From: Nitrospirales bacterium | Lineage (GTDB): Bacteria > Nitrospirota > Nitrospiria > Nitrospirales > UBA8639 | Direction: 5' to 3' | NCBI GenBank assembly: GCA_965261755.1 | Contig: OZ253473.1 | Span: 225,175 to 289,174 of the forward strand | DNA: 64,000 bases | Shown: piece after piece, positions 1 through 64,000 of the stretch | Position numbering within the stretch: position 1 is the first letter of the stretch | Layout: the number at the start of each line of letters is the position of its first letter | Notes under the pieces: generated by a model | What the model was told of the DNA's origin: nothing | What the model saw: the letters and a program-made list of their open reading frames with translations, nothing else | Database searches by the model: none | Translations under genes and position numbers: made by a program

Positions 1-1063
1 CCTGATTGGGGAATTCCGGACTCACCTCGACGAACGGTAGGTCGCTCTCGAGCATGATGGTCCCGCCAAACGTCTCGTCGCCCTCCGCCTCCGTGTCATC
101 CAGAAGGGTAAAGGGAAAGGTTACTTGATGCGTTTCGTACTGTGATCCATTGAATGTGAAATCCGACGGGTTGAACGTTACCGATTGGGAGAGGGGAGGG
201 AAATCGACCCCCTCTTTCGCGGTACCCTCGACCAACCATACCCGCACGGGTATGGACACGGTCGGCGGACGATCACCTCTGGTCCACGCCATCACGATCA
301 GGAACGTGGCATCACCTTCCTCGACTCTAACCGGCGTGAAGAGGTGAACCTCGGTCGCTGGTTCGCCGCCATCCGCGACCGTGACCAGCACCGATGCCGA
401 GCAGTTGTTCGTCGTGTCGGACTCATCCGTCACCGCATCCACGCACGCGCCGTAGTAGTACGTGCCGGGGCTCGACGGCGCCGTCAGCGAGATGGACTCG
501 CCACCGCGCCCCGAGGCGGCCAGCGCCGCCAGCGGGTCCGTCCCCACGGCCGTGTCGGACGTCGTGATCGTCGCGTCCGTTGACCGGTAGTACCGTAGCG
601 TCGTCGCCGGCGACTCCCCGTCGCCCGTGTTGCTCACCGTCGCCGACAGGGTGAACCGCGCCTCTGTCACCGGCCCGCTGTCACTCACCGTTGGCGACTC
701 CACCACCAGATCCGGCTGATCCGGCAACTGCGACTGCGTCTCCACCAGGTCCTGCTGGTCCGTCAACCGCGGCGGCGTCTTCACCAGGTTCTGCTGGCCC
801 GGCAACTGCGGCGGCGTCTCCACCAGGTCCTGCTGGCCCGGCAACTGTGGCGGCGTCTCCACCAGGTTCTGCTGGCCCTGGGTCTCCGCGACATTCGGCG
901 ACGGCGGCACGATCAGCATCTGGTCCACGCTGCTTCTGGAACCACCTTCTACGGAGACCGGGCCGGAACCGCCACCACCGCCGCAACTCGCAAGTCCGGT
1001 GCAAGTCAGCACGACCAACCCGAGAGCCGCGATCCCCTTCAAGCTGTGGAAACGAGTGGTCAT
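1..1063 (-). CDS. Surface lipoprotein, 3' end cut by the window edge: lipobox signal peptide, 13-aa tandem repeats, CARDB-like domain, Calx-beta domain
   Basis: Own minus-strand translation from the ATG at 1063: MTTRFHSLKGIAALGLVVLTCTGLASCGGGG (lipobox LASC). This is followed by about 4.5 copies of QQ[ND]LVETPPQLPG, then TVSNTGDGESPATTLRYYRSTDATITTSD...PGTYYYGACVDAV.DESDTTNNCS (CARDB-like). It ends with EGTAKEGVDF...LLDDTEAEGDETF (Calx-beta motif). The frame stays open to base 1. It is absent from the ORF track because no stop lies inside the window. Confidence 0.7.
   Translation of the reverse strand, partial: MTTRFHSLKGIAALGLVVLTCTGLASCGGGGGSGPVSVEGGSRSSVDQMLIVPPSPNVAETQGQQNLVETPPQLPGQQDLVETPPQLPGQQNLVKTPPRLTDQQDLVETQSQLPDQPDLVVESPTVSDSGPVTEARFTLSATVSNTGDGESPATTLRYYRSTDATITTSDTAVGTDPLAALAASGRGGESISLTAPSSPGTYYYGACVDAVTDESDTTNNCSASVLVTVADGGEPATEVHLFTPVRVEEGDATFLIVMAWTRGDRPPTVSIPVRVWLVEGTAKEGVDFPPLSQSVTFNPSDFTFNGSQYETHQVTFPFTLLDDTEAEGDETFGGTIMLESDLPFVEVSPEFPNQ
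698..881 (-). repeat. Tandem 39-bp coding repeat, about 4.5 copies, the first degenerate at 42 bp
   Basis: Units ctccaccagg[t/c]cctgctggcccggcaactg[c/t]ggcggcgt lie at 740-778, 779-817 and 818-856. There is a partial copy at 857-881 and a degenerate copy at 698-739. Each unit encodes 13 aa of the lipoprotein. Confidence 0.9.
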
Positions 1064-1112
1064 GTCTTCAGTCCAGCGGTGGTATAAATCAAAAGCACGG
1101 CATGAGTGTGGA

Positions 1113-2522
1113 TCACGCCTCGACCCGAGACACGGTCACGCCCAGGGAGCGGGCTTCGGTCATGCCGGCATTGCGCAGCAATTGGACCGTGGCCACGCCG
1201 CTGGTCGTGCCGTGGTGTATCGTGATCTCCACGGGCTCGTCGAGATAATCCTCGCCCGGCATCGCAGGATTCTCACCCTCGCCCGGGACGAGTCGCACCA
1301 GCAGGCGGATCTCTTCACTGACCGGTGCGCTGAGCGTGACCTCCACTTTGATTTCCTCGCCGCTGCCGGCCTGGTCCTGGAGAAAGCGCACTGCCAGGCC
1401 CTGTAGCACGTCATCCACGACGGGCAGAGTCCTGTCCCGCTCGGCTACCCGAATTGGGCCGATGTTCTCAATGGGACGCCAGATGTCCATGGTTGCGTGG
1501 TGTTGTGCCAAACTCCCTAAATCCAGCCCCTGCCACCCGGGGATGGGCTCCCGGCTGCCCAGGGGAAATGTCAAAAAGGCGGAGGCCGACGGGTTCGGGG
1601 TACTGGTCCCGATGCCGTCCCAGGCGGTCCTGATTTTCACCCAGGCATGGGGTTGCCAGGAAAAGCCCACGCGGGCACCGGTTTCCCAACGCCCGGCGCC
1701 GTCACGCGCTTCCCAGCGCGTCAGCGCGGTCTCCAGGCCCAGCGTGGCGGTGGGTTGGAGTTGCACGCTCAGTTCCATCCCCGCCAAGGCGCGTTCTTCA
1801 TCGCCTGCCCGGCTCCTGGCGTCCTGCCAGCCGGTGGTCGGCTGAAAGTAATTGAAGGTGCTGCGTCCCCAGACCCCATCATAGTCAAAGCCGGTGACGA
1901 CCCGGCCATGGCCGTATTCCAGGTTTTGTTGAAAGAAGGTCGACAGGCCGAACACGTTGGCCCCCGGCTCATCGGACACGTTGAAGCGCCGCACCACGCC
2001 ATAACGCATGTCGTATCGGCGCAGGCCTTGGCCATCGGTCCAACTGGTCACGCCTTGCTGGAAGAACAAGGCTCCGTCCTCTGCGCCGGCGTCCTCTCCG
2101 GCTTCCTTTCCGCCGAAGCCGATGACGCCCGCTAACGCCGACAGGGGCACCACGGCATCCACTTCGCCACTGAGCCCGCCCCCGACCTGGGAATAGGTCA
2201 ATCGGTTGGCGAGGGAGAAATGTTCACCGAAGAGTCTTTTGCCGTACGCATTGGCGAAGTGCGTGGTCTTGTCCATCAGGATGCCATTGACCATCTGTTC
2301 CATGAAGCAACGGGACCCGCTGGAGACGCCCTGCTCGAATGCGTTCCCGCAGGCCAGCACACCGGATACGGCACCGCTGCTTTGGGGATCACCATTTTCC
2401 GGAGGAGGATAGGGTGTGGAGGAATCGGCGTGAGTGACCGGCAGGACACCCAAGGTCACCAGCAGGACGAGCGTCAGGATACTGCTCAGATTCTCCACTT
2501 TGCAGGTGTGTGCCCCGTTCAT
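1113..2522 (-). CDS. Inverse-autotransporter-like outer-membrane beta-barrel protein with a single C-terminal Calx-beta-like domain
   Basis: Signal peptide MNGAHTCKVENLSSILTLVLLVTLGVLPVTHA follows a GAGGA RBS (start 2522 preferred over 2573). The central region shows an IAT_beta-like pattern (LFFQQG, GVVRRFN, GLSTFFQQNLEYGHGRVV, FNYFQPTTGW, ERALAGMEL). The C-terminus GEDYLDEPVEITIHHGTTSGVATVQLL is Calx-beta-like. Confidence 0.6.
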   Translation of the reverse strand: MNGAHTCKVENLSSILTLVLLVTLGVLPVTHADSSTPYPPPENGDPQSSGAVSGVLACGNAFEQGVSSGSRCFMEQMVNGILMDKTTHFANAYGKRLFGEHFSLANRLTYSQVGGGLSGEVDAVVPLSALAGVIGFGGKEAGEDAGAEDGALFFQQGVTSWTDGQGLRRYDMRYGVVRRFNVSDEPGANVFGLSTFFQQNLEYGHGRVVTGFDYDGVWGRSTFNYFQPTTGWQDARSRAGDEERALAGMELSVQLQPTATLGLETALTRWEARDGAGRWETGARVGFSWQPHAWVKIRTAWDGIGTSTPNPSASAFLTFPLGSREPIPGWQGLDLGSLAQHHATMDIWRPIENIGPIRVAERDRTLPVVDDVLQGLAVRFLQDQAGSGEEIKVEVTLSAPVSEEIRLLVRLVPGEGENPAMPGEDYLDEPVEITIHHGTTSGVATVQLLRNAGMTEARSLGVTVSRVEA

Positions 2523-2895
2523 TGATTCATCCTCGCGAAACTGCCCCCCGGCTCCTGTCCCACCTTCTGTCATCCCGCCGTCGCCTCGTTTGGCGCACCT
2601 TCGTGGTGCAAAGGGCGCTTACTTACCGTCTTTAATCCTACTTGTCAATACGTATGAAACAGAACGCTTGTTCCAGACAAAAACAGAATGCTTGGTCCAG
2701 AAGTCTACCTAAAAGCCAGATCCTCGGAAAGACAGGGAAGAGGAAGGTCGCCGCTGGCGCGGCGAAAATACGGCCCGTGTTCCTGTGCCTGGAATATCGC
2801 ATTTTTCCGGCGGCGGCTTCCATTCTCCGGTGGAAGGAGAAGCTTTGCGAGAGACTCAGGCCTCGTACAGCACTAACCATAGCCATAGGGATAAC

Positions 2896-3357
2896 ATGCT
2901 GAATGTATTAAATCAGTCATGTTTATCAACAAATGAAGCATACTATTTGAATGAGGAAAGCATTGCTGCCATGAACAAGTTAGCCGAGAGAATTCGAGCC
3001 GCCCGGGAAGAGGCGGGCCTATCCCAAGCGGACGTCGCCAAAGCATTGTGCCTCTCGCGTTCTGCAGTCAATCAGTGGGAGCAGGGCTTGAGCAAGAATA
3101 TCAGACTGAGTCACTTTTTCGCGCTCGCCAGGTTGCTGGGGCAAAACCCGCAATGGCTGGCCACCGGCCAAGTGTTCCCCCGAGCGCGAGAGCCGGTCGT
3201 GATGTCGCCGACACCGGATTATCCTTCCCTCACCAGCGAGGAAAAAGCGCTGCTTCACCAGATTCGCCGGCTGCCCGGCACGTTACGGAAAGGGCTGCTG
3301 AAGTTCCTGAGAGCGCTGGACGACGTCACAGTTTCACCTGATAAATCCGGCGGCTGA
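2896..3357 (+). CDS. XRE-family helix-turn-helix transcriptional regulator
   Basis: HTH_3-type motif IRAAREEAGLSQADVAKALCLSRSAVNQWEQG. The start is ambiguous between ATG 2896 and ATG 2971 (MNKLAERI). Confidence 0.75.
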   Translation: MLNVLNQSCLSTNEAYYLNEESIAAMNKLAERIRAAREEAGLSQADVAKALCLSRSAVNQWEQGLSKNIRLSHFFALARLLGQNPQWLATGQVFPRAREPVVMSPTPDYPSLTSEEKALLHQIRRLPGTLRKGLLKFLRALDDVTVSPDKSGG

Positions 3358-3666
3358 GGTTCTGTCTTCGTAGCCGCGCCATCCCATCGCGCCTTCTTCC
3401 TTCTGTCAGCGAATGCCCGAACATTTACAATTCCGAGCGAAGCAAGGAATCTTCTTTTATCCCCGCCCTCTTTTCCGAGCCGCATAAAACCTATCCCCGG
3501 CCATGACCCGGACCGCCGCCCTATAAATACTCCGGATTCCGGTTTCAGCGAGAATGACGCAAGGGAAAGGGTGGCTGGCTTCCTGCACGTTTCTCACGGA
3601 GGGGCTTTCTCTCCCCTGCTCACTCCCGTATGATACGCACACAATCTTCTGATCTCGTTCCGAACC

Positions 3667-5154
3667 ATGAGCCAGCCCGTTCTTTCTTCAAGTTCTTCCA
3701 CGCGTCCCGGCACCGGGCGCTTTCCGCTGGTCCGGACCAAGCCCTTTCATGAAGACAGTCCCTGGGAGGTCTACCAGCGGATGGCCGTTCCTCACCGGCC
3801 GTCGGTCCTGCTGGAAAGCGGGAAACAATCCTCCGGCCAGGCCCGCTATTCGTTTGTGGCCGCCGACCCGTACCTGATCTTTTCCGGGGGCCCTGGCCAC
3901 TTTACCCTGGAAACCGCACACGGTAAGACGCGGCATCGAGGGGATCCGCTGCCCGCATTATTCAGGCTCCTGGGCCCGTGCCTGGTTCCTCGTTCCGATT
4001 CCCTGCCGCCGTTTATCGGTGGAGCCGTCGGGTATCTGAGTTATGATGCCGTTCGGCACTACGAAGTGCTCCCGTCGCTGGCTCGCCGGGACCTCCCCCT
4101 GCCCGATCTGGAGTTTCTGTTTTTCGATCTGGTGGTGGTGATCGATCACCAGACCCGGACGCTGCAGATGGTGTTCACCCCGGCTCCCGACCGGCTGCTG
4201 TCCGAATCTCATGAGGCCTTGTCTCGTGAAGGGACTGCTCGAATGGCCGAACTGGACAGCCTCTTGTGTTCCCCGTTTGTGAAGACCGGCCCATCGGGAT
4301 CTCCGATCGTGGCGTCAACCATGGAGGGCACCCATTCCGAACGGGAGTACGTCGAACGCGTGCAACAATGCCAGGCGTTCATCGGGGCCGGCGACATTTA
4401 TCAGGCCAATCTCGCCCAACGCTTTTCCGTGGCATTCAATCCAGTGGAGGATGATTCGCTGCACACGGTCGGCCACAACCTGTATCACCGCCTGCGCCTG
4501 GTGAACCCTTCGCCGTTTTCCGGGTTATTCGTGACCGAAAACCTCGCGTTGGTCTCGTCCTCGCCCGAACGACTCGTCCAGGTTACCGGCAACCGGGTGT
4601 CGGCCCGTCCCCTTGCCGGCACCCGGCCGCGAGGCCGCACCGCGGGTGAGGATCACGAACTCATGGACAACCTCCGGCTCGACGCGAAAGAACGCGCGGA
4701 ACACGTCATGTTGGTGGATCTGGCTCGTAATGACCTGGGCCGGGTCTGCGAATACGGGTCGGTCCACGTGGACGAATTCATGACGATTGAACAGTATTCG
4801 CACGTGGCGCATTTGGTGTCCGAGGTCAGGGGCACGCTGCGGCCCGCGTGTTCCACGCCGGACCTCATTCGATCCGTGTTCCCCGGCGGCACGATCACCG
4901 GGGCCCCCAAGATCCGCTGCATGGAGATCATCGAAGAGCTGGAACCCGTTCGTCGCGGGCCCTATACCGGATCCCTGGGGTACCTGAGTTGGACCGGGGA
5001 CGTGGACTTCAACATTCTCATTCGCACCATGGTGTTGACGCAGCAACGGGCCTACCTGCAAGTGGGCGCCGGCATCGTTGCGGACTCCGATCCCCATCGT
5101 GAATACCAGGAAACCCTGTACAAGGCCCAAGCCCTGTTTGAAGCGTTGCACTAA
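3667..5154 (+). CDS. pabB: Aminodeoxychorismate synthase component I (chorismate-binding enzyme, PabB/TrpE family)
   Basis: Chorismate-binding C-terminal motifs are present: SPERLV, GTRPRG, LRLDAKERAEHVMLVDLARND, FPGGTITGAPK, RGPYTGSLGY. The pabB call rather than trpE rests on the adjacent class IV aminotransferase/ADC lyase gene. Confidence 0.75.
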   Translation: MSQPVLSSSSSTRPGTGRFPLVRTKPFHEDSPWEVYQRMAVPHRPSVLLESGKQSSGQARYSFVAADPYLIFSGGPGHFTLETAHGKTRHRGDPLPALFRLLGPCLVPRSDSLPPFIGGAVGYLSYDAVRHYEVLPSLARRDLPLPDLEFLFFDLVVVIDHQTRTLQMVFTPAPDRLLSESHEALSREGTARMAELDSLLCSPFVKTGPSGSPIVASTMEGTHSEREYVERVQQCQAFIGAGDIYQANLAQRFSVAFNPVEDDSLHTVGHNLYHRLRLVNPSPFSGLFVTENLALVSSSPERLVQVTGNRVSARPLAGTRPRGRTAGEDHELMDNLRLDAKERAEHVMLVDLARNDLGRVCEYGSVHVDEFMTIEQYSHVAHLVSEVRGTLRPACSTPDLIRSVFPGGTITGAPKIRCMEIIEELEPVRRGPYTGSLGYLSWTGDVDFNILIRTMVLTQQRAYLQVGAGIVADSDPHREYQETLYKAQALFEALH

Positions 5155-5172
5155 GACGCCGCGTGTCTTTCT

Positions 5173-6066
5173 ATGTGGATTTATCTGAATGGCCGGATCG
5201 TGCAGGAAGAACGGGCGCGGATTTCCGTCTTCGATCGCGGGTTTTTGTATGGCGACGGCGTCTTCGAAACGGTCCGGATCCACGAGGGGCATTCGATGTG
5301 GCTGGACCGTCATCTCGCACGGCTCGCCGACTCCTGCCGGCAGATCCGGCTGCCGTTACCCGATAAACAGTGGCCGGCGATTTTTCAGAAGGTCATTGAC
5401 AAGAATCGTGTGGATCATGCGTTGATTCGCCTGACACTTTCCCGAGGGGGGCGAGGCGGGGAATCCGCAACCCCTGACGCCGCCGGGCCGATCCTTCGCT
5501 CCGCTCAGGACAGGCTCCAGAGCACCACGACGATTGTGCTGTTTCCGCGGCCACTCCCGCACGTGACGCCCGTCCAACGGCGCAAGGGGGTGACGCTCAC
5601 GATCGTCACGATTCGCAGGCCGTCACCGCTTTCGCATCCGGCGCAAGCCAAAACCCTGAACTATCTGAATAACCTGTTGGCCAAACAGGAGGCTGCGGAA
5701 CGGGATGCTTTCGAAGGGTTGATGTTGACCACGGGCGGGCACCTGGCCGAATGCTCGATGAGCAACGTGTTCTTTATCAAGGACAGGATACTGTACACGC
5801 CTTCATTGGCATGCGGCGTCTTGCCCGGCATCACCCGGGAGGTCGTGCTGGACGTGGCCCCGACCCTGGGCCTTCAACCCCGGGAGGGCCGCTACCGCCC
5901 TGAATCCCTGTACGAAGCGGATGAATGTTTTTTGACCAGCAGCGGGGTCGGCATTCTACCGGTTGAAACAATCGACGGGCGGGCCTTTCCGAAACGAGCG
6001 GCTCACTCTTGGGTAGACATGCTTCAAACCCAGTACAATCGCCTGCTAAGAGAACAGAGTCGATGA
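5173..6066 (+). CDS. pabC: Aminodeoxychorismate lyase / class IV (branched-chain/D-amino-acid) aminotransferase fold
   Basis: N-terminus FDRGFLYGDGVFETVRI plus later KTLNYLNNLLAKQEA and LPGITRE are typical of PLP fold-type IV. It lies 19 nt downstream of pabB. Confidence 0.7.
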   Translation: MWIYLNGRIVQEERARISVFDRGFLYGDGVFETVRIHEGHSMWLDRHLARLADSCRQIRLPLPDKQWPAIFQKVIDKNRVDHALIRLTLSRGGRGGESATPDAAGPILRSAQDRLQSTTTIVLFPRPLPHVTPVQRRKGVTLTIVTIRRPSPLSHPAQAKTLNYLNNLLAKQEAAERDAFEGLMLTTGGHLAECSMSNVFFIKDRILYTPSLACGVLPGITREVVLDVAPTLGLQPREGRYRPESLYEADECFLTSSGVGILPVETIDGRAFPKRAAHSWVDMLQTQYNRLLREQSR

Positions 6067-6093
6067 GTAAGCAGTCGAGAAGGGGTCGGCCGG

Positions 6094-7713
6094 TTACCCG
6101 GCGCGCTTCCGGGTTGTGGGAGACGAACGGACAGACTCCAGCAGAACCTGGCTGTGCGTTTTCCACCCCGAACCCCGGCAAGTCGGGAAGTCCTCCCGGT
6201 AATGCGTCCCCAAGCTGTTCTCCCTCCACAAGGCGGCTTCAGTCACACACCGCGCCACCTGGATCATGTTCTTGACTTCGAGGTCGGCTCGCGTCTGCAG
6301 TGAAGCCTCGATTTGCGGGTCCCACCGTGAGAGCTGCGTCAGCGCCTGGATCAGGGAATCGCCGGTCCTGACCAACCCGACCTTGGTCCACATCAGCCGG
6401 CGTAAGGAGTTCCTCAGTTTTTCGCTGTCTTCCAACGCGCCGGCCGGTTCCGCGGCGAACCGTGCGGCCAGACTTTTCATGTGCGCCCGCTTGAGGCCCG
6501 CCGGAAGGGACGCTGCCGACTTGGCGGCACGGTATCCGAAGACCAGCCCTTCCAACAACGAGTTGCTCGCCAAACGATTCGCCCCGTGTACTCCGTTGCA
6601 GGCCGTTTCCCCGGCAGCAAGCAGGCCGGGCAAGGTAGTCTCTCCATCGATCCCCGCTTTCAGGCCGCCCATGAAATAATGGGCGCTTGGAGAAACCGGA
6701 ATCCATTCCTCCGTGATATCGATGTCGAACCGCAGGCAGGTCTGGTAAATCGTCGGGAAGCGTTTTTTGATGAAGTCTTTCCCCAAATGGGTCACGTCCA
6801 AGTACACGTGGCGCGACCGGGAAGCGGCCATTTCCGACCAGATCGCCCGTGCGACGATATCGCGGGAGGCCAGCTCCGCGGCCGGATGATACCGTAACAT
6901 GAACACCTCGCCCTTCCGATTCCGGAGTACCCCGCCTTCACCCCGCATGGCTTCGGACAACAGAAACGGGGGGCTGGAGGGAAGGTATAACGCCGTGGGA
7001 TGAAATTGGACAAACTCCATGTCTTCCAACACGACACCCGCCCGGTAGGCCATGGCCATGCCGTCACCCGTGGCATTTCCCGTATTGGTGGTCCTGGCGT
7101 ACATCTGGCCTGCGCCGCCGGTGGTCAGAATCACGGCGGCCGCCGGGAGGAGTTTGACGTCCCCCGTGGTTTCATTCACCGCCACCGCGCCGCAGCACCG
7201 GCCATCCACGACCAACAGGTCCTTGGTAAAATGACGATCAAACCATTGAATGTTCGGATGCTGCCTGGCCCGTTCCAGCAAGACCCGCATCATTTCATTG
7301 CCCGTGGCGTCGCCCCGGGCCCGCAGGACCCGGTTCCGGCTGTGAGCCCCTTCCCTGGTAAAGACGAATTTCCCGCCGACCTTATCGAACTGCGTGCCCC
7401 AGGTGATGAGTTCCTGGATCCGAGTCGGCCCTTCCTCCACCAGGACCCGAGCCGCCTCTTCTCGACCAAGCTGATGCCCGGCCCGGATCGTATCGGAGAA
7501 ATGCAGGTTCACGTCGTCTTCGGCATTCAGGGCGACGGCGACTCCGCCCTGGGCGTATATCGAATTGCTTTCCAGGCGGCTGCCTTTTGTCACGATCAGC
7601 ACCCGTCCGTGGCGACACAACTCAATCGCGGCACGCAACCCTGCGATCCCGCTCCCGATCACCAGGAAGTCAGCCTCCGGCCCCCAACGATACTTGGTCG
7701 TGACTTTTTTCAT
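6094..7713 (-). CDS. nadB: L-aspartate oxidase
   Basis: FAD-binding DFLVIGSGIAGLRAA, then YAQGGVA, and succinate dehydrogenase/fumarate reductase flavoprotein-like blocks (HPTAL, RGEGG, GLLAAGETACNGVHGANRLASNSLLEGLVFG). Confidence 0.9.
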   Translation of the reverse strand: MKKVTTKYRWGPEADFLVIGSGIAGLRAAIELCRHGRVLIVTKGSRLESNSIYAQGGVAVALNAEDDVNLHFSDTIRAGHQLGREEAARVLVEEGPTRIQELITWGTQFDKVGGKFVFTREGAHSRNRVLRARGDATGNEMMRVLLERARQHPNIQWFDRHFTKDLLVVDGRCCGAVAVNETTGDVKLLPAAAVILTTGGAGQMYARTTNTGNATGDGMAMAYRAGVVLEDMEFVQFHPTALYLPSSPPFLLSEAMRGEGGVLRNRKGEVFMLRYHPAAELASRDIVARAIWSEMAASRSRHVYLDVTHLGKDFIKKRFPTIYQTCLRFDIDITEEWIPVSPSAHYFMGGLKAGIDGETTLPGLLAAGETACNGVHGANRLASNSLLEGLVFGYRAAKSAASLPAGLKRAHMKSLAARFAAEPAGALEDSEKLRNSLRRLMWTKVGLVRTGDSLIQALTQLSRWDPQIEASLQTRADLEVKNMIQVARCVTEAALWRENSLGTHYREDFPTCRGSGWKTHSQVLLESVRSSPTTRKRAG

Positions 7714-7822
7714 GGAAATAAAGATGTCGTGGTGCTGAGGCCACCCGGCAGAACCGGGATCATCAACTATGGGGCGTGATCCGCGGCTTCATTGCGGCCG
7801 CATCAAGAACAGGCAACGGGGC

Positions 7823-8287
7823 TTAACGGCCGGCTTTTCCGAACGGCATCGCTCCTTCCACGCCTGCCAACAACATATCCTTTGTGCCACTCAAAACCCA
7901 GACCCCGTGTCCATGGTCCGTCACCGGCGTTTCTTCGGGGAAGCGTTGCCATTCTCCCTCCCATCGCACGTTGACCTTGATGCGTTCTCCTTGAATGTAG
8001 ATTCGCTCAATCGTGATGTTCAAGGAAATCGTTGAATACGTGTCGAAGTCCCGTTGGATCTGACCTTCGAGCCGCTGAAATCCTTGTAACGGCAACATCA
8101 ATTTTCGAACCGCGTCGAGATTCTGTTTTTCATACGCCGCACGTAAGGTTTCCACCGCCTGCACGATTCGCTCAAATCGTGCATGGTCTGCGGAAATTTT
8201 TTTGTCATCGGAGAAGAACTGGCACCCCGTCATCACCACGACGAGGATCAGGAACAGGCTGAAGAAGGAGAGGTGGAATCGAAACAT
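7823..8287 (-). CDS. Hypothetical lipoprotein
   Basis: MFRFHLSFFSLFLILVVVMTGCQFF looks like a lipobox signal peptide. I recognise no domain. The alternative upstream start at 8353 has no RBS. Confidence 0.5.
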   Translation of the reverse strand: MFRFHLSFFSLFLILVVVMTGCQFFSDDKKISADHARFERIVQAVETLRAAYEKQNLDAVRKLMLPLQGFQRLEGQIQRDFDTYSTISLNITIERIYIQGERIKVNVRWEGEWQRFPEETPVTDHGHGVWVLSGTKDMLLAGVEGAMPFGKAGR

Positions 8288-8474
8288 GCGTCTATTATAG
8301 CGAGAGCGTGAGAAAACCTCAAAACCGGATAACCGTGAGAGACGTTCCGTCATCGGCCTCGCCGGTGGAGTCCATATCGCTGATTACACCGAGGGCACCA
8401 CATCCATGAGTGCCGCACTGGCGCTGACGGCAGTCGAACATCTCAGGAGATCGAAAACCTGTTACTGTCCTTTT

Positions 8475-8870
8475 CTATGCCTTGACTACCAGCGGATGCC
8501 CGATTAGCTGACGATCAACGGTCAGGAGCTTGAGCCCCTCTTCCTGGGCCTGAACGAGCAGGATCTCGTCAAACGGATCTTTATGGGCAATGGGAATCTC
8601 CAGCGACCGGGCTGCGTGACTCGGGGTCATCGGCAGGAAGATGACGTCCTGGTCTTCAAGCATGTTGATCACCACGTTTGGGTCGAAGACATTCTTGCGC
8701 TTGCCCGACCGGTCCCGGATCTGGAATTTCAGCCGCATCTCCCAGATCGACACTGCGCTCACATAGAGCTGTATCGCCTGATTTGTGAGGATCAATCGCT
8801 CAGCATCGGATAAACGCGCGGGCTGCGTCGTTAATCGATAGAGATATGAAGTGTCAAGCAGAATCCGCAT
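8475..8870 (-). CDS. vapC: PIN-domain toxin, VapC family
   Basis: MRILLDTSYL at the N-terminus and HKDPFDEILLVQAQEEGLKLLTVD at the C-terminus are the PIN acidic residue pattern. It sits directly downstream of a small antitoxin gene. Confidence 0.8.
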   Translation of the reverse strand: MRILLDTSYLYRLTTQPARLSDAERLILTNQAIQLYVSAVSIWEMRLKFQIRDRSGKRKNVFDPNVVINMLEDQDVIFLPMTPSHAARSLEIPIAHKDPFDEILLVQAQEEGLKLLTVDRQLIGHPLVVKA

Positions 8871-8878
8871 GGGACAAC

Positions 8879-9133
8879 CTATTCGAGCCCGAGCACCTTG
8901 CGGCTGAACGCCGGATCATCAAATTGCTCGGGCCACTCCCTGGCGTCGTCTTTAATCCCGAGACGCTGACGTGCCTCGTTCAGTTTGTCGAAGTCAATCC
9001 CGCCAGGTTTGCGGAAGCGCACGAGTTCGACCGCCGGCGCTCCATGTTTCGTGATGACAATGCGCTCACCGCCCTGGGCGGCGGCGACAAGTTCGGAAAG
9101 GCGGGCTTTTGCCTGCCGCAGTGCAAATTCCAT
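8879..9133 (-). CDS. Phd/YefM-type antitoxin paired with the PIN toxin
   Basis: AKARLSELVAAAQGGERIVITKHGAPAVELV is the classic Phd/YefM N-terminal motif. The gap to vapC is 8 nt. Confidence 0.75.
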   Translation of the reverse strand: MEFALRQAKARLSELVAAAQGGERIVITKHGAPAVELVRFRKPGGIDFDKLNEARQRLGIKDDAREWPEQFDDPAFSRKVLGLE

Positions 9134-9525
9134 GAACGACCTCCTGATGGTTCACATTGACCACAGTATGACTCCTTCCGTATCTACGGTCAAGACTACA
9201 GTGTGACTACAATTAAAAGATATTGAGAGAACGATATATCCTTCCCCATCGTATGAAATGCCGACCTGAGAAAGAAGGGATGAAGACCTTGGATTCCCTC
9301 CCCGATTAAGCTGGATCCCCGATGACAAACGTCGGGGATACGCCTCGAGGACAAGGCTAACAACTGTGGGAATGGCTTTCCCGTGAAATCCGTTTTCTTG
9401 ACACCTCCTCAAGTGCTGTGATACCTCTGAAAATCTTCGCACCTTGGGTCATCCCTCTCTTTGTTTGCAAGAAGACCCCAGGAGAAAAACCAGCTTCCGC
9501 CCAAGGAAGAAATGAAGGAGTGTGA

Positions 9526-9621
9526 ATGGCGAGTGTAGTCAAAAAACGGCGAAAAAAAATGCGGAAGCATAAGCATAAAAAACTTCGCCGACGCATGAAA
9601 TTCGCCCGGCGGCGGAACTGA
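9526..9621 (+). CDS. 31-aa highly basic mini-protein, bS22 / AURKAIP1-COX24-like
   Basis: Own translation: MASVVKKRRKKMRKHKHKKLRRRMKFARRRN*. A GGAG at 9516-9519 sits 6 nt upstream of the ATG. It resembles the MGSVIKKRRKRM.KKKHRKLL..TR.QRR family. It is too short for the ORF track. Confidence 0.6.
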   Translation: MASVVKKRRKKMRKHKHKKLRRRMKFARRRN

Positions 9622-9830
9622 AATTCGCCATTCCAGCACCAGGTGGGCCGGCACCAATACAATCCCTTGGACGAAACGATCGCACCGGCTTGGGGGCATC
9701 TCGCACCACGAAGGGTGAGCCGGTGAATGCACCGGCATAGTCCTTCCTTTTGTTTTCGAGACTGCGACGGTCCATGGCCTCCTGTTTTTCCGCACTCGTT
9801 TCCTGCCGCGCCTGACGAATAGCCCTTGCC

Positions 9831-11603
9831 ATGAGTCAATTCTCTCGCCTGTTCCCGTTTGTCCGTCCTTATCTTTCTCAAATGGCATTGGCCGGTGTCC
9901 TGATCATGGGCGTGGCGGCCCTCAACCTGACGCTGCTCAAACTCGGCGGCACGCTGTGGGACCTCATCACGGTTCAACGTGACGTTGAACGCATGACGCA
10001 AACGATCCTGCTGTTTCTGGTGATCGCCATCATCCAAAGCACCTTGACCATGGGCCAGAGCTATCTGACCACCCGCCTGTCGCAGTTGGTCATCGCGGAT
10101 TTCCGCACCCACCTGTTTCGACATCTGCAAACCCTGTCTCTCAGCTTTTTTGCCAAACGGCGTACGGGGGAAATTCTCTCACGGCTCATGAACGACGTGG
10201 GCGTGATCCAGAACCTGGTGACCGAAACGCCCATCGATTCCGCCAAACAACTGGTGACGCTGATTGGCGGCCTTGCGTTCCTGTTGTTCATGAATTGGAA
10301 ACTCTGCCTGCTGATCGTCTTGTTGCTTCCCCTCCTGGTCTTGGTGGCGCGGTTGTTCGGAAAGCGGTTGAAATCTCTCTCCACGCAAATACAGGATCAC
10401 ACCGCCGCTCTTTCCACGCTCATTGAGGAAGTGATTTCAGGTATTCGAGTCGTGAAATCCTTTGTCCGGACGGACCGGGAGGAAGGACGATTCGGCGTCG
10501 CGGTCGACTCGTTGGTTGCCGGGACACTCCGCCGCGCCAAAATCCTTTCCGTGTTTATCCCCGTCATCACCCTCCTGACGTTCATGATGGCCGGAGTGGT
10601 CCTGTGGTACGGCGGCAAGCAAGTCATCGACGGGGCCATGACACCCGGGGACCTCCTGGCCTTCGTGTTGTTTGCAGGAATTTTAATCGGTCCGTTTGGA
10701 GCCGCGGCACGAATCTTTTCCCAAATGAAGGAGGGACAGGGTGCCCTGGAACGCGTCTTCGAGTTGCTCGACACCGCGCCGGAAGTGACGGACGCTCCGC
10801 AAGCCCACGCGTTGCGCGACGTTCAAGGCCACATCAAATTTTCACGCGTAAGTTTTGCGTATGACCCGCGTCACCCGGTGCTCACCGATCTCTCCTTCGA
10901 AGTGCATCCGGGCGAACTCGTGGCATTGGTGGGTCCGACCGGTTCGGGGAAAAGTACGATCGCGAACCTGTTGCACCGGTTTTATGATCCGACGGAAGGA
11001 TCCGTCACGATTGACCACCAGGACCTGCGGGACGTGCAATTGGCCGGCTTGTATCAACAGCTTGCCATCGTGCCTCAAGAAACCGTCCTGTTCGGGGATA
11101 CGATCCTGGAAAACATTCGATACGGACGAGAAAACGCATCGGAAGAGGACATTATGGCAGCGAGCCGGGCGGCTCATGCCCATGACTTCATTGCGTCGCT
11201 GCCGGATGGGTACACCACGCTGGTCGGGGAAAAAGGCGTCAATCTTTCGGGTGGTCAACGGCAACGCATTGCGATTGCCCGCGCCATCCTCAAAAATCCC
11301 CGGCTCTTAATTCTGGACGAAGCGACCTCGGCGCTGGATTCCGAATCCGAAATGCTGGTCCAACGTGCATTACAACGACTCATGACGGGACGGACGACCG
11401 TGGTCATCGCACACCGCCTCACGACCATTCAGGAAGCCGACCGGATTTTTGTTCTTAGCAAGGGCAGGATCGTCGAAGAAGGCACGCATACGGCATTGAT
11501 GCAACGGGACGGCCTGTATCGCCACCTGTATACGCTTCGGATGGTGGAATGGGAAACGCCGGCGTCTGTTGATACGTCAAGAGAACAATCCAGGCATGAC
11601 TAA
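9831..11603 (+). CDS. ABC transporter, fused permease/ATP-binding protein (MsbA/ABCB exporter type)
   Basis: Six-TM N-terminal half, then Walker A GPTGSGKST, signature LSGGQRQRIAIARA, Walker B LLILDEATSALD and H-loop VIAHRL. Confidence 0.9.
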   Translation: MSQFSRLFPFVRPYLSQMALAGVLIMGVAALNLTLLKLGGTLWDLITVQRDVERMTQTILLFLVIAIIQSTLTMGQSYLTTRLSQLVIADFRTHLFRHLQTLSLSFFAKRRTGEILSRLMNDVGVIQNLVTETPIDSAKQLVTLIGGLAFLLFMNWKLCLLIVLLLPLLVLVARLFGKRLKSLSTQIQDHTAALSTLIEEVISGIRVVKSFVRTDREEGRFGVAVDSLVAGTLRRAKILSVFIPVITLLTFMMAGVVLWYGGKQVIDGAMTPGDLLAFVLFAGILIGPFGAAARIFSQMKEGQGALERVFELLDTAPEVTDAPQAHALRDVQGHIKFSRVSFAYDPRHPVLTDLSFEVHPGELVALVGPTGSGKSTIANLLHRFYDPTEGSVTIDHQDLRDVQLAGLYQQLAIVPQETVLFGDTILENIRYGRENASEEDIMAASRAAHAHDFIASLPDGYTTLVGEKGVNLSGGQRQRIAIARAILKNPRLLILDEATSALDSESEMLVQRALQRLMTGRTTVVIAHRLTTIQEADRIFVLSKGRIVEEGTHTALMQRDGLYRHLYTLRMVEWETPASVDTSREQSRHD

Positions 11604-11649
11604 GATGTGCAAAGACCAAAAAAAAATTAAAACAATCTGAGATCGCTCT

Positions 11650-12264
11650 TTATGTTATCCTGGCAAAAATAACCTTCAACCTGTTCTCTACGCCCTGTCG
11701 CTCGACTTCGATCGAGAGAAATGGGTAGCGCTGAGCCAAAAAATTCATGGTGATGTCACCGTCAGCGAGATTCACAAGAAAATCGCACCTTTCCTGAACC
11801 AATCTATCGTCGGCGTTCAATTGCAAAATGTTGATGGTTGAATTGACCTTCTTGCTTAACTCCTGACCGAGTCCATCTCCTGGACGAATGAGACAACTGG
11901 GCAAATCCAAGACGAACCAGCCGATTTGGACTGTGAAGGGATCCACAATTTCCTCCGTATTGCCTTTCCGCACGTTAATCTTCTGCCGTGCAAGCCGGTA
12001 GTTGTCCCATTCGTAAGCCAAATACGGATATTTCGTTTTCGGGAGAAAATGGTCCACGGAGCCCGTGTCTAATAAACGCAGTGTCGTGTATGCACAACAA
12101 CATAAATATGCTTTGTGAAGACTTTTGGCAGCCCTTGACCAGTAGTTATGTTTCTTAAAGTCTTTGTCTGATGGGTTGCGATTTCCCCTGAGAAACGTTA
12201 GCCCAGGTTGCCGCACCCGAGCGTCGAACTCCGGGTACTCAGGCTGGGGGATCACGGGAATCAT
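11650..12264 (-). CDS. PtuB/TIGR02646-like HNH-family protein with a degenerate zinc-cysteine set
   Basis: CAYTTLRLLDTGSVDHFLPKTKYPYLAYEWDNYRLARQKINVRKGN aligns by eye to the PtuB-type C.YCE...(I/V)(D/E)H..P....P.L...W.NL...C..CN..K core. The first ATG (12264) overlaps the ATPase stop as ATGA. The 12300 start in the track is a TTG. Confidence 0.6.
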   Translation of the reverse strand: MIPVIPQPEYPEFDARVRQPGLTFLRGNRNPSDKDFKKHNYWSRAAKSLHKAYLCCCAYTTLRLLDTGSVDHFLPKTKYPYLAYEWDNYRLARQKINVRKGNTEEIVDPFTVQIGWFVLDLPSCLIRPGDGLGQELSKKVNSTINILQLNADDRLVQERCDFLVNLADGDITMNFLAQRYPFLSIEVERQGVENRLKVIFARIT

Positions 12265-14132
12265 AAATCGACGCCAAACCGCTCGGCAAAATACGTCCAA
12301 CGAGGCCAGAATGGATCGTCTGGAGCCAGCAATTGACGAAGCTTATCGGAGATCTCCTGCACCTTGGAAGCATCAGAAGTCGGGTTGAGTTGAATAGTTT
12401 TAGCCGTTTCAATCGCTTTTTCTGCATCACGGGAGCGAGCATGTTTCAAGCCGAAAACGGGAGAAGTCAGCCACGCCGAGATGTCTCCGTACTTTTGGAA
12501 CTCAAGAGGTTCCAGCACCACGTTTGATTCCTCAAGCGCGAGGTGGTACAAAACGTCCGCTTCCTCTGAAAAGTCGGCCTCGATAGATGCTAGAACCATC
12601 GGCGAATGAGTTGACGCAATGATCTGTATTTCAAGTTCCTCGCTGAGAAGCTTTCCGACACTCATCAAAGCCGGCAACATTGTCCTTTGCCAACGTGGAT
12701 GAAGATGAGCTTCCATCTCGTCCACCACGATGACCATCTTTCGAAGTGGTTCTTCGCCAATTTGCCGGGCTGCAACGATGTGCTCCTGCCAAGACCAGAT
12801 GACCAGATAAGCTAAAAGCAGAACGTGTTGAACGCCCGCTGATGAAAATATGATCGGCACGTCTCCGTAGGCGTGCTTTATTGTCGGAATCTGCCGTGGA
12901 TCGCCGGGTATACGCGTCGGCTCGCCTGGTGTGATAATGCCAAGGTCTTCCGGCGAGAGGCGTTCTAATACTCGGGCAAGCATGCGAAAAGCATGTTGTT
13001 CACGAGAAAGTTGCCAGTTGACCCAGTCTCGAACGAGACCTTCAATCTCCCCCGGCTTGCCGTCCCAAACTTCATTGCTGGTAAAAAAACTAACGTGAGA
13101 TTGATCGCCCACTTGTAGCTTCTCTCGCGTCTCGTCGGAAACCGCAAAAGAGCTATCGACTTTAGCATATATACAAAGCGCCGCTACAGATGGTCTTTCA
13201 TTTTGATGAATCCAAGAATGGTTTCCCCAATCGAATGAACTCGAACCAGACAATATTTGGTTTGTAGTACTACGAATCTCAAATTTTATGGTTGGGTTTA
13301 CTTCTTTCAGCCATACAAACGGAAAGGCTGGCTTGTCCACCCATTTTCCTGTAATCGCCCACCAAGCCACATCCAGTAGAAACGATTTACCTAAGCCGTT
13401 GTCACCAGCGATTAGGGTCAGCCTTTCGCCGAACTGAAGATCAAAGCTCTTCGCTGGCCCGATATCTCTTAGATGCAGCGCTGCAAGCGTTCCTCCCATC
13501 TCACCTGGAGCATCGGGAGGTGGCTCAACACCATAAGCGACGGCTTTCAGATCTGCAGGTTTATCATCGAAAAGTGTTTGGGCCGACAATTCTGAAGGCT
13601 TTTCTTTCGTGAAAAGATTGGTTCTTTCATCTGACGTTATATGATAGCTCTTCAAAAATTGCTTGATGACTGAGTTCAGCGAATCTTCGTCTTCCCATAC
13701 ATCATTCTTGCCAATCCAGATTGCAATTGCCGTGAGTGGAATGAATTTGTGGCCAGAAGAAGCTTTAACGGCCTGACTTATCTTCTCGACATAGTCTCCC
13801 TTGAAACCCCAACTTTGACCGCGTTTTTGGTGAATGAAGACCGGGCCAAACGTTTGAGTGTTAATAGCCTGTAGACCTGCCGAAGGGTATTTTTGCACGA
13901 CCCAAGGTTTGGTACTTTTGAAAGGTTGAAAATAAAATTTACTTTGTGGGTCTAATCGATGATGTGTTTTAAGATGTTCTTTTGTTAATGTATCCAGTTT
14001 CATGTGGACGGTTTCTTCGACTGGCAAACTCGCTTTCTTGCAAGCCAGGAAAGTGATGCCAAGGAAAGGGTGAGATCCTTTCCTTAGTTGACTAATTGCC
14101 CACAATACAGCGTTGCTCGACAAATACTTCAA
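12261..14132 (-). CDS. ABC-type (AAA_15/AAA_21-like, PtuA-like) ATPase with an unrecognised N-terminal domain of about 235 aa
   Basis: Walker A LIAGDNGLGKSF, signature-like FSSAGVQHVLLLAYL, Walker B MVIVVDEMEAHLHP and H-loop IASTHSP. The TTG start at 14132 is preceded by GAGG (14144-14141) and overlaps the methyltransferase stop (TTGA). Confidence 0.8.
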   Translation of the reverse strand: MKYLSSNAVLWAISQLRKGSHPFLGITFLACKKASLPVEETVHMKLDTLTKEHLKTHHRLDPQSKFYFQPFKSTKPWVVQKYPSAGLQAINTQTFGPVFIHQKRGQSWGFKGDYVEKISQAVKASSGHKFIPLTAIAIWIGKNDVWEDEDSLNSVIKQFLKSYHITSDERTNLFTKEKPSELSAQTLFDDKPADLKAVAYGVEPPPDAPGEMGGTLAALHLRDIGPAKSFDLQFGERLTLIAGDNGLGKSFLLDVAWWAITGKWVDKPAFPFVWLKEVNPTIKFEIRSTTNQILSGSSSFDWGNHSWIHQNERPSVAALCIYAKVDSSFAVSDETREKLQVGDQSHVSFFTSNEVWDGKPGEIEGLVRDWVNWQLSREQHAFRMLARVLERLSPEDLGIITPGEPTRIPGDPRQIPTIKHAYGDVPIIFSSAGVQHVLLLAYLVIWSWQEHIVAARQIGEEPLRKMVIVVDEMEAHLHPRWQRTMLPALMSVGKLLSEELEIQIIASTHSPMVLASIEADFSEEADVLYHLALEESNVVLEPLEFQKYGDISAWLTSPVFGLKHARSRDAEKAIETAKTIQLNPTSDASKVQEISDKLRQLLAPDDPFWPRWTYFAERFGVDL

Positions 14133-15004
14133 ACAATCGACCTCAGCGATTCAACCGCATAGAGACAGAACTCCCGGTTCAGATCAATTCCAATGCCCGA
14201 CCGGCCGGTTGAGATCGCGACTCTGACCGTTGTGCCACTTCCCACGAAAGGATCAAGAACAATACCCCCTTCAAGGCATCCAATTTCCAAACAGCGCTCG
14301 ACCAACTCGTCGGGAAATGGGGCCGTGTCCAGTCCATCGGTCGGCTTTGGCTGCGCCGCAATTGTCCACAAATCTTCATCGATCTTTTTGTCTATGAGTG
14401 GTTTCTTGTGGAAATAATATCGTCTGTTCTTCGCGAGGATGAACACATATTCATAGCTGCGTCCCGGACGATCCCGAACGGACTCAGGCAGCCGGTTCTT
14501 CCGGTGCCAGATCACCGAACTGCGGATGGCCCAACCGGACGATGCCAATCCAAGCCCAACGCGCCACGGAACGCCGATCAATGATTTCCGTTGCAGGTTG
14601 ATGCCAAGCCCACCGCTCTTGTCGACGGCTCGAAGGCCAAAACGTCTTTTCTTGCTCTTGCCGTCCTGACCATGAGACTCACCCTTACCGGAGTAGAACG
14701 TATCGCCGATATTTAGGAAAGCCAAGCCTTCGGACTTCAACACACGCCTCACCTCGCCCATAACGCTAGTTAAGACATCGACATACTCCCCGATGCTATC
14801 CTCCTGTCCGATCTGCCCTTTGACACCATAGTCACGAAGCCAGAAATAGGGCGGCGACGTGACGACGCAATCGACGCTCTCCGAAGGCATTTGCTGCAAC
14901 ACGTCAAGCGCCAGGCCGTAATAGATCGCCCAAGATGCACCTGAATGGGCTCGACCCCTCCAAGCATTTCCAGAATCGAAGTTTTCGATATCAAAAATGT
15001 CCAT
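14129..15004 (-). CDS. Beta-class DNA methyltransferase (N4-cytosine or N6-adenine; the SPPY motif favours N4C)
   Basis: Motif IV VVTSPPYFWLRDYG lies N-terminal and motif I VLDPFVGSGTT lies C-terminal, which is the beta permutation (N6_N4_Mtase family). Confidence 0.9.
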   Translation of the reverse strand: MDIFDIENFDSGNAWRGRAHSGASWAIYYGLALDVLQQMPSESVDCVVTSPPYFWLRDYGVKGQIGQEDSIGEYVDVLTSVMGEVRRVLKSEGLAFLNIGDTFYSGKGESHGQDGKSKKRRFGLRAVDKSGGLGINLQRKSLIGVPWRVGLGLASSGWAIRSSVIWHRKNRLPESVRDRPGRSYEYVFILAKNRRYYFHKKPLIDKKIDEDLWTIAAQPKPTDGLDTAPFPDELVERCLEIGCLEGGIVLDPFVGSGTTVRVAISTGRSGIGIDLNREFCLYAVESLRSIV

Positions 15005-15257
15005 GCTGTCACTGGCCTGTAACGGAGCAGGCTCGATCCGTAACAGTCATGCCAAATTCCAGTACTTGAGCACTATCTACTTGAACTACGTGGTTTGTAT
15101 CGATGGCTTTCAGAAATGTCTCGTAGGAACAGGATGCCGACTCGCCCTTGCCGAAAACATCATCTCTCATCCCGAGGTCAGTTGCAAGACTCTCTCGAAC
15201 GCTTCGCTCACTCAGCGACGAGAACGCGCATCGCGGCCTTTCCCATCATCCCCGTTA

Positions 15258-15920
15258 CTACTTGATCTTGGAAAAGTCCGCCTCGATCGTCACCAATTTC
15301 CCATCGGGGAAAAACACGACAATATTCGTCATGGCCTGCGGGTCAAAATCCTGATAGGCAAATCGGGCGGAAAACCGGGATACGTACTCCATCTCGGATC
15401 CGGGAATTTTCCGGCCGCGGCTGGGTTTGCCTTTATCCACGGCCATGATATTCGTCGATCCTTGTTGAAGCGCCACGTCGGCACCTTCGGCAAAAAACTC
15501 TTCTGGCCCGCACAGCCCGATCTCCATTTCAAGATTGGGCATATTCAGAATTTCATTGATTTTGGATTCCGGCATCCGGACTTCCTGTTGCGCGACCTTG
15601 GACCGCCGGCCTTCTTCGCGTCCGAAATATTCGAACCAATAGGTCTTCGTGCGTAAAATCGCGCTGCTTCCACAGGGTTTGGTCGCCGGATCGTCCCCAA
15701 TGCGGGTGGTTTTGTCCGCGGCTTTGATGATGCCGAACATTTCATCATTGGAAGCCGCCTGCTCCATGGGTCCTCGGGCTGAGGCCATGATCTGCGTGGC
15801 TTGCTCCGGGGTTAACTCGACGTCGATGGCAAACGCCGGCGAACCCATTCCTCCCAACACAAACAGTAGCATGAGCCCGAGTCCATTTTTCCGGTGGTTG
15901 TATCGTCCATATGAGCTCAT
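15258..15920 (-). CDS. Secreted hypothetical protein
   Basis: ATG at 15920 after a GGAGAG RBS. Signal peptide MSSYGRYNHRKNGLGLMLLFVLGGMGSPAFA. I recognise no domain. Confidence 0.55.
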   Translation of the reverse strand: MSSYGRYNHRKNGLGLMLLFVLGGMGSPAFAIDVELTPEQATQIMASARGPMEQAASNDEMFGIIKAADKTTRIGDDPATKPCGSSAILRTKTYWFEYFGREEGRRSKVAQQEVRMPESKINEILNMPNLEMEIGLCGPEEFFAEGADVALQQGSTNIMAVDKGKPSRGRKIPGSEMEYVSRFSARFAYQDFDPQAMTNIVVFFPDGKLVTIEADFSKIK

Positions 15921-16245
15921 GCGGTCTCTCCTTCTTCGTTTAGAAATGGATAACGACGGGATCAACAAAGAACAGACTTCCCGGCTGAATTGTAAGAAAC
16001 CTCCTTGCCTCTTTTCAACGCCTATCAGATCCCCGGTCTTCACACCGGAATGAGCAATGACGGGAAAGCAAATGGTTGACTCATCGGGGGCCGTAGTGTT
16101 AAATTTCGGCGCTTATCGTGCCTACTCCAAGTGGGCCTTCCAACGGTTGCTGGGCACAACGGAATCGCTCCCGTATCACGCTCTCCCGAATTCACGTTAT
16201 TGTAGCCGCAAGTGAACCGGTCGCTCAAACAAGCAAGGGGATGGC

Positions 16246-16914
16246 ATGGGAAATGGGATAAACCAACAGGAACAGGCCATGAACCTCGAAAATCTCGAGC
16301 GGGTCTATACGAATTACTCTTCGGTCTATGACCAAACCTTCGGGAAGGCCTTTGATCAATCGCGTAAATCGGCGGTGAAAGGCCTTCCCGTCTCTCCCGA
16401 TGATCACGTGCTGGAAGTCGGCGTCGGCACGGGTATGGCCTTGCCCCTGTATCCAACCCACTGTCGAATCGTGGGTATCGACCTCTCGGAAGGCATGCTG
16501 AAAAAGGCCGAGGAGCGCATTGCCAAGCACGGCCTCGAGCACGTCACGCTCCAGCGTATGGATGCGGGCCAAATGTCCTTCCCGGACGATACGTTCGACG
16601 TGGTCATGGCTGCCTACGTCGTGACCGCTGTCCCGGATTATCGGCAGGTCGTGTCGGAGATGATTCGCGTCTGCCGCCCCGGCGGTCGCATTGTCATGCT
16701 GAACCACTTCAGCAACGGCAATAAATTCATCGCCGCCGTCGAGAAACTGATTTCGCCCATCTGCCAGCGGATAGGGTTCCGCACGGATTTGTCCTTGGAT
16801 CGCGTGCTAGATGGCACGCCCCTCCAGGTCACGAAACAAGAAAAGATGGATCCTTTCCAGTATTGGTACCTGGTGGAATGCATGAACGCGAAAAACGGTT
16901 ATTCCCATTCGTAA
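16246..16914 (+). CDS. Class I SAM-dependent methyltransferase
   Basis: Motif I VLEVGVGTGMAL, later DTFDVVMAAYV and RVCRPGGRIVM (Methyltransf_11/25-like). Confidence 0.8.
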   Translation: MGNGINQQEQAMNLENLERVYTNYSSVYDQTFGKAFDQSRKSAVKGLPVSPDDHVLEVGVGTGMALPLYPTHCRIVGIDLSEGMLKKAEERIAKHGLEHVTLQRMDAGQMSFPDDTFDVVMAAYVVTAVPDYRQVVSEMIRVCRPGGRIVMLNHFSNGNKFIAAVEKLISPICQRIGFRTDLSLDRVLDGTPLQVTKQEKMDPFQYWYLVECMNAKNGYSHS

Positions 16915-16952
16915 TCGCGACGTCCTGATCCCCTCCTCAATCCGCCGTCACC

Positions 16953-17630
16953 ATGAAGCAGGCCCTGTGCCTCCAACACGTTCCCTTTGAAGGCCCCGGC
17001 GCGTTTCGGCAGGCGCTAGAGAAACGGCAGTATCAACTCGACTCGCTGCTGGTCCCTCAACGGGAACTCCCCGCCACGCCTCCGGATTTCCTCTTGGTCA
17101 TGGGAGGGCCCATGTCCGTGAATGATTCCGACCCCTGGATTGAAAAAGAACAACAGTTCATTCGACACACGATCGAGGCGGGCATTCCGGTGTTAGGCGT
17201 ATGCCTGGGCTCTCAATTCATGGCAAAGGCCTTGGGCGGACAGGTCCATCCCGGCCCTCGATTGGAAATCGGGCCGACCTTGGTCACGCGCACCGTCGAA
17301 GAAGACGCCGACGCTGTTTTTGGAACCTTTCCCCGCCAGTTCACGGTGTTTGAATGGCACGGCGAAGGGCTCACCCTGCCACCGGGGGCGTGCGTGCTCG
17401 CCTCGTCCGAATCCTATCCGGTTCAAGCCTTTCGATATGGCGACCGCGCCTACGGGCTCCTGTTTCATTTGGAATTGGAAGTCGAAGGCGTCGAAGCCCT
17501 CTGCCGTGAATGTCTCACCGACGTGCAACGGGCACAAACCACGACAGAAGCCTTGTTGGAATCAGCAAGGCACGTTCTTCCTGAATGCCATCGACTCGCC
17601 GACCGCCTCATCGCCCACCTGGCTAGCTAA
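16953..17630 (+). CDS. Class I glutamine amidotransferase-like protein
   Basis: Nucleophile elbow PVLGVCLGSQ and FHLE (His/Glu), a GATase1 pattern. The length of 225 aa fits a stand-alone GATase. Confidence 0.75.
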   Translation: MKQALCLQHVPFEGPGAFRQALEKRQYQLDSLLVPQRELPATPPDFLLVMGGPMSVNDSDPWIEKEQQFIRHTIEAGIPVLGVCLGSQFMAKALGGQVHPGPRLEIGPTLVTRTVEEDADAVFGTFPRQFTVFEWHGEGLTLPPGACVLASSESYPVQAFRYGDRAYGLLFHLELEVEGVEALCRECLTDVQRAQTTTEALLESARHVLPECHRLADRLIAHLAS

Positions 17631-17693
17631 TCAGATGTTGCCGGCGGTGGATCGAAAAACACCAGTCGTTGCCATTGCCAAAAACCGTCCAAA

Positions 17694-17939
17694 AGCAATG
17701 TGCAAAAAATGCACATTGCAAATTCAGACAAGCCTGTAAATTTTTATTCCCTTGACGTCATTTTAGCAGTGGGTTATCGGGCGAATTCTGCCAAGGCCAT
17801 TGCATTCCGCAAGTGGGCGACAAATACCTTGAGACAACACCTCCTTGAAGGCTACACCATCAACAAAAAACGCATTGCCCTGAATTACGAGACATTCTTG
17901 AGGGCTGTTGGCGATGTCAAAAAGACAATGATTTCCTAA
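17694..17939 (+). pseudogene. rhuM: RhuM-family protein remnant, central fragment only
   Basis: VNFYSLDVILAVGYRANSAKAIAFRKWATNTLRQHLLEGYTINKKR matches the conserved RhuM core (YNLD.IISVGYRV.S..GT.FR.WAT..L..Y...G). The N- and C-terminal parts are missing. Confidence 0.65.
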
Positions 17940-17961
17940 CGTATGTCAATACTTGCCCAAG

Positions 17962-17979
17962 GCAAATAGGCCTATTTGC
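17962..17979. promoter_or_regulatory. Perfect 18-bp palindrome GCAAATAGG|CCTATTTGC
   Basis: Read directly from the sequence. It sits between the rhuM remnant and the first ORF of the TIR islet, followed by an A-run and with no T-run. It is an operator or hairpin candidate only. Confidence 0.3.
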
Positions 17980-18010
17980 AAAAAAGGTTGAAGGTGCTCT
18001 AATTGAAAGA

Positions 18011-18193
18011 ATGGCGACTTGGGTTGATGTCTTTCAGTTGTGTGAAATGTTTATGTCACAATCAGTAGAAGAACAGCCACGGGTTGCCGAAATACTAAAT
18101 GCAGTGAAAGGTAAAATAAAAACTTTAAGGACACTCGCTGAAAAACATCATGTGCAAAAATGCGGGTTGATGCGAAAACCGCTGACAGAGTAA
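18011..18193 (+). CDS. Hypothetical 60-aa protein (doubtful)
   Basis: ORF only, with a weak RBS and no recognisable motif. It lies in the AT-rich islet. Confidence 0.25.
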   Translation: MATWVDVFQLCEMFMSQSVEEQPRVAEILNAVKGKIKTLRTLAEKHHVQKCGLMRKPLTE

Positions 18194-18241
18194 TGGAGGG
18201 TGCAAGCATAGTGAGGTTTAGATAAAAGACAGGATCAAATC

Positions 18242-18664
18242 ATGGACGGCACAGAAAAAGTCGTAAAGCATCTGGAAATGACCCAAGCCGTTATCAACCG
18301 TTTGGGAAGCAACTCTTTCCTATTAAAAGGTTGGAGCATGACAATCATTGTCACTGCAATGGTTTTAATAGCCAGACATGACATACAACACCCATGTCTT
18401 ATCCTGTCCCTTATTATCCCCATCCTCGGATTTTGGACTCTGGATGGCTACTTTCTCTCGCAGGAAAGGTTGTTTCGGAAAATCTACGATGAGATCAGAC
18501 GTCAATCCGACACCGATTTTAAAATGGACGTGATGAAGCATAAAAATACGCCAAAATGCAGTTGGGCATCCGCCCTGTTTTCTCGCACGCTTAACATTTT
18601 CTATTTGGCAGAGGTTGGATTGACTGTTTTTGTGTTTTTCATAATTTCGGTGGGGGCATTATGA
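18242..18664 (+). CDS. Small 3-TM membrane protein, candidate effector partner of the TIR-like protein (possibly SLATT-like)
   Basis: Predicted TM segments are WSMTIIVTAMVLIA, CLILSLIIPILGFWTLDGYF and LNIFYLAEVGLTVFVFFIISVGAL, with a charged loop in between. Its stop overlaps the next gene's ATG (ATGA at 18661-18664). Confidence 0.6.
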   Translation: MDGTEKVVKHLEMTQAVINRLGSNSFLLKGWSMTIIVTAMVLIARHDIQHPCLILSLIIPILGFWTLDGYFLSQERLFRKIYDEIRRQSDTDFKMDVMKHKNTPKCSWASALFSRTLNIFYLAEVGLTVFVFFIISVGAL

Positions 18665-19251
18665 GAAGAGTATTTTTTAGTTTTGATTGGGACGACGTGT
18701 GGCGAGTCAACCAGGTCCGCAACAGTTGGGTTACAAAAGGCAACCATGAAATAGCAGGCTTTGTCGATGCGGCAGAGATAGAAAAGGTCAAGAACCAAAC
18801 GGACAAAGCAATCCAAAAATGGATAGATGAGCAGATGAGAGGAACATCTGTTACTTGTATCTTGATCGGCAGCAAAACAGATGAATGTAAATGGGTGAAA
18901 TACGAGATCGAAAAGAGCATTGAGAAAAAAAATGGCCTCTTGGGAGTCCTTATTCACAACTTAAAAGATGTTGCTGGCAAAACAGATGAAAGGGGATCTA
19001 ATCCCCTGGGCGATTACAATGAGGATGATTTTGGCGAGACAGTTAAAAGAGCTCTGCTTGGAGGGGGCGCTGGGTGGGGACTTGCAAGATTTGTTTTTCC
19101 TCAACTTGTCATTCCAGCCACTATTTTTGGAGCTGCTCTTGCCCTCCTAGCGTCAAATGACGATTACAAGATTTATGATTGGGATGAAGATGGCGGATAT
19201 AAAAACTTGGGCGACTGGATAGAAAAAGCCGCTGAACAAGTGGGTAGATAA
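18661..19251 (+). CDS. TIR-like domain protein (ThsB/DUF1863 type) with a C-terminal TM helix
   Basis: RVFFSFDWDDVWRVNQVRNSW and TSVTCILIGSKTDECKWVKYEIEKSIEKKNGLLGVLIH match the DUF1863/ThsB pattern, including the W..YEI glutamate. The C-terminal FVFPQLVIPATIFGAALALLA is hydrophobic. Confidence 0.7.
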   Translation: MRRVFFSFDWDDVWRVNQVRNSWVTKGNHEIAGFVDAAEIEKVKNQTDKAIQKWIDEQMRGTSVTCILIGSKTDECKWVKYEIEKSIEKKNGLLGVLIHNLKDVAGKTDERGSNPLGDYNEDDFGETVKRALLGGGAGWGLARFVFPQLVIPATIFGAALALLASNDDYKIYDWDEDGGYKNLGDWIEKAAEQVGR

Positions 19252-19267
19252 AGAGCACTGCCACAAA

Positions 19268-19966
19268 TTGGAAAATCTATCTGTGAAAACGACAAGCCCC
19301 TCACATCCGCGCAACCTGTATATGTTTGTGGATGAAGGCGGAAATTTCGACTTTTCCGAAAAAGGAACGGCTTTCTTTACCCTGACTTGTGTAGCAATAG
19401 AGCGTCCTTTCAGGATTTACCAACAAATTGATAACTACAAATACGATTTAATTGAACATGACTTTCCTTTGGAATTTTTTCACTGCGCCGAAGACAACAA
19501 GCACATCAGATCCAAAATGCTGAGTCTTATCAAAAAGTATCTATCAAAACTTCAAATTGACAGTTTGATTGTTGAGAAGCATAAGACTTCCCCTTCTCTT
19601 CAGGACCCAAAAGAATTCTATCCGCGTATGCTGGGCTACCTATTAGCCTATGTTTTGAGAGATTATCGATCCGGTCAATTCAAGAAAATAGTGATCATCA
19701 CAGACAGCATGCCGGAAGCGAGCAAACGCAAAGCAATGGAAAAATCAACCAAAGCGATTCTGGCAACAATGTTGCCCACAGGTACGAACTATACCATCCT
19801 GCATCATGCAGCCAAGTCTCACTACGGTCTCCAGATTGTTGACTATTGTAACTGGAGTATTTTCAGAAAATGGGAGCGTAGTGATAATGAACACTATGGC
19901 ATAATCGAATCGGCTATACGAAGCGAATTTGACATCTTTCTGACTGGAAAAAGAAGGTATTACTGA
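19268..19966 (+). CDS. DUF3800-family protein
   Basis: N-terminal LYMFVDEGGNFDF and C-terminal HYGLQIVDYCNWSI match the DUF3800 D-E-G...Q.aD pattern. The start is uncertain (TTG 19268, GTG 19283 or ATG 19322). Confidence 0.65.
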   Translation: MENLSVKTTSPSHPRNLYMFVDEGGNFDFSEKGTAFFTLTCVAIERPFRIYQQIDNYKYDLIEHDFPLEFFHCAEDNKHIRSKMLSLIKKYLSKLQIDSLIVEKHKTSPSLQDPKEFYPRMLGYLLAYVLRDYRSGQFKKIVIITDSMPEASKRKAMEKSTKAILATMLPTGTNYTILHHAAKSHYGLQIVDYCNWSIFRKWERSDNEHYGIIESAIRSEFDIFLTGKRRYY

Positions 19967-20100
19967 TGGGAGGGATAGAAACGACCTCCCCAACTACTCT
20001 GTTGCCAGAGAGAGCCCCTTGGGCTCTTTCATCGGGGAGGTACCTTTGTTGTAATCCTAAAACGGCAAAAAACAAAAGTCAAACAAGCGTTGCTCGCAAT

Positions 20101-20460
20101 ATCTGCACTTCCATAAAAGATAAAAACGACCTTCAACACCTGCTTGGCTATGAGCAATGGAAGAACTTTAAAACAGTTATTGACAAGACCAGAACTACCT
20201 GTGAGGTGGCGGGACATAATGTTTCCAATCATTTTGCCGACGTCGGCAAAACGATAAAAATGCCCAAAGGAGCGGAAAAGACCATAGATGATTTTATGCT
20301 CACCGGCTACACCTGCTACCTCATCGCCCAGAACGGCGACCTCGTAATATCACCAATAACGAAAACGTCCGGAATACTTTACTTGAAAGAGACATCAGAC
20401 CGGGAATTTTGCCGCCCGGCGAAGATGTGAAAAAAGTGGAATCGTCAACTCGACCGTCGC
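20101..20460 (+). pseudogene. dinD: DNA-damage-inducible protein D (DinD) remnant with an internal deletion/frameshift
   Basis: LLGYEQWKNFKTVIDKTRTTCEVAGHNVSNHFADV...FMLTGYTCYLIAQNGD matches the DinD core. After IAQNGD the conserved tail (NENVRNTLLERDIRPGILPPGEDVKKVE) appears only in another frame. The N-terminus is absent. Confidence 0.6.
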
Positions 20461-20568
20461 GGGCCGTTCCTTGATTATCGTCCTGCCGGTACAGTAACGT
20501 GAACCCTTCGTGTTTTTGAAAACGAAACTCTGAAAACTTGTTCGATCATTGAAGAAGGAGTGGCAGGA

Positions 20569-21744
20569 ATGAGTGGTGTGCCCATCACCTATGCTGAACG
20601 CATCAAGACGTTACCCCCGTATCTCTTTGCGGCCATTGACGAGATGAAGCAAGAGGCCATCGCTCGCGGGGTCAATATCATCAACCTGGGAATCGGCGAT
20701 CCCGACCTGCCCACACCCGAGCCTATCCTGCAACGCATGCAAAAGGCGGTGACCGATCCGCAGCATCATCAATATCCTTCTTCGAGCGGGATGTTGTCGT
20801 TTCGCACCGCGGTCGCCGGCTGGTACAAGCGACGCTTCAACGTGACCGTGGACCCCAAGTCCGAGGTAGTCACCTTAATCGGGTCAAAGGAGGGCATCGG
20901 CCACGTCCCCTTGGCCTTTATCGACCCGGGCGACGTCGTCCTCGTCCCAAGCCCAGGGTATCCCGTGTATCCGGTGGCTACCAGCTTTGCCGGCGGCACC
21001 GCCCATGAGATGCCCCTGTTGAAACAAAATGGGTTCCTTCCCGACCTGGATGCGATTCCCCCGGACGTGGCCCGAAAAGCCAAACTGATGTTTTTGAATT
21101 CGCCGAACAATCCCACGTCGGTCATTGCGGACACGGCATTTTTCGCCCGCGTGATTGCGTTTGCGAAAGAGCATCACGTCATCGTGTGCCACGATGCGGC
21201 GTATTCGGAAATTTTCTATGACGGCCACCGGCCGTCGAGTTTTCTGGAGGCGGAAGGCGCCATGGACGTGGGGATCGAGTTTCACTCATTGTCCAAGACG
21301 TTCAACATGACGGGCTGGCGGCTCGGGTTTGCCGTGGGCCGTGCCGAAGTGATTGCAGGGTTGAGCCAGATCAAAAGCAATTTGGATTCGGGACAATTTC
21401 AAGCCGTTCAAGAAGCCGGGATCACAGCCTTGGAGTCCGACGATCGACTCACCGCCGGGCTCCGGGGCATCTACCAGGAACGCCGTGACGTGTTGGTCGC
21501 GGGCTTGAGAAATCTCGGGCTCGAGTTTGAGACGCCCTCGGCGACGTTCTACGTCTGGATCGAGGTGCCTCAAGGCTATACCTCTGCGTCCTTTACGGCA
21601 CACCTGTTGGAAAAGGCCGGGATCGTGACCACTCCGGGAAACGGGTTCGGGGCTCCGGGCGAAGGCTACATTCGCATGGCCCTCACCACGACGAAAGAGC
21701 GATTAGCCGAAGCCGTGGATCGGCTCAAACAAATCGGGTGGTAA
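20569..21744 (+). CDS. dapL: LL-diaminopimelate aminotransferase (class I/II aminotransferase)
   Basis: RIKTLPPYLFAAIDEMK...INLGIGDPDLPTP and the PLP lysine context SLSKTFNMTGWRLGF. ATG 20569 follows GGAG and is preferred over GTG 20560. Confidence 0.7.
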   Translation: MSGVPITYAERIKTLPPYLFAAIDEMKQEAIARGVNIINLGIGDPDLPTPEPILQRMQKAVTDPQHHQYPSSSGMLSFRTAVAGWYKRRFNVTVDPKSEVVTLIGSKEGIGHVPLAFIDPGDVVLVPSPGYPVYPVATSFAGGTAHEMPLLKQNGFLPDLDAIPPDVARKAKLMFLNSPNNPTSVIADTAFFARVIAFAKEHHVIVCHDAAYSEIFYDGHRPSSFLEAEGAMDVGIEFHSLSKTFNMTGWRLGFAVGRAEVIAGLSQIKSNLDSGQFQAVQEAGITALESDDRLTAGLRGIYQERRDVLVAGLRNLGLEFETPSATFYVWIEVPQGYTSASFTAHLLEKAGIVTTPGNGFGAPGEGYIRMALTTTKERLAEAVDRLKQIGW

Positions 21745-21810
21745 CAACTCCTCCCTCATCGCGCGTGACGCCACGACGACGGAAAGCGGGGACGTGAATA
21801 CGGTGAAAAG

Positions 21811-22368
21811 ATGAGCGTCGAAACCGTCTTTATCGCCTTTGGATCGAACCAGGGAAACCGGCGGGACTTTTGTGACCGGGCCGTGGCCTTGATGGTCCTT
21901 CTTCCTCATTCCACGCTGACGGGCGTCTCTTCGTATTACGAGACCGAACCAATCGACATGGCTCACGAGCACGACGACACGTGGTTTTATAACGGGGTCG
22001 TTCGTCTTGAGACGCAACTCCAGCCGGAACACCTGTTGGCCATTTGCCAGGAAACGGAACGAGGCCTCGGTCGTGACTCCGCGCTTCGAAACGTGTCCCG
22101 CCCCATTGATTTGGATCTATTGTTCTATGGACAACGGATCATCGAGACCCCGTTGCTCGCCATTCCGCATCCCCGTCTCCATCAACGGCGATTCGTCCTG
22201 GTGCCAATGGCCGAACTCGATCCGGACTGGATCCATCCGCAATACGAGCAAACGGTGCAAGCCTTGCTCGACCGGCTGACGGATTCCCACCACGTGCGAA
22301 AGCTCGACGTCGTGCCCGGTTCTCATTTCGCCACCCGACCGTCGTGCACGCTGCCTCCCGCTGACTAA
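21811..22368 (+). CDS. folK: 2-amino-4-hydroxy-6-hydroxymethyldihydropteridine diphosphokinase
   Basis: FIAFGSNQGNR, YETEP, RPIDLDLLFYG and IPHPRLHQRRFVLVPMAEL are the canonical HPPK motifs. Confidence 0.9.
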   Translation: MSVETVFIAFGSNQGNRRDFCDRAVALMVLLPHSTLTGVSSYYETEPIDMAHEHDDTWFYNGVVRLETQLQPEHLLAICQETERGLGRDSALRNVSRPIDLDLLFYGQRIIETPLLAIPHPRLHQRRFVLVPMAELDPDWIHPQYEQTVQALLDRLTDSHHVRKLDVVPGSHFATRPSCTLPPAD

Positions 22369-23217
22369 ATGCGCATCATCCAAACGACTCAGTCCCTGCG
22401 AACCTGGCGACGCCGGCACGATCCGCTCCGGACTTCGATCGGGCTGGTCCCGACCATGGGGGCGTTGCATGCCGGCCATCGGTCGTTGATACAACGCGCG
22501 CGGCGAACGTGCGGCACGGTCGTGGTCAGCATTTTCGTGAACCCGCTCCAGTTCGGCCCGGCCGAGGATTACCGTCGCTATCCGAGAGATCTGTCGCAGG
22601 ATCTCGTGCGCTGTCGTGAAGAGAACGTCGATCTCGTCTTTATTCCGAAATTGGAAACCCTCTACCCTCAAGATTTTCAAACGACCGTCGCCGTCAGGAC
22701 GCTTTCCCGGCGATGGGAGGGAGAACAGCGACCGACGCATTTTCAGGGCGTGACCACGGTCGTGACCAAACTGTTGAACCTTGTCCGTCCGACTCGTGCG
22801 TTCTTCGGTCAAAAGGACTACCAGCAATGTTGCGTGATCCGGCAATTGGTGCAGGACCTCGACGTCGACACACGAGTCACCCTGTGCCCGACCATTCGCG
22901 AGTCCGACGGGTTCGCCCTGAGTTCACGCAATGACTATGTGACGCAATCGCAACGCCAGCGGGCTCTGGCCCTCTATCAGGCCCTGTCAGCCGGAAAGGC
23001 CGCGATCGCAGGAGGGATGCGCCGCGCAGACCTGGTCGAAAAGAACATGGCGAAAGTCCTCGACGCAGGGCACGGACTCGCCATCGACTACCTGGCGTGT
23101 TGCGATGCCCGCACGCTTGAACCGCTTTCACGTCTCCGGGAAACCGTCGTCCTACTCGGCGCGATCAGGATCGGAGGGGTTCGCTTCATCGATAACCTCA
23201 TCGTCCGGATTCGATGA
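22369..23217 (+). CDS. panC: Pantoate--beta-alanine ligase
   Basis: GLVPTMGALHAGHRSLI (HIGH-like), FVNPLQF and FGQKDYQQ. The ATG immediately follows the folK stop. Confidence 0.9.
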   Translation: MRIIQTTQSLRTWRRRHDPLRTSIGLVPTMGALHAGHRSLIQRARRTCGTVVVSIFVNPLQFGPAEDYRRYPRDLSQDLVRCREENVDLVFIPKLETLYPQDFQTTVAVRTLSRRWEGEQRPTHFQGVTTVVTKLLNLVRPTRAFFGQKDYQQCCVIRQLVQDLDVDTRVTLCPTIRESDGFALSSRNDYVTQSQRQRALALYQALSAGKAAIAGGMRRADLVEKNMAKVLDAGHGLAIDYLACCDARTLEPLSRLRETVVLLGAIRIGGVRFIDNLIVRIR

Positions 23218-24156
23218 TAAAGTCGTTTGTCCCCGGGCACACCGGAACCCGATATTGGGCGAACGCGTTGCAGGCGTCGCTCCATTGCGGGTGGCCGTTC
23301 GCAAGATCTGCGGCCGGCTTCGCCACGACCCGCCTCGCACGCTTTTATACCGCCCGGCCTCGGAACCCTGGGGATTCCGTTCGGACATCAGGGGATAGGA
23401 GTCCGGACCAAACCAATCGTGCACCCATTCCCGCACGTTGCCGGCCATGTGATGGAGCCCGTACGGGCTCCGGCCCTCTTCAAAACTATCCACGGCCGCA
23501 ACCAATGGGATCTGGTGAACGTGATACAACCCGAACACCGCCAAGTCCGGGGTGGGCGGATCGGCGCCCCAGGGAAACACCCGGCCTTCGGTTCCACGGG
23601 CGGCCTTTTCCCATTCGGCCTCGGTGGGCAACCGTTTGCCACGGGTTCGACAAAATTGATCCGCTTCGTCCCACGTCACGTATAAGGCCGGCCACCGCGC
23701 CATCACGTAGTCCGGGAGAACATGGACGTCGATCAGATGCCAGATCAGATGACGCAGCTTGAGCGGAACCGGAAGACCGTGCCCGTTCAGAAACGCCATG
23801 TACTCGGCCATGCTCACTTCATCGCGATCAAGTGAATACGCATCCAGCCAGATCCGCCGCTGTGGAAACTCCGTGTTGTCATACTGCGTTTCCAACCCGA
23901 ACGGATCATCATCTTTACGCACGGTCCCCATGAGGAACCATCCTGCAGGAATCTTCACCATCGGAGACGGTTGAGATAACCCGGCGATCGCCGTCAGATG
24001 GGGCTCCAACTCCGGCGGCGGAGCCGGATCGTTGTTTTCCTTAGCAGCGCTTTCCAAGCCTGCGACACAGCAGATCAGGAAAACCGTCACAACCCCCAGG
24101 TATGCCGAGGCGGTCCGGGAGGAAGCCCCGGTCGATAGAGCGATCCGCTCGCTCAC
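23152..24156 (-). CDS. Formylglycine-generating-enzyme family (SUMF1/FGE-sulfatase domain) protein, secreted or anchored
   Basis: FLMGT, WDEADQFC, RLPTEAEWEKAARG, NVREWVHDW, RGGSW and IGFRCAR. The GTG start at 24156 overlaps the upstream gene's stop (GTGA) and yields the hydrophobic N-terminus LGVVTVFLICCVAG. The track start 24345 would overlap the upstream gene. Confidence 0.75.
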   Translation of the reverse strand: MSERIALSTGASSRTASAYLGVVTVFLICCVAGLESAAKENNDPAPPPELEPHLTAIAGLSQPSPMVKIPAGWFLMGTVRKDDDPFGLETQYDNTEFPQRRIWLDAYSLDRDEVSMAEYMAFLNGHGLPVPLKLRHLIWHLIDVHVLPDYVMARWPALYVTWDEADQFCRTRGKRLPTEAEWEKAARGTEGRVFPWGADPPTPDLAVFGLYHVHQIPLVAAVDSFEEGRSPYGLHHMAGNVREWVHDWFGPDSYPLMSERNPQGSEAGRYKSVRGGSWRSRPQILRTATRNGATPATRSPNIGFRCARGQTTLSSNPDDEVIDEANPSDPDRAE

Positions 24157-25072
24157 TTGCCGGCCCGTTCGGAAAATCCCGTCAGGGGGCTCCTGAGCAG
24201 GATGAGTTGGCCGCCTTCGACCAACTTGCGCGTTGCGATCATGCCATCGCGTATCGTGTGGGCCTGGACCGTGGCAAGCAACACCCGTTCTCCAACGCGG
24301 GAATCGAAGAGATGCGTGACGTCGAGAATCCCGGACGACTCCCATTCTCCAATCGCACCGGGCCTTTCATCGGTGCTGCCTTTGGGCAACACGACGGACC
24401 GATCGATCCGGGCAATCCGTTGCACATCGCCCGTGAGAGGATCCAGACGCCAAAGTGAAGCCTCCTGTCCCGAATGACTTCCAAAAAGCGGTTCTCGTTG
24501 TTTCGCATTGTCTTCCTGGATGTAGATGAATCCATCCTCCGCCCAATCCAGGTTATCCGGGCTGCGAATCCCCTCGTCGGGGTGTGAAAACCGCCCGCCG
24601 CCGGCATCATCGCCGTCGTATAAAATTTTGAGCGTGGCCTTCATCCCCTTCATATCGACGTCAATCTGGTAAATGGTCCCCCACGCATCATGACCGGGAA
24701 ACACCGTATCCCGCCCCGTCGCGGCCAGGACCGCTCTCGTGCCGATGGAGGGATGCGTGCTCACGTCTTCCGGCCGGGAAAATTGAAAAGCTCCCCCGGC
24801 TTTCGCCTCTCGCCGAAGCGTCAATCCCGTTTTATAGCCAAACGGGTCATATCCTTTTTCTCCGGCTTTCGCCTTGTCCAACACCTGAATCTTCTTCCAG
24901 ACGCCGGTGAGGGTGGAGCCCGTTCCGTTAAATTGCGCCACCGTTCGCACTCCATGCTCCGCAACGAAGTAATACAATTGCCCCACGAGTAACCCGTTCC
25001 GGTTCAGGAACATCGCGTTTGCCGGGTCAACGCCGGGAGGAAGCGCCTTTTCAACCGTCGAGGCATTTTTTT
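24153..25072 (-). pseudogene. PhoX/DUF839-like phosphatase gene, 3' portion, separated from its 5' portion by an IS insertion
   Basis: FSRPEDV, WGTIYQID, GIRSPDNLDWAEDGFIYIQED, SLWRLDP, WESSGILDV. Reading upstream across the TSD restores the frame with the fragment at 26765-27604. Confidence 0.75.
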
Positions 25073-25094
25073 GGGAATTATATATTTAAATCCC

Positions 25095-25123
25095 TTGACA
25101 ATGAGTAGGGACTCGTGTATATT
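25095..25123 (+). promoter_or_regulatory. Near-consensus sigma70-type promoter inside the IS left end
   Basis: TTGACA (25095-25100), a 17-nt spacer, then TATATT (25118-25123), directly upstream of the IS ORFs. Confidence 0.55.
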
Positions 25124-25165
25124 AGCAGCATGATGATTGATAACAACCAACAAGGAGTCGAGACC

Positions 25166-25336
25166 ATGACCTACCAACAAGCCAAGGAAGAAACTGAAAA
25201 AGGCAACTACAGTGACGAGGTGTTGGCTGCCCTCAATGCCGAGTATGATCGGATTGCCATGGCGGAAAAAGCGTTGGATGGTCCTGAGTACACCGGATGG
25301 ACCGGCGCGAACGACGATCGAATCCTTAACAGCTAA
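25166..25336 (+). CDS. IS-borne hypothetical 56-aa acidic protein
   Basis: ATG 25166 follows AAGGAG: MTYQQAKEETEKGNYSDEVLAALNAEYDRIAMAEKALDGPEYTGW... No domain recognised. Confidence 0.45.
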   Translation: MTYQQAKEETEKGNYSDEVLAALNAEYDRIAMAEKALDGPEYTGWTGANDDRILNS

Positions 25337-25352
25337 AAATAAGGAGGACGCG

Positions 25353-25715
25353 ATGACAGACACCATCCAACAACTCACACCGTATGGCACCCCGTATTGT
25401 GCCGAGTGTGACCAAGAGTTACGAGGCACCCTAAGCGATGCTACCGACAACCTCTCGTCCTGTTGCGGAGCCGAATTACGGGAGACGGAGTACTGGTTAA
25501 TGGGCTCAAGGCGGGACTCCTCGCAACAAGCAGCTAGCTCAAATAATAACTCGACTGGCGTTACTGTGATCGAGTCCAGGGGCAAACCCGCAGACACACG
25601 TGGCGAATGCTACTCCATGTGGGATGAGACATGGCCGATCCATAAGGCTACGCTCGGAGATCTTAAGCGATATGGCTACATAGGCCTCGGCGGGGAGTGG
25701 AAGGAGTGGGGATGA
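25353..25715 (+). CDS. IS-borne hypothetical 120-aa protein with a CxxC...CC motif
   Basis: ATG 25353 follows AAGGAGG. The protein contains YCAECDQELRG...SSCCGAEL. Its stop overlaps the transposase ATG (ATGA at 25712-25715). Confidence 0.5.
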   Translation: MTDTIQQLTPYGTPYCAECDQELRGTLSDATDNLSSCCGAELRETEYWLMGSRRDSSQQAASSNNNSTGVTVIESRGKPADTRGECYSMWDETWPIHKATLGDLKRYGYIGLGGEWKEWG

Positions 25716-26635
25716 CCGATAAACTCACCATCAGCATTTTACAACTCGCCGAAAAATTCCCCACCGAAGACGCGGCGCGCCAGTACTTAGAGGCGCGCCG
25801 GTGGCCGAACGGAGTCCGGTGCCCAGTGTGCGCCCAAGGCGACAACATCACGACCCGCAAGCGCCACGGCTACTACCGCTGCAATCCCTGCCGCGAGGAT
25901 TTTACCGTCCGCACCTGCACCGTGATGGAGCGATCCCACGTACCGCTCCACAAATGGCTCTACGCGATGTATTTTGTCGTCACCTCACGGAAAGGGCATT
26001 CATCACTACAACTCTCCAAGGAGATCGGCTTGACGCAAAAAACGGCCTGGTTTTTACTCCACCGACTCCGCGAGGCGTGCGGGTCTGAATTGCCAAAACT
26101 CCGGGGCACCGTCGAGGTTGACGAAACCTATATAGGCGGGCGCGAAGAGAATAAGCACGAACGGAAAAAACTGAAACTCGGACGCGGGACAGTGGGGAAA
26201 ACGCCGGTCCTAGGACTCCGTGAACGCGGCGGAAAAACCATAGCGGTCCCCGTCCGACACGTCACAGCCGAAACGCTCCTCAATCGTATACATGCCCACG
26301 TCGAGGTTGGCTCTACGATCCACAGCGATGCGGCGTCTGCCTATGACAACGCCGGTGGATTGTTTTTCCGGCATGAAACGGTCAACCACAGCGCCAAAGA
26401 GTACGTGCGAGGAACCGTCACCACCAACGGCATTGAATCGGTGTTTGCCGTGCTCAAGCGTGGGCTGCACGGGGTCTATCATCACGCCTCGCCCAAACAC
26501 CTGGGGCGCTACGTCAGTGAGTTTGCCTGGCGGCTCAACGAGGGGAATTGTCAACGTCACACCCTGGATCGATTGGACAGTTTTGTTGACGCCACCGTAG
26601 GACGGCGGTTGACCTATCGGGAGTTAACACAATGA
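25712..26635 (+). CDS. IS1595-family (ISXO2-like) DDE transposase
   Basis: N-terminal zinc ribbon RWPNGVRCPVCAQGDNITTRKRHGYYRCNPCREDFTV, then VEVDETYIGG, IHSDAASAY, HETVNHS and TNGIESVFAVLKR (DDE_Tnp_IS1595 pattern). Confidence 0.9.
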   Translation: MTDKLTISILQLAEKFPTEDAARQYLEARRWPNGVRCPVCAQGDNITTRKRHGYYRCNPCREDFTVRTCTVMERSHVPLHKWLYAMYFVVTSRKGHSSLQLSKEIGLTQKTAWFLLHRLREACGSELPKLRGTVEVDETYIGGREENKHERKKLKLGRGTVGKTPVLGLRERGGKTIAVPVRHVTAETLLNRIHAHVEVGSTIHSDAASAYDNAGGLFFRHETVNHSAKEYVRGTVTTNGIESVFAVLKRGLHGVYHHASPKHLGRYVSEFAWRLNEGNCQRHTLDRLDSFVDATVGRRLTYRELTQ

Positions 26636-26751
26636 CGGCGCCCGTGATTTTGCAGCGCGTCATCGATCTGGTTGTGGGATACAAACCCAAGCCGACAACC
26701 CAGGCCGCGAAAAAGAGAGTACGGAAAAAGCCTAAGAAGAAAAGGACTTAA
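26632..26751 (+). CDS. IS-borne 39-aa Lys/Arg-rich ORF ending inside IRR (tentative)
   Basis: Own translation: MTAPVILQRVIDLVVGYKPKPTTQAAKKRVRKKPKKKRT*. Its ATG overlaps the transposase stop (ATGA at 26632-26635). Confidence 0.35.
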   Translation: MTAPVILQRVIDLVVGYKPKPTTQAAKKRVRKKPKKKRT

Positions 26752-26764
26752 GTACATAATTCCC

Positions 26765-27604
26765 ATTTTTTTTGCCCACGTACAACCATAAGGGCGCCGT
26801 AACAAGATGGTCCGGAGACGTGTGAAGGTCGGCTTTTTGTCCGAAGGATTCTCCCTCGTCGGTTTGCGGGATCGTATCGTCTCCGATCAAGAGGGCCACC
26901 GAATCGTGCGGGCCGGCCAACGGCGTCGTATTTTCTCCCGCCATCCGCCCCATCGCCGGCACCGCGTGAAGGGTCCGGCGTTCCACGTCCAAGGCCCAGA
27001 CCGTTCCTCCATACGGATGGCCCAGGGGATCCGAGAATTCTTCCTGAGTCAAGTAGATGGTATCGACAAAATTGAACGTGCCCTTTCCAATCAATTGGCT
27101 CGAACACAGGCGTGACAAGCCCTGTTCGGTATGGGAGACCTCATTGACCTGAAAGCCCGTTTCGACGATCCGGCCTTGCCGGTCACGAATGCTCCGATAC
27201 GCAATTCCACTATTGAGAACCCGTAAGGTCCGGCGATCGATATCCAGAAAGCTGATGCGAGCCCCTGTCAACGTCGCGCCGCTATCGAGTCGGTACGGAT
27301 ATCCTGCCTTGCCATCCAACTCATGATTCACCAGCACCCGGACGGTGTTTTCATCCAACCGATAGGCCCCGAGGCCGTCCAGCGCACCCACGGGTTGATA
27401 CGCCCGATCAGTGAAACGAGAGTCCCGGGAAGGCAAACGGTCGCCAATCGTCAACAGAGCAAGCACTTCCCACGTTCCCTGACCATTCATCATGGAAAGC
27501 GGGGACGGGTGCTTGGACGCGAAGCCCGTCAACGCCACCCCAAGGAGGATCAGACTTACAACCTTCAGCACCTGATTCAATGTGGGCGAATTGACCGATA
27601 ACAC
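26765..27604 (-). pseudogene. PhoX/DUF839-like phosphatase gene, 5' portion (signal peptide plus N-terminal beta-propeller part)
   Basis: Signal-like VVSLILLGVALTGFA, then GALDGLGAYRLDENTVRVLVNHEL, ARISFLDIDRRT, LCSSQL and GGTVWALDV. After ...LWLYVGKKNGN the frame runs into IS sequence and stops. Confidence 0.75.
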
Positions 27605-27901
27605 GTTTCTTCCCTCACGAAGACATCATCAAAAAATCGGCCGTTTCATATTAAAGATCCCCGCGGTTTATGCAAGAGTACTCGTTCAGCACAGATAAGA
27701 CAGTCGAGTCTGGATCTCCCGTTATAACGGCTCCTTTCAAAGAGAATTTCACGTGTTTCTTTCGAGACCCCTTGACAGAGCAGGTTTTTTATAGTAATGA
27801 TTATAATAATCAATGTTATTAAAAGACAAGGGAACGCGACGAGGTTCCGTCGTTCGAGAAAGCCCGCGCGTTATCCGAAAAGAACAAAGGAGAACTCATC
27901 G

Positions 27902-28579
27902 ATGAAAGGTTCCTATACTCTGACGCTTCGACAACCTGTTTCCCCCGTTCCCAATAAAGAAAATCCGTTTTGTCTTGTGCGAGGATTTCTGCAACTCATG
28001 GAAAGCCAGGACCCGCTTATTGTCGGCCATTGCGAACGGACGGCCCAGTTTGCCTTGGCCCTTGGACATGCCATCGAGTTAGCGGACCAGGAACTGCTCC
28101 AGCTTCATTATGCCGCCCTGTTACACGATCTCGGAAAATTTTCTCTCCCGCCTCGCGTTCGAACCGGTACCAATTTATCGCCGGACGAAGAGATGAAACA
28201 TCAATGCCACCCTCGGGTCGGTGCCGCCATTCTTCAACAATGGCCCAGCCTCAATACCGCGTCCGTCCTGATTGCTCACCATCATGAACGATGGGACGGC
28301 TATGGATATCCCTATGGACTTCGGGGAACGTTAATCCCGCTTGGATCCCGAATCCTGAGTATTGCCGACGCGTTTGATAAATTGACTTCTCCCTGTCCTC
28401 ACGGAGAAGGACAACCTTTTGAAAAAGCCGTCCAGGTCCTCACGGGGGGCTCCGGCCTACGATTCGACCCGGAGTTAACCGAACAATTCCTTCTCCTCAT
28501 CCCCAATTTATTCAACGTGAGAAATGAGATCCAATTTTCCTTCTCTCACTATTCCCCGGTCGGCAATTTGGTGAGTTGA
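27902..28579 (+). CDS. HD-GYP domain protein (putative cyclic-di-GMP phosphodiesterase), no receiver domain
   Basis: HCERTAQFA, AALLHDLGK and IAHHHERWDGYGYPYGL are the HD and GYP signatures. ATG 27902 follows AAGGAG. Confidence 0.8.
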   Translation: MKGSYTLTLRQPVSPVPNKENPFCLVRGFLQLMESQDPLIVGHCERTAQFALALGHAIELADQELLQLHYAALLHDLGKFSLPPRVRTGTNLSPDEEMKHQCHPRVGAAILQQWPSLNTASVLIAHHHERWDGYGYPYGLRGTLIPLGSRILSIADAFDKLTSPCPHGEGQPFEKAVQVLTGGSGLRFDPELTEQFLLLIPNLFNVRNEIQFSFSHYSPVGNLVS

Positions 28580-28615
28580 CGCGCCTATGCTACAATTTTC
28601 CCAGCCTAACCGTTC

Positions 28616-28703
28616 TGTCATTCTGAGCCGGAGGCGAAAGAATCTCGTAGTTTAGAATCGCGAGGCTTTAAAAACAGATCCTTTCGCTACGCTCAGGATG
28701 ACA
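28616..28703. repeat. Long imperfect inverted repeat built from GTCAT[TC]CTGAGC...GCGAAAG units (REP-like family)
   Basis: The left arm is TGTCATTCTGAGCCGGAGGCGAAAG (28616-28640). The reverse complement of the right arm (28680-28703) is TGTCATCCTGAGCGTAGCGAAAGG. It lies between the HD-GYP stop and the ogt start. Confidence 0.7.
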
Positions 28704-28723
28704 ACTTCGGGAATGTGTGCAAC

Positions 28724-29263
28724 ATGCCTTCAGCCATCCCCCGTCAAAACGCGTCCCCTGCCAAAAGCCGCGTTCAACGCGATGCCGTTTCCTATTGTGT
28801 CATGCAGAGTCCCGTCGGCAGGATCCTCTTGGCAGGGAATGCCCGCGCATTGACGCACCTCTCGTTTCAGGATGGCCGGCATCCGACCAACCCGGATCCC
28901 CGGTGGACCTATTCCGAAAAACCGTTTCAACACCCTATGCGGCAACTCAAAGAATATTTTTCCGGGAAACGGAAAACGTTCACGATCACACTTGCCCCGC
29001 AGGGAACCCCGTTTCAACAACGAGTCTGGCAGGCTCTTCAGGCCATCCCCTATGGACGAACGCTGTCATACGGACAGATTGCGAAAGCCATTGGGAAGCC
29101 CAAGGCCGCCCGCGCCGTCGGAGCGGCAAACGGGCAGAACCCCGTTTCGATTATCGTCCCCTGTCATCGAGTCATCGGAAGCAATGGGAAACTTGTCGGC
29201 TATGGCGGCGGACTTTCCATTAAAGAAGCCTTACTGGCTCACGAGAGCGGTCACCATCCCTAA
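28724..29263 (+). CDS. ogt: Methylated-DNA--protein-cysteine methyltransferase
   Basis: Active-site IVPCHRVIGSNGKLVGYGGG, preceded by FQQRVWQALQAIPYGRTLSYGQIA. Confidence 0.9.
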   Translation: MPSAIPRQNASPAKSRVQRDAVSYCVMQSPVGRILLAGNARALTHLSFQDGRHPTNPDPRWTYSEKPFQHPMRQLKEYFSGKRKTFTITLAPQGTPFQQRVWQALQAIPYGRTLSYGQIAKAIGKPKAARAVGAANGQNPVSIIVPCHRVIGSNGKLVGYGGGLSIKEALLAHESGHHP

Positions 29264-29295
29264 TGCCCGGGCATCGACCGCGTCGTCATGACGGG

Positions 29296-29703
29296 TTAGG
29301 GACGATTTCCCGTCCGGCTCGACGATGACCGTCTCCGCTGGCTTTCGAGAATGGGCTCAATCCTGGCCGGTGAATAGGTCGGCGGTTTGACCCACTTGCC
29401 GTCGTCTCGTTTATACCCGCCCACCTTGCTCATGTTTGAACGCTGCACTTCCCGGAACACCGGGGCCATGTCGATCCCATAGGAGACGGCCGTGCCGTAC
29501 ACGACGTAGAGAAGATCGGCGAGTTCTTTCGCAATGCAGGGAAGATTCTCTGCTTTCATGGCTTCCTTCAATTCGTCAAACTCTTCCTGAATGAGCCGCT
29601 CGCGCAAGGCCATTGTCTTCGCATCAGGCACACTGGGGCTCTCCGCGACGTGGATGTCGAACTCCTCGTGAAACTCCCGAACCATTTTTTGCGCTTCGTC
29701 CAT
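29296..29703 (-). CDS. MazG-like nucleotide pyrophosphohydrolase
   Basis: RERLIQEEFDELKEA and ELADLLYVVYGTA form the EExxE...D-type MazG helix pattern. Confidence 0.7.
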   Translation of the reverse strand: MDEAQKMVREFHEEFDIHVAESPSVPDAKTMALRERLIQEEFDELKEAMKAENLPCIAKELADLLYVVYGTAVSYGIDMAPVFREVQRSNMSKVGGYKRDDGKWVKPPTYSPARIEPILESQRRRSSSSRTGNRP

Positions 29704-29729
29704 TCCCCATCCTTTCGGTCAAGTACTGG

Positions 29730-31073
29730 TTACAAAGCCAGAATCATATAGACGTCGTTCACGTTCGTGCCGGTCGGTCCGGTGACGACGTGGCCGCCCG
29801 CCCGGTAAAAAAAACGATAGCTGTCATTCTCCCGAAGCGCCGCTTCATGGCTTATTCCCTTCTCCTTGGCCCGGCTGAGGGTTCCCCCATCTACGATGGC
29901 CCCCGCCGCCGCCGTCGGACCATCGGTGCCATCGGTGCCGACACCGGCCACGAACACCTGAGGCAACCCTTCGAGTGCGGGAGCGGCGGCCAAGGCAAAT
30001 TCCTGGGCACGCCCCCCAGTCCCCTTCCCTTTCACGGTCACGGTGAGTTCTCCACCGGCCAGAAGACATGCCGGAGGTCGAACGGGGTTTCCTGAAACAT
30101 GCATTTCTTTGGCGAGATGCCCAAAGAGTTTCCCGATCTCACGCGCTTCTCCGGACAAGGTTGTCGTCAGGATCAGGGGACGGAGTCCCAACGCCTTGGC
30201 TCGTTTGGCCATGCGTTCGATTGCAGTGTGGTTATTGCCGATCACGTGATGCTGGATCCGGGAAAACAGTGCTTCACCGGGTTTGGGTGTCTCGGGTATG
30301 CGTCCTTGTGCTCCACGATCCACATGTCGTCGAACGGCTAAGGGAATCCGGTTCCTGATGTCGAACGTGTCGAGCACTCTTTTTGCATCTGAAAACGTCG
30401 AGGGATCCGGGGCCATGGGGCCCGAACCGATCGTCGCCAGATCATCACCCGGCACGTCCGAAAGAACGAGCGCAATGACCGTGGCCGTCGTGGCACCGGC
30501 CAGGCGGCCGCCCTTGATCCCGGATACGTGCTTGCGCACCGTGTTGATTTCTTGAATGGTGGCTCCACTTCGGAGCAGTAACCGGGTGGTGAGTTGTTTC
30601 TCCTTCAAGGTCAGGCCGGCGGCCGGGGCTGCCAAAAGACTCGACGCTCCGCCGGACAGCACCATCAAGACCAGATCGCGGTCCGTCAGCGATCCAAGAA
30701 GCCGCATGATCCTTCGCGCGGCTTTTTCACTGCGATGATCGGGAACCGGATGCCGGGCCTCGAGCAGTCGTATCCTTTTCGTTTTCCCTGCATGGCCATC
30801 GTTGACCACCACAAGGCCACCTTCCAACCGAGACCCGAATTGTCGTTCCACCGCCGCCGCCATGGTCCCCGAGGCTTTCCCTGCCCCGATGCACACGATG
30901 CGCGAAAATCCGGCGAGATCGTACTCACGCGTGCCCACCCTGAGGCTGTTGTTCTTGATCCGGACGGCACGCTGAATCGCCGACTCGGGATCGGCGGCAT
31001 CCAACCCCGCGAGAAGCAGTTGCTTGAGAATCGTTCGAATGTGTGTATCGGGGCAATCGATACGGATTTGCAT
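29730..31073 (-). CDS. Glycerate 2-kinase / hydroxypyruvate reductase-like protein (DUF4147 + MOFRL)
   Basis: IGAGKASGTMAAAVE lies N-terminal. LAGGELTVTVKGKGTGGRAQEFALAAA and GTDGTDGPTAAAGAIVDG lie in the C-terminal MOFRL domain. Confidence 0.8.
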   Translation of the reverse strand: MQIRIDCPDTHIRTILKQLLLAGLDAADPESAIQRAVRIKNNSLRVGTREYDLAGFSRIVCIGAGKASGTMAAAVERQFGSRLEGGLVVVNDGHAGKTKRIRLLEARHPVPDHRSEKAARRIMRLLGSLTDRDLVLMVLSGGASSLLAAPAAGLTLKEKQLTTRLLLRSGATIQEINTVRKHVSGIKGGRLAGATTATVIALVLSDVPGDDLATIGSGPMAPDPSTFSDAKRVLDTFDIRNRIPLAVRRHVDRGAQGRIPETPKPGEALFSRIQHHVIGNNHTAIERMAKRAKALGLRPLILTTTLSGEAREIGKLFGHLAKEMHVSGNPVRPPACLLAGGELTVTVKGKGTGGRAQEFALAAAPALEGLPQVFVAGVGTDGTDGPTAAAGAIVDGGTLSRAKEKGISHEAALRENDSYRFFYRAGGHVVTGPTGTNVNDVYMILAL

Positions 31074-31108
31074 GTATTTCCCGGCTCGTTCGTTATGATA
31101 CGATTTCC

Positions 31109-31795
31109 ATGATGCGCAGTCTCAACGTTTTACATCAGACCATCGCCGATTGCACGCGTTGTCCACGCTTGACCGCCTACCGTCGAGAGGTCGCCGCCAC
31201 GAAGGTGAAACGGTTTCAGGAGTGGGAGTATTGGGGGCGGCCCGTTCCCGGGTTTGGAGATCCCCGTGCGAGACTCTACGTCATTGGGTTGGCGCCGGCA
31301 GCTCATGGCGGAAATCGGACCGGACGAGTGTTCACCGGTGACCGAAGCGGAGACTGGCTTTATGAGGCCCTATTTCGATTCGGATTCGCCAATCAGGCCG
31401 AGTCCACCCATCGGGACGACGGGCTGCGGTTGACGGATTGTTACGTGGGCGCGGCCGTGCGTTGCGCTCCACCGGGCAATAAACCATCGAGAGAAGAATT
31501 TGAAACATGCCGGCCTTACGTCCTCGAAGAACTCCGTTTGTTGAAACGAATCGCCGTGGTCGTGGCCTTGGGGAAAATCGCCTTCGATGAATATGTGACG
31601 GCCGCCGGAGCGCCGGGACGTGTCATCGGCAAACCCAAGTTCGGGCACGGAATCAGCTATGCCACGGACTGGGGAGTCACCTTGTTAGGGTCTTACCACC
31701 CCAGCCAACAAAATACCTTTACCGGAAAACTCACCCGTCCCATGTTTCATCGCGTGTTTCGGCGCGCTCGGCAGTTGGTGGACGGACGGCCCTGA
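31109..31795 (+). CDS. Uracil-DNA glycosylase, family 5 (UDGb)-like
   Basis: CTRCPRL, then GLAPAAHGGNRTGRVFTGD (the family-5 motif instead of the family-4 GEAPG..E), then LLGSYHPSQQN. Confidence 0.75.
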   Translation: MMRSLNVLHQTIADCTRCPRLTAYRREVAATKVKRFQEWEYWGRPVPGFGDPRARLYVIGLAPAAHGGNRTGRVFTGDRSGDWLYEALFRFGFANQAESTHRDDGLRLTDCYVGAAVRCAPPGNKPSREEFETCRPYVLEELRLLKRIAVVVALGKIAFDEYVTAAGAPGRVIGKPKFGHGISYATDWGVTLLGSYHPSQQNTFTGKLTRPMFHRVFRRARQLVDGRP

Positions 31796-31800
31796 CGGGG

Positions 31801-32454
31801 TTACCCTTTCGGCGCGTTTCGGGCTTCCCAATCGGTCAGGAATTTCTTGAGTCCGATGTCCGTGAGCGGATGCTTGGCCAATTGTTGAAAGACGCCATAG
31901 GGCATGGTGCAAATGTCGGCGCATGTCAACGCGGCTTCCACCACGTGCTGTGGATGTCTGATGCTTGCCACAAGCACCAGGGTGGGAAAATCGTAATTGT
32001 GAAAAATGGTCACGATTTGCCGGATGAGTTCCATGCCGTCACTGCTGACGTCATCCAACCGGCCGATAAAAGGCGACACGCACCACGCGCCGGCTTTCGC
32101 GGCCAGCAGGGCTTGAGTCGGCGAAAAACACAACGTGACGTTGACCCGAATGCCTTCGCCGGCCAGGCGTTTGGTTGCAGCCAATCCTTCCGGAATCAAG
32201 GGGCACTTGACCACGACGTTGGGGTGAATGCGGGCCAATTCCCGACCTTCCTTGACCATGGCCTCAGCCTCAATGCTCACGACCTCCGCACTGACCGGGC
32301 CATCGACGAGTTGACAAATTTCCAGGATCAAGTCCTTGAAGTCCCGCCCCTCTTTGGAGACCAATGAGGGGTTGGTGGTGACTCCGTCCAGAATCCCCAT
32401 ACGAGCGGCTTCGGCAATTTCTTTGACGTTACCGGTATCCAAGTAGATTTTCAT
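31801..32454 (-). CDS. tal: Transaldolase (type 3B) / fructose-6-phosphate aldolase
   Basis: [27 protein letters not shown] and [10 protein letters not shown]. The length of 217 aa fits. Confidence 0.9.
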
Positions 32455-32722
32455 CGTCTTCCTCCCTCATCACGTTGGTGGAGCTTTTTTCTCGTTCACA
32501 TGGGTATAGCATGGCCCCATGATCACCATTCCAAACCGTCTTCAACGCGCGTATTGTAATCGAGCCTGTAGAACATTGACAATCGGAAACACCTAGCGTG
32601 GTTTCAGAAGTGGCCCCCATTTCTTCATTTGACTGGACACCGCGCCAGGGTTACGATTTTGTCAGGCGTTTCAGGGAAATCACCGAGTCAAGGTTCTCCG
32701 GCCTTTTCCTCTCGCCTTTCTT

Positions 32723-33085
32723 ATGATGAAGCGTTCAGCGAAGATGCCCCTCGAAACCCTCACCATGAAGGCCCGGACGTTGCTCCTTTGCTTTCTGCTT
32801 CTCGGGACGTTGGTTGCAGGTGGCTGCGGCACGCCTCCTTATCAGGAGACCCCACCTGCCTCCGCCGGGATCAAAGGGCAATCGCAAGCGTGGTTTCAAG
32901 AACATTGGGGCAAGCCCGGTGCCAAATCAAAGCGGTTCTTTGGAGGCGAGACCTGGGTATATTTCCGCCTTACCGGCGGCAAATCATCTTTCCCGTTTTC
33001 CAATATGGCCCCCGCCGAATGCCAAATTCGTTTAGACTTCGATAAAGAAGGCAAACTCGAACATTCAGGCTATTCCGGCTGCTGA
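32723..33085 (+). CDS. Hypothetical lipoprotein (possibly SmpA/OmlA-like)
   Basis: LLLCFLLLGTLVAGGCGTP is a lipobox. The start may be ATG 32765. Confidence 0.5.
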   Translation: MMKRSAKMPLETLTMKARTLLLCFLLLGTLVAGGCGTPPYQETPPASAGIKGQSQAWFQEHWGKPGAKSKRFFGGETWVYFRLTGGKSSFPFSNMAPAECQIRLDFDKEGKLEHSGYSGC

Positions 33086-33118
33086 ACGCATTGCCATGGG
33101 TTCACCTTCCTGACTCGC

Positions 33119-33877
33119 ATGCCTTATTCCCAACGGGACATACACGTCTACCCGACTTCCCAAGCTTTGCTGGAAGCCGCGGCACAACACCTTCTTGACC
33201 ATGCGCGGCTGGCCATCGAGACACGAAACTCGTTTACCATCGCCCTTGCCGGAGGCTCAACACCGAAAGGCCTCTATGCGATGCTTGCCGCCCCACCGTT
33301 CCGGAGTCAACTCGATTGGACGAAAATCCGGTTTTTTTGGGGAGATGAACGTCACGTCCCACCGGATCATGCGGACAGTAATTATCGAATGACCCATGAA
33401 GCGCTCCTCAGCCACCTGCCCATTTCCATGACGCACGTTCATCGCGTGCCGAGCGAACTCCCTGATGCCCAAACCGTTGCCGACCAGTATGAAGCCGTGC
33501 TGCGCAAGCATTTCGACGTCTCAGGACCGGAAATCCCTCGTTTCGATTTCATCCTGTTGGGCATGGGACCGGACGGTCATACCGCTTCCCTGTTCCCGGG
33601 CACCCAGGCCGTTCATGAAACGAACCGGCTCGTTGCCGCCCCATGGGTAGAAAGGTTGCAGACCTCCCGGATCACCTTCACCCCGATTCTTCTCAATCAC
33701 GCCCGGCAAGTCACGTTTCTCATCTGTGGCCACACCAAAGCCGAAACGCTGCATACCGTGCTTGAAGGACCTTTTCAACCTGACACACTCCCTGCTCAAG
33801 TCATTGGTCCACGGGCCGGGACTTTGACGTGGTTTGTGGACCAGGAGGCCGCCGGCGCCCTGACCTTCCTGCAATAG
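33119..33877 (+). CDS. pgl: 6-phosphogluconolactonase
   Basis: IALAGGSTPKGLY, FWGDERHVPPDHADSNY and LGMGPDGHTASLFPG. Confidence 0.9.
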   Translation: MPYSQRDIHVYPTSQALLEAAAQHLLDHARLAIETRNSFTIALAGGSTPKGLYAMLAAPPFRSQLDWTKIRFFWGDERHVPPDHADSNYRMTHEALLSHLPISMTHVHRVPSELPDAQTVADQYEAVLRKHFDVSGPEIPRFDFILLGMGPDGHTASLFPGTQAVHETNRLVAAPWVERLQTSRITFTPILLNHARQVTFLICGHTKAETLHTVLEGPFQPDTLPAQVIGPRAGTLTWFVDQEAAGALTFLQ

Positions 33878-33979
33878 GCAGACGTTCGGCCTTCTCTTAG
33901 CCATACGGTTCGTTGTATGTTGTAAGTAGAGCGTTGTCTGATGAAGCGTACCCTTGGGCTCTAATCTGAATGTGAGGTC

Positions 33980-35167
33980 ATGATGGAATCTCATTGCATT
34001 ACTCAATCCGTCACCGAACGATATGCCCATGCCGTAACCACGGGAGAAGAAATGTGCTGTCCCACTGGATACAATCATGATGAGTTACGGACGTTTATTC
34101 CCGAACCGATTCTCAAAGTCTCTTACGGGTGTGGCACGCCGGTCGGCCTCACGACCGTTCAGCCGGGTGAAACCGTGCTCGATATCGGATCGGGCGGTGG
34201 GATCGACTGCTTCGAGGCCTCTCGTCGAGTAGGGGAGACCGGTCGAGTGATTGGGATTGATATGACCGATGAAATGCTGGCCCTGGCAAACTCCCACGCC
34301 CCGACAGTCGCCAGGAACCTGGGATACAGGGAATCCAACGTGGAATTTCTCAAGGGGCAGGCTGAAACGATGCCGGTCGAGGATGAAAGCGTCGATCTGA
34401 TTGTTTCCAATTGTGTCATTAATCTCTCACCGGATAAATCCAGCGTCTTCCGCGAAATGTTTCGCGTGTTAAAGCCTGGAGGCCGATTTTCTATTTCGGA
34501 TATCGTGGCCGACCAACCCCTGCCTCACTATTTAATGCATGACAGGGAGAAATGGGGTGACTGTCTCTCAGGGGCTCTTCCACTCCATGAATACTGGAAT
34601 GGCCTGCGTCGCGCCGGCTTCCGGGATATTCACCAAGTCTCGATCCTTCCGTGGCGTGTGATTGACGGCATCCATTTGTTTTCAGTCACTTTGTCCGGAT
34701 TTAAAATGACACCTGTGCCCCAAGATTCCTTTCCATTCGCCACACTGAAAGGGCCGTTCCGGCAGGTAAAGGACGAACTGGGGCAGACGTACCGACGAGG
34801 GATACCTGAGCCTCTCGATCACAAAACTTCAGCCTTGCTACACATGCCGTTCTATGAGAAACTCTTCAACTTTACCGATACTCCCGTAGGCTTGACTCAA
34901 GCTGATCCGCAATGGTCGGCGGTGTTCCCTGAAGAAGCTCCACGTGTGTGGAACGGGGATTTTGCCATACTCACCGGACCGTTTCTTGAAGTGCAGGACG
35001 ACGATGGGCATACCTTTGTATGCGGTGTACCAATGGAAATTTGCTCAAAAACCCGGAAGGTACTTGGACATGAGTTATACACACCGTACTTCGGAATATT
35101 CAATCGAGCAGGAGAGGACGTCTCCGTTGAATCACGTCACGACCAACCGTCAGGCCAATGCTGCTAA
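33980..35167 (+). CDS. arsM: Arsenite methyltransferase-like SAM-dependent methyltransferase
   Basis: VTERYAH...CCPTGY...SYGCGTP cysteine-rich N-terminus plus motif I VLDIGSGGGID and VISNCVINL-type VSNCVINLSPDK. A C-terminal extension of about 150 aa follows. Confidence 0.7.
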   Translation: MMESHCITQSVTERYAHAVTTGEEMCCPTGYNHDELRTFIPEPILKVSYGCGTPVGLTTVQPGETVLDIGSGGGIDCFEASRRVGETGRVIGIDMTDEMLALANSHAPTVARNLGYRESNVEFLKGQAETMPVEDESVDLIVSNCVINLSPDKSSVFREMFRVLKPGGRFSISDIVADQPLPHYLMHDREKWGDCLSGALPLHEYWNGLRRAGFRDIHQVSILPWRVIDGIHLFSVTLSGFKMTPVPQDSFPFATLKGPFRQVKDELGQTYRRGIPEPLDHKTSALLHMPFYEKLFNFTDTPVGLTQADPQWSAVFPEEAPRVWNGDFAILTGPFLEVQDDDGHTFVCGVPMEICSKTRKVLGHELYTPYFGIFNRAGEDVSVESRHDQPSGQCC

Positions 35168-35213
35168 CGAATTGGAGACGATCACGAATCTTCCGCTGGG
35201 AACCCGTCAACCG

Positions 35214-36209
35214 ATGAAAGAACGTACGATGTCGCATATTCCCGTGCTCCCCAATCTCTTTTCACGAACCCTGAAGGAACATGGGGTGCTCCCCCTCCGC
35301 GCCAGGACTATTCACACGTTGCAGGTGAACGTCGGGAAACTCTGCAACCAAACCTGTCATCATTGTCACGTCGACGCCGGACCCTCCCGGACGGAAATTA
35401 TGAGCCGGGAGACGATGGAGATCGTTCTCACGGTCCTTCGACGCCATCCTGAGATCACCACCGTGGACGTGACCGGAGGGGCCCCGGAAATGAATCCGCA
35501 CTTTGAATATCTCGTTTCAGAATCTCGTGCCCTCGGGAGAACGGTGCTCGACCGCTGCAATTTGACGGTCTTTTCCGTCAAAGGAAAATCCCACCTTCCC
35601 CGATTTCTGGCCGATCACCAGGTGGAGATCAGCGCCTCCTTACCCTGCTATCTTGAGGAGAACGTGGATCAGCAACGGGGAAAGGGGGTTTTTACACGGA
35701 GTCTGGCTGCCTTACGACAATTGAACACGTTAGGCTATGGAAGCGAGGACACGGGCCTGGTGTTGAATCTCGTCTACAACCCGTTGGGACCGAACCTGCC
35801 TCCCGATCAACGGGAATTGGAGGAAGCCTATAAGGATCAACTTTTCTCGCGTTTCGGTATCAGGTTCAATCAACTGTATACCATCACCAATATGCCCATT
35901 AACCGTTTCCTGAACGACCTGTACGCCCAAGGCAACTATGAAGCATACATGAGCCTTCTTATCGAGAGTTTCAACCCGCACTCGGTCGAAAACCTGATGT
36001 GCCGAAGCTTGCTCAGCGTGGGATGGGACGGACGACTGTACGATTGCGATTTTAATCAGATGCTCGATTTACCCGTGGGCCGCGACCTGCCGCAAACGAT
36101 AGCGGAGTTTGATTTCGAGGCTTTGGCCCGGCGCTCGATTATCATCGGCCAACATTGTTATGGGTGCACGGCCGGTGCGGGATCATCCTGCGGCGGGGCG
36201 ATTGCCTGA
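35214..36209 (+). CDS. arsS: Arsenosugar-biosynthesis-type radical SAM protein (ArsS family), Cys rather than Sec form
   Basis: Radical SAM CNQTCHHCHV, TGGAPEMNPHF and the C-terminal CYGCTAGAGSSCGG characteristic of the ArsS family. The start is ATG 35214 or 35229. The upstream part of track ORF 34944 overlaps arsM. Confidence 0.7.
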   Translation: MKERTMSHIPVLPNLFSRTLKEHGVLPLRARTIHTLQVNVGKLCNQTCHHCHVDAGPSRTEIMSRETMEIVLTVLRRHPEITTVDVTGGAPEMNPHFEYLVSESRALGRTVLDRCNLTVFSVKGKSHLPRFLADHQVEISASLPCYLEENVDQQRGKGVFTRSLAALRQLNTLGYGSEDTGLVLNLVYNPLGPNLPPDQRELEEAYKDQLFSRFGIRFNQLYTITNMPINRFLNDLYAQGNYEAYMSLLIESFNPHSVENLMCRSLLSVGWDGRLYDCDFNQMLDLPVGRDLPQTIAEFDFEALARRSIIIGQHCYGCTAGAGSSCGGAIA

Positions 36210-36252
36210 TACCTTCCACTCTTGCCGCTCTCCGGGGACCTGCTTCTCCGAC

Positions 36253-36513
36253 CTATCCGGACATATAGCTTTTGAATTTATGGGCACATTCGTTGCTGCA
36301 AAAGTGGTAATGCTGGCCTCCGATATTTTCAACCACCGCAGCACCCGCCGTGATATACATTTTGCAGACGGGGTCTTGAACCATCATATCCTTCGAGGGC
36401 AAGGAGGGATCGGCGGATTTGGGGCTTCGGAAATCGCGAAAGGATTTCCGGATCATCAAAAACAAAACAATCAGAAGAATTAAAATGAAAATGATGCGCC
36501 ACATGTTTGCCAC
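36253..36513 (-). CDS. YHS/TRASH-domain protein with an N-terminal TM anchor
   Basis: WRIIFILILLIVLFLMI is a TM segment. DPVCKMYI...HYHFCSNECAHKF is the YHS metal-binding pattern. Confidence 0.7.
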   Translation of the reverse strand: MANMWRIIFILILLIVLFLMIRKSFRDFRSPKSADPSLPSKDMMVQDPVCKMYITAGAAVVENIGGQHYHFCSNECAHKFKSYMSG

Positions 36514-36809
36514 ACAGTCTATCGGTGGTTGCCGCTATGGGATGACCCAGTATACTGATTTCTTTTCCCTTGGCCAATGCCCCGGATCGGCTCATCCTGG
36601 CCGCCAACCTTTCCACGCCCGATTGCCGGATGGATGTTCATCCTGCTAGGATTGCGCATGGAATCAACCCTGCGTTGCCGCCATCGAGTGTTCAGGATGA
36701 AACCCTCGCACCCCATGCCTTCGGTAAACGCACAAGGCTCAGTTCGTTCCGGCTGAACCTTCTGGTCGGGGTCACCACGTCACCTTGTTGAAAAAAAGAG
36801 AGGTTGTTG

Positions 36810-37085
36810 ATGGTCAGCATAACCCTTATGGGAGATTTAGAAACATCTGACGGCGAACGAAGTTTGTCCTGTGAACTGGAAGATCCCCTTTCGGTGAAAC
36901 AACTGATTAAACAGCAGGGGCGCAACCTTCGACAGGTGACCAGGCTCTTACGAGAAAATAAGGTGATGGTGACGATCAATCGACGAGTGGCGAGCGAAGA
37001 TACACCCGTGCACGATGGAGACGAAATCAGCCTCGTGGCTCATGATGGAATGGGTACGATAGGGTTGGGGGCTTCGTTTTATTAA
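36810..37085 (+). CDS. MoaD/ThiS-like beta-grasp protein without a C-terminal GG (tentative)
   Basis: ATG 36810 lies 6 nt after AGAGAGG. V.ITL.G.L...VTINRRVASEDTPVHDGDEISL resembles sulfur-carrier folds, but the tail continues as VAHDGMGTIGLGASFY. Confidence 0.35.
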   Translation: MVSITLMGDLETSDGERSLSCELEDPLSVKQLIKQQGRNLRQVTRLLRENKVMVTINRRVASEDTPVHDGDEISLVAHDGMGTIGLGASFY

Positions 37086-37255
37086 AACAAAACCTTGGTG
37101 CCGCCCGTTTCAGAGCAGAAGACTTTCAAGCGGCGAGTCGGCTTTACAAGCGACTCTTTTGGCTTTTCCTGAAAAACCTGTTCCTTCGTTATCCCTGTTC
37201 GCAAAAGGGGGTGATTCGCCCCTCTCACCGTCAAAACTCTTCCGCACCTGAAAAT

Positions 37256-37543
37256 TTACTTTTTGCCTAAGATGGAATCTTTCGCGACTTTGGCTACCCG
37301 AAACTTCACCACTTTCTTGGCCGGAATCTTGATCGGTTCACCGGTTTGGGGATTTCTTCCGGTTCGAGCTTTCCGATGAGACAGCACTATCTTGCCAAGT
37401 CCGGGCACGGTAAAAGAGTTCTTCGCTTCTTTGTAAGCCAAGGCAGCCAGGTTATCGAGAATTTCACTCGTAATCTTTTTTGTCACTCCAGACTTTGTCG
37501 CCAACTGATCAACGATCTGGGATTTTGTCATAGCTTTGGCCAT
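37256..37543 (-). CDS. hup: HU-family nucleoid-associated DNA-binding protein
   Basis: MTKSQIVDQLA..., FTVPGLGK and RKARTGRNPQTGEPIKIPAKKVVKF. ATG 37543 follows GAGGAGG. Confidence 0.9.
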   Translation of the reverse strand: MAKAMTKSQIVDQLATKSGVTKKITSEILDNLAALAYKEAKNSFTVPGLGKIVLSHRKARTGRNPQTGEPIKIPAKKVVKFRVAKVAKDSILGKK

Positions 37544-37840
37544 GAGGAACCTCCTCTTCTTCAAAAGGGAAGCGTGTCAGTAGGATAGAACACGTGTAGA
37601 ATAAGCTTACTAAGGGAGATTTCTTGAAACGATTAACGGCCCCTGAATACCACAAAGACCACCATAGAAGACGGGAGCGAGTCTACCGAAAGCGTGATAC
37701 ACTGTCAACCACAAAACCCTTGTATGATGCGAGACATCGCCGAGTTTTTCCATAAACGACCGATCGGTTTCCTTGAAGACTAGGCTCCGACCACGGTACA
37801 GTGTGCGTTATCTGAGTGATTCAATTGGAGGGGAACTGCC

Positions 37841-38422
37841 ATGGGAAAAGAATTATCCGTCATTTCACTGACAAAATCCGATGACGCGGGAAACGAGTTT
37901 CTCTATTCCCGGGTTTTTTGCCAACGCAAGGACCCTCCCCCGCTCCGCCTGTTATTGGATTTTTTAAAATCGAAAAACCAAGTGCCCCTCATACCCAAAA
38001 TGGATCCTGACGTGCTCGATGAGTATTCATGGATCCAAGTGGCGCTCGGATATCACCGTGAGAAGAAACCGCTTCAACTCTTTTGCATTCGCAATGAAGG
38101 CACCTATCAGGACGTCTTTGAACAAGAACAGACGGGGTTTTCCGCGCAACTGTCCGCCTTTGGTGACGTGGAGGCCGATCTGGCGAGAGAATTCGTCGTG
38201 CGAGCCCACTTTATTCTTACGACTCGAATGCTCAAAAACGACATCACCGAGGAGGGCTATGATTTCAACGGGTGGATCCTGGAATTCTTCCAGGACAACT
38301 GTAACGGGGTTGTCCAAATCGACGGGCAGGGCTTTTTCTCGCCGAAAGGGGAACTCGTCGTGGACTTGCAGAATGAGCCCGCACAGCACGACTTCTCCAA
38401 ACCGGAAATCCAGCCGTCCTGA
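37841..38422 (+). CDS. Hypothetical protein
   Basis: ORF with a GGAGGGG RBS. I recognise no motif. Confidence 0.5.
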   Translation: MGKELSVISLTKSDDAGNEFLYSRVFCQRKDPPPLRLLLDFLKSKNQVPLIPKMDPDVLDEYSWIQVALGYHREKKPLQLFCIRNEGTYQDVFEQEQTGFSAQLSAFGDVEADLAREFVVRAHFILTTRMLKNDITEEGYDFNGWILEFFQDNCNGVVQIDGQGFFSPKGELVVDLQNEPAQHDFSKPEIQPS

Positions 38423-38429
38423 CTCTTTA

Positions 38430-38571
38430 GGAACCTCTGATTTTTTGCACTATCGGGCGCATGGCTGCGTTGTGTCCTCGCTCAACCCTCGACTATCCAC
38501 TTGATATGTCTCGGGTTTCCCTGCGGGACGCCTTGCCCTGCATCCCGCTATCACAATAAATCAGAAGTTCC
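38430..38571 (+). repeat. Palindromic MITE-like element, copy A (about 142 bp)
   Basis: Termini are GGAACCTCTGATTT...AAATCAGAAGTTCC. It is about 88% identical by eye to the reverse complement of 56893-57035. The two arms are partly self-complementary. Confidence 0.8.
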
Positions 38572-38584
38572 TTTATCGATTTGG

Positions 38585-39895
38585 CTATTGGGAAAAAGGA
38601 CCCGCGAGCAGGTCGTCCACCACTGAACGAAAGGTTTTCTGAGGAACTCCGTTCAGATAGCCGCGATAGCCGATGCCGTCTTTGACCACTTCCGCCAACG
38701 TCCCTTGGTCGAACAAGTGCGGTTCGGCAATGACGTCATCCCGGCTGAACAGAATGTCGGCCCGATACCCCGGCACCAATTGACCGGCATCGTCTTGTCC
38801 AATGCGCTCGGCAGCGAGCCCCGTCCCGCTGTGCCACGCTGCCAGGGGAGGCACGCCATCCTTGATCAGGGAGACCATCTCCATATAATTCCGGCCGTGC
38901 ATATGGGGAAGGATTGGATCGGTCCCCGTGATCATCGTGAGACCACTCGCCTGCGCAATTCGGACCGCTTCGGCATGGACCCGAGTCACTTGTTGCACTT
39001 TCTCGGCGACCAAAGGAGAAAGGTCCTCCACCTTGGGCAACTCATAATTGATCCAGGACGTGGGGGTCACCGTACACCCTTTGGCATAGGCTTTTTCCGC
39101 CAAAGATTCATTCAGAAACGAGATATGCTGAATATCATGCACCCCGCAATCAATGGCCAATTCGATCCCGTGCCGGCTATGGGCATGGGCCGCGACCATC
39201 ATGCCGCGACCGGCGGCTTCGTCACAAATCGCTTCGATTTCCGCTTGCGTAAAATCACGGTGCTCCAATTTATCCGAGGGGGACACGACCCCGGGGCTCG
39301 TACAAATTTTCACCAGGTCCCCGCCACACGCGGCGATTTCACGCACGCGTTTTCGACAGTCCCAGGGCCCGTCCACAATGCTCGAGGGACGACCGGGGCC
39401 CGCGGGCCACAACCGGGAGACCGTCTCATGGCAGCGGTCCGTGCCGCGAAAATCCGCATGACCGCCGGTCGTGGACAGCATGCAAATGGCAATTTTCAAA
39501 CGCGGCCCGATGAGGAGCCCTTCCTCCACCAATCGTTTCACCACGTGTGTGGCCCCTCCCACGTCACGAACGGTCGTCACGCCGCCATGGACCAACGTGG
39601 CATAGAGAATCCGCTCGGTATAGAGCAGACCGGCTGGCCCGTTCATGGCAGCCAGGTCTTCGTCGCGGATGCCCAACACGGTGACATGCCCATGGCAATC
39701 GACGAGCCCCGGGGTCGCGGTGAGTGAAGAACAATCAACGTGGCGAACGTCGTGCCCGTCAGAAGGCCCGGCCTGATGCGGTTTCACCGCTTCGATTTTG
39801 CCCCCTTCAACCCACACGTCGACTCTTTCATGAACCGCCGCACTGGTGCCTGAAGTTCCGTCATACAATTTCTTGATGTTGGAGAAAATGATCAT
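38585..39895 (-). CDS. Amidohydrolase-family metallohydrolase
   Basis: PGLVDCHGHV metal-binding HxH, later AAHAHS and ITGTD, the Amidohydro_1 pattern. Confidence 0.8.
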   Translation of the reverse strand: MIIFSNIKKLYDGTSGTSAAVHERVDVWVEGGKIEAVKPHQAGPSDGHDVRHVDCSSLTATPGLVDCHGHVTVLGIRDEDLAAMNGPAGLLYTERILYATLVHGGVTTVRDVGGATHVVKRLVEEGLLIGPRLKIAICMLSTTGGHADFRGTDRCHETVSRLWPAGPGRPSSIVDGPWDCRKRVREIAACGGDLVKICTSPGVVSPSDKLEHRDFTQAEIEAICDEAAGRGMMVAAHAHSRHGIELAIDCGVHDIQHISFLNESLAEKAYAKGCTVTPTSWINYELPKVEDLSPLVAEKVQQVTRVHAEAVRIAQASGLTMITGTDPILPHMHGRNYMEMVSLIKDGVPPLAAWHSGTGLAAERIGQDDAGQLVPGYRADILFSRDDVIAEPHLFDQGTLAEVVKDGIGYRGYLNGVPQKTFRSVVDDLLAGPFSQ

Positions 39896-40258
39896 CGTGT
39901 CACCCTGCGTGGAAGTCGTGAGTTTTCTTGTGTACCGGAACCTCGAAAATTTCTCAAGCCACGAAAATGAGGATCTTCGGCAACGTGCAGAATGAGGGTT
40001 CGTCGGATTCCGGAACGGCGCGGCGCGACGACGGTTGGCGAGGACGCCTGGCGTGCTCTATGAGTACGGCCTTTTGATGCCGAATGCCGCCTTTCCTGAT
40101 TGAAAAATGCTGAAATATCTGGATAATGTAGGTTGGCTTCCTTCCCGTTTTTGTGGCCATTTCCCCTCGCCACGAGGCAAACAGTATCATGCTCCGTGAG
40201 AACATCGAAAGAGGAATGGAACGATTTGGCCTTGTGCCCCTAGCGGCCGTCACCCAAC

Positions 40259-41701
40259 GTGAAAATTTCTGATCTTATGGCTGATTTTAAGAATTTCGAC
40301 GAAATGTTCGGGACGGGCGAACAGCGTCGCGAGTCTTATCGTGACTATCACCAATGGCTTGAGTCCCAGGACTCGGCGTGGCTGCATCGTAAGTCAGATG
40401 AAGCCGAGACCGTTTTTCGCAGGATCGGGATCACCTTCAGCGTGTATGGAGAGGAGGAAGCCAGTGAACGACTGATCCCGTTCGACGTCGTGCCGCGCAT
40501 CATTTCCAGTCGTGAATGGTCACGGCTTGTTCGCGGGATTCGGCAGCGGGTCCAGGCGATGAATGCCTTTCTGCACGACGTGTATCACCGCCAGGAAATC
40601 ATTCGGGCGGGTCGCATTCCGGTAGAGTTGATCGTTGAAAATGATGCGTTTCTCCCACAGATGATCGGCGTCTCGCCACCGGGTAACGTCTATACCCACA
40701 TCGTCGGCGTCGATATCGTCCGCACCGGCGAAAACGAATTCCACGTCCTGGAGGACAATGCTCGCACTCCGTCCGGAGTGTCCTACATGCTGGAGAATCG
40801 GGAAATCATGCTCCAGATGTTTCCGGAACTGTTTGCGCAGATCAACGTGCAGGCCGTCGGGGACTATCCCAAAAACCTGCGACGCTCGCTCGGCAACTGC
40901 GCACCACGTTCGTGCGAGGGGACGCCGGTCCTCGCGGTGCTGACCCCCGGCATCTACAATTCGGCCTATTTTGAGCACGCGTTCCTTGCCGCCCAAATGG
41001 GCGCGGAGTTGGTCGAAGGTCATGATCTGCGCGTGGTCGATGGACGCATCGCCATGCGTACCACCCAAGGGTATGCACCCATTGACGTCATTTACCGACG
41101 CGTGGACGACGAATACCTTGACCCGCTCAACTTCAATCCGCAGTCACTCCTGGGGGTGCCGGGCATTTTCGACGTCTACAGGGCCGGCGGGGTCACCATC
41201 GCCAATGCCCCCGGCACGGGCATTGCCGATGATAAGGCCGTCTATTCGTATATGCCGGACATCATCGAGTTCTATACGGGCGAAAAGGCGCTGCTGAAAA
41301 ACGTGCCGACCTGGCGTTGCTCCGAGCCTGATGCGTTGCGCTACGTGCTGGACCACCTGTCCGAGTTGGTCGTCAAGGAGGTGCATGGTTCCGGCGGGTA
41401 TGGAATGCTGGTAGGGCCTGCCGCGAGCAAGAAGGAACTTGTCGCGTTCCGGAACAAGTTGGAAGCAAGACCCGGCAAGTATATTGCCCAGCCCACCCTT
41501 TCACTTTCAACGACGCCGATTCTTACCAAGAATGGCCTGGCCCCGCGCCACGTGGACCTGCGTGTCTTTGTCCTGGTGTCGCCGGACGGGATTCATATGA
41601 CTCAGGGCGGGCTGACCCGCGTGGCGTTGAACAAGGGGTCGCTTGTCGTCAATTCCAGCCAGGGCGGCGGCACCAAGGACACCTGGGTCCTGGAGGAATA
41701 A
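40259..41701 (+). CDS. Circularly permuted type 2 ATP-grasp protein
   Basis: Length and blocks (GITFSVYG, IPFDVVPRII, VLEDNARTPSGVSYMLENR, VVKEVHGSGGYGM) fit CP_ATPgrasp_2. It is the first gene of the conserved ATP-grasp / alpha-E / transglutaminase trio. The start is GTG (alternative ATG 40277). Confidence 0.75.
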   Translation: MKISDLMADFKNFDEMFGTGEQRRESYRDYHQWLESQDSAWLHRKSDEAETVFRRIGITFSVYGEEEASERLIPFDVVPRIISSREWSRLVRGIRQRVQAMNAFLHDVYHRQEIIRAGRIPVELIVENDAFLPQMIGVSPPGNVYTHIVGVDIVRTGENEFHVLEDNARTPSGVSYMLENREIMLQMFPELFAQINVQAVGDYPKNLRRSLGNCAPRSCEGTPVLAVLTPGIYNSAYFEHAFLAAQMGAELVEGHDLRVVDGRIAMRTTQGYAPIDVIYRRVDDEYLDPLNFNPQSLLGVPGIFDVYRAGGVTIANAPGTGIADDKAVYSYMPDIIEFYTGEKALLKNVPTWRCSEPDALRYVLDHLSELVVKEVHGSGGYGMLVGPAASKKELVAFRNKLEARPGKYIAQPTLSLSTTPILTKNGLAPRHVDLRVFVLVSPDGIHMTQGGLTRVALNKGSLVVNSSQGGGTKDTWVLEE

Positions 41702-41706
41702 CCGCG

Positions 41707-42648
41707 ATGCTCGGGAAAACCGCCGACGGCCTGTTCTGGATGTTTCGTTACCTTGAACGAAACGAAAACACCGCACGCCTGCTCGACGCCGGTTTTCGCA
41801 TTGCCCTGACTCGCGCCGCCGCCGCGGAGAACGAGTGGGCGTCCGTCATCACCACGATCGGCGTCAAGCAGCCTTTTATGGAAAAATACGAACGGATGGA
41901 TACGGACCACGTCATCGATTTCCTGTTACGCGACCCATCCAATCCTTCCAGCGTCATGTCGATGATTCAGTCCGCACGCGACAATGCCCGGCTCCTGCGC
42001 ACCGCGCTGACGCGTGAGCTCTGGTCGGCCACCAATGAATGCTGGCTGACCCTCAAGGAATTACTCGCCCGTCCCGTGCGAGAACGGGAGTTGCCCTTTG
42101 TCCTCAGCACGATCCAGCGGCAAAACGCCCTGCTCGGCGGCACGCTCCACGGCACCATGATGCGCAATGACATATTCAATTTCGCCCGTCTCGGTACGTT
42201 CCTGGAACGGGCGGACAACACGGCGCGCATCCTCGACGTCAAGTATTATTTGCTGTTGCCGTCCGTCTCGTTAGTCGGCAGCTCAGTGGATAACATTCAG
42301 TGGGAAACCATTCTCAGGTCGGTGTCGGCCCAACGCTCCTACCACCGGCTCCATAAAGGTGACGTTCGCCCAAGGGAGATCGCGAATTTCCTGATGCTCG
42401 ATCTCCGAATGCCGCGTTCTCTCGCCTTCTGCTATTCAAAGATCGTGGGTAATCTCACGCATCTCGCCAAAAATTACGAGGTTCGCCAGCCCTGCTTCGA
42501 CCAGGCGGAAACGGTGTTCGCCAGGCTGACGGACCGCTCAATCGAAGATATCTTCGAATCCGGGTTGCACGAATTTATCCAGAACTTCATCCAGGACAAC
42601 GATATCCTGGGAAGACAGATTGAAAAGGATTACCGCTTTTACGGATAG
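41707..42648 (+). CDS. Alpha-E domain protein
   Basis: ADGLFWMFRYLERNENTARLLD and FLERADNTARILDVKYY are typical Alpha-E (DUF403) motifs. Confidence 0.75.
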   Translation: MLGKTADGLFWMFRYLERNENTARLLDAGFRIALTRAAAAENEWASVITTIGVKQPFMEKYERMDTDHVIDFLLRDPSNPSSVMSMIQSARDNARLLRTALTRELWSATNECWLTLKELLARPVRERELPFVLSTIQRQNALLGGTLHGTMMRNDIFNFARLGTFLERADNTARILDVKYYLLLPSVSLVGSSVDNIQWETILRSVSAQRSYHRLHKGDVRPREIANFLMLDLRMPRSLAFCYSKIVGNLTHLAKNYEVRQPCFDQAETVFARLTDRSIEDIFESGLHEFIQNFIQDNDILGRQIEKDYRFYG

Positions 42649-42652
42649 CAGG

Positions 42653-43453
42653 ATGAGACTGAGCATTTCCCATCTCACGAAATACGAATACGACAAGCCC
42701 GTCCACTATGCGTTACAACAGGTTCGTCTGACGCCGAAGTCTCAGGCGTCGCAGAACGTGTTAACGTGGGACATTACGGTTGAAGGCGGTTGCAAACAGC
42801 TCGAGTTTACTGATCAGCACCACAACCTCGTGACCCTGATCAGCCTTCATGAAGATCGATCGGAGATCAGCATCCATTGCACAGGCGAGGTCGAAACGAT
42901 CGAGCAAAACGGGATTGCCGGCAAACAGCATGGCTACACGCCGTTGTGGTATTTCAAACGGTCGACCGCACTCACCAAGCCGGGTGAGCCGATTCACAAT
43001 CTCGTCAAATCGCTGGCCGGTGACGGCCGGGACGACCTGACACGACTGCACGCGCTCTCCGGTCTTGTTGCGAAGGCCGTTTCCTATAAGAAAGGACTGA
43101 CAAATTCCCAGACCACGGCGGAAGACGCGCTACGGGCAGGGCAGGGCGTGTGCCAGGACCATACGCATGTGTTTCTCAGTGCGGCACGGCTTCTTGGCTT
43201 TCCGGCTCGGTACGTCAGCGGGTATCTCATGCTGGAGAACCACGTGGAACAGGACGCAAGCCATGCCTGGGCGGAAGCATGGATCGAGCACATAGGATGG
43301 ACCGGGTTTGACGTGTCAAACGGTGTCTCGCCGGATGATCGCTACGTGCGCGTGGCAACGGGTCTTGATTATAGAGACGCCGCGCCCATATCCGGCATTC
43401 GGATAGGAGACGCCCAAGAATCCATGATCGTCACCGTCCACGTGCAACGGTAA
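42653..43453 (+). CDS. Transglutaminase-family protein (Bact_transglu_N + transglutaminase core)
   Basis: MRLSISHLTKYEYDKPV at the N-terminus and GQGVCQDHTHVFLSAARLLGFPARYVSGY (catalytic Cys context), then HAWAEAW...FD. Confidence 0.8.
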   Translation: MRLSISHLTKYEYDKPVHYALQQVRLTPKSQASQNVLTWDITVEGGCKQLEFTDQHHNLVTLISLHEDRSEISIHCTGEVETIEQNGIAGKQHGYTPLWYFKRSTALTKPGEPIHNLVKSLAGDGRDDLTRLHALSGLVAKAVSYKKGLTNSQTTAEDALRAGQGVCQDHTHVFLSAARLLGFPARYVSGYLMLENHVEQDASHAWAEAWIEHIGWTGFDVSNGVSPDDRYVRVATGLDYRDAAPISGIRIGDAQESMIVTVHVQR

Positions 43454-43685
43454 AAAGCCCCGACGACGGCAGATCACTTGGCAGGGTCCGGGAGACCATG
43501 ATAGGCTTATGAATGAGGTCGAAAATGCGTGCGATCGGCCATGAACGCCAACCACCGCCGCATCAATCTCTTCATATTCGTTGAACGCAATCGCCTGTGC
43601 CGTCTCTACCCTTTCGCAACGTTGCGCTGAAAAGACCATCATGAACCGTTTTCATCCAGACTGAGCATGGCTCTTTCCTCGCTTC

Positions 43686-46565
43686 ATGACTGACCGCACC
43701 CCACAGAATTGGTTGAAGCCCGCGAAGACGTTCCTTGATCGACACGTGGGGCCGACAGAGGCCGAGATTCGGGAGATGGTGAACGTCCTCGGTTTCCCAT
43801 CGCTGGAGACGTTGATCCACGCCACGGTCCCTGAAGACATTCGCCTTCATGAGTCGCTCAACTTGCCGGCTCCCCGGAGCGAGCAGGAGGTTGTATCCGA
43901 CCTCCGGCGCATGGCCCGAAAGAATCACGTGTTCCGTTCGTTTATCGGGATGGGGTATTACGATTGTCACACGCCCCCGGTCATTCTCCGGAACATGTTG
44001 GAAAATCCGGCGTGGTACACCCAGTACACGCCCTACCAGGCAGAAATTGCCCAAGGACGCCTGGAAGCCCTTCTCAATTTTCAAACGATGGTGGCTGATC
44101 TCACAGGCCTCCCTTTGGCCAATGCGTCCCTGCTGGATGAAGGGACCGCCGCAGCGGAAGCCATGGCCATGTGCAAAGCCATCACCGGCCGTCAGGCGTT
44201 TTTCGCTTCGGAAGAGTGTCATCCGCAAACGCTGGCCGTGGTCCGGACTCGCGCCGCATCGCTCGGTCTCCATTTGGATATCGGTCCGGTCGATGAGATC
44301 GACTGGGAACGGGCGTCGTATTGCGGGCTCCTCCTGCAATATCCCACCACGGACGGCACATTTCGCAACGACCACGACCTGGTCGGGCGAGCCCATGACG
44401 GGGGCACACAGGTCGTCGTGGCCACGGACCTGCTCGCGCTGACCCTCTTCAAACCACCGGGAGAATTCGGTGCGGATATCGCCGTGGGATCCAGCCAGCG
44501 CTTCGGGGTTCCTATGGGATTCGGAGGCCCGCATGCCGCGTTCCTGGCCACGCGCGAAGCCTACAAGCGCCAACTACCCGGACGAATTGTCGGCGTGTCC
44601 AAAGATAGTCAGGGGCGAAGGGCTTACCGGCTGGCGTTACAGACCCGGGAGCAACATATTCGTCGCGACCGGGCCACAAGTAACATCTGTACGGCTCAAG
44701 TGCTGTTGGCCAATATTGCCGGCATGTATGCCGTGTATCACGGACCCGACGGGCTGAAACGCATTGCCGAGCGCGTCCACGGTTTGACCCTTGTCCTCGC
44801 CGAGGGCTTGACCCGTCTCGGGTGTCGCGTTCCGGACGAACACTTTTTCGATACGTTGCGGGTGTCCACCGGCGTGCTCCCGGCGGACCGGATCCGCGAC
44901 CGGGCGGAGCAGCATCGTCTCAACCTTCGAGAATTTGCAGACGGCTCCTTCGGTATCGCATTGGATGAAACCACGACCCTGGATGACGTGGAGACCCTCT
45001 GGAAAACGTTTTCAAAAGACGGTCAGTTGTGGTTTACGGCAAAAGAACTCGCGGAAACACGTTCCGTTTCGCTGCCGGCCATTTTTGCCCGCACGACCCC
45101 CTTTCTGACTCACGAAGTCTTTCACCGGTATCATTCCGAACATGAGCTGTTACGCTACATGCATCGTCTCCAGTCGCGAGACCTTTCGCTGGTTCATTCC
45201 ATGATTCCCCTGGGCTCCTGCACCATGAAACTCAACGCGACGGCGGAAATGCTCCCCGTGACGTGGCCGGAATTCAGTGGCATGCATCCGTTTGCCCCTC
45301 CGAAACAAACGGAAGGGTACACCCAACTGTTCAAGGAATTGGAGACCTGGCTCTCGGAGATTACGGGGTATCCGGCAATCTCGCTTCAACCCAACGCCGG
45401 CTCCCAAGGGGAATATGCCGGGCTGCTGGTCATTCGGGCGTATCACGAAAGCCACGGGCAAGGGCACCGGAACACGTGTCTGATTCCGGCGTCGGCTCAC
45501 GGGACCAACCCCGCGAGCGCGGCGATTGCCGGCCTGAAAGTCGTTCCCGTGGCCTGTGACGAACGCGGGAATATCGATCTTGTCGATTTGTGCGCCAAGG
45601 CCGGCCGTCACCACGATACGTTAGCCGCCCTCATGGTGACGTATCCTTCGACGCATGGGGTCTTTGAAGAAACGATTCAGGAAATCTGTCGCATCGTGCA
45701 CGAGCACGGCGGCCAGGTCTATATGGACGGCGCCAACATGAACGCGATGGTCGGGCTGTGCCGGCCGGCCGCCATCGGAGCCGACGTCTGTCATCTCAAC
45801 CTGCATAAGACCTTTTGCATTCCCCATGGCGGGGGAGGACCCGGGATGGGGCCGATTGCCGCCGCCGCGCACCTGGCTCCGTTTTTGCCCGGACATCCGA
45901 TCCGCGACACGGGCGGAGAACACGGCATCGGGCCGGTCTCCGCGGCACCCCAGGGGAGCCCGAGTATCCTGCCGATTTCCTGGGCCTTTATTGCGCTCAT
46001 GGGCGCCAAGGGGTTGACCCGGGCCACCAGCGTCGCCATTCTCAATGCCAATTACATGGCCAAGCGACTGGAGAAGGACTTTTCCATTCTGTACACCGGA
46101 AAGGGCGGCTTGTGCGCCCATGAATTTATTGTGGATTTGCGACCGTTCAAGAAGTCCGCCGCCGTTGAAGTGGAAGACGTGGCCAAACGCCTCATGGATT
46201 TTGGATTCCACGCCCCGACCATTTCATGGCCCGTGGCCGGCACGATGATGATTGAACCCACGGAAAGCGAATCCAAATCGGAACTCGATCAGTATTGCGA
46301 TGCACTTCTGACGATTCGACAAGAGATTAGAGACGTTGAAGAAGGACGACTCCCGCGAGACGACAATCCCCTGAAACATGCCCCGCATACGATTGAAGAC
46401 GTCACGAGACCGGACTGGAATCATGCTTACGGCCGCGAACGGGCGGCTTTCCCCCTGCCCTGGCTCCGGGACTTGAAATTCTGGCCTGCCGTTTCACGCA
46501 TCGACAGTGCGTATGGAGACCGCAACGTCGTCTGCACGTGTCCTCCAATCGAGGATTATCAATAA
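43686..46565 (+). CDS. gcvP: Glycine dehydrogenase (decarboxylating), single-chain P-protein
   Basis: 959 aa. Blocks include [54 protein letters not shown] and [18 protein letters not shown] (PLP lysine). Confidence 0.95.
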
Positions 46566-46604
46566 CCCCGAACGCCCTGATTACAGGGTTCAACCGAAGG
46601 CACC

Positions 46605-47864
46605 ATGAAAACGAAAACATCAAACACGCTGCTGTGGGCCATCCTGTCAGGAATTGTTTTCGGAACGATCCTCGGGGGAAACTGGCCGGAAGCCGGACAT
46701 TCCGTTGCGTTTCTCGGAGAATTGTTTCTCAAGGCCTTATTCGTCCTCGTGGTCCCCCTGGTCATGAGCTCCATCATCGTCGGCGTCACCAGCCTCGGCG
46801 ACGTGCGGCAACTCGGCCCGCTGGGAGGCCGCGCGGTCCTGTATTTCATGACGACCACGGGCATCGCGGTCGTTATCGGGCTGATCCTGGTCTTACTGAT
46901 TCAGCCGGGGACCCCGGGAGCGGCTGAATCCGCTACCAGTGACATGACCACCGTCTCCGAACGATTGGCAGATAAACCCGACAGCGTGCCCGAGCTGCTC
47001 CGGACCATCCTGACCGGGCTCATCCCGAAAAATCTGTTCTCGGCCATGGCCAACGCCGACGTCCTGCCACTGATCATTTTTTCTTTGGTGTTCGGCGGGA
47101 TCCTGACGACGGTCGGAGAGCGGGGCAGGCTCGTGATTCAAGTCGTTGAAGGCGTGAACGAAGCCATCATGGCCATGGTCCATTTGCTGATGTGGGCTGC
47201 ACCGGTCGGAATCGGCGCATTGATTGCCGGCCGTTTGGGCGAGGCAGGAGGGTTCAGCGGCTTTTGGCCGCAATTGGTGCAATTAGGCGCCTATGCCGGC
47301 ACCGTCATCCTGGGCTTGTTGATCCACGGCTTGATCGTGATTCCCCTTCTCCTCCACTTTGTCGGGAAACGGAACGTCCTCACGTACGCAAGAAACCTCG
47401 GGACCGCCCTGACCACGGCGTTCTCCACCAGTTCGAGTTCGGCCACGCTTCCGCTCACCATGGAAGCCGTCATCGAGGAAAACAAGGTCTCGCCACGAAC
47501 CGCGCGCTTTGTGCTCCCCTTGGGCGCCACGATCAACATGGACGGCACGGCCCTCTACGAGGCGGTGGCCGCAGTGTTCATTGCGCAGTCCTATGGGATC
47601 GAACTCGGGTTCGCCCAGACGGTGATTATCGTGCTGACGGCGACCCTGGCCGCGGTCGGCGCAGCCGGCATCCCCGAAGCCGGTCTCGTCACGATGGTGA
47701 TCGTGCTGAAGTCCGTCAACCTGCCCATCGAAGGCATTGCCCTCATTCTGGTGATCGACTGGTTCCTGGACCGCTGCCGCACCACGGTCAACGTCTGGGG
47801 AGACGCGGCGGGATCGGCGGTGATCGACCGGTTGGAGAATAAGGCTAGACACGGCAGTGGGTGA
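46605..47864 (+). CDS. Dicarboxylate/amino acid:cation symporter (DAACS family)
   Basis: Multi-TM protein with SSSATLP and [18 protein letters not shown], the conserved SDF-family motifs. Confidence 0.85.
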
Positions 47865-47930
47865 ACCCACCGCTTGCCTTGCGGCTCCTCAAGCATTCCC
47901 AGCCGAGGATCAGGAAAACCGATCCCCGGT

Positions 47931-48770
47931 CTAGAATCCGTACATGAGCCCGATGCCGATGTCATGTCCGCTGATTCCGACGTCAAACTCGGCGCCCGTC
48001 ACGTCCCCTTTGAAGGTCGGGGACTGGGTATCGAAATAACGCCAGTCCAGGCTAACGGTGACCGAACGGCCCTCCGGCAAGGGAAACTCGTAGCCGATAC
48101 CTGCACCCACCTGATAAGCGAAAACGGTATCTCTGTCGTCGACGAGCGACCTGCCCTCCGCCGTCTCCGTATCGAGGGAAATAATAGCGAGCCCGAGTCC
48201 ACCACCAACATAGGGTTTCCACGGTGACCCCATATCAAAATCATAGTCCACATTGGCCATGAAGGCGAGCATCGAAAAAGCGCCGGCGACGGGCCGTGAT
48301 TCCGTAACAGCAGCTGCGGCTTGCGCTTGTCCTTGGGGAGGGAGATGAGCATATGTTGTCATAGTGGGATCAGGGTATGGTGGGGAACCACCTCCAGCGA
48401 TGGCAGCGGCGTTTATTCCTTGAGCTACGCGTGGAGCAGCGAGTTCCACGAGAGTGCCCGGGCTTTTGACGTCCATTGCGTCTGTATTGTGCTTGCGGTA
48501 GTCGATCTCGGCCTCCACGCGCAAGCCGCTGGAAAAGGCGTACCCGGCCATACCTCTCACGGCAAACCCGTTGTCGGTGGTCGCGTTGATGCTGAGCGGA
48601 GTATACGGCTTATTGGCGGGAGCCGTGACTGCGGAATCGTTTAGAATACTGAGGCTGCCCCCGATCCCCACGTAAGGCCCATCGGCAGCCTGGGCACTCG
48701 TGCCGAAAGAGACGAGCATCACTGCGAGTAAGGCCAGCACGCCTTTCGTCGCCTTCGAAAAACGCCGCAT
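47931..48770 (-). CDS. Outer-membrane beta-barrel protein (OmpA-like barrel / OMP_b-brl)
   Basis: Signal peptide MRRFSKATKGVLALLAVMLVSFGTSAQA, alternating beta-strand pattern and a terminal GLMYGF. ATG 48770 is preferred over 48881. Confidence 0.7.
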   Translation of the reverse strand: MRRFSKATKGVLALLAVMLVSFGTSAQAADGPYVGIGGSLSILNDSAVTAPANKPYTPLSINATTDNGFAVRGMAGYAFSSGLRVEAEIDYRKHNTDAMDVKSPGTLVELAAPRVAQGINAAAIAGGGSPPYPDPTMTTYAHLPPQGQAQAAAAVTESRPVAGAFSMLAFMANVDYDFDMGSPWKPYVGGGLGLAIISLDTETAEGRSLVDDRDTVFAYQVGAGIGYEFPLPEGRSVTVSLDWRYFDTQSPTFKGDVTGAEFDVGISGHDIGIGLMYGF

Positions 48771-48930
48771 ACCGGGCAGCAACGCCGGTTCGTGGGAAAC
48801 GACTGTCAATGCATTATCAGTGCGCATTGCTTTTCCCTCCTCGCCGAAAATCTGTGGGACAGGCTTCACCAGTGACGTCATCGGAAGTTCTGCTCAACAT
48901 ACTTATTTGCCATGCTATAGTCAATAGGGA

Positions 48931-50595
48931 ATGAGCACGTCTCACACCATCGGATCCCTGGTTCTGGATCGCCTGCACCAGCTTGGGCTGAAGCATATTT
49001 TCGGCATCCCGGGTGACTACGTCCTCTCGCTTTTTCAACTGATCGAAGAGTCGCCCATCAAGCACGTCGGGACCACCCGGGAAGATTGCGCCGGGTTTGC
49101 GGCGGATGCCTATGCGCGGATCCATGGCATAGGCGGGGCCTGCGTCACCTATTGCGTCGGCGGGCTGAATATCGTCAATGCCATTGCGTGCGCGTATGCG
49201 GAGCGGTCGCCGGTCGTGCTGCTGTCGGGTTCGCCGGGACTGAAGGAACGCCTGACCACGCCCTTTCTCCATCACATGGTTCGGGATTTTTTCACCCAAC
49301 GCGACGTGTTTGACAAAGTCACCGTGGCATCCGTGATCCTTGACGATCCTCTCACGGCCGAACGGGAGATCGATCGCGCCCTGACCGCTTTACTGAAATA
49401 CAAACGGCCGATCTATTTGGAAATTCCCCGGGACATGGTCTTCGCCCCCGTCCGGGTTTCTTCCCCCACGCCTGTTACAACGACCGGTGAAAGCGATCCC
49501 ATCGCATTAAAGGAAGCCGTCGCCGAAGTGCGTGGCATTCTTTCGGGCTCGGAACGGCCGGTGATTCTGGCCGGCGCGGAAATTTACCGGTTCGGACTCC
49601 AGAACGAACTCACGGCGTTGGTGGAACGCATGGGCGTCCCCGTGGCCACGACGTTGCTCGGCAAATCGGTCATTCGGGAGGATCATCCCTTGTACATCGG
49701 CGTGTACGGCGGTCTTGTGGGTCGCGACGAAATCCTGGAATTTGTGGACCAGGCCGATTGCCTGCTGACGTTGGGCTCGCTCCTGACCGACGTTGAAGAC
49801 GTCACGGTCCATCCCACGCTCTTAGCCGCCGGACGGACGATCCATGCCACGGCCGATTCGATTGCCATCAAGCACCATTGCTACGAAGGCGTTCGATTCG
49901 AGGACTTCATCCGGGCGCTTTCGACGGCCCCGCTGCCCTCGTTTCTGCCTCGCCCCCTCCCCACTCGGGATCGCGACACATTTGAAGCCCCGTCGCCGGA
50001 CGTGCCCGTCACCCTTCACAACATGTTCGGATACCTGGACGGGCTGCTGAACGAGCGCACATTGGTGATTGCCGACGTGGGTGAATCGCTCTTCGCCTCC
50101 GCGGACCTGCACGTGCGGAAAGGCGCCGAATTTCTTTCTCCGGCCTACTATACCTCCATGGGATTCAGCGTCCCCGCCGCGCTTGGCGCAGGGTTCGCCG
50201 ACCCGTCCCTGAGACCCCTGGTCCTGGTCGGCGACGGCGCGTTTCAGATGACCGGAACCGAACTCTCGACCTGTCTCCGGCACCGGCAAACACCCATTAT
50301 CATCATTCTCAACAACCGCGGCTATGCGACTGAACGAGAAATTTTAGAAGGTCCGTTTAACGACGTTCACGAATGGCAGTATGACAAAATCTGCTCGTTA
50401 CTCGGCGGCGGCATCGGTCACCGGGTCGAGACGTTCGGGGCCTTTGTGCAGGTCCTGGATTCGGCCATGGCGGATTCCGAACACCTGCACGTCCTCAACG
50501 TGATCCTCGACCCCAAGGACCGCTCCACCGCCATGACCCGGGTGGCACGGCGATTAGCCAAACGCCTGTCTCAGCAAAGCCCAGAGCGTTCTTGA
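48931..50595 (+). CDS. Thiamine-diphosphate-dependent alpha-keto-acid decarboxylase (indolepyruvate/phenylpyruvate decarboxylase family)
   Basis: N-terminal TPP_enzyme_N pattern (IFGIPGDY, GGACVTYCVGGLN) and the TPP-binding GDGAFQMT...NNRGY. Confidence 0.8.
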   Translation: MSTSHTIGSLVLDRLHQLGLKHIFGIPGDYVLSLFQLIEESPIKHVGTTREDCAGFAADAYARIHGIGGACVTYCVGGLNIVNAIACAYAERSPVVLLSGSPGLKERLTTPFLHHMVRDFFTQRDVFDKVTVASVILDDPLTAEREIDRALTALLKYKRPIYLEIPRDMVFAPVRVSSPTPVTTTGESDPIALKEAVAEVRGILSGSERPVILAGAEIYRFGLQNELTALVERMGVPVATTLLGKSVIREDHPLYIGVYGGLVGRDEILEFVDQADCLLTLGSLLTDVEDVTVHPTLLAAGRTIHATADSIAIKHHCYEGVRFEDFIRALSTAPLPSFLPRPLPTRDRDTFEAPSPDVPVTLHNMFGYLDGLLNERTLVIADVGESLFASADLHVRKGAEFLSPAYYTSMGFSVPAALGAGFADPSLRPLVLVGDGAFQMTGTELSTCLRHRQTPIIIILNNRGYATEREILEGPFNDVHEWQYDKICSLLGGGIGHRVETFGAFVQVLDSAMADSEHLHVLNVILDPKDRSTAMTRVARRLAKRLSQQSPERS

Positions 50596-50633
50596 CCCTA
50601 TCCCTCCCGTTCCCTTACTCTTTGACGAACACC

Positions 50634-50878
50634 CCTGGATTCCCGATTACGACTGCGGGAAGGGGACAGGAGGGGGGAAAGGTTTTCCTCGACGGTTGGA
50701 ATGCCTCCTCTTCTGTCATTCTCGCGGCACGGGTATCAAGTGGGGTGGCTCTCGCAACGCGGGAATCCATCCCCCACGCGTTTTGTGCCTGATGAAACAA
50801 CAGACGGAAGAAACCTGGATTCCTATAGATCGCCTGGATCCCCGATCAAGTCGGGGACAAGCGTCGGGAATGACAGGA
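50634..50878. repeat. Cluster of REP-like hairpin units (CTGGAT[TC]CC-stem-loop-...GGGAATGACAG and GTCATTCTCGCG types)
   Basis: Read directly: CCTGGATTCCCGattacgactGCGGGAA, TGTCATTCTCGCG...CGCGGGAATCC and CCTGGATCCCCGAtcaagTCGGGGAcaagcgTCGGGAATGACAGG. Related units occur at 9311-9340, 59692-59776 and 60398-60441. Confidence 0.7.
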
Positions 50879-50913
50879 GGGGGAAAGGTCGTCACGACAC
50901 GAGAGGTCCGTTC

Positions 50914-51570
50914 ATGAAAGCGCAGCTCCATCAATTCAATGCCAAGAAATTCTCTTTTCGGAAAGACCCGGTGCTGGTGCTGGAAAATTTTTGGACCGAC
51001 AAGGAAATGGAAACCTTTCGGGCGGCGATGACGCATTCGACCTGGACGGGCCTGCTGAACATGCCGGCGGTGTCCCGGGCCTTCCCCGATTCAGGCAATT
51101 GGCTGAAGGCTGAAATCGGTTCTCGCGAGCGGCAACTCTTTCTCGACAAATTGTCACTGCCTTGCATCGCGGAGTATATGGAATCTTTTCCCAACATCAG
51201 GCAACGGCACGTGAATTTTAATTACTATTCCTATGGCGCCGGAGACTGTCTGCCGACGCATGATGACACGGATGAAGCCTACGCCGCCAACCGTCACCGC
51301 CCACCGCCTCTCCGGCGGCTGGCCCTGGTGACCTACGTCCATTCCGAATGGAACACCGATTGGGGCGGGGAACTCATCATCTATCATGCCAAGAAGGACC
51401 CGCGCGGGAACCGCGTCCTGGAAGTGGCACAATGCATCGCCCCGCAACCGGGATCGCTCGCCCTCTTTGCCGTGCCCCGGTTCCATCGCGTGTGCCGGGT
51501 GGATACGATGGCGGGTGACCACAAACGGCTTTCGATCGCCGGTTGGTTCATGACCGAACAGTACGACTGA
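50914..51570 (+). CDS. 2OG-Fe(II) oxygenase (prolyl-hydroxylase-like)
   Basis: CLPTHDDTDE (HxD), WGGELIIY and RLSIAGWF (the distal His/Arg region) fit the 2OG-FeII_Oxy fold. ATG 50914 is preferred because the upstream track extension runs through the repeat cluster. Confidence 0.65.
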   Translation: MKAQLHQFNAKKFSFRKDPVLVLENFWTDKEMETFRAAMTHSTWTGLLNMPAVSRAFPDSGNWLKAEIGSRERQLFLDKLSLPCIAEYMESFPNIRQRHVNFNYYSYGAGDCLPTHDDTDEAYAANRHRPPPLRRLALVTYVHSEWNTDWGGELIIYHAKKDPRGNRVLEVAQCIAPQPGSLALFAVPRFHRVCRVDTMAGDHKRLSIAGWFMTEQYD

Positions 51571-51637
51571 CGCAGATCGCGTTTTTCCTTGGGTCCTGCT
51601 CATCATCACGGCAGTCACGTTTCTCCCAGCCCCACCC

Positions 51638-52636
51638 ATGCACGCCATCACCACCATTGATTGTCACGTTGCCGGCGAAGCGCTTCGCGTGGTGACGGCG
51701 GGATTTCCCGAGCCTTCCGGTTCGACCATCCTGGAAAAACGCGAGTATTGCCGGACACACCTGGATCATCTTCGTACGGCGCTCATGTGGGAACCGCGAG
51801 GCCATCACGAGATGTACGGGTGCCTGTTGGTCACTCCCGCACACCCACAAGCTGATACCGGAGTGCTGTTTTTTCATAATGAAGGCTACAGCACGATGTG
51901 CGGGCACGGGATCATCGGGCTCGTGACGGTCATGCTGGAACAGGGATTGTTTCCTGCTTCCGTCCCGACCACCACAATCCGATTCGACACCCCCAGCGGT
52001 TTGGTGACGGCACGGGCCTCCCTCAATGCAGGCAAGGTTCGAAACGTCGCGTTTCTCAACGTGCCCTCCTTTGTCCTTGACGTGGAGCAGACGGTCCGGG
52101 TTCCGGGCATCGGTTCGGTTAACTATGATGTCGCCTTCGGCGGGGCGTTCTATGCCTTTTGCCAAGCGGAAGCGCTGGACCTCTCCCTCGAACCCAAACA
52201 CGCGCGACGACTCCAAGCTCTGGGCCTCGCCATCAAACAGGCCATCATGGCCGAACGCACCATTTCCCACCCAACGGAGCCAGAACTTGGCTACCTCTAT
52301 GGCACGATCTTTGTCGGCCCTTCTCGCACGCCCGAAGGGGACCTGCGGCAGACGGCCATCTTTGCCAATGGCGCATTGGATCGATCGCCAACGGGAACCG
52401 GAGTCAGCGCACACTTGGCGCTCCTCCACGCCAAAAGGACCCTGCGGGTGGGACAATCCTTACGGTTTGAAAGCATTTTGGGAACGCTGTTCGGAGGGAA
52501 AATCGTGGAGGAGACGCAACTGGGCCCGTACCCGGCGATTATTCCGGAAGTCGAAGGCCACGCCTGCCTCACGGGCCGTCACGAATTCATGATCGATCCG
52601 GACGACCCATTAAAAGACGGGTTTTTATTGGGTTAG
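51638..52636 (+). CDS. Proline racemase superfamily enzyme, Cys/Thr type (predicted trans-3-hydroxy-L-proline dehydratase)
   Basis: IDCHVAGEALRVV, the first catalytic site STMCGHG, and the second site LDRSPTGTG with Thr where racemases/epimerases carry Cys. Confidence 0.7.
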   Translation: MHAITTIDCHVAGEALRVVTAGFPEPSGSTILEKREYCRTHLDHLRTALMWEPRGHHEMYGCLLVTPAHPQADTGVLFFHNEGYSTMCGHGIIGLVTVMLEQGLFPASVPTTTIRFDTPSGLVTARASLNAGKVRNVAFLNVPSFVLDVEQTVRVPGIGSVNYDVAFGGAFYAFCQAEALDLSLEPKHARRLQALGLAIKQAIMAERTISHPTEPELGYLYGTIFVGPSRTPEGDLRQTAIFANGALDRSPTGTGVSAHLALLHAKRTLRVGQSLRFESILGTLFGGKIVEETQLGPYPAIIPEVEGHACLTGRHEFMIDPDDPLKDGFLLG

Positions 52637-52734
52637 GATTTCCAGAGCGTCAGAGGCGATAAACCTTGACTGCACAGGACAGGCGTTCACTCAATGAGCA
52701 ACGGTCGGGTTTGCCAAAGCATGCGAGGTAGGCT

Positions 52735-53067
52735 TTACCCTAATTCAAGAAAAGCTGCCTCCGTATTGCTCTCGAAATCATGAAGTTCAGAATGATGATT
52801 TTGAAGGAGGGCCACGACATCCATAGTGGTGCCATTCCCGCGTTGAATCCAAATCACTTTAGGGGGAGATCCTAATACAAAACTCATTTGGTGGAAATCC
52901 GCATCTTTGGATACAATGACAAATCCGTGGGTTTTGGCATAGGACCAGACAGCGTCATCGTCAGCTTGCGCCAGACCAATTTCCCGGACATGAGTGGATC
53001 CAGGAAACAGGGTCGCAAGGAGACCGACAAGACGCGGTGAGAGATTTTCGTCAAAGAGGAGCTTCAC
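52735..53067 (-). CDS. DUF5615 (PIN-like) putative toxin
   Basis: MKLLFDENLSPRLV...FVIVSKDADF. It overlaps the DUF433 gene by 4 nt. Confidence 0.7.
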   Translation of the reverse strand: MKLLFDENLSPRLVGLLATLFPGSTHVREIGLAQADDDAVWSYAKTHGFVIVSKDADFHQMSFVLGSPPKVIWIQRGNGTTMDVVALLQNHHSELHDFESNTEAAFLELG

Positions 53068-53291
53068 TCGGGAGGCACCGACACGAATTTCCGTTCTCGG
53101 TCGGCAGCAAAGGCCAGGCAGGCCTTGATATCTTCAGGCTCCAGATCAGGAAAATCGGCGAGAATTTCTTGCTCAGTCATGCCGGCAGCAAGATATTCGA
53201 GTATGTCATAGACGGTGATCCGGAAGCCTCGAATACAAGGTTTCCCCCCTCGTTTTCCAGGTTCCATCGTGATGCGTTCGCGATAAGACAT
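53064..53291 (-). CDS. DUF433 putative antitoxin
   Basis: PGKRGGKPCIRGFRITVYDILEYLAAGMTEQEILADFPDLEPEDIKACLAFA is the canonical DUF433 sequence. ATG 53291. Confidence 0.75.
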   Translation of the reverse strand: MSYRERITMEPGKRGGKPCIRGFRITVYDILEYLAAGMTEQEILADFPDLEPEDIKACLAFAADRERKFVSVPPE

Positions 53292-53347
53292 GGTTTTCAG
53301 TTTACAAGGGCCATTCTTTTGGGTCAACGATGGATGATTACGTGCGC

Positions 53348-53875
53348 TTACGAGAAGGCTGTTTCGTTCTTCATCTTGAGACAAACCGCCTGAAGGCCGA
53401 TGATGGTCTTGGCATCTTGGATGGTGCCATCCTCGATACGATCCATGGCTTGGGCAAGCGGCATTTCAATGATCTCCAGGACTTCATCCGCACCCAGGTT
53501 TTGCGTGCCCGGGGAGAGGTCTCTCCCCACAAAAATGTGGATGATTTCATTGGTAAAGCCCGGCGTGGTGAAAAAACTCAGGATCGGCTCCAACCGCCCG
53601 ACCTTGTAACCGGTCTCTTCTTCCATTTCCCGAGCCGCGCAAGCACTGGGGTCTTCGCCGGGATGCAGCTTGCCCGCGGGGATTTCATAGATGAAGCTTC
53701 CGACGGCATGACGATATTGCCGGACCATGACTACCGTCCGGTCGTCTTTCATCGGCACGACGGCCGCAGCCCCGGGATGGGTGATGACCTCAAGGTCGGC
53801 CGTGGCCCCGTTCGGCAGGGTCACCGTCTCCACGGACAGATCGATAATTTTCCCTTTATAGATCAGCTTCTTCAT
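53348..53875 (-). CDS. NUDIX hydrolase (ADP-ribose pyrophosphatase-like)
   Basis: Nudix box GKLHPGEDPSACAAREMEEETGY. Confidence 0.85.
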   Translation of the reverse strand: MKKLIYKGKIIDLSVETVTLPNGATADLEVITHPGAAAVVPMKDDRTVVMVRQYRHAVGSFIYEIPAGKLHPGEDPSACAAREMEEETGYKVGRLEPILSFFTTPGFTNEIIHIFVGRDLSPGTQNLGADEVLEIIEMPLAQAMDRIEDGTIQDAKTIIGLQAVCLKMKNETAFS

Positions 53876-53918
53876 CGTGAACCATGCCCTGCATGCATGG
53901 AACGAACGGGGTTCTCAC

Positions 53919-55028
53919 TCATGCCGGCGGCTTGGGCTTTTTATAAAAGGGAAGGGCGACCACTCGTGCGGGCACTCGCTTGCCTCGAATCTCGACGTCG
54001 AGCGCCGTGCCGGACGTGGTATAGGCGGGGTCCACGTACCCCATGCCAATGCCTTTTTGCAGAATGGGAGACAGGTTCCCGCTGGTCACCGTTCCGATCG
54101 GTTTGTCCTGAGCAAACAATTTCATATCGTGACGGGGCACGGCTTTTTCCAATAATTCGAATGCCACCAGGCGTTGTGACGGTCCCTGTTCGACTTGTTG
54201 TTTGAGGACAGTCTCGCCGATGAAGGCGCCCTTGGCAAAACTCACTGCCCATTTGACGTTGGCCTCGATAGGGGTGATCGATTCGGTCAGGTCATTGCCG
54301 TACAACAAATACCCCATGTCGAGCCGCAACAGATCCCGTGCGCCCAACCCGGCGGGCTTCAGGCCAAACTCCTCTCCGGACTGCATCAGTCGATCCCACA
54401 CGTGGCGAACCCGCGTCGCCGGCACGTATAATTCATACCCGAGTTCTCCGGTATAGCCGGTTCGCGTAATCAGACAATCGGCGCCACCCACCGTCTCTCG
54501 CAGACATTGTCGCGGCTTCAGCCCATCGAGTGATGCTTCCACGTGCGCCTGCAACAGCGACTTTGAGGCAGGCCCTTGCAGAGCCAGTTGAGCCAAATCT
54601 TCCGATTGATCCACGATGCGAAGACGCCCCTGTTCTTCACTCTGCTGTTGGAAAAGCCAACTTCTGATCTTGTCGAGATTCGACGCATTCACACACAGCA
54701 GAAACTGCTCCGCACCCAACCGATACAGGAAAATATCGTCTTTGACGCCCCCGTCAGGGTTGCAAATCATCGAGTATTGGGAACCCATCGGCTCGACTCG
54801 TTGCACGTCATTCGTGGTCACTCGCTGAAGGAACGGCAACGCTCCGGGGCCCTCTACGTGAAGGCGCCCCATGTGACTCACGTCAAACAAGCCTGCCGTC
54901 GTGCGGACCGTATGATACTCATCGAGGACGCCTGAATACTGGAGGGGCATGGCCCAGCCGGCGAAATCCATGAGTTTGGCCTTCCGGGCCACGTGGGCCT
55001 CATGCAGGGAGGTCTGTTTCATATGCAA
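53919..55028 (-). CDS. gcvT: Glycine cleavage system aminomethyltransferase (T-protein)
   Basis: FAGWAMPLQY, GLFDVSHMG, TRTGYTGELGYE and ARDLLRLDMG. Confidence 0.95.
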   Translation of the reverse strand: MHMKQTSLHEAHVARKAKLMDFAGWAMPLQYSGVLDEYHTVRTTAGLFDVSHMGRLHVEGPGALPFLQRVTTNDVQRVEPMGSQYSMICNPDGGVKDDIFLYRLGAEQFLLCVNASNLDKIRSWLFQQQSEEQGRLRIVDQSEDLAQLALQGPASKSLLQAHVEASLDGLKPRQCLRETVGGADCLITRTGYTGELGYELYVPATRVRHVWDRLMQSGEEFGLKPAGLGARDLLRLDMGYLLYGNDLTESITPIEANVKWAVSFAKGAFIGETVLKQQVEQGPSQRLVAFELLEKAVPRHDMKLFAQDKPIGTVTSGNLSPILQKGIGMGYVDPAYTTSGTALDVEIRGKRVPARVVALPFYKKPKPPA

Positions 55029-55090
55029 GAGAAATCGGAAGTCGGGCAGATCGGGGCGTCATCCCGTGAAAGGGCGAACAGAACGACTCC

Positions 55091-55528
55091 TTACCGGAGA
55101 TCCATGAGTTTCACTTCAAAAATCAGCGTGGCGTTCGGGGGAATGATTCGACCCGCACCACGACTGCCGTATCCGAGATGGGACGGAATGATCAACTTGC
55201 GTTTCGTTCCGATGTTCATGCCCACGACCCCTTCATCCCAGCCTTTAATGACTCGACCGGCACCCAACCGAAAAGAAAACGGGTCCCCGCGATCCACCGA
55301 ACTATCGAACTTCGTTCCATCTTCCAGCCACCCCGTATAATGGACGATCGCGGTTTCTCCCACGTGAGCCTCCCGACCGTCGCCCGTCACCAGGTCGATG
55401 TATTGCAGTCCGGAAGACGTCTTGACGGGTTCAGGTTCTGCTCCGAGAACCGTTCCCGGCCCTTGAAGAAAGAACGATCCACTCATCATCACGACCCATA
55501 CCCATGTTCTGATGTTTTTGAACGGCAC
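55091..55528 (-). CDS. FKBP-type peptidyl-prolyl cis-trans isomerase, secreted
   Basis: [60 protein letters not shown] at 55528 gives a signal-like N-terminus. The longer track ORF would overlap the FIST gene. The start is uncertain (ATG 55489 is possible). Confidence 0.8.
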
Positions 55529-55643
55529 TTCCTTTCGTTCCTTTCGTTTCGCTGATGGACTCACTCCGTCGAAGCCAGTCTCCACTCCCCGATTAGATCC
55601 TCGATAGAGACCGTCGGGGACAGGGCTTGTCCCCCACAGGCCG

Positions 55644-56870
55644 TTAGCCATGTCCCGGACCTTGACCCGGGAGGGGCTCTCTCTCGGGAAACGGTTCGGC
55701 AAATAACGCCGCACTCGCGGTATACCCATGGATAAAGTTTTTCCCGCCCACCGGCCCGATTTCTCCGGCGGCAAAAAACCCCGCGACCGGAATCCCTTCG
55801 GCCTGTCGTTGGATGGCCGCAATATCATGATTCGGTTCGGCGAAGAATCGCCGGCCCCGGCCGTTACAAGTGAACAACAGGGCACCCTTGAGAGGAGAAT
55901 GCGGGTAGTCCAAGCGATCCTGGGCCAGCAATAAATTGAGATCTTCACTGGCGGCCTGCGGATCCCTCACGTGAAATTGAATCGTCTGCCCTTCCTTGAC
56001 GATATCGGAAATCGCCACACCCCCGGATTGTTGATCAGCCTCCAGCAGCCCCCGAATGAGAAAATCTCCCCGGTTGAATCGTTCGCGTTGCTCATCAAAC
56101 GCCACGCCCACCTGCACCGCCATGGCGACCTGTTTCCCCCGTTCCGGTCCCAAGCCTTGAAGCGTCTCCTGGAGACGTTCCAGGGTCGGCATCCCCCCCA
56201 ACTCATAGATAATATTTTTTTCGGCTTTGGTGACCACGTACCGCTCCCCAATGGGCTGACATCCCTGAGACACCAGGGTTCGAATCCACACCGGTCCCCA
56301 CAGCGCCACCCCAACGAGGCCTTCCTCCACGATCCTGTCGTTGAGTACCAACCGATTTTCGCCCAGATCCGTCCCTCCGCTCGCAATGCCTCCAATCGCA
56401 GGGGCACCCGGGCAGCGTTCCTCCATTTTCTCAAACACGTCCTCGATCGGCGTGGAAAAGGGATCGGCAAACACCAGAAACGTCGGCCGATCCGATAGCG
56501 ATTCCAATTCCTGCGGCCATCCCTCATGGATATAGGAGGATTGTTTTTCCTTTTCATGGAACGTCAAATGAAAAGGGACCATCCGTACCGCGGGCAACTG
56601 TGCCGCCCACAAGATCACCACCGACTTGTTTTCGTATTCCTCGGACGGCCCGATCACGCCTTCGCCCATACAGCCGACCATCACTTGTGGGGTTAACTGC
56701 CGGTGGAGCGTCTCGACCAATTCACGTGAGGCGCCCGCATAATGCGGTGAAAAAAACAGGCAGATCAAATCAGGGGAAGTCCGGCCGAACGCCTCCCGGA
56801 CGGATGTGATTAAGGCCTGAGCCGCCTGGCCTGCGCCCGATTCACGGGCTATGGCTACATGGAATTGCAT
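55644..56870 (-). CDS. FIST-domain signal-transduction protein
   Basis: FIST_N/FIST_C pattern ([51 protein letters not shown]). ATG 56870 is used because the track's TTG 57020 lies inside the MITE-like repeat. Confidence 0.75.
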
Positions 56871-56892
56871 GGTGCATTTCACCGTATCAAAA

Positions 56893-57035
56893 GGAACCTC
56901 TGATTTCTTGTGATAGCGGGATGCAGGGCAAGGCGTCCCGCAGCGAATCCCGAGGCTTATCAAACGAGATAGGCGAGGGTTGAGCGAGGACACAACGCCG
57001 CCATGCGCCCGATAGTGCAATAAAGCAGAGGTTCC
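56893..57035 (-). repeat. Palindromic MITE-like element, copy B (inverted relative to copy A)
   Basis: The reverse complement reads GGAACCTCTGCTTTATTGCACTATCGGGCGCATGGCGGCGTTGTGTCCTCGCTCAACCCTCG...GCATCCCGCTATCACAAGAAATCAGAGGTTCC and matches 38430-38571. Confidence 0.8.
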
Positions 57036-57572
57036 AGAAGTCTAACAGCGGGTCCGCACGAATGTCCACCGGAAACGCCGGGATCGCAGGGAACAACGAT
57101 TGCTGTTCCCTCCGTCCGAAACTGACGTAGACGTGTGGTAGGGTGACGGCATCTCACGAAAAACACGATGGTCGACGAAGTATTCGACGTGAAGATCCGG
57201 AACTTGCCTTCGGACCCACAAGCTTCGACGCCGGGGCGGCACCGGATGCAGGGACGTTCCTCTTCCATCCTGACCAGACCACCGTCAAGACAAGGACGGC
57301 TCGCTGACGGTGCGGTTCAAGGCGGGCGGTATTAACGAGAGTGCTGGTACCTGATCACGTGGGGAGAAGGCGTCACAATCGAGCAGCCCGTCAAGCTCCA
57401 CCGACACCTGACCAACATCTGCGCGGCCCTCGCGGCACACCATGCCGATTGACGTTGGCCGCCTGCCCTTCAAGTGCAGGAACCGTCCTCCACTTCCATT
57501 ATGATCACATCCCCAGTCCTACAAGGAGTGGGAGGCATTGCATTGGGTCATGTCGCGGACTAGGATCATGGT

Positions 57573-57917
57573 ATGAATGAAGCGATCGCCTTTGATACCC
57601 ATAGATTTGTCAAAAATCTGACAGAAAGCGGCTTTACGGAACAACAGGCCGCGGCCCTCGCGAAGGAGCAGGTCCAACTGCTCAACAGCAACCTGGCCAC
57701 CAAGGTCGATATTCTGGCGCTCAAGGTGGACCTTGAAGCCAAGATTGAGGCGGTCAAGATGAACCTTGAGGCGAAACTTAAGACGGTCAAGCTTGGTCTT
57801 CAGCCGGACATTCAAGCCTCCAAAGTCGACCTGTTAAAATGGATGGTGGTGACTGCGATGATTGCCCAAGGCACGCTGATTGTTGCCCTGGTCGTTGCCT
57901 TCGTTAAACTGCTCTAA
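57573..57917 (+). CDS. DUF1640 (CCDC90-like) coiled-coil protein with a C-terminal TM helix
   Basis: FDTHRFVKNLTESGFTEQQAAALAKEQ, heptad-like repeats, and a TM tail MVVTAMIAQGTLIVALVVAFV. Confidence 0.7.
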   Translation: MNEAIAFDTHRFVKNLTESGFTEQQAAALAKEQVQLLNSNLATKVDILALKVDLEAKIEAVKMNLEAKLKTVKLGLQPDIQASKVDLLKWMVVTAMIAQGTLIVALVVAFVKLL

Positions 57918-58043
57918 GGTGCCGTTCCTGTAAAGATTCACTCATTCGCTGACAATTTCCGTCCCTCCCCGCAGTAGTTAGGCCCGCAGGTCCTCTTCTG
58001 TCATCCTCTGGAGAACGAGGACAATCTGAAGACAGGTAAGCTC

Positions 58044-58250
58044 ATGAAGAGCAGCAAAAGAGCGCTCAGACGCCACCAGAAAGCCAGGGTCAAAGCCAAA
58101 GCACGCCGTGTCTATCCGCACGACAGGGAGGCGAAGAGCGCAGACCACCTTGCGGTGTGTTCCTGTTGGATGTGTGGCAATCCGCGCAAGTGGTACGGCG
58201 AGCCAACAATACAAGAGCGGAAGGCGTCGCTAGATGAAGCTGCCATGTAA
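58044..58250 (+). CDS. Small basic hypothetical protein with a CSCWMCGNPRK motif
   Basis: ORF of 68 aa with a Lys/Arg-rich N-terminus. The cysteine motif suggests a small zinc-binding protein. I cannot name a family. Confidence 0.45.
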   Translation: MKSSKRALRRHQKARVKAKARRVYPHDREAKSADHLAVCSCWMCGNPRKWYGEPTIQERKASLDEAAM

Positions 58251-58295
58251 TCCGTGAACGGAAAGAGAAGACATTTTACTCAGGAGGAAGACATT

Positions 58296-59310
58296 ATGTC
58301 AGAACACGTTAATTGCTTTGTCTTTCGCACGGCGAACGATTCTTTCGTCAGGCAAGAATTGCAAAAAGGCCGTTTGTGTCAGGGCTGGTCGCCTCCGGGC
58401 ACTTCTCTTCTGGATGCCAATGGCACGCCACGTACCAGGGAGGCATGGGAAAATGCATACAGGGATGTGTGGGGAGAGGACCCTAGCCCTCGACGGACGC
58501 GGGATACTGCGCCGTATGCTGGTTATGAAGGAAGGAGATCTGGTTGTCTGCCCCAAGGTGCCAGACTACAGTTGCTTTACGATTGCCACGGTGAGTGATC
58601 CCTATCGATTTGAAGTGGCTTCTGACCAAGAAGACTTCGGGCATATTATTTCCGTGACAGACCAGCGTGAGGTTAATAACTGGTATGACGGCGATGCCCA
58701 AACAATTCATGAGTTGTTTAAAAGCGCGTATTTCCGTTCACCGGTTACCAAGGTCCAAGACTCCAATAGAGAACGCGTTCTTGAAGCCACGGGAAGGTTG
58801 AGGGAAGAGCAAGATACACGCACTGCTCAAATCCCTGATGCCATCAGGCAACAGCGCTACGCGGAGGCTAGAAGGGAAGCCGCAAAGCACTTAATAAAAT
58901 ACGTCAACGAAAGCTGGGGGTTTGACCAGTTTGAGGCCGCAGTAGGAGAAGCTTTCGTGCGAAAAGGATATGAACACATCGGAGGGAAGAGTCAACATGG
59001 GGATGTTGGTGCAGATGCGGATCATGTGTTCTCCATGCCCATGCCAGGCTTTGAGGACTTGGATAACGTGAATTGCCCTCTATATTTACTCATTGTGCAG
59101 GTCAAGCACAAAAATCAAGGAGAAGTAGATCCTAATGACGAGGATGGGGTAGATCAATTGATCAGATGGCAGCCTAGTGAAGAACAGCAGGTAGTGTCCA
59201 GAGTGTTGTTCAGCAGCGCGGACAGTTTCACTGAGAATTGCGAAAAGCTTGCTGAAGAGAATGATGTCACGCTGATTTGCGGCGAAGAGGCAGGGCTTTT
59301 CATGCTCTAA
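58296..59310 (+). pseudogene. Mrr-cat (PD-(D/E)xK) restriction-endonuclease-like gene, apparently split by a frameshift near 58480-58510
   Basis: The N-terminal part (MSEHVNCFVFRT...AYRDVWGEDPSP, after AGGAGG) is in frame 0. The remainder (ILRRMLVMKEGDLVVCPK ... FEAAVGEAFVRKGYEHIGGKSQHGDVGADADHVF ... LLIVQVKHK) is in frame +1. The two frames overlap at 58318-58598. Confidence 0.55.
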
Positions 59311-59440
59311 AGTCGTGCCACTGTCGTCGGGGACAGGGCTTGTTCCCGGTCTGATCAAGAATCTATCGGTGAGGAGGTCATGGCTTTCTCTTCCTGTTCT
59401 TCGTGACGTGTTGTGCCAGTTGTCCATCCTTGACGTTTGG

Positions 59441-59588
59441 CATCATTGTTTATTTTTTTACAGTTCTTGCAATATTTTATTTTATTAAAGTTTGCAATAA
59501 ATTGTACAATGTTTATATTTCGTAAAGTTTTTTACATTTTGTATGGTTTGTAAAGTTTTTTACATTTATTAATATTTTAAAAACTAGC
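59441..59588. repeat. Extremely AT-rich tract with two 18-nt palindromic direct repeats (iteron/operator-like)
   Basis: GTAAAGTTTTTTACATTT occurs at 59522-59539 and 59550-59567 (28-bp period), each embedding TGTAAA/TTTACA half sites. TTGCAATA occurs twice at about 59467 and 59492. Line 59461-59520 hand-counts to about 18% GC. Confidence 0.7.
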
Positions 59589-59691
59589 GCCTGTCAAAGC
59601 AGATTCTTCCCTTCGCTTAGTTTCTTCCAGAACCTTCGCGTTGCTCAGGAATCCCTCACCGCCTGCACACCACGAGATGAAAAGAAAGAGA

Positions 59692-59776
59692 CCCTGGATT
59701 CCCGCGTTCGCGAGAATGACAGATAAAACAAAGGCAAAGACTCTGGATCCTCGATTAAAAATGTCGAGGATGACAG
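59692..59776. repeat. Two REP-like hairpin units, CTGGAT-stem-loop-stem-ATGACAG
   Basis: CCCTGGATTCCCGCGTTCGCGAGAATGACAG and CTCTGGATCCTCGATTAAAAATGTCGAGGATGACAGG, read directly. Confidence 0.7.
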
Positions 59777-59852
59777 GAGAGGTAGTCGGGAATACAGAAG
59801 GGGGGCTTATTTCGTATCAATGACTACTGTCGTCAGGACAGACGGTCTGGTG

Positions 59853-60344
59853 TCATTCACTCGGTCTGGTGGGCAGGATAAAGTCGTTCTCAAACACCTT
59901 GTAGGGTGCCGCGGACAGGCCGACGTGCGCATAGACTCCCTGGGCCACGGCGTTGTCCTGTTCCACGTATAAACGAATGCCGGCGACGTTTCCCTGGCGT
60001 TCTGCTTCCTGTAATACGTAGTCGTACAACGTTTTGAACACGCCGTGTCGTCTCCATTCTTTTTGGACGTACACGCTTTGCAGCCACCAGAAGACCGCAT
60101 TCCGCCAATCGCTCCATTCAAAGGTGATCAGCAACTGCCCGATCGTCCGCCCGGTGAGCCGGTGCTCCATCACCACGTAGAACCCCTTGGCGGAGTCGGC
60201 CAGTATCGATTCCACGCCGGCCTGGAGCAGGGCCCGTTCCAATTGTCTGCCCTCCGTTTCCCATGCGAGCGCCATGTTAAACGTGACTAACGACTCAAGA
60301 TCACGGGGTTCGGCCAACCGGATATGGAAATCTGAATGGTTCAT
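59853..60344 (-). CDS. GNAT-family N-acetyltransferase
   Basis: Acetyl-CoA motif A VYVQKEWRRHGVFKTLY. The size of 163 aa fits. Confidence 0.8.
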   Translation of the reverse strand: MNHSDFHIRLAEPRDLESLVTFNMALAWETEGRQLERALLQAGVESILADSAKGFYVVMEHRLTGRTIGQLLITFEWSDWRNAVFWWLQSVYVQKEWRRHGVFKTLYDYVLQEAERQGNVAGIRLYVEQDNAVAQGVYAHVGLSAAPYKVFENDFILPTRPSE

Positions 60345-60500
60345 GGTCTGACCATGGAAATTTGTCCAGTACTGCCTCAGTCTCTACCTCCCCTTCGCCC
60401 CTCCTGATCCTTCGCTACGCTCAGGACAGGCAAAGGAGGGGAACAGAAGAAGTGGCCCTGCCTCCTAGTCGAAGAGGGAGATGCCTTTCCCGAGACAAGC

Positions 60501-61142
60501 CTAGGGAAGCGGTCGGACGTGAGGTTCGACTGCCAGCCACCCCCGAGGCGGTTGATACAGCCCCGCGGAGAATTCCAATTTCATGGCCTCTTCGGGACGC
60601 AGCTTGACGCGGTGGACCTTCGATTCCCCCACGAAAGCCAAATAGCCCGTAAAGGGGTGAATGGCCGTCGGCACAAACACCATGATGAGTGAATCGTCTT
60701 TGGCAATTTGGAGCATCCCGGGTGCGGTGCCCATCAGAAATCCGATCGCCCACAAGCCGGTGCGGGGAAACGGAAACACGACCACCGTACTTTGGCCGAA
60801 TCGTTCCCGGAATTGAAACACGTCGGTCATCCCCTTGAGTGTGTAATAGATACTTCTCACCAAGGGTATCCGTTCGAACAGTTCGTCCACCTTTTTCACG
60901 AATCGTTGCCCGACGAGGCGAGTTCCCAGCATCCCCGACCCCAAAATGACCAGGAGTAACAGCGCAATCCCCGCTCCCGGAATTTCAAACGTCATCACGG
61001 GGCCCAGCAGATCCACCCACAGGCCATCCAACGTCACGAACAAGGTGGACAGAATCAGGAAGGTTCCCCAAGCCGGGACGACAACAAATAATCCCGCGAC
61101 GAAATATCGTTTGAGTTGATGAAGTCGACTGCGCTTCTCCAT
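60501..61142 (-). CDS. DUF502-domain membrane protein
   Basis: LKRYFVAGLFVVVPAWGTFLIL, then IPLVRSIY and PTAIHPFTGYL are typical DUF502 blocks. Confidence 0.75.
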   Translation of the reverse strand: MEKRSRLHQLKRYFVAGLFVVVPAWGTFLILSTLFVTLDGLWVDLLGPVMTFEIPGAGIALLLLVILGSGMLGTRLVGQRFVKKVDELFERIPLVRSIYYTLKGMTDVFQFRERFGQSTVVVFPFPRTGLWAIGFLMGTAPGMLQIAKDDSLIMVFVPTAIHPFTGYLAFVGESKVHRVKLRPEEAMKLEFSAGLYQPPRGWLAVEPHVRPLP

Positions 61143-61273
61143 TCGTCACGTCCAACCGGAACACACGCCCGTTAACCCTGACTCCCTTGCGTCGCCTTGC
61201 AATCCATCGACGTATTGACTAGTGTATGAAAGACCTCAGTGGAAAACAACCACACAAACGGGAAAGAAATCTG

Positions 61274-61564
61274 ATGAGTCCTGACAGCGATTCAGCCCAG
61301 GCGATGCCTCTCGATCCAGCGCTTCTGGAAATTTTATGTTGCCCGGAGACCAAGCAGGCGATGACGCTCCTGGATGCCGCCTCCCTCGAAATCCTGAACC
61401 GAAAAATTGCGAATGGGGAAGTGCAGAATACGGGGGGGAACCTAGTGAAAGAGCCACTCGATGGCGGGTTGATCCGAAGCGATAAAAAGGTCACCTATCC
61501 GATCAGGGAAACGATTCCGATCATGCTCATCGAGGAAGGGATCCCCATCGACGGCATCCTGTAA
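61274..61564 (+). CDS. Trm112-family (UPF0434/YcaR-like) small protein
   Basis: LDPALLEILCCPETKQAM ... YPIRETIPIMLIEEGIPI. Confidence 0.75.
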   Translation: MSPDSDSAQAMPLDPALLEILCCPETKQAMTLLDAASLEILNRKIANGEVQNTGGNLVKEPLDGGLIRSDKKVTYPIRETIPIMLIEEGIPIDGIL

Positions 61565-61610
61565 GCCGGAGACTTCTTCTCACGTCACTTCCCAAGCCGG
61601 CTCTCTCGCG

Positions 61611-61859
61611 TCAGGCCTGTTCCTGCGAATCGGAGGCTCGCTCACCCCTCCATAACCACCACACCGAGCGAAGCAACTGGATACACACGTAGACGGAGAG
61701 AGCGAGTAATAAGCCATACAGCCACAGATTCCTGGCTGGCCATTGTTCCGGCGCGTGCAGCAAGAGGGCCAAGGCGATATGCCCTCCCAGGCCAAGACAG
61801 ATGGCGAAAATAATCCACTCCCTTATCCAGCGTGACTTGAATCTGTCAGCGGCAAACAT
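61611..61859 (-). CDS. Small 2-TM membrane protein, hypothetical
   Basis: Two hydrophobic segments: WIIFAICLGLGGHIALALLL and LWLYGLLLALSVYVCIQLL. Confidence 0.45.
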   Translation of the reverse strand: MFAADRFKSRWIREWIIFAICLGLGGHIALALLLHAPEQWPARNLWLYGLLLALSVYVCIQLLRSVWWLWRGERASDSQEQA

Positions 61860-61947
61860 TAAGTCCTCTCCGTCAGGACGGCACGGGGTCCGTCCCCTAT
61901 ATGAGGGGGGGACATGCCGCCCGGAAATGCCGGCACCATGGAACCCG

Positions 61948-62316
61948 TTAGACCGGGCTCTTGGCCGATTCGATTTCCGTGGCCGTAATCAAACTCGTGA
62001 GGTAATCGGTCACGAAGATCAGCGCTTCTTCTCTTCCATCAGCCCTCCTGCCCTTTTCTCGTCGTTGGACGGACAATTCATGCTCAAGATCAGATTTGAC
62101 GTCGCCTAGCAATTTGTGCAGGGAAGCTGTAGTGAGATTCTGGTCCACGTCTTCAAATTCCTGGCATCGATCAAGCACCCAATTGAGCCCTTCCACTCGC
62201 CCCAAATACCGATCGTGGTCAGCCGAATCAATTCGAGACATGATCGTGGAAAACGCCTGTGCTTCATAGATCAGGTTGTAAAAACTTGCCATCGCTCGAT
62301 GTAAAGTTGAGTTCAT
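61948..62316 (-). CDS. Hypothetical protein
   Basis: ATG 62316 lies 4 nt after a perfect AGGAGG. No motif recognised. Confidence 0.5.
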   Translation of the reverse strand: MNSTLHRAMASFYNLIYEAQAFSTIMSRIDSADHDRYLGRVEGLNWVLDRCQEFEDVDQNLTTASLHKLLGDVKSDLEHELSVQRREKGRRADGREEALIFVTDYLTSLITATEIESAKSPV

Positions 62317-62362
62317 TGTACCTCCTAAATTCCTCCTAAAAAACCGGGCTCCGGACAACGGG

Positions 62363-62746
62363 TCAGGTAAACAATAACGGATGAAATTCTGCCATAAAGC
62401 CGTAATACAGGGGAGCAAACTCCTGCAAGCTGTGGGGACTGGTTTCCTTTAAGCGTTTAAAAAAGAAAATCTGCTGACGGGCATCAATTTGATCGAGAAT
62501 GGCCGAAAGCTGGGTGATGGAAATTGATTTCGAGGGGATGCTCAACACATAATGAACCAACCGTTCGACAAATTGTTGAGTCACGTACTCCGTCCTGAGA
62601 TACTCATCGGGTACCTTCCCGGTTTCCAGGAGTTCCCAAAAGGGAATGGCCCGGGCTGAAAAAGGAACGGGATCAGGAGGAGAGATAGAGACGGCAGGGG
62701 GGCCGTCCCCTATTGTGCTTGTGCGCTCTATTCCGGTTTCTCCCAT
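62363..62746 (-). CDS. Hypothetical protein
   Basis: ORF only, with a weak RBS. It is the first gene after the nxrB terminator. Confidence 0.4.
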   Translation of the reverse strand: MGETGIERTSTIGDGPPAVSISPPDPVPFSARAIPFWELLETGKVPDEYLRTEYVTQQFVERLVHYVLSIPSKSISITQLSAILDQIDARQQIFFFKRLKETSPHSLQEFAPLYYGFMAEFHPLLFT

Positions 62747-62873
62747 ATCTCAGGATCGCGTCTTTCGTCACGGTGTCTGGATGAGAGCAAAAACATTTCT
62801 TTAGGATACACCATTTAGAGAAGGAATCTAAGCAAATTTTTTGGGGGTCTCTTCTCGATATACGGTTTTTCAA

Positions 62874-62913
62874 CAAAAAAAAGCCGGAGGTCCGAAAACC
62901 TCCGGCTTTTTTT
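62874..62913 (-). terminator. Rho-independent (bidirectional-looking) terminator downstream of nxrB
   Basis: The 10-bp stem AGCCGGAGGT/ACCTCCGGCT (62882-62891 / 62898-62907) has a 6-nt loop. It is flanked by an A-run (62873-62882) and a T-run (62907-62913). On the minus strand the hairpin is followed by T8. Confidence 0.85.
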
Positions 62914-62931
62914 ACAAACCCTACCTGCTCC

Positions 62932-64000
62932 TTACAGCCAGGTAACGCGTTCGGCTGGCCGAACGTAAATCGGCTCTTCCACTTGCTGCCGGACGGCTTC
63001 CTTCCCGGACTTATTGAACCCTAACACGGTGTCGTTGTACATCTCGAACTTCCGCCCGTGTATTTGGGTCTCAAACACTTTCGGCCCAGGAATGATGTCA
63101 TACCGGAAGATAATTTGTTGGCTCGCTCTCCAGAGTTGGAGGACGGCTAACAATTCACGGCTCGGCACCAAGTACTTCTCGATCGCATTGTCCACGCCCG
63201 GCCCGAACATCTGCCGGATGTAGCCACGAGGCGCTTGCCGTGGGGGAATGTAAAACCCGTTCGGCTCCGTGCCCCATTGCGGGTACAGCGGTAACGCCAC
63301 CTGTTCCACCCGGATGGTGTAATACAGGGGGTTCCACCGATCTTCCGCCCACAGTCCATCCTCACCGATCTTGACGAGGTTCTGTAAGCGAATCTTACCC
63401 ACGCAGGCCGCCATACACCGGGTTTCCATCGGCTCTCCACCGGTGAGAGGATCTTTCCCCTCGACCCGCGGATAGCAGGCGATGCACTTCTCGGTCACCC
63501 GAGTCGTACCCCGATACATTGGCTTTTTGTATGGACATTGCTCCACGCACTTCTTGTATCCACGACACCGGTTCTGATCGATCAGCACAATCCCATCCTC
63601 CGGCCTCTTATAGATGGCTTTCCGCGGACAGGCGGCCAAACAACCCGGATACGTGCAATGGTTACAAATACGTTGAAGATAGAAGAAGTAGGTTTCATGT
63701 TCCGGCAAGCTGCTACCGGTCATGCGCCATGGTTCTTCCTTGGTAAACCCGGTCTTATCAATGCCTTCCACAATGGCGCGCATTGACGTGGCCGTGTCTT
63801 CATAAATATTGACAAAACGCCATTCTTGGTCCGTCGGTATGTACCCGATCGCTGCCTGGCCGACTTTCGCCCCGGCATCAAAAATCGTCATACCTTCGAA
63901 CACCCCATACGGCGCATGGTGTTTGCGGCCGACCCGCACGTTCCACACCTGCCCACCTGGGTTGACTTGTTCGATCAACTGCGTGATTTTCACATCGTAG
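62932..64000 (-). CDS. nxrB: Nitrite oxidoreductase / nitrate reductase-type beta subunit (4Fe-4S, NarH/NxrB family), 5' end beyond the window
   Basis: Ferredoxin cluster motifs CNHCTYPGCLAACP, CRGYKKCVEQCP and CIACYPRVEG...CMAACVG. The frame is still open at base 64000 (..YDVKITQ), and the N-terminal first Fe-S cluster segment expected for this family is missing. The GTG at 63993 is therefore not the real start. Confidence 0.7.
   Translation of the reverse strand, partial: YDVKITQLIEQVNPGGQVWNVRVGRKHHAPYGVFEGMTIFDAGAKVGQAAIGYIPTDQEWRFVNIYEDTATSMRAIVEGIDKTGFTKEEPWRMTGSSLPEHETYFFYLQRICNHCTYPGCLAACPRKAIYKRPEDGIVLIDQNRCRGYKKCVEQCPYKKPMYRGTTRVTEKCIACYPRVEGKDPLTGGEPMETRCMAACVGKIRLQNLVKIGEDGLWAEDRWNPLYYTIRVEQVALPLYPQWGTEPNGFYIPPRQAPRGYIRQMFGPGVDNAIEKYLVPSRELLAVLQLWRASQQIIFRYDIIPGPKVFETQIHGRKFEMYNDTVLGFNKSGKEAVRQQVEEPIYVRPAERVTWL

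Follow-up and report, generated by a model that had tools for sequence, protein, structure and literature searches.

Septu type I, which pairs the ABC ATPase PtuA with the HNH nuclease PtuB (septu_type_I in PADLOC), was reportedly described by Doron and colleagues in 2018. ATP-dependent, multi-subunit restriction-modification (R-M) systems include type III (Mod/Res) and, within type II, CglI and NgoAVII, which have R and ATPase proteins. Septu has been defined as a two-gene system (PMC8565338; bioRxiv 2024.10.26.620412). In type I-A retrons (Septu type II in PADLOC; Ec78/Eco7 and Ec83) PtuA and PtuB are accompanied by a reverse transcriptase (RT) and a non-coding RNA, and these retrons offer a precedent for an extra sensor module co-opting PtuAB through an N-terminal extension of PtuA (PMC12819146). 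The PtuAB pairs of characterised Septu systems and retrons act in vivo on tRNA-Tyr (PMC13096335; PMC12673091), while only nicking of supercoiled DNA was seen in vitro (PMC12819146). Dyads of an OLD-ABC ATPase and an HNH protein are recruited to BREX and BREX-related loci (PMC12839542), and Hma, made of a helicase, an m5C methyltransferase and an ATPase, commonly occurs close to Septu type I (PMC8565338).

The locus analysed here lies in a 64,000-nucleotide stretch of DNA from a Nitrospirales bacterium (the window) and contains the following features:

14129..15004, minus strand: DNA methyltransferase, 291 aa, gene 1 of the operon
14129..14144, minus strand: methyltransferase/PtuA junction, read from the sequence
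12261..14132, minus strand: PtuA ATPase, 623 aa, TTG start
13518..14132, minus strand: N-terminal domain of PtuA (N-domain), aa 1-205
12261..13517, minus strand: rest of PtuA (ABC/OLD-family ATPase body, C-terminal region), aa 206-623
12261..12264, minus strand: PtuA/PtuB junction ATGA, read from the sequence
11650..12264, minus strand: PtuB HNH nuclease, 204 aa counted from the ATG

The stop codon of the methyltransferase gene (TGA, 14131-14129) overlaps the start codon of the PtuA gene (TTG, 14132-14130) in a TTGA, and a GAGG visible in the sequence at 14144-14141 leaves an 8-nt spacer to that TTG; the stop codon of the PtuA gene (TGA, 12263-12261) overlaps the ATG of the PtuB gene (12264-12262). 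The PtuB reading frame extends further 5′, to a TTG at 12300. The left neighbour of the operon is an ABC exporter, whose translated sequence shows the Walker A, signature and Walker B motifs; the right neighbour is a protein of 261 aa, whose N-terminus resembles a signal peptide and which gave no Pfam match. The original prediction, a translationally coupled operon of three minus-strand genes between an ABC exporter and a secreted-type protein, was borne out by these data, the ORFs, both overlaps and the GAGG all being where it had placed them. It had also put the GC content of sampled lines of the cassette at about 38-47%; the cassette does fall below its flanks, but this range exaggerates the dip, the cassette having a computed GC content of 49.1%, its flanks 56-57% and the whole window 55.6% (methyltransferase 53.4%; PtuA 47.4%, with 42.4% in the N-domain; PtuB 47.8%).

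The methyltransferase matched the PADLOC profile MTase_II (PDLC03387) over its whole length (6e-80) and Pfam PF01555 (N6_N4_Mtase; 6e-42), and the PDB sequences closest to it belong to TTHA0409 (2zie) and DNA cytosine-N4 methyltransferases (8s9m/8s9n). Motif IV (TSPPY, aa 49-53) precedes motif I (FVGSG, aa 253-257), which is the beta-class order; the operon head had been predicted to be a beta-class SPPY enzyme, as the SPPY at aa 50-53 ahead of the FxGxG at aa 253-257 confirms. Since 58/58 operon-linked orthologues share both catalytic motifs, TSPP[YF] and FxGxG, without variation, selection acts on the enzymatic activity itself and goes beyond any role as a scaffold. The protein is apparently an active beta-class methyltransferase whose SPPY motif is of the N4-cytosine type. 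It is the most conserved of the three gene products, with a mean pairwise identity of 54% versus 44% for PtuA and 42% for PtuB.

PtuA matched PADLOC PDLC00270 (3e-241, 800 bits; residues 3-623 on model positions 2-627 of 627), a match that spans the N-terminal extension too, and the short-form profile PDLC00307 over residues 216-619 (4.5e-139). The Pfam families AAA_15, AAA_21 and AAA_23 were found in it, and its Walker A (GDNGLGKS, aa 243-250), Walker B (VVDE, aa 469-472) and H-loop (THS, aa 508-510) are invariant across the alignment of homologues. Its PDB matches were PtuA of retrons Ec78/Ec83 and of E. coli Septu (8ee4), the similarity being limited to the ATPase C-lobe (E about 1e-6 to 1e-9). 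Weak matches to Rad50/RecF/RecN-type ABC ATPases were also recorded. The N-domain was modelled by AF2 as a mostly helical fold (pLDDT 88.9, pTM 0.88) and is mildly basic (mean pI ∼8, versus 5.7 for the ATPase part). Foldseek found no match for it in the PDB or BFVD at E<1, nor was there a match among PDB sequences or a Pfam family; no DNA-binding or base-reading fold was recognised in these searches (Foldseek PDB/BFVD, Pfam). Among 1.84 billion representatives the domain matched 236 clusters, in all of which it corresponds to residues 1 to ∼200 of PtuA-like proteins or their fragments. Judged by sequence, the N-domain is restricted to long PtuA proteins of the methyltransferase-linked type.

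PtuB matched PADLOC PDLC00348 (2e-64, 1-195 of 198) and, under its cutoff, the NCBIfam PtuB model NF041761 (2e-9). In the AF2 model (pLDDT 95.1) an HNH core is joined to a helical domain at the C-terminus. The first 11 matches of this model in a Foldseek search of the PDB are without exception PtuB chains, those of retrons Ec78/Ec83 and of E. coli Septu (8eea_G), at a probability of 1.00 and TM values of 0.57-0.66. This protein had been called degenerate, a description that fits the zinc-binding cysteines only: C57, D/E71-H72 (D71 in the PtuB of the window), N88, N97 and K100 of the HNH core are invariant in 58 homologues, and the model has the fold of PtuB. From alignment and model, the predicted catalytic residues of PtuB are intact and there is no catalytic degeneracy.

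The locus resembles Septu type I in the end-to-end PADLOC matches of PtuA and PtuB, the gene order, the 4-nt overlap and the ATPase motifs, and the modelled PtuB can be superposed on that of E. coli Septu (8eea_G). It differs in a third conserved gene, the SPPY methyltransferase at the operon head, and in the 205-aa N-domain, which is absent from experimentally studied Septu PtuA. The earlier statement that the ATPase/HNH pair resembles Septu was correct in kind but understated, as the Septu HMM set of PADLOC already covers the pair, extension included. Because PDLC00270 already covers long PtuA, present tools would report the locus as Septu with a solitary type II methyltransferase beside it. 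The trio had not been recognised as a named system, and no paper or profile library was found that names it; the searchable literature likewise yielded no experimentally tested member of the subfamily. The PtuA/PtuB pair is known Septu, and its linkage to a methyltransferase is new as far as these searches went.

With type I-A retrons the locus shares a PtuAB pair placed behind an extra upstream gene that would supply sensing or gating, and retron PtuA and PtuB are the closest solved sequences; in those retrons PtuA contacts that partner through its N-terminal extension (PMC12819146). The upstream gene here is a DNA methyltransferase, however, and the extension is a folded domain of 205 aa rather than a short one. 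A type I-A retron (Septu type II) was rejected, since no RT domain was present in the flanking ORFs scanned; a search for retron RNA gave no Rfam match in 10500-17000 except one chance match. In type III, CglI and NgoAVII R-M systems, too, one operon encodes a methyltransferase along with a separate NTPase and a nuclease. Type III Mod is likewise a beta-class methyltransferase, and the methyltransferase of this locus could plausibly act as a specificity subunit. In contrast to these systems, the motor is an ABC/OLD-family ATPase and not an SF2 helicase, the methyltransferase carries SPPY (N4C type) and not DPPY (N6A), and nuclease function lies in an HNH protein of its own and not in a PD-(D/E)xK or PLD domain. 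Type III R-M was discarded because ResIII and helicase domains are missing from all three proteins. As in type II R-M, a DNA methyltransferase of a recognised class is predicted (PF01555, PADLOC MTase_II, motifs IV and I), but a type II system with an ATP-independent endonuclease was dismissed because the sole nuclease, PtuB, belongs to an ABC ATPase-dependent complex. The restriction-associated AAA ATPase (TIGR04435, 23.9 bits, cutoff 300), MADS (MAD3, NF047739, 23.2 bits, cutoff 420) and PARIS (AriA/AriB) were rejected too, the partner being an HNH protein and not a TOPRIM/DUF4435 nuclease in the last case, with weak AriA matches. Hma and MADS are likewise candidate defence systems containing a methyltransferase; unlike Hma, this locus has no helicase, and its methyltransferase is a PF01555 protein, not an m5C enzyme. 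BREX-linked OLD-ABC dyads are similar in that they physically couple an ABC ATPase and a nuclease to a methylation-based system. Here, the sole partner is a small stand-alone beta-class methyltransferase, without PglX/PglZ/BrxC, and the linkage involves an N-domain of PtuA dedicated to it. Eco57I/MmeI-type methyltransferase proteins are immediate neighbours of PtuAB in some short-form loci.

The linkage was examined in 78 loci with the PtuA N-domain and sufficient upstream sequence. An intact orthologous methyltransferase lay directly upstream in 64, remnants of one in 4 and none in 10, versus 0/60 with this methyltransferase type among the closest short-form PtuA loci (Fisher p=7e-26, kinship between loci ignored), figures that do not fit a self-sufficient two-gene Septu lacking other conserved components. 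Conserved co-occurrence had been proposed as a check on the prediction, and the trio did prove to be a conserved, widespread module: a full-length orthologous methyltransferase was found directly upstream of PtuA in 60 of the best 80 genome loci, spanning >15 phyla and including archaeal Methanosarcina and Methanotrichaceae. The methyltransferase-PtuA gap was -13 to +31 nt in 59/60 other loci, and the 4-nt ATGA overlap between PtuA and PtuB recurred in 71/77. The reverse check agreed, each of three independently chosen methyltransferase homologues (64-74% identity) being followed by a PtuA of ∼600-620 aa and, downstream of it, by a gene matching the PtuB of the window; ∼50 of the top 120 methyltransferase matches were on contigs equal in size to those of top PtuA matches. 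In a metagenome set seeded with the short form, the only 2 N-domain loci were exactly the 2 with the methyltransferase. A search of the flanks of 58 loci revealed no conserved fourth gene. That one gene order, with gaps that are tiny or negative, recurs in 60/80 genome loci from many phyla is far beyond chance; the N-domain and the methyltransferase are present together and absent together, and the three genes move as one cassette through many phyla. The taxonomic spread is patchy and the neighbourhoods varied, with toxin-antitoxin (TA) modules and other defence genes nearby; being AT-richer than its flanks and found in varied contexts, the cassette is probably mobile. Predicted viral contigs seldom carry the trio: of 56 matches on them, 1 was a long-form locus.

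Methyltransferase and PtuA distances were correlated (r=0.66, Mantel p<=0.001), and the partial Mantel value for methyltransferase and N-domain was weak (0.22). In an alphaproteobacterial group the methyltransferase is just 35-39% identical to that of the window, and its N-domain is no more diverged than in loci of comparable relatedness; for these two reasons, the N-domain does not obviously track methyltransferase specificity. In 14 of the 78 N-domain loci (∼18%) there is no intact linked methyltransferase, and the Walker A/B, H-loop and HNH residues are intact in all such loci with readable sequence (PtuB was unreadable in 2 of the 14, at a contig end). One Pectobacterium brasiliense genome has an intact methyltransferase together with a split PtuA, and in a further locus (L016) a frameshifted methyltransferase occurs together with a truncated PtuB.

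The conservation of the trio from bacteria to archaea suggests an undescribed, R-M-like triggering of Septu. We consider the most likely mechanism, with about an even chance of being correct, to be a Septu gated by methylation, that is, an R-M-like module on a PtuAB chassis. The methyltransferase would methylate its target sites on host DNA, probably to m4C, and the N-domain would couple the PtuA/PtuB complex to the methylation state, either by docking on methyltransferase engaged at unmethylated sites, in the manner of a type I/III-like specificity subunit, or by reading DNA directly. Unmethylated incoming DNA would then activate the ATPase assembly and license PtuB, which may nick or cleave DNA, or cleave tRNA as other PtuAB pairs do, so that the infection is aborted. 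Methylation gating is favoured because of the conserved operon coupling, the co-occurrence in both search directions, the contrast with the short form and the co-evolution of the proteins, and also because there is no conserved fourth gene and the N-domain is confined to these PtuA proteins. The decayed P. brasiliense and L016 loci are compatible with R-M logic. A strict version of that logic is argued against by the ∼18% of loci that keep an intact PtuAB without an intact linked methyltransferase, a loss that cells under strict R-M could survive only if they had an unlinked methyltransferase with matching specificity. An N-domain model in which no DNA-binding or base-reading fold is recognisable also counts against methylation gating, and direct restriction of DNA is not guaranteed, since known PtuAB pairs act on tRNA-Tyr in vivo and merely nick DNA in vitro. 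Whether the trio amounts to an unrecognised class of ATP-dependent R-M system, in which a small m4C methyltransferase both marks self and serves as specificity or sensor subunit and a new-fold N-domain relays the unmethylated-site signal to a Septu-type ATPase/HNH pair, spread by horizontal gene transfer through >15 bacterial phyla and methanogenic archaea, is a more tentative matter, for which the chances are somewhat less than even. Such a system would also provide a stand-alone Septu lineage with its first molecularly defined trigger.

A retron-like sequestration is unlikely, yet it deserves weight. Modelled on the RT-msDNA of type I-A retrons, it would have the methyltransferase, alone or DNA-bound, sit on the PtuA N-domain as a protein antitoxin that keeps PtuAB off, until a phage factor removing, titrating or inhibiting it (candidates are depletion of SAM, an inhibitor of the methyltransferase or a surge in target sites) frees PtuAB to kill the cell, for example by tRNA cleavage; methylation of self DNA would be secondary or irrelevant for discrimination. 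The co-occurrence of N-domain and methyltransferase is accounted for, translational coupling would match dosage, and an N-domain that does not track methyltransferase divergence is what contact with a conserved core would produce. Retron Ec78 PtuA contacts its sequestering partner through its N-terminal extension (PMC12819146), and known PtuAB effectors work by abortive tRNA cleavage (PMC13096335). On the other hand, the 14 loci with PtuAB but no intact methyltransferase would be self-toxic, and the 58/58 invariance of the catalytic motifs indicates that activity, and not a scaffold alone, was selected.

That the cassette merely combines two independent functions, with a hitch-hiking or orphan methyltransferase beside an ordinary Septu, seems rather improbable. 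The methyltransferase would shield element or host DNA from other restriction systems, or regulate, and the N-domain would sense a phage protein with no relation to methylation. This would agree with the clustering of defence genes in islands, with the Eco57I-type, N6_Mtase, m5C, GmrSD and HsdR genes that also adjoin short-form PtuAB, with the mobility of the cassette and with the persistence of PtuAB where the methyltransferase is missing. Island clustering does not, however, yield one orthologous methyltransferase family in a fixed position and orientation, with overlapping codons, in >15 phyla; this methyltransferase is absent from all 60 short-form loci, and its sampled homologues always precede a long PtuA.

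It is quite improbable that PtuAB with its N-domain acts as a PARIS-like guard, watching the methyltransferase or methylation machinery and firing on phage anti-restriction (a DNA mimic or SAM lyase). PARIS senses Ocr, and dyads of an OLD-type ABC ATPase and a nuclease, some of them HNH-linked, have been reported to serve BREX and related methylation-based systems as back-up modules (PMC12839542), but this cassette has no restriction component for a phage to inhibit and no conserved fourth gene, and a lone methyltransferase is not an obvious anti-restriction target. A role outside defence, in DNA repair, chromosome maintenance or a purely selfish addiction module, could draw on the weak Rad50/RecF/RecN-type matches and the single long-form locus among the viral-contig matches, but is highly improbable in view of the full-length Septu profile matches, the PtuB fold, the patchy taxonomy, the atypical GC and the varied neighbourhoods with TA modules and defence genes close by.

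The three ORFs predicted on the minus strand of the window were confirmed at the same positions by ORF calls:

14129-15004 (-): gene 1, methyltransferase of 291 aa (PF01555, PADLOC)
12261-14132 (-): gene 2, PtuA ATPase of 623 aa with a TTG start (PADLOC, Pfam)
11650-12264 (-): gene 3, PtuB HNH protein of 204 aa counted from its ATG (PADLOC, AlphaFold/Foldseek)

The overlapping junctions that had been proposed were recovered when the reverse strand was read. The TTG start of PtuA (14132-14130) shares bases with the TGA of the methyltransferase gene (14131-14129), a GAGG (14144-14141) lies 8 nt upstream of this TTG, and the ATG of gene 3 (12264-12262) shares bases with the TGA of gene 2 (12263-12261). 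In 70 of 80 homologues PtuA starts at an ATG, as assigned in the analysis, rather than at a TTG as in the window (14130-14132), so that the family has not conserved the weak start. The cassette had also been described as AT-richer than its surroundings, which was only partly right: it has 49.1% GC, compared with 55.6% in the window and 56-57% in the genes on either side, with the lowest value (42.4%) in the 5′ third of the ATPase gene and 53.4% in the methyltransferase gene. Scans for consensus promoters and terminators gave scores not above those of shuffled sequence.

Gene 1 encodes a PF01555 N6/N4 DNA methyltransferase (6e-42 in Pfam), and is covered at full length by the PADLOC type II methyltransferase model (6e-80). 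Motif IV (TSPPY, residues 49-53) precedes motif I (FVGSG, residues 253-257), which is the beta-class order; motif order and the PF01555 match agree with the original prediction of a beta-class SPPY enzyme at the head of the operon. The SPP[YF] form of motif IV is typical of N4-cytosine methyltransferases, and DPPY of N6-adenine enzymes; DNA cytosine-N4 methyltransferases are among the nearest solved sequences to gene 1. The other two proteins form an effector pair already catalogued as Septu, both by profile and by fold. The PADLOC Septu PtuA model spans residues 3-623 of gene 2 (3e-241, 800 bits). Since it begins at residue 3, the N-terminal extension of the ATPase already lies within a Septu profile. 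A second, shorter PADLOC PtuA model spans residues 216-619 only, and the Pfam matches (AAA_15, AAA_21 and AAA_23) all fall in the C-terminal two thirds, leaving residues 1-205 empty. The PADLOC PtuB model matches gene 3 end to end (2e-64). The AlphaFold model of this protein, built from a 43-sequence alignment, has a pLDDT of 95.1, and its top 11 PDB matches are all PtuB chains, from retrons Ec78/Ec83 and E. coli Septu 8eea (probability 1.00, TM 0.57-0.66). The HNH protein had been called degenerate; most of its zinc-ligand cysteines are indeed missing, but it is not catalytically degenerate, as C57, D/E71-H72, N88, N97 and K100 are unchanged in 58 homologues.

To follow the trio across genomes, an alignment of long PtuA homologues was used as the seed for a scan of 185,579 species (one genome per species), which yielded 548 confirmed relatives; the best 80 of these 548 were analysed. 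They belong to the Spirochaetota, Chloroflexota, Alpha-, Beta- and Gammaproteobacteria, Acidobacteriota, Bacillota, Cyanobacteriota, Desulfobacterota, Planctomycetota, Bacteroidota, Myxococcota, Nitrospinota, Calditrichota and others, two loci being from methanogenic archaea. In tblastn searches with the window proteins, 60 of these best 80 loci had a full-length orthologous methyltransferase immediately upstream in the same orientation (mostly 47-72% identical to that of the window, 35-40% in an alphaproteobacterial group), and 77 had PtuB directly downstream of PtuA. In 59 of the 60 loci the gap between methyltransferase and PtuA was -13 to +31 nt, and PtuA and PtuB overlapped by ATGA in 71 of the 77. 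In the reverse direction, among the best 120 methyltransferase homologues (all at least 64% identical), ∼50 lay on contigs equal in size to those of the top PtuA matches; three others were checked, and each was followed by an AAA_15/AAA_21 protein of ∼600-620 aa and then by a match to the window PtuB. Co-occurrence of the trio in other genomes was found in both seeding directions (60 of the best 80 forward, 3/3 in reverse), and chance adjacency of an orphan methyltransferase was rejected in view of the synteny statistics. Distances between methyltransferases correlated with those between PtuA proteins (r = 0.66, Mantel p ≤ 0.001), and the mean pairwise identity of the methyltransferase was 54%, the highest of the three, versus 44% and 42% for the other two. 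Partial Mantel tests, set up to compare the N-domain (PtuA residues 1-205) with the ATPase body in co-evolution with the methyltransferase, gave only low correlations either way (0.22 and 0.32). Among the flanking ORFs of 58 loci, a fourth gene conserved with the trio, for instance for a C-protein or classical REase, was not found, the commonest flanking family being a HigB/HigA toxin-antitoxin pair (at most 6 of the 58). The three-gene cassette is real, well delimited and widely conserved.

Short PtuA proteins of ∼415-430 aa come closest to the ATPase body, with 36-45% identity over residues 216-620. Three short forms from plasmids are plain PtuA-PtuB pairs without methyltransferase. On viral contigs, the methyltransferase accompanies the one long form and none of the four short forms. 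When a metagenome scan was seeded with the short form, only 2 of the 80 loci obtained had the N-domain, and the methyltransferase was present in exactly the same 2. All loci with enough upstream sequence were then pooled:

Linked methyltransferase in loci with long or short PtuA
PtuA with the N-domain (N = 78): intact 64, remnant 4, none 10
Short-form PtuA, no N-domain (N = 60): intact 0, remnant 0, none 60

The Fisher p value of this contrast, 7e-26, takes no account of phylogenetic non-independence; the pattern is seen in many phyla and whichever way the search was seeded. The PF01555 enzyme is specific to the N-domain lineage. For short forms, 5 of 43 upstream ORFs encode Eco57I/MmeI-type N6-adenine methyltransferase proteins of 1029-1425 aa that abut or overlap PtuA, an independent second case of PtuAB coupled with a DNA methyltransferase:

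Eco57I/MmeI-type protein followed by short PtuAB (homologous loci, local coordinates)
L101:730-5007
L133:1107-4976
L159:1125-4976
L153:1508-5023
L141:131-3220

Other ORFs upstream of short forms encode N6_Mtase, m5C, GmrSD or HsdR proteins. Since short forms adjoin such varied methyltransferase and restriction-modification (R-M) genes, PtuAB seems prone to pairing with modification systems.

The N-domain was modelled with a pLDDT of 88.9 and a pTM of 0.88 as a mostly helical fold with a short beta-hairpin. A profile search against PDB sequences gave no match at E ≤ 10, and Foldseek comparison of the model with PDB and BFVD gave none below E = 1, with TM < 0.3; a few winged-helix proteins fell within the Foldseek noise and were not counted as evidence. 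No Pfam family was found for the domain, the window protein and 33 homologues giving scattered chance matches only. Against 1.84 billion representative proteins its profile retrieved only 236 clusters, in which it invariably forms the N-terminal part of proteins of ∼600-670 aa or of fragments continuing into Walker A. By these matches, the N-domain is confined to this PtuA lineage among the 1.84 billion representatives. It is mildly basic (pI ∼8 versus 5.7 for the remainder of PtuA), and it carries invariant aromatic and histidine residues (HPF 21-23, FQPF 68-71, W77, Y82, W139, K142 and W146).

PtuA and PtuB assemble into a complex of ATPase and nuclease, which in vitro nicks supercoiled DNA (PMC12819146). 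In infected cells, tRNA-Tyr is depleted by the pair of E. coli Septu and by that of retron-Eco7 (PMC13096335; PMC12673091). Proposals for Septu include the ATP level and a tail-fibre trigger and, as its target, either DNA or tRNA-Tyr (PMC12819146; PMC13096335; bioRxiv 2024.10.26.620412). In type I-A retrons, the RT-msDNA keeps PtuAB inactive through contacts that include the N-terminal extension of PtuA (PMC12819146). By analogy, a different gate may have been swapped in in the present lineage. The methyltransferase would methylate self DNA, the N-domain would couple PtuAB to the methyltransferase or to DNA reporting unmethylated sites, and foreign unmethylated DNA would then license PtuB; the outcome could be either DNA restriction or abortive tRNA cleavage. 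We favour the version in which the N-domain docks on the methyltransferase and the latter serves as specificity subunit. Members of the alphaproteobacterial group retain the conserved N-domain motifs although their methyltransferase is only 35-39% identical, which is hard to square with an N-domain that reads a particular sequence. Such methylation gating of PtuAB is the most likely working mode of the cassette; that it amounts to a genuinely new ATP-dependent R-M architecture is proposed only tentatively. What the data establish directly is the identity of the three genes and their linkage, and the mechanism is an inference.

Loci without an intact methyltransferase bear on both this reading and its main rival. 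In 14 of the 78 N-domain loci no intact linked methyltransferase was present; all those that could be read keep the ATPase and HNH residues (PtuB was unreadable in two, at contig ends). A strict R-M system would not tolerate PtuAB without a methyltransferase unless an unlinked one stood in, so these 14 loci count against it. They include four of the six loci of a Nostocales clade (L044, L049, L055, L058, L059 and L060, from Dolichospermum, Anabaena and Cuspidothrix) in which a long PtuA-PtuB pair has no linked methyltransferase; for L049 and L058 the upstream sequence is too short to exclude one, and in the remaining loci the upstream genes are unrelated, e.g. DUF29 or glutaminase. In this clade HPF is changed to DSF and QPF to RCF, with the ATPase and HNH residues intact, and the altered motifs hint at a changed partner. 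Three other methyltransferase-less loci (L054, L004 and L068) keep the N-domain motifs unchanged. Methyltransferase remnants were seen behind a 1112-aa Eco57I-like protein (L031:518-4158) and behind a 1139-aa UvrD-helicase/PD-(D/E)xK protein (L068:1973-6007). In the cultured plant pathogen Pectobacterium brasiliense GCA_016950085.1 (L227:2223-5618) the methyltransferase and PtuB are intact and PtuA is split into two ORFs of 276 and 331 aa, either because the ATPase is disrupted or because the assembly is in error; in L016:382-3228 a frameshifted methyltransferase accompanies a PtuB shortened to ∼60 aa. Decay in these last two loci fits R-M logic. Retron-like sequestration, with the methyltransferase protein serving as the antitoxin of PtuAB, explains the gene coupling as well as methylation gating does; it is strained by the methyltransferase-less loci with intact PtuAB and by the invariance of the methyltransferase catalytic motifs. 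Independent modules that are merely co-resident, a PARIS-like guard and a non-defence role are all less likely, and a type IV (modification-dependent) reading was rejected, as the cassette would mark its own host for attack.

The trio differs from the two-gene definition of Septu by its conserved methyltransferase, from type I-A retrons by having neither RT nor ncRNA (flanking ORFs and ncRNA scan), from classical type II R-M by having no stand-alone REase and from type III R-M by having no SF2 Res subunit. MADS, Hma and PARIS were rejected as its identity on profile scores and gene content. Septu I, Septu II (the retron form) and the occurrence of Hma near Septu are covered in the PADLOC paper, and a methyltransferase-PtuAB type is not (PMC8565338). 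In reviews and structural studies up to 2026, Septu consists of two genes, stand-alone or retron-associated (PMC12819146; bioRxiv 2024.10.26.620412; PMC12673091). The nearest published idea is a 2026 comparative study in which OLD-ABC+HNH dyads are recruited to BREX-type loci (PMC12839542). Full-text literature searches found no description of a methyltransferase-PtuAB system, although a passing earlier mention may exist. No name was thus found for the trio, whose effector pair is already catalogued under Septu; what appears undescribed is the conserved methyltransferase and its exclusive link to a novel N-terminal domain of PtuA.

A large natural lineage with PtuAB tied firmly to a methyltransferase by a dedicated domain would offer a simple, testable trigger, the DNA methylation state, and the PtuAB effector would be plugged into at least two sensing modules, retron RT-msDNA and a methyltransferase. 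Should the R-M logic hold, an ABC ATPase, an HNH nuclease and an m4C methyltransferase would make up a new R-M architecture. Current annotation pipelines divide the cassette into 'Septu' and 'orphan type II methyltransferase', which raises the number of apparent orphan methyltransferases and conceals that the genes depend on one another. Experiments are feasible with several cultured carriers, among them Lonsdalea britannica, Pectobacterium brasiliense, Sphingopyxis, Rhizobium, Bradyrhizobium, Pelotomaculum, Pseudoflavonifractor, Dyadobacter and Methanosarcina.

Some neighbouring genes of the window were also recorded. A class I SAM-dependent (Methyltransf_11/25) methyltransferase of small-molecule type lies near the cassette, and a similar gene is found just downstream of PtuB in loci L087-L090 (L087:7591-8526); its presence in both places is probably a coincidence. 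A VapC-type PIN toxin (Pfam PIN 2.9e-12) and its Phd/YefM antitoxin lie ∼2.5 kb from the cassette, and a second low-GC island (17700-20430, 42.8% GC versus 55.6% for the window) may be another defence module:

8475-8870 (-): VapC-type PIN toxin
8879-9133 (-): Phd/YefM antitoxin
16246-16914 (+): Methyltransf_11/25 methyltransferase
17700-17939 (+): RhuM-family fragment, second low-GC island
18242-18664 (+): 140-aa hydrophobic ORF, overlapping the ThsB_TIR-like gene
18661-19251 (+): ThsB_TIR-like protein (PF08937, 1.6e-23)
19268-19966 and 19966-20430 (+): two further ORFs, second low-GC island

Follow-up and report, generated by a model that had tools for sequence, protein, structure and literature searches.

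A probable type V Thoeris system of a Nitrospirales bacterium, with a hydrophobic insert in its ThsB protein

Type V Thoeris systems consist of two proteins: ThsB and ThsF, the latter being an effector with three transmembrane (TM) helices that has been labelled DUF2270 (Yirmiya et al., bioRxiv 10.64898/2025.12.03.692087, Dec 2025). Two such systems, both from Bacillus, were validated for phage defence in 2025; 3′cADPR is the signal for one of them, whereas the other was not triggered by added 3′cADPR, and a type V representative from Vibrio cholerae gave no defence in E. coli (bioRxiv 10.64898/2025.12.03.692087). An AF3 prediction for ThsF gave a heptameric channel with basic pockets, and a candidate Thoeris effector described as “SLOG and 4TM” did not protect E. 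coli (same preprint; Table S2 for the latter). PADLOC-DB v2 (2023) lists a candidate system named PDC-M50, which is made up of PDC-M50A and PDC-M50B.

The locus described here lies in a 64,000-nucleotide stretch of DNA from a Nitrospirales bacterium (the window) and can be read, with a probability of roughly 80%, as a type V Thoeris anti-phage system of Nitrospirales, in which thsF and thsB are translationally coupled. An earlier note on this DNA had proposed a two-gene module in which a TIR-made signal acts on a membrane effector without a ThsA, a proposal that matches the description of type V Thoeris. The two open reading frames (ORFs) of 140 and 196 amino acids on which the proposal rested, and their ATGA overlap, are confirmed. 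The features of the locus, in window coordinates, are:

18242 to 18664, + strand: thsF, a 140-amino-acid ORF that matches PADLOC PDC-M50A; putative membrane effector with three predicted TM helices.
18661 to 19251, + strand: thsB, a 196-amino-acid ORF for a ThsB-type TIR protein; putative sensor and signal synthase.
18661 to 18664, + strand: ATGA overlap of the thsF stop and the thsB start, read from the sequence; translational coupling.
18904 to 18906, + strand: codon for E82 (in WVKYEIEKS), the putative catalytic glutamate, from an alignment of 56 homologues and an alignment with BcThsB.
19021 to 19161, + strand: insertion in ThsB (residues 121–167) that holds a Gly-rich hydrophobic motif, from homologue comparison, hydropathy and AF2.
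19325 to 19966, + strand: DUF3800 gene (Pfam PF12686; PADLOC DUF3800_VII), a possible accessory third gene.
17636 to 20450, no strand: low-GC island bearing the module, from composition, Pfam and flank synteny.
17700 to 17939, island flank: truncated RhuM fragment, from Pfam.
19966 to 20430, island flank: truncated Bro-N fragment, from Pfam.

The island is 2.8 kb long and has a GC content of about 42%, against about 58% in the surrounding DNA. It contains the RhuM fragment, a 60-amino-acid ORF, thsF, thsB, the DUF3800 gene and the Bro-N fragment, and nothing else; as the earlier note had held, no protein of the ThsA type (SIR2/SLOG or TM-Macro) is found between 17636 and 20450 by a scan of ORFs and of Pfam families. 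The flanks (16500–17635 and 20451–21745) carry housekeeping genes that are syntenic, at 88–91%, with two Nitrospirales metagenome-assembled genomes (MAGs), L002 (OZ242346.1) and L003 (Nitrospira sp. bin75), both of which carry the same island at 88–90% identity at the same chromosomal site. Because flanks and island are shared with these two MAGs, the host is in all likelihood a Nitrospirales bacterium associated with sponges. The 4-nt overlap of thsF and thsB is also present in L002, L008, L016 and L097. In an Rfam scan of the island, the sole match was a chance one to a miRNA (E=0.77), and no RNA of the retron type was found upstream of the DUF3800 gene; promoter and terminator sites were no commoner than in shuffled sequence, and a repeat search found no direct repeats flanking the island.

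The 196-amino-acid protein is a ThsB-type TIR protein, which bears out its earlier assignment to the DUF1863/ThsB class. It matches Pfam PF08937 (ThsB_TIR) at 1.6e-23 over residues 5–102, with a score of 83.4 against a cutoff of 21.2 bits, and the PADLOC models ThsB (1.6e-58) and PDC-M50B (5.7e-56); in a phmmer search of PDB sequences it matches the type I ThsB of B. cereus MSX-D12 (BcThsB) at 7e-33. In an AF2 model built with 56 homologues, residues 1–120 and 168–196 form a confidently predicted TIR-like core (pTM 0.72), for which the best PDB matches in Foldseek are ThsB structures: 9b7d, 6lhy and 8wcf, with E-values of about 1e-10 to 3e-11. The W.KYEIEKS glutamate context, to which the earlier note had drawn attention, is present; its glutamate, E82, is invariant in the 56 homologues and corresponds, by alignment, to the glutamate of the YEI motif in BcThsB. 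The BcThsB counterpart of E82 is E85, which we take to be the catalytic residue, a role reportedly established by Ofir et al. in 2021.

The three TM helices claimed for the 140-amino-acid protein are seen both as three Kyte–Doolittle peaks in 19-residue windows (at about residues 31–45, 52–72 and 108–137, with maxima of 1.9, 1.74 and 2.33) and as three long helices (3–46, 51–87 and 108–139) in an AF2 monomer of low confidence (pLDDT 62). This confidence was too low to warrant a fold search. Also predicted are an amphipathic helix at the N-terminus and, at residues 73–107, a basic helix on the cytoplasmic side. There are four K/R residues before TM1, none in the loop 46–51 and nine in residues 73–107, a pattern consistent with an N-in topology in which the two conserved polar helices would be cytoplasmic. 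The match of the protein to PADLOC PDC-M50A (8.7e-39) spans its full length, and searches of Pfam, NCBIfam and PDB sequences gave nothing above threshold. Its family comprises 666 close matches and 4302 representatives at 50% identity (E<=1e-3). Among 132 diverse members, the residues conserved in at least 90% are H10, L11, Q15, R20, F26, K29, W31, F64, W65, L67, D68, L72, E75, R79, Y82, M95 and S114, of which H10, Q15, R20, K29, E75, R79 and Y82 are compatible with predicted basic pockets between protomers. A scan of viral contigs with the ThsF alignment found no relatives.

In one relative (P0360), a complete ThsF module stands behind a SLOG domain (LD_cluster2, 1.7e-15), and another (P0312) appears by eye to be SLOG–ThsF-like, with no Pfam match. 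A membrane output domain under the control of a nucleotide sensor would be expected to occur in just such a fusion, which thus supports a role for ThsF as effector. The relatives of ThsF also give weak recurrent Pfam matches to DUF3278, 8xMP and Ac76; a literature search for “8xMP” returned unrelated papers only.

The preprint on type V Thoeris lists sequences for the TIRs but not for the effectors, and the two families were therefore connected through their TIRs. The TIR in the Table S1 row for IMG 2683723276 (“DUF2270 - Type V”) is identical to a TIR on the Klebsiella plasmid NZ_CP024543.1 (L085:2943-3806), for which the only possible partner is a 141-amino-acid gene 16 nt upstream, the remaining neighbourhood consisting of IS elements; this partner matches HMMs of the window ThsF family at 6.8e-21 and 2.8e-31. 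The validated type V TIR of Bacillus sp. 1NLA3E is 67% identical to a TIR on the Priestia plasmid NZ_CP069403.1, and directly after the latter lies the best plasmid homologue of the window ThsF (47% identity, 3e-23). TIRs that are 95%, 86% and 75% identical to that of another “Type V” row of Table S1 (IMG 2506601867) each lie just downstream of a member of the ThsF family; between one such pair and the window pair, gene order is the same, and identity is 33% for ThsF (4e-22) and 45% for ThsB (1e-55). TIRs that are 40–47% identical to the ThsB of B. thuringiensis DAR 81934 adjoin members of the ThsF family on Terribacillus and Klebsiella plasmids, from which a kinship of the window ThsF with the B. 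thuringiensis DAR 81934 ThsF itself may be inferred, via the homologues of its TIR. Thus, by these sequence relationships, the 140-amino-acid protein is assigned to the type V effector family, ThsF.

The Pfam family behind the label DUF2270 is a separate matter. PF10028 does not match the window ThsF at E<=1, nor the Klebsiella, Priestia, Terribacillus and Vibrio homologues at E<=0.1, and it gives sub-threshold matches in 14 of the 132 diverse relatives, the best at 0.0043. The current PF10028 model misses ThsF proteins, and “DUF2270” is therefore a loose label: the name rests on the cluster-level label of the preprint. This failure lowers the case for membership of Pfam DUF2270, but not for membership of ThsF as the preprint uses the term.

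The earlier note had treated the pairing as unknown. Both proteins match the PDC-M50 models of PADLOC-DB v2 over their full length, so the pair was already catalogued as a candidate system in 2023, and type V Thoeris was validated in 2025; none of the papers searched mentions PDC-M50. What is undescribed here is only a conserved hydrophobic insert in ThsB, the rest of the locus being explained by known type V Thoeris/PDC-M50.

That the two genes are conserved as neighbours could be confirmed in a genome scan for thsF, which took one genome per species and the 80 closest loci. Almost all of these are in MAGs of sponge symbionts (Poribacteria, Binatia, Nitrospirales, Latescibacteria, Gammaproteobacteria and others). 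In half of them (40/80), between one and three TIR genes, which differ in class, lie on the strand of thsF and no more than 300 nt from it, and thsF adjoins a TIR gene in all four of the plasmid loci examined. In the other 40 of the 80 closest loci, no adjacent TIR was detectable, which weighs against the type V reading; the TIR-less copies of thsF lie in defence-island contexts, with TIR-TPR proteins, Schlafen/AlbA_2, AAA_21, HD, HsdR and nucleoside 2-deoxyribosyltransferase. Both thsF and thsB are under purifying selection (dN/dS 0.18–0.65). A decayed remnant was considered and rejected, given these values and the intact motifs.

The same earlier reading had ThsB end in a hydrophobic helix, as a C-terminal anchor. 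This does not hold: the hydrophobic segment is internal (residues 131–164 of 196, with the motif ALLGGGAGWGLA-R-FVFPQLVIPATIFGAALALLA) and lies inside a 47-residue insertion (121–167), after which, as modelled by AF2, a conserved strand (170–173) and helix (179–193) return to pack in the TIR core. Homologues of ThsB fall into two length classes: short forms of 161–166 residues, which have no insert and carry a short polar loop (PPxNF...YPCC) at the equivalent site, and long forms of about 195 residues, with some 40 homologues, in which the 47-residue insert occupies the place of that loop. The consensus of the insert in the long forms is ALxGGGxGWGLA-[R/K]-LVFPQLAIPATIxGAALALL; in 41 long forms, conservation is 100% for P147, 93% for L141, 90% for F146 and 88% for G135. 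The Kyte–Doolittle maximum of the insert (19-residue window) is 1.98, its dN/dS is 0.17–0.63, and its AF2 pLDDT is about 40, with confident flanks.

Since both ends of the insert are in one globular domain, they must be on the same side of the membrane, a topology that rules out a single pass. The idea of a one-pass TM anchor for ThsB was rejected: residues 168–196 are conserved whether or not a form has the insert and are packed in the TIR core (AF2). It is reasonable to regard the insert as a membrane hairpin or a monotopic insertion, which would tether ThsB to the membrane beside ThsF. BcThsB has a polar subdomain of about 50 residues at this same site, before the last strand and helix, so the site of the insert is a variable region of ThsB. 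Tentatively, and with the odds against it, it may be proposed that a conserved glycine-zipper hydrophobic hairpin has taken the place of the variable subdomain in one clade of ThsB (from Nitrospirales, SUP05/Thioglobus and other marine symbionts), that the sensor is thereby monotopic, and that phage sensing or messenger synthesis takes place at the membrane beside the ThsF channel, with DUF3800 possibly a third component. To our knowledge, a membrane-tethered Thoeris sensor has not been described before. No earlier description of the insert was found, the type V preprint (bioRxiv 10.64898/2025.12.03.692087) does not mention it, and the motifs of the window ThsB were not found in the part of its Table S1 that was searched.

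By analogy with the published type V systems, the pair might work as follows. Phage infection would switch on the TIR enzyme ThsB which, by means of E82, would convert NAD+ to a second messenger derived from ADP-ribose. This messenger would most probably be a cyclic ADPR isomer such as 3′cADPR, because the window ThsB is close to the ThsB proteins of types I and V. ThsF, with its three TM helices, would form a ring in the inner membrane and bind the messenger in basic pockets lined by H10, Q15, R20 and K29 of the N-terminal helix and by E75, R79 and Y82 after TM2. The membrane would thereby be compromised, and the infected cell stopped before the phage cycle is completed. The locus itself establishes the identity of the two families, their recurrent adjacency and coupling, an intact catalytic motif and purifying selection; the nature of the messenger, the pore formed by an oligomer and the abortive outcome are all carried over from those published systems.

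Other divisions of labour between the two proteins can be envisaged. The TIR could be the killer, with ThsB as an NAD+-depleting effector and the membrane protein as its sensor or anchor: some bacterial TIRs do deplete NAD+, in CBASS, Pycsar and pAgo systems (bioRxiv 10.64898/2025.12.03.692087). However, the window TIR is of the ThsB class and nearest to ThsB proteins that produce signals, type V TIRs have been shown to make 3′cADPR (same preprint), and the ThsF module occurs C-terminal to SLOG sensor domains, in the position of an output domain, so that such a reversal of roles is very unlikely. The small protein could also be a pore former of the SLATT family, as the earlier note had suggested, and the likeness in function is real, since SLATT effectors pair with TIRs in type VII Thoeris (bioRxiv 10.64898/2025.12.03.692087). 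Yet ThsF has no SLATT match in Pfam at E<=1, SLATT is not among the 25 Pfam families most matched by the 132 diverse relatives, and ThsF has three TM helices rather than two; membership of SLATT is accordingly the most improbable of the readings. The hairpin of ThsB, for its part, might gate the channel directly, by contacting the helices of ThsF within the membrane, so that a signal from protein to protein would act instead of, or besides, a diffusible nucleotide. The insert has properties that would suit such a contact: it is conserved and under purifying selection, it is Gly-rich with small-xxx-small spacing, it takes the place of the variable subdomain of BcThsB, and thsF precedes a long-form thsB in the window, L002, L016, L097 and L099. 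Direct gating is nevertheless improbable, as the catalytic glutamate and the TIR core are fully conserved, most partners of ThsF are short-form or unrelated TIRs that have no hydrophobic insert, and in L095/L096 a long-form ThsB occurs where there is no thsF.

The unit itself could be larger than two genes. The ORF after thsB opens with TTG at 19268 and has its likely start at ATG 19325 (MFVDEGGNFDF); its product matches Pfam PF12686 at 2.1e-10 and PADLOC DUF3800_VII at 5.3e-10. DUF3800 is an accessory protein of type VII retrons, a role to which the name of the PADLOC model also points. A functional DUF3800 would make the unit thsF–thsB–DUF3800, or a ThsB–DUF3800 pair; DUF3800 itself would be a regulator or a further effector. 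In keeping with this, the gene lies 17–130 nt downstream of a long-form thsB in six loci of two lineages (in L002, L003, L016 and L023 at 84–90% amino acid identity, and in L095/L096, where thsF is absent, at 60%) and is under purifying selection (dN/dS 0.17–0.27). Against it, two long-form loci that are more distant, L097 and L099, have no DUF3800 gene, in the window a gap of 73 nt separates the gene from thsB and the two are not coupled, and DUF3800 is a common independent gene in defence islands. A functional part for DUF3800 is thus rather unlikely, and it may be an accessory gene or a mere neighbour of the type V pair.

Reading the locus as thsF and thsB extends type V Thoeris to Nitrospirota and to a wide range of phyla of sponge symbionts. 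The effector gene thsF has 65–80% DNA identity across these phyla, which suggests active exchange within the sponge microbiome. The “DUF2270/ThsF” family is far larger than its Pfam model detects, as the 4302 representatives attest, and its membrane module is also used behind SLOG sensor domains. The ThsB with a hydrophobic insert provides a concrete handle on where in the cell Thoeris sensors act. The locus is explained by existing knowledge, and no new category is needed.

Compared with described systems, the locus has partial likenesses to several. The “SLOG and 4TM” candidate resembles P0360 and P0312, which apparently combine SLOG with a complete ThsF module (a comparison by architecture only), so the same membrane module may serve both architectures; the window ThsF, unlike that candidate, stands alone. 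In type II (TM-Macro) and type VII (SLATT, ThsH) Thoeris, too, a TIR signal activates an effector that disrupts membranes (bioRxiv 10.64898/2025.12.03.692087), but these effectors bear a Macro or a SLATT domain, neither of which is detectable in the window ThsF. The type I ThsB of B. cereus MSX-D12 (PDB 6LHY, 9B7D) is closest to the window ThsB in both solved structure and sequence; the two have the TIR core and the YEI glutamate in common and carry an inserted subdomain at the same position, which is polar in BcThsB but hydrophobic and Gly-rich in the window. The type I partner is a SIR2–SLOG ThsA, which the island lacks. With PDC-M50 of PADLOC, the likeness is that the adjacent window genes match its two models, although PDC-M50B, at 162 positions, represents the short form, and the window ThsB is about 35 residues longer. 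From the validated type V systems, which are from Bacillus, the locus differs in that its host is a Nitrospirales sponge symbiont, its ThsB is of the PF08937 class closest to type I and has the Gly-rich hydrophobic insert, a DUF3800 gene is linked to it, and its effector is missed by the current PF10028 model. With type V Thoeris it shares the two-gene operon of a TIR and a three-TM effector of about 135–145 residues that has no recognisable sensor domain, and its ThsF falls in the same HMM-defined family as the partners of the listed type V TIRs.

The thsF gene of this clade (window 18231-18664), which encodes a three-TM membrane effector, is shared at 65-80% DNA identity between phyla, and is present in genome contigs of Poribacteria, Binatia, Nitrospirales, Latescibacteria, Gammaproteobacteria, Opitutales and Bdellovibrionales (homologous loci L001-L080). 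Nearly all of these thsF-bearing genomes are sponge-symbiont MAGs and this, together with the level of DNA identity across phyla, suggests that thsF moved horizontally within the sponge microbiome.

In 40 of the 80 closest copies, there is no TIR gene within 300 nt of thsF (L004, L006, L007, L011-L014, L022, L024 and about 30 others). The neighbours of these copies are TIR-TPR proteins, Schlafen/AlbA_2, AAA_21 ATPases, HD proteins or HsdR; in L024, a gene for a nucleoside 2-deoxyribosyltransferase (5374-5934), i.e., an enzyme with a TIR-like fold, lies directly downstream of thsF. Furthermore, type I restriction-modification operons repeatedly enclose thsF-thsB pairs or a lone thsF (L088-L090, L092/L093, L097/L098, L099, L074 and L079), and in L097 a ThsB_TIR domain is fused to the 647-aa HsdS itself (PF01420, 1.3e-25; PF08937, 1.1e-08).

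The form of ThsB with the hydrophobic insert has a DUF3800 gene conserved just downstream (the window, L002, L003, L016, L023, L095 and L096), a linkage that is kept even in a locus without thsF. In the window, this gene is:

19268-19966, DUF3800 gene (PADLOC DUF3800_VII)

DUF3800_VII is the accessory domain of type VII retrons; no retron reverse transcriptase or ncRNA was found in the window (Rfam scan negative). L023 (5001-7964) is an array of several sensors on one effector: between its single thsF and the DUF3800 gene downstream stand three distinct ThsB-type TIR genes, which encode in turn a short form of 146 aa, a HIT-type-XI-like ThsB and the long form with the hydrophobic insert.

At the island edge, a segment of about 520 nt (window 17636-18155) contains a 60-aa ORF together with a truncated piece of RhuM (17700-17939). 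This segment is absent from L002 and L003, the syntenic loci of other Nitrospirales, and is therefore probably a mobile-element scar next to the island. In L003 (Nitrospira sp. bin75, 5315-6009), the thsB orthologue is broken into two ORFs, owing to a frameshift or to misassembly. The Thoeris island is preceded, at a distance of 3 kb on its upstream side, by a Septu-like operon (11650-15004, minus strand), whose three genes overlap one another; an ORF matching mad3/mad8 lies beyond it:

14129-15004, minus strand, type II methyltransferase
12261-14132, minus strand, PtuA (PADLOC 3e-241)
11650-12300, minus strand, PtuB (PADLOC 2.5e-64)
9831-11603, plus strand, mad3/mad8-matching ORF (PADLOC 1.4e-36)

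Two thsF-family proteins from the representative search, P0360 and P0312, appear to have a complete ThsF module joined behind an N-terminal SLOG domain (LD_cluster2, 1.7e-15 in P0360; P0312 resembles it by eye and has no Pfam hit). These fusions may correspond to the candidate effectors that the Thoeris preprint lists as "SLOG and 4TM" (Yirmiya et al., bioRxiv 10.64898/2025.12.03.692087).
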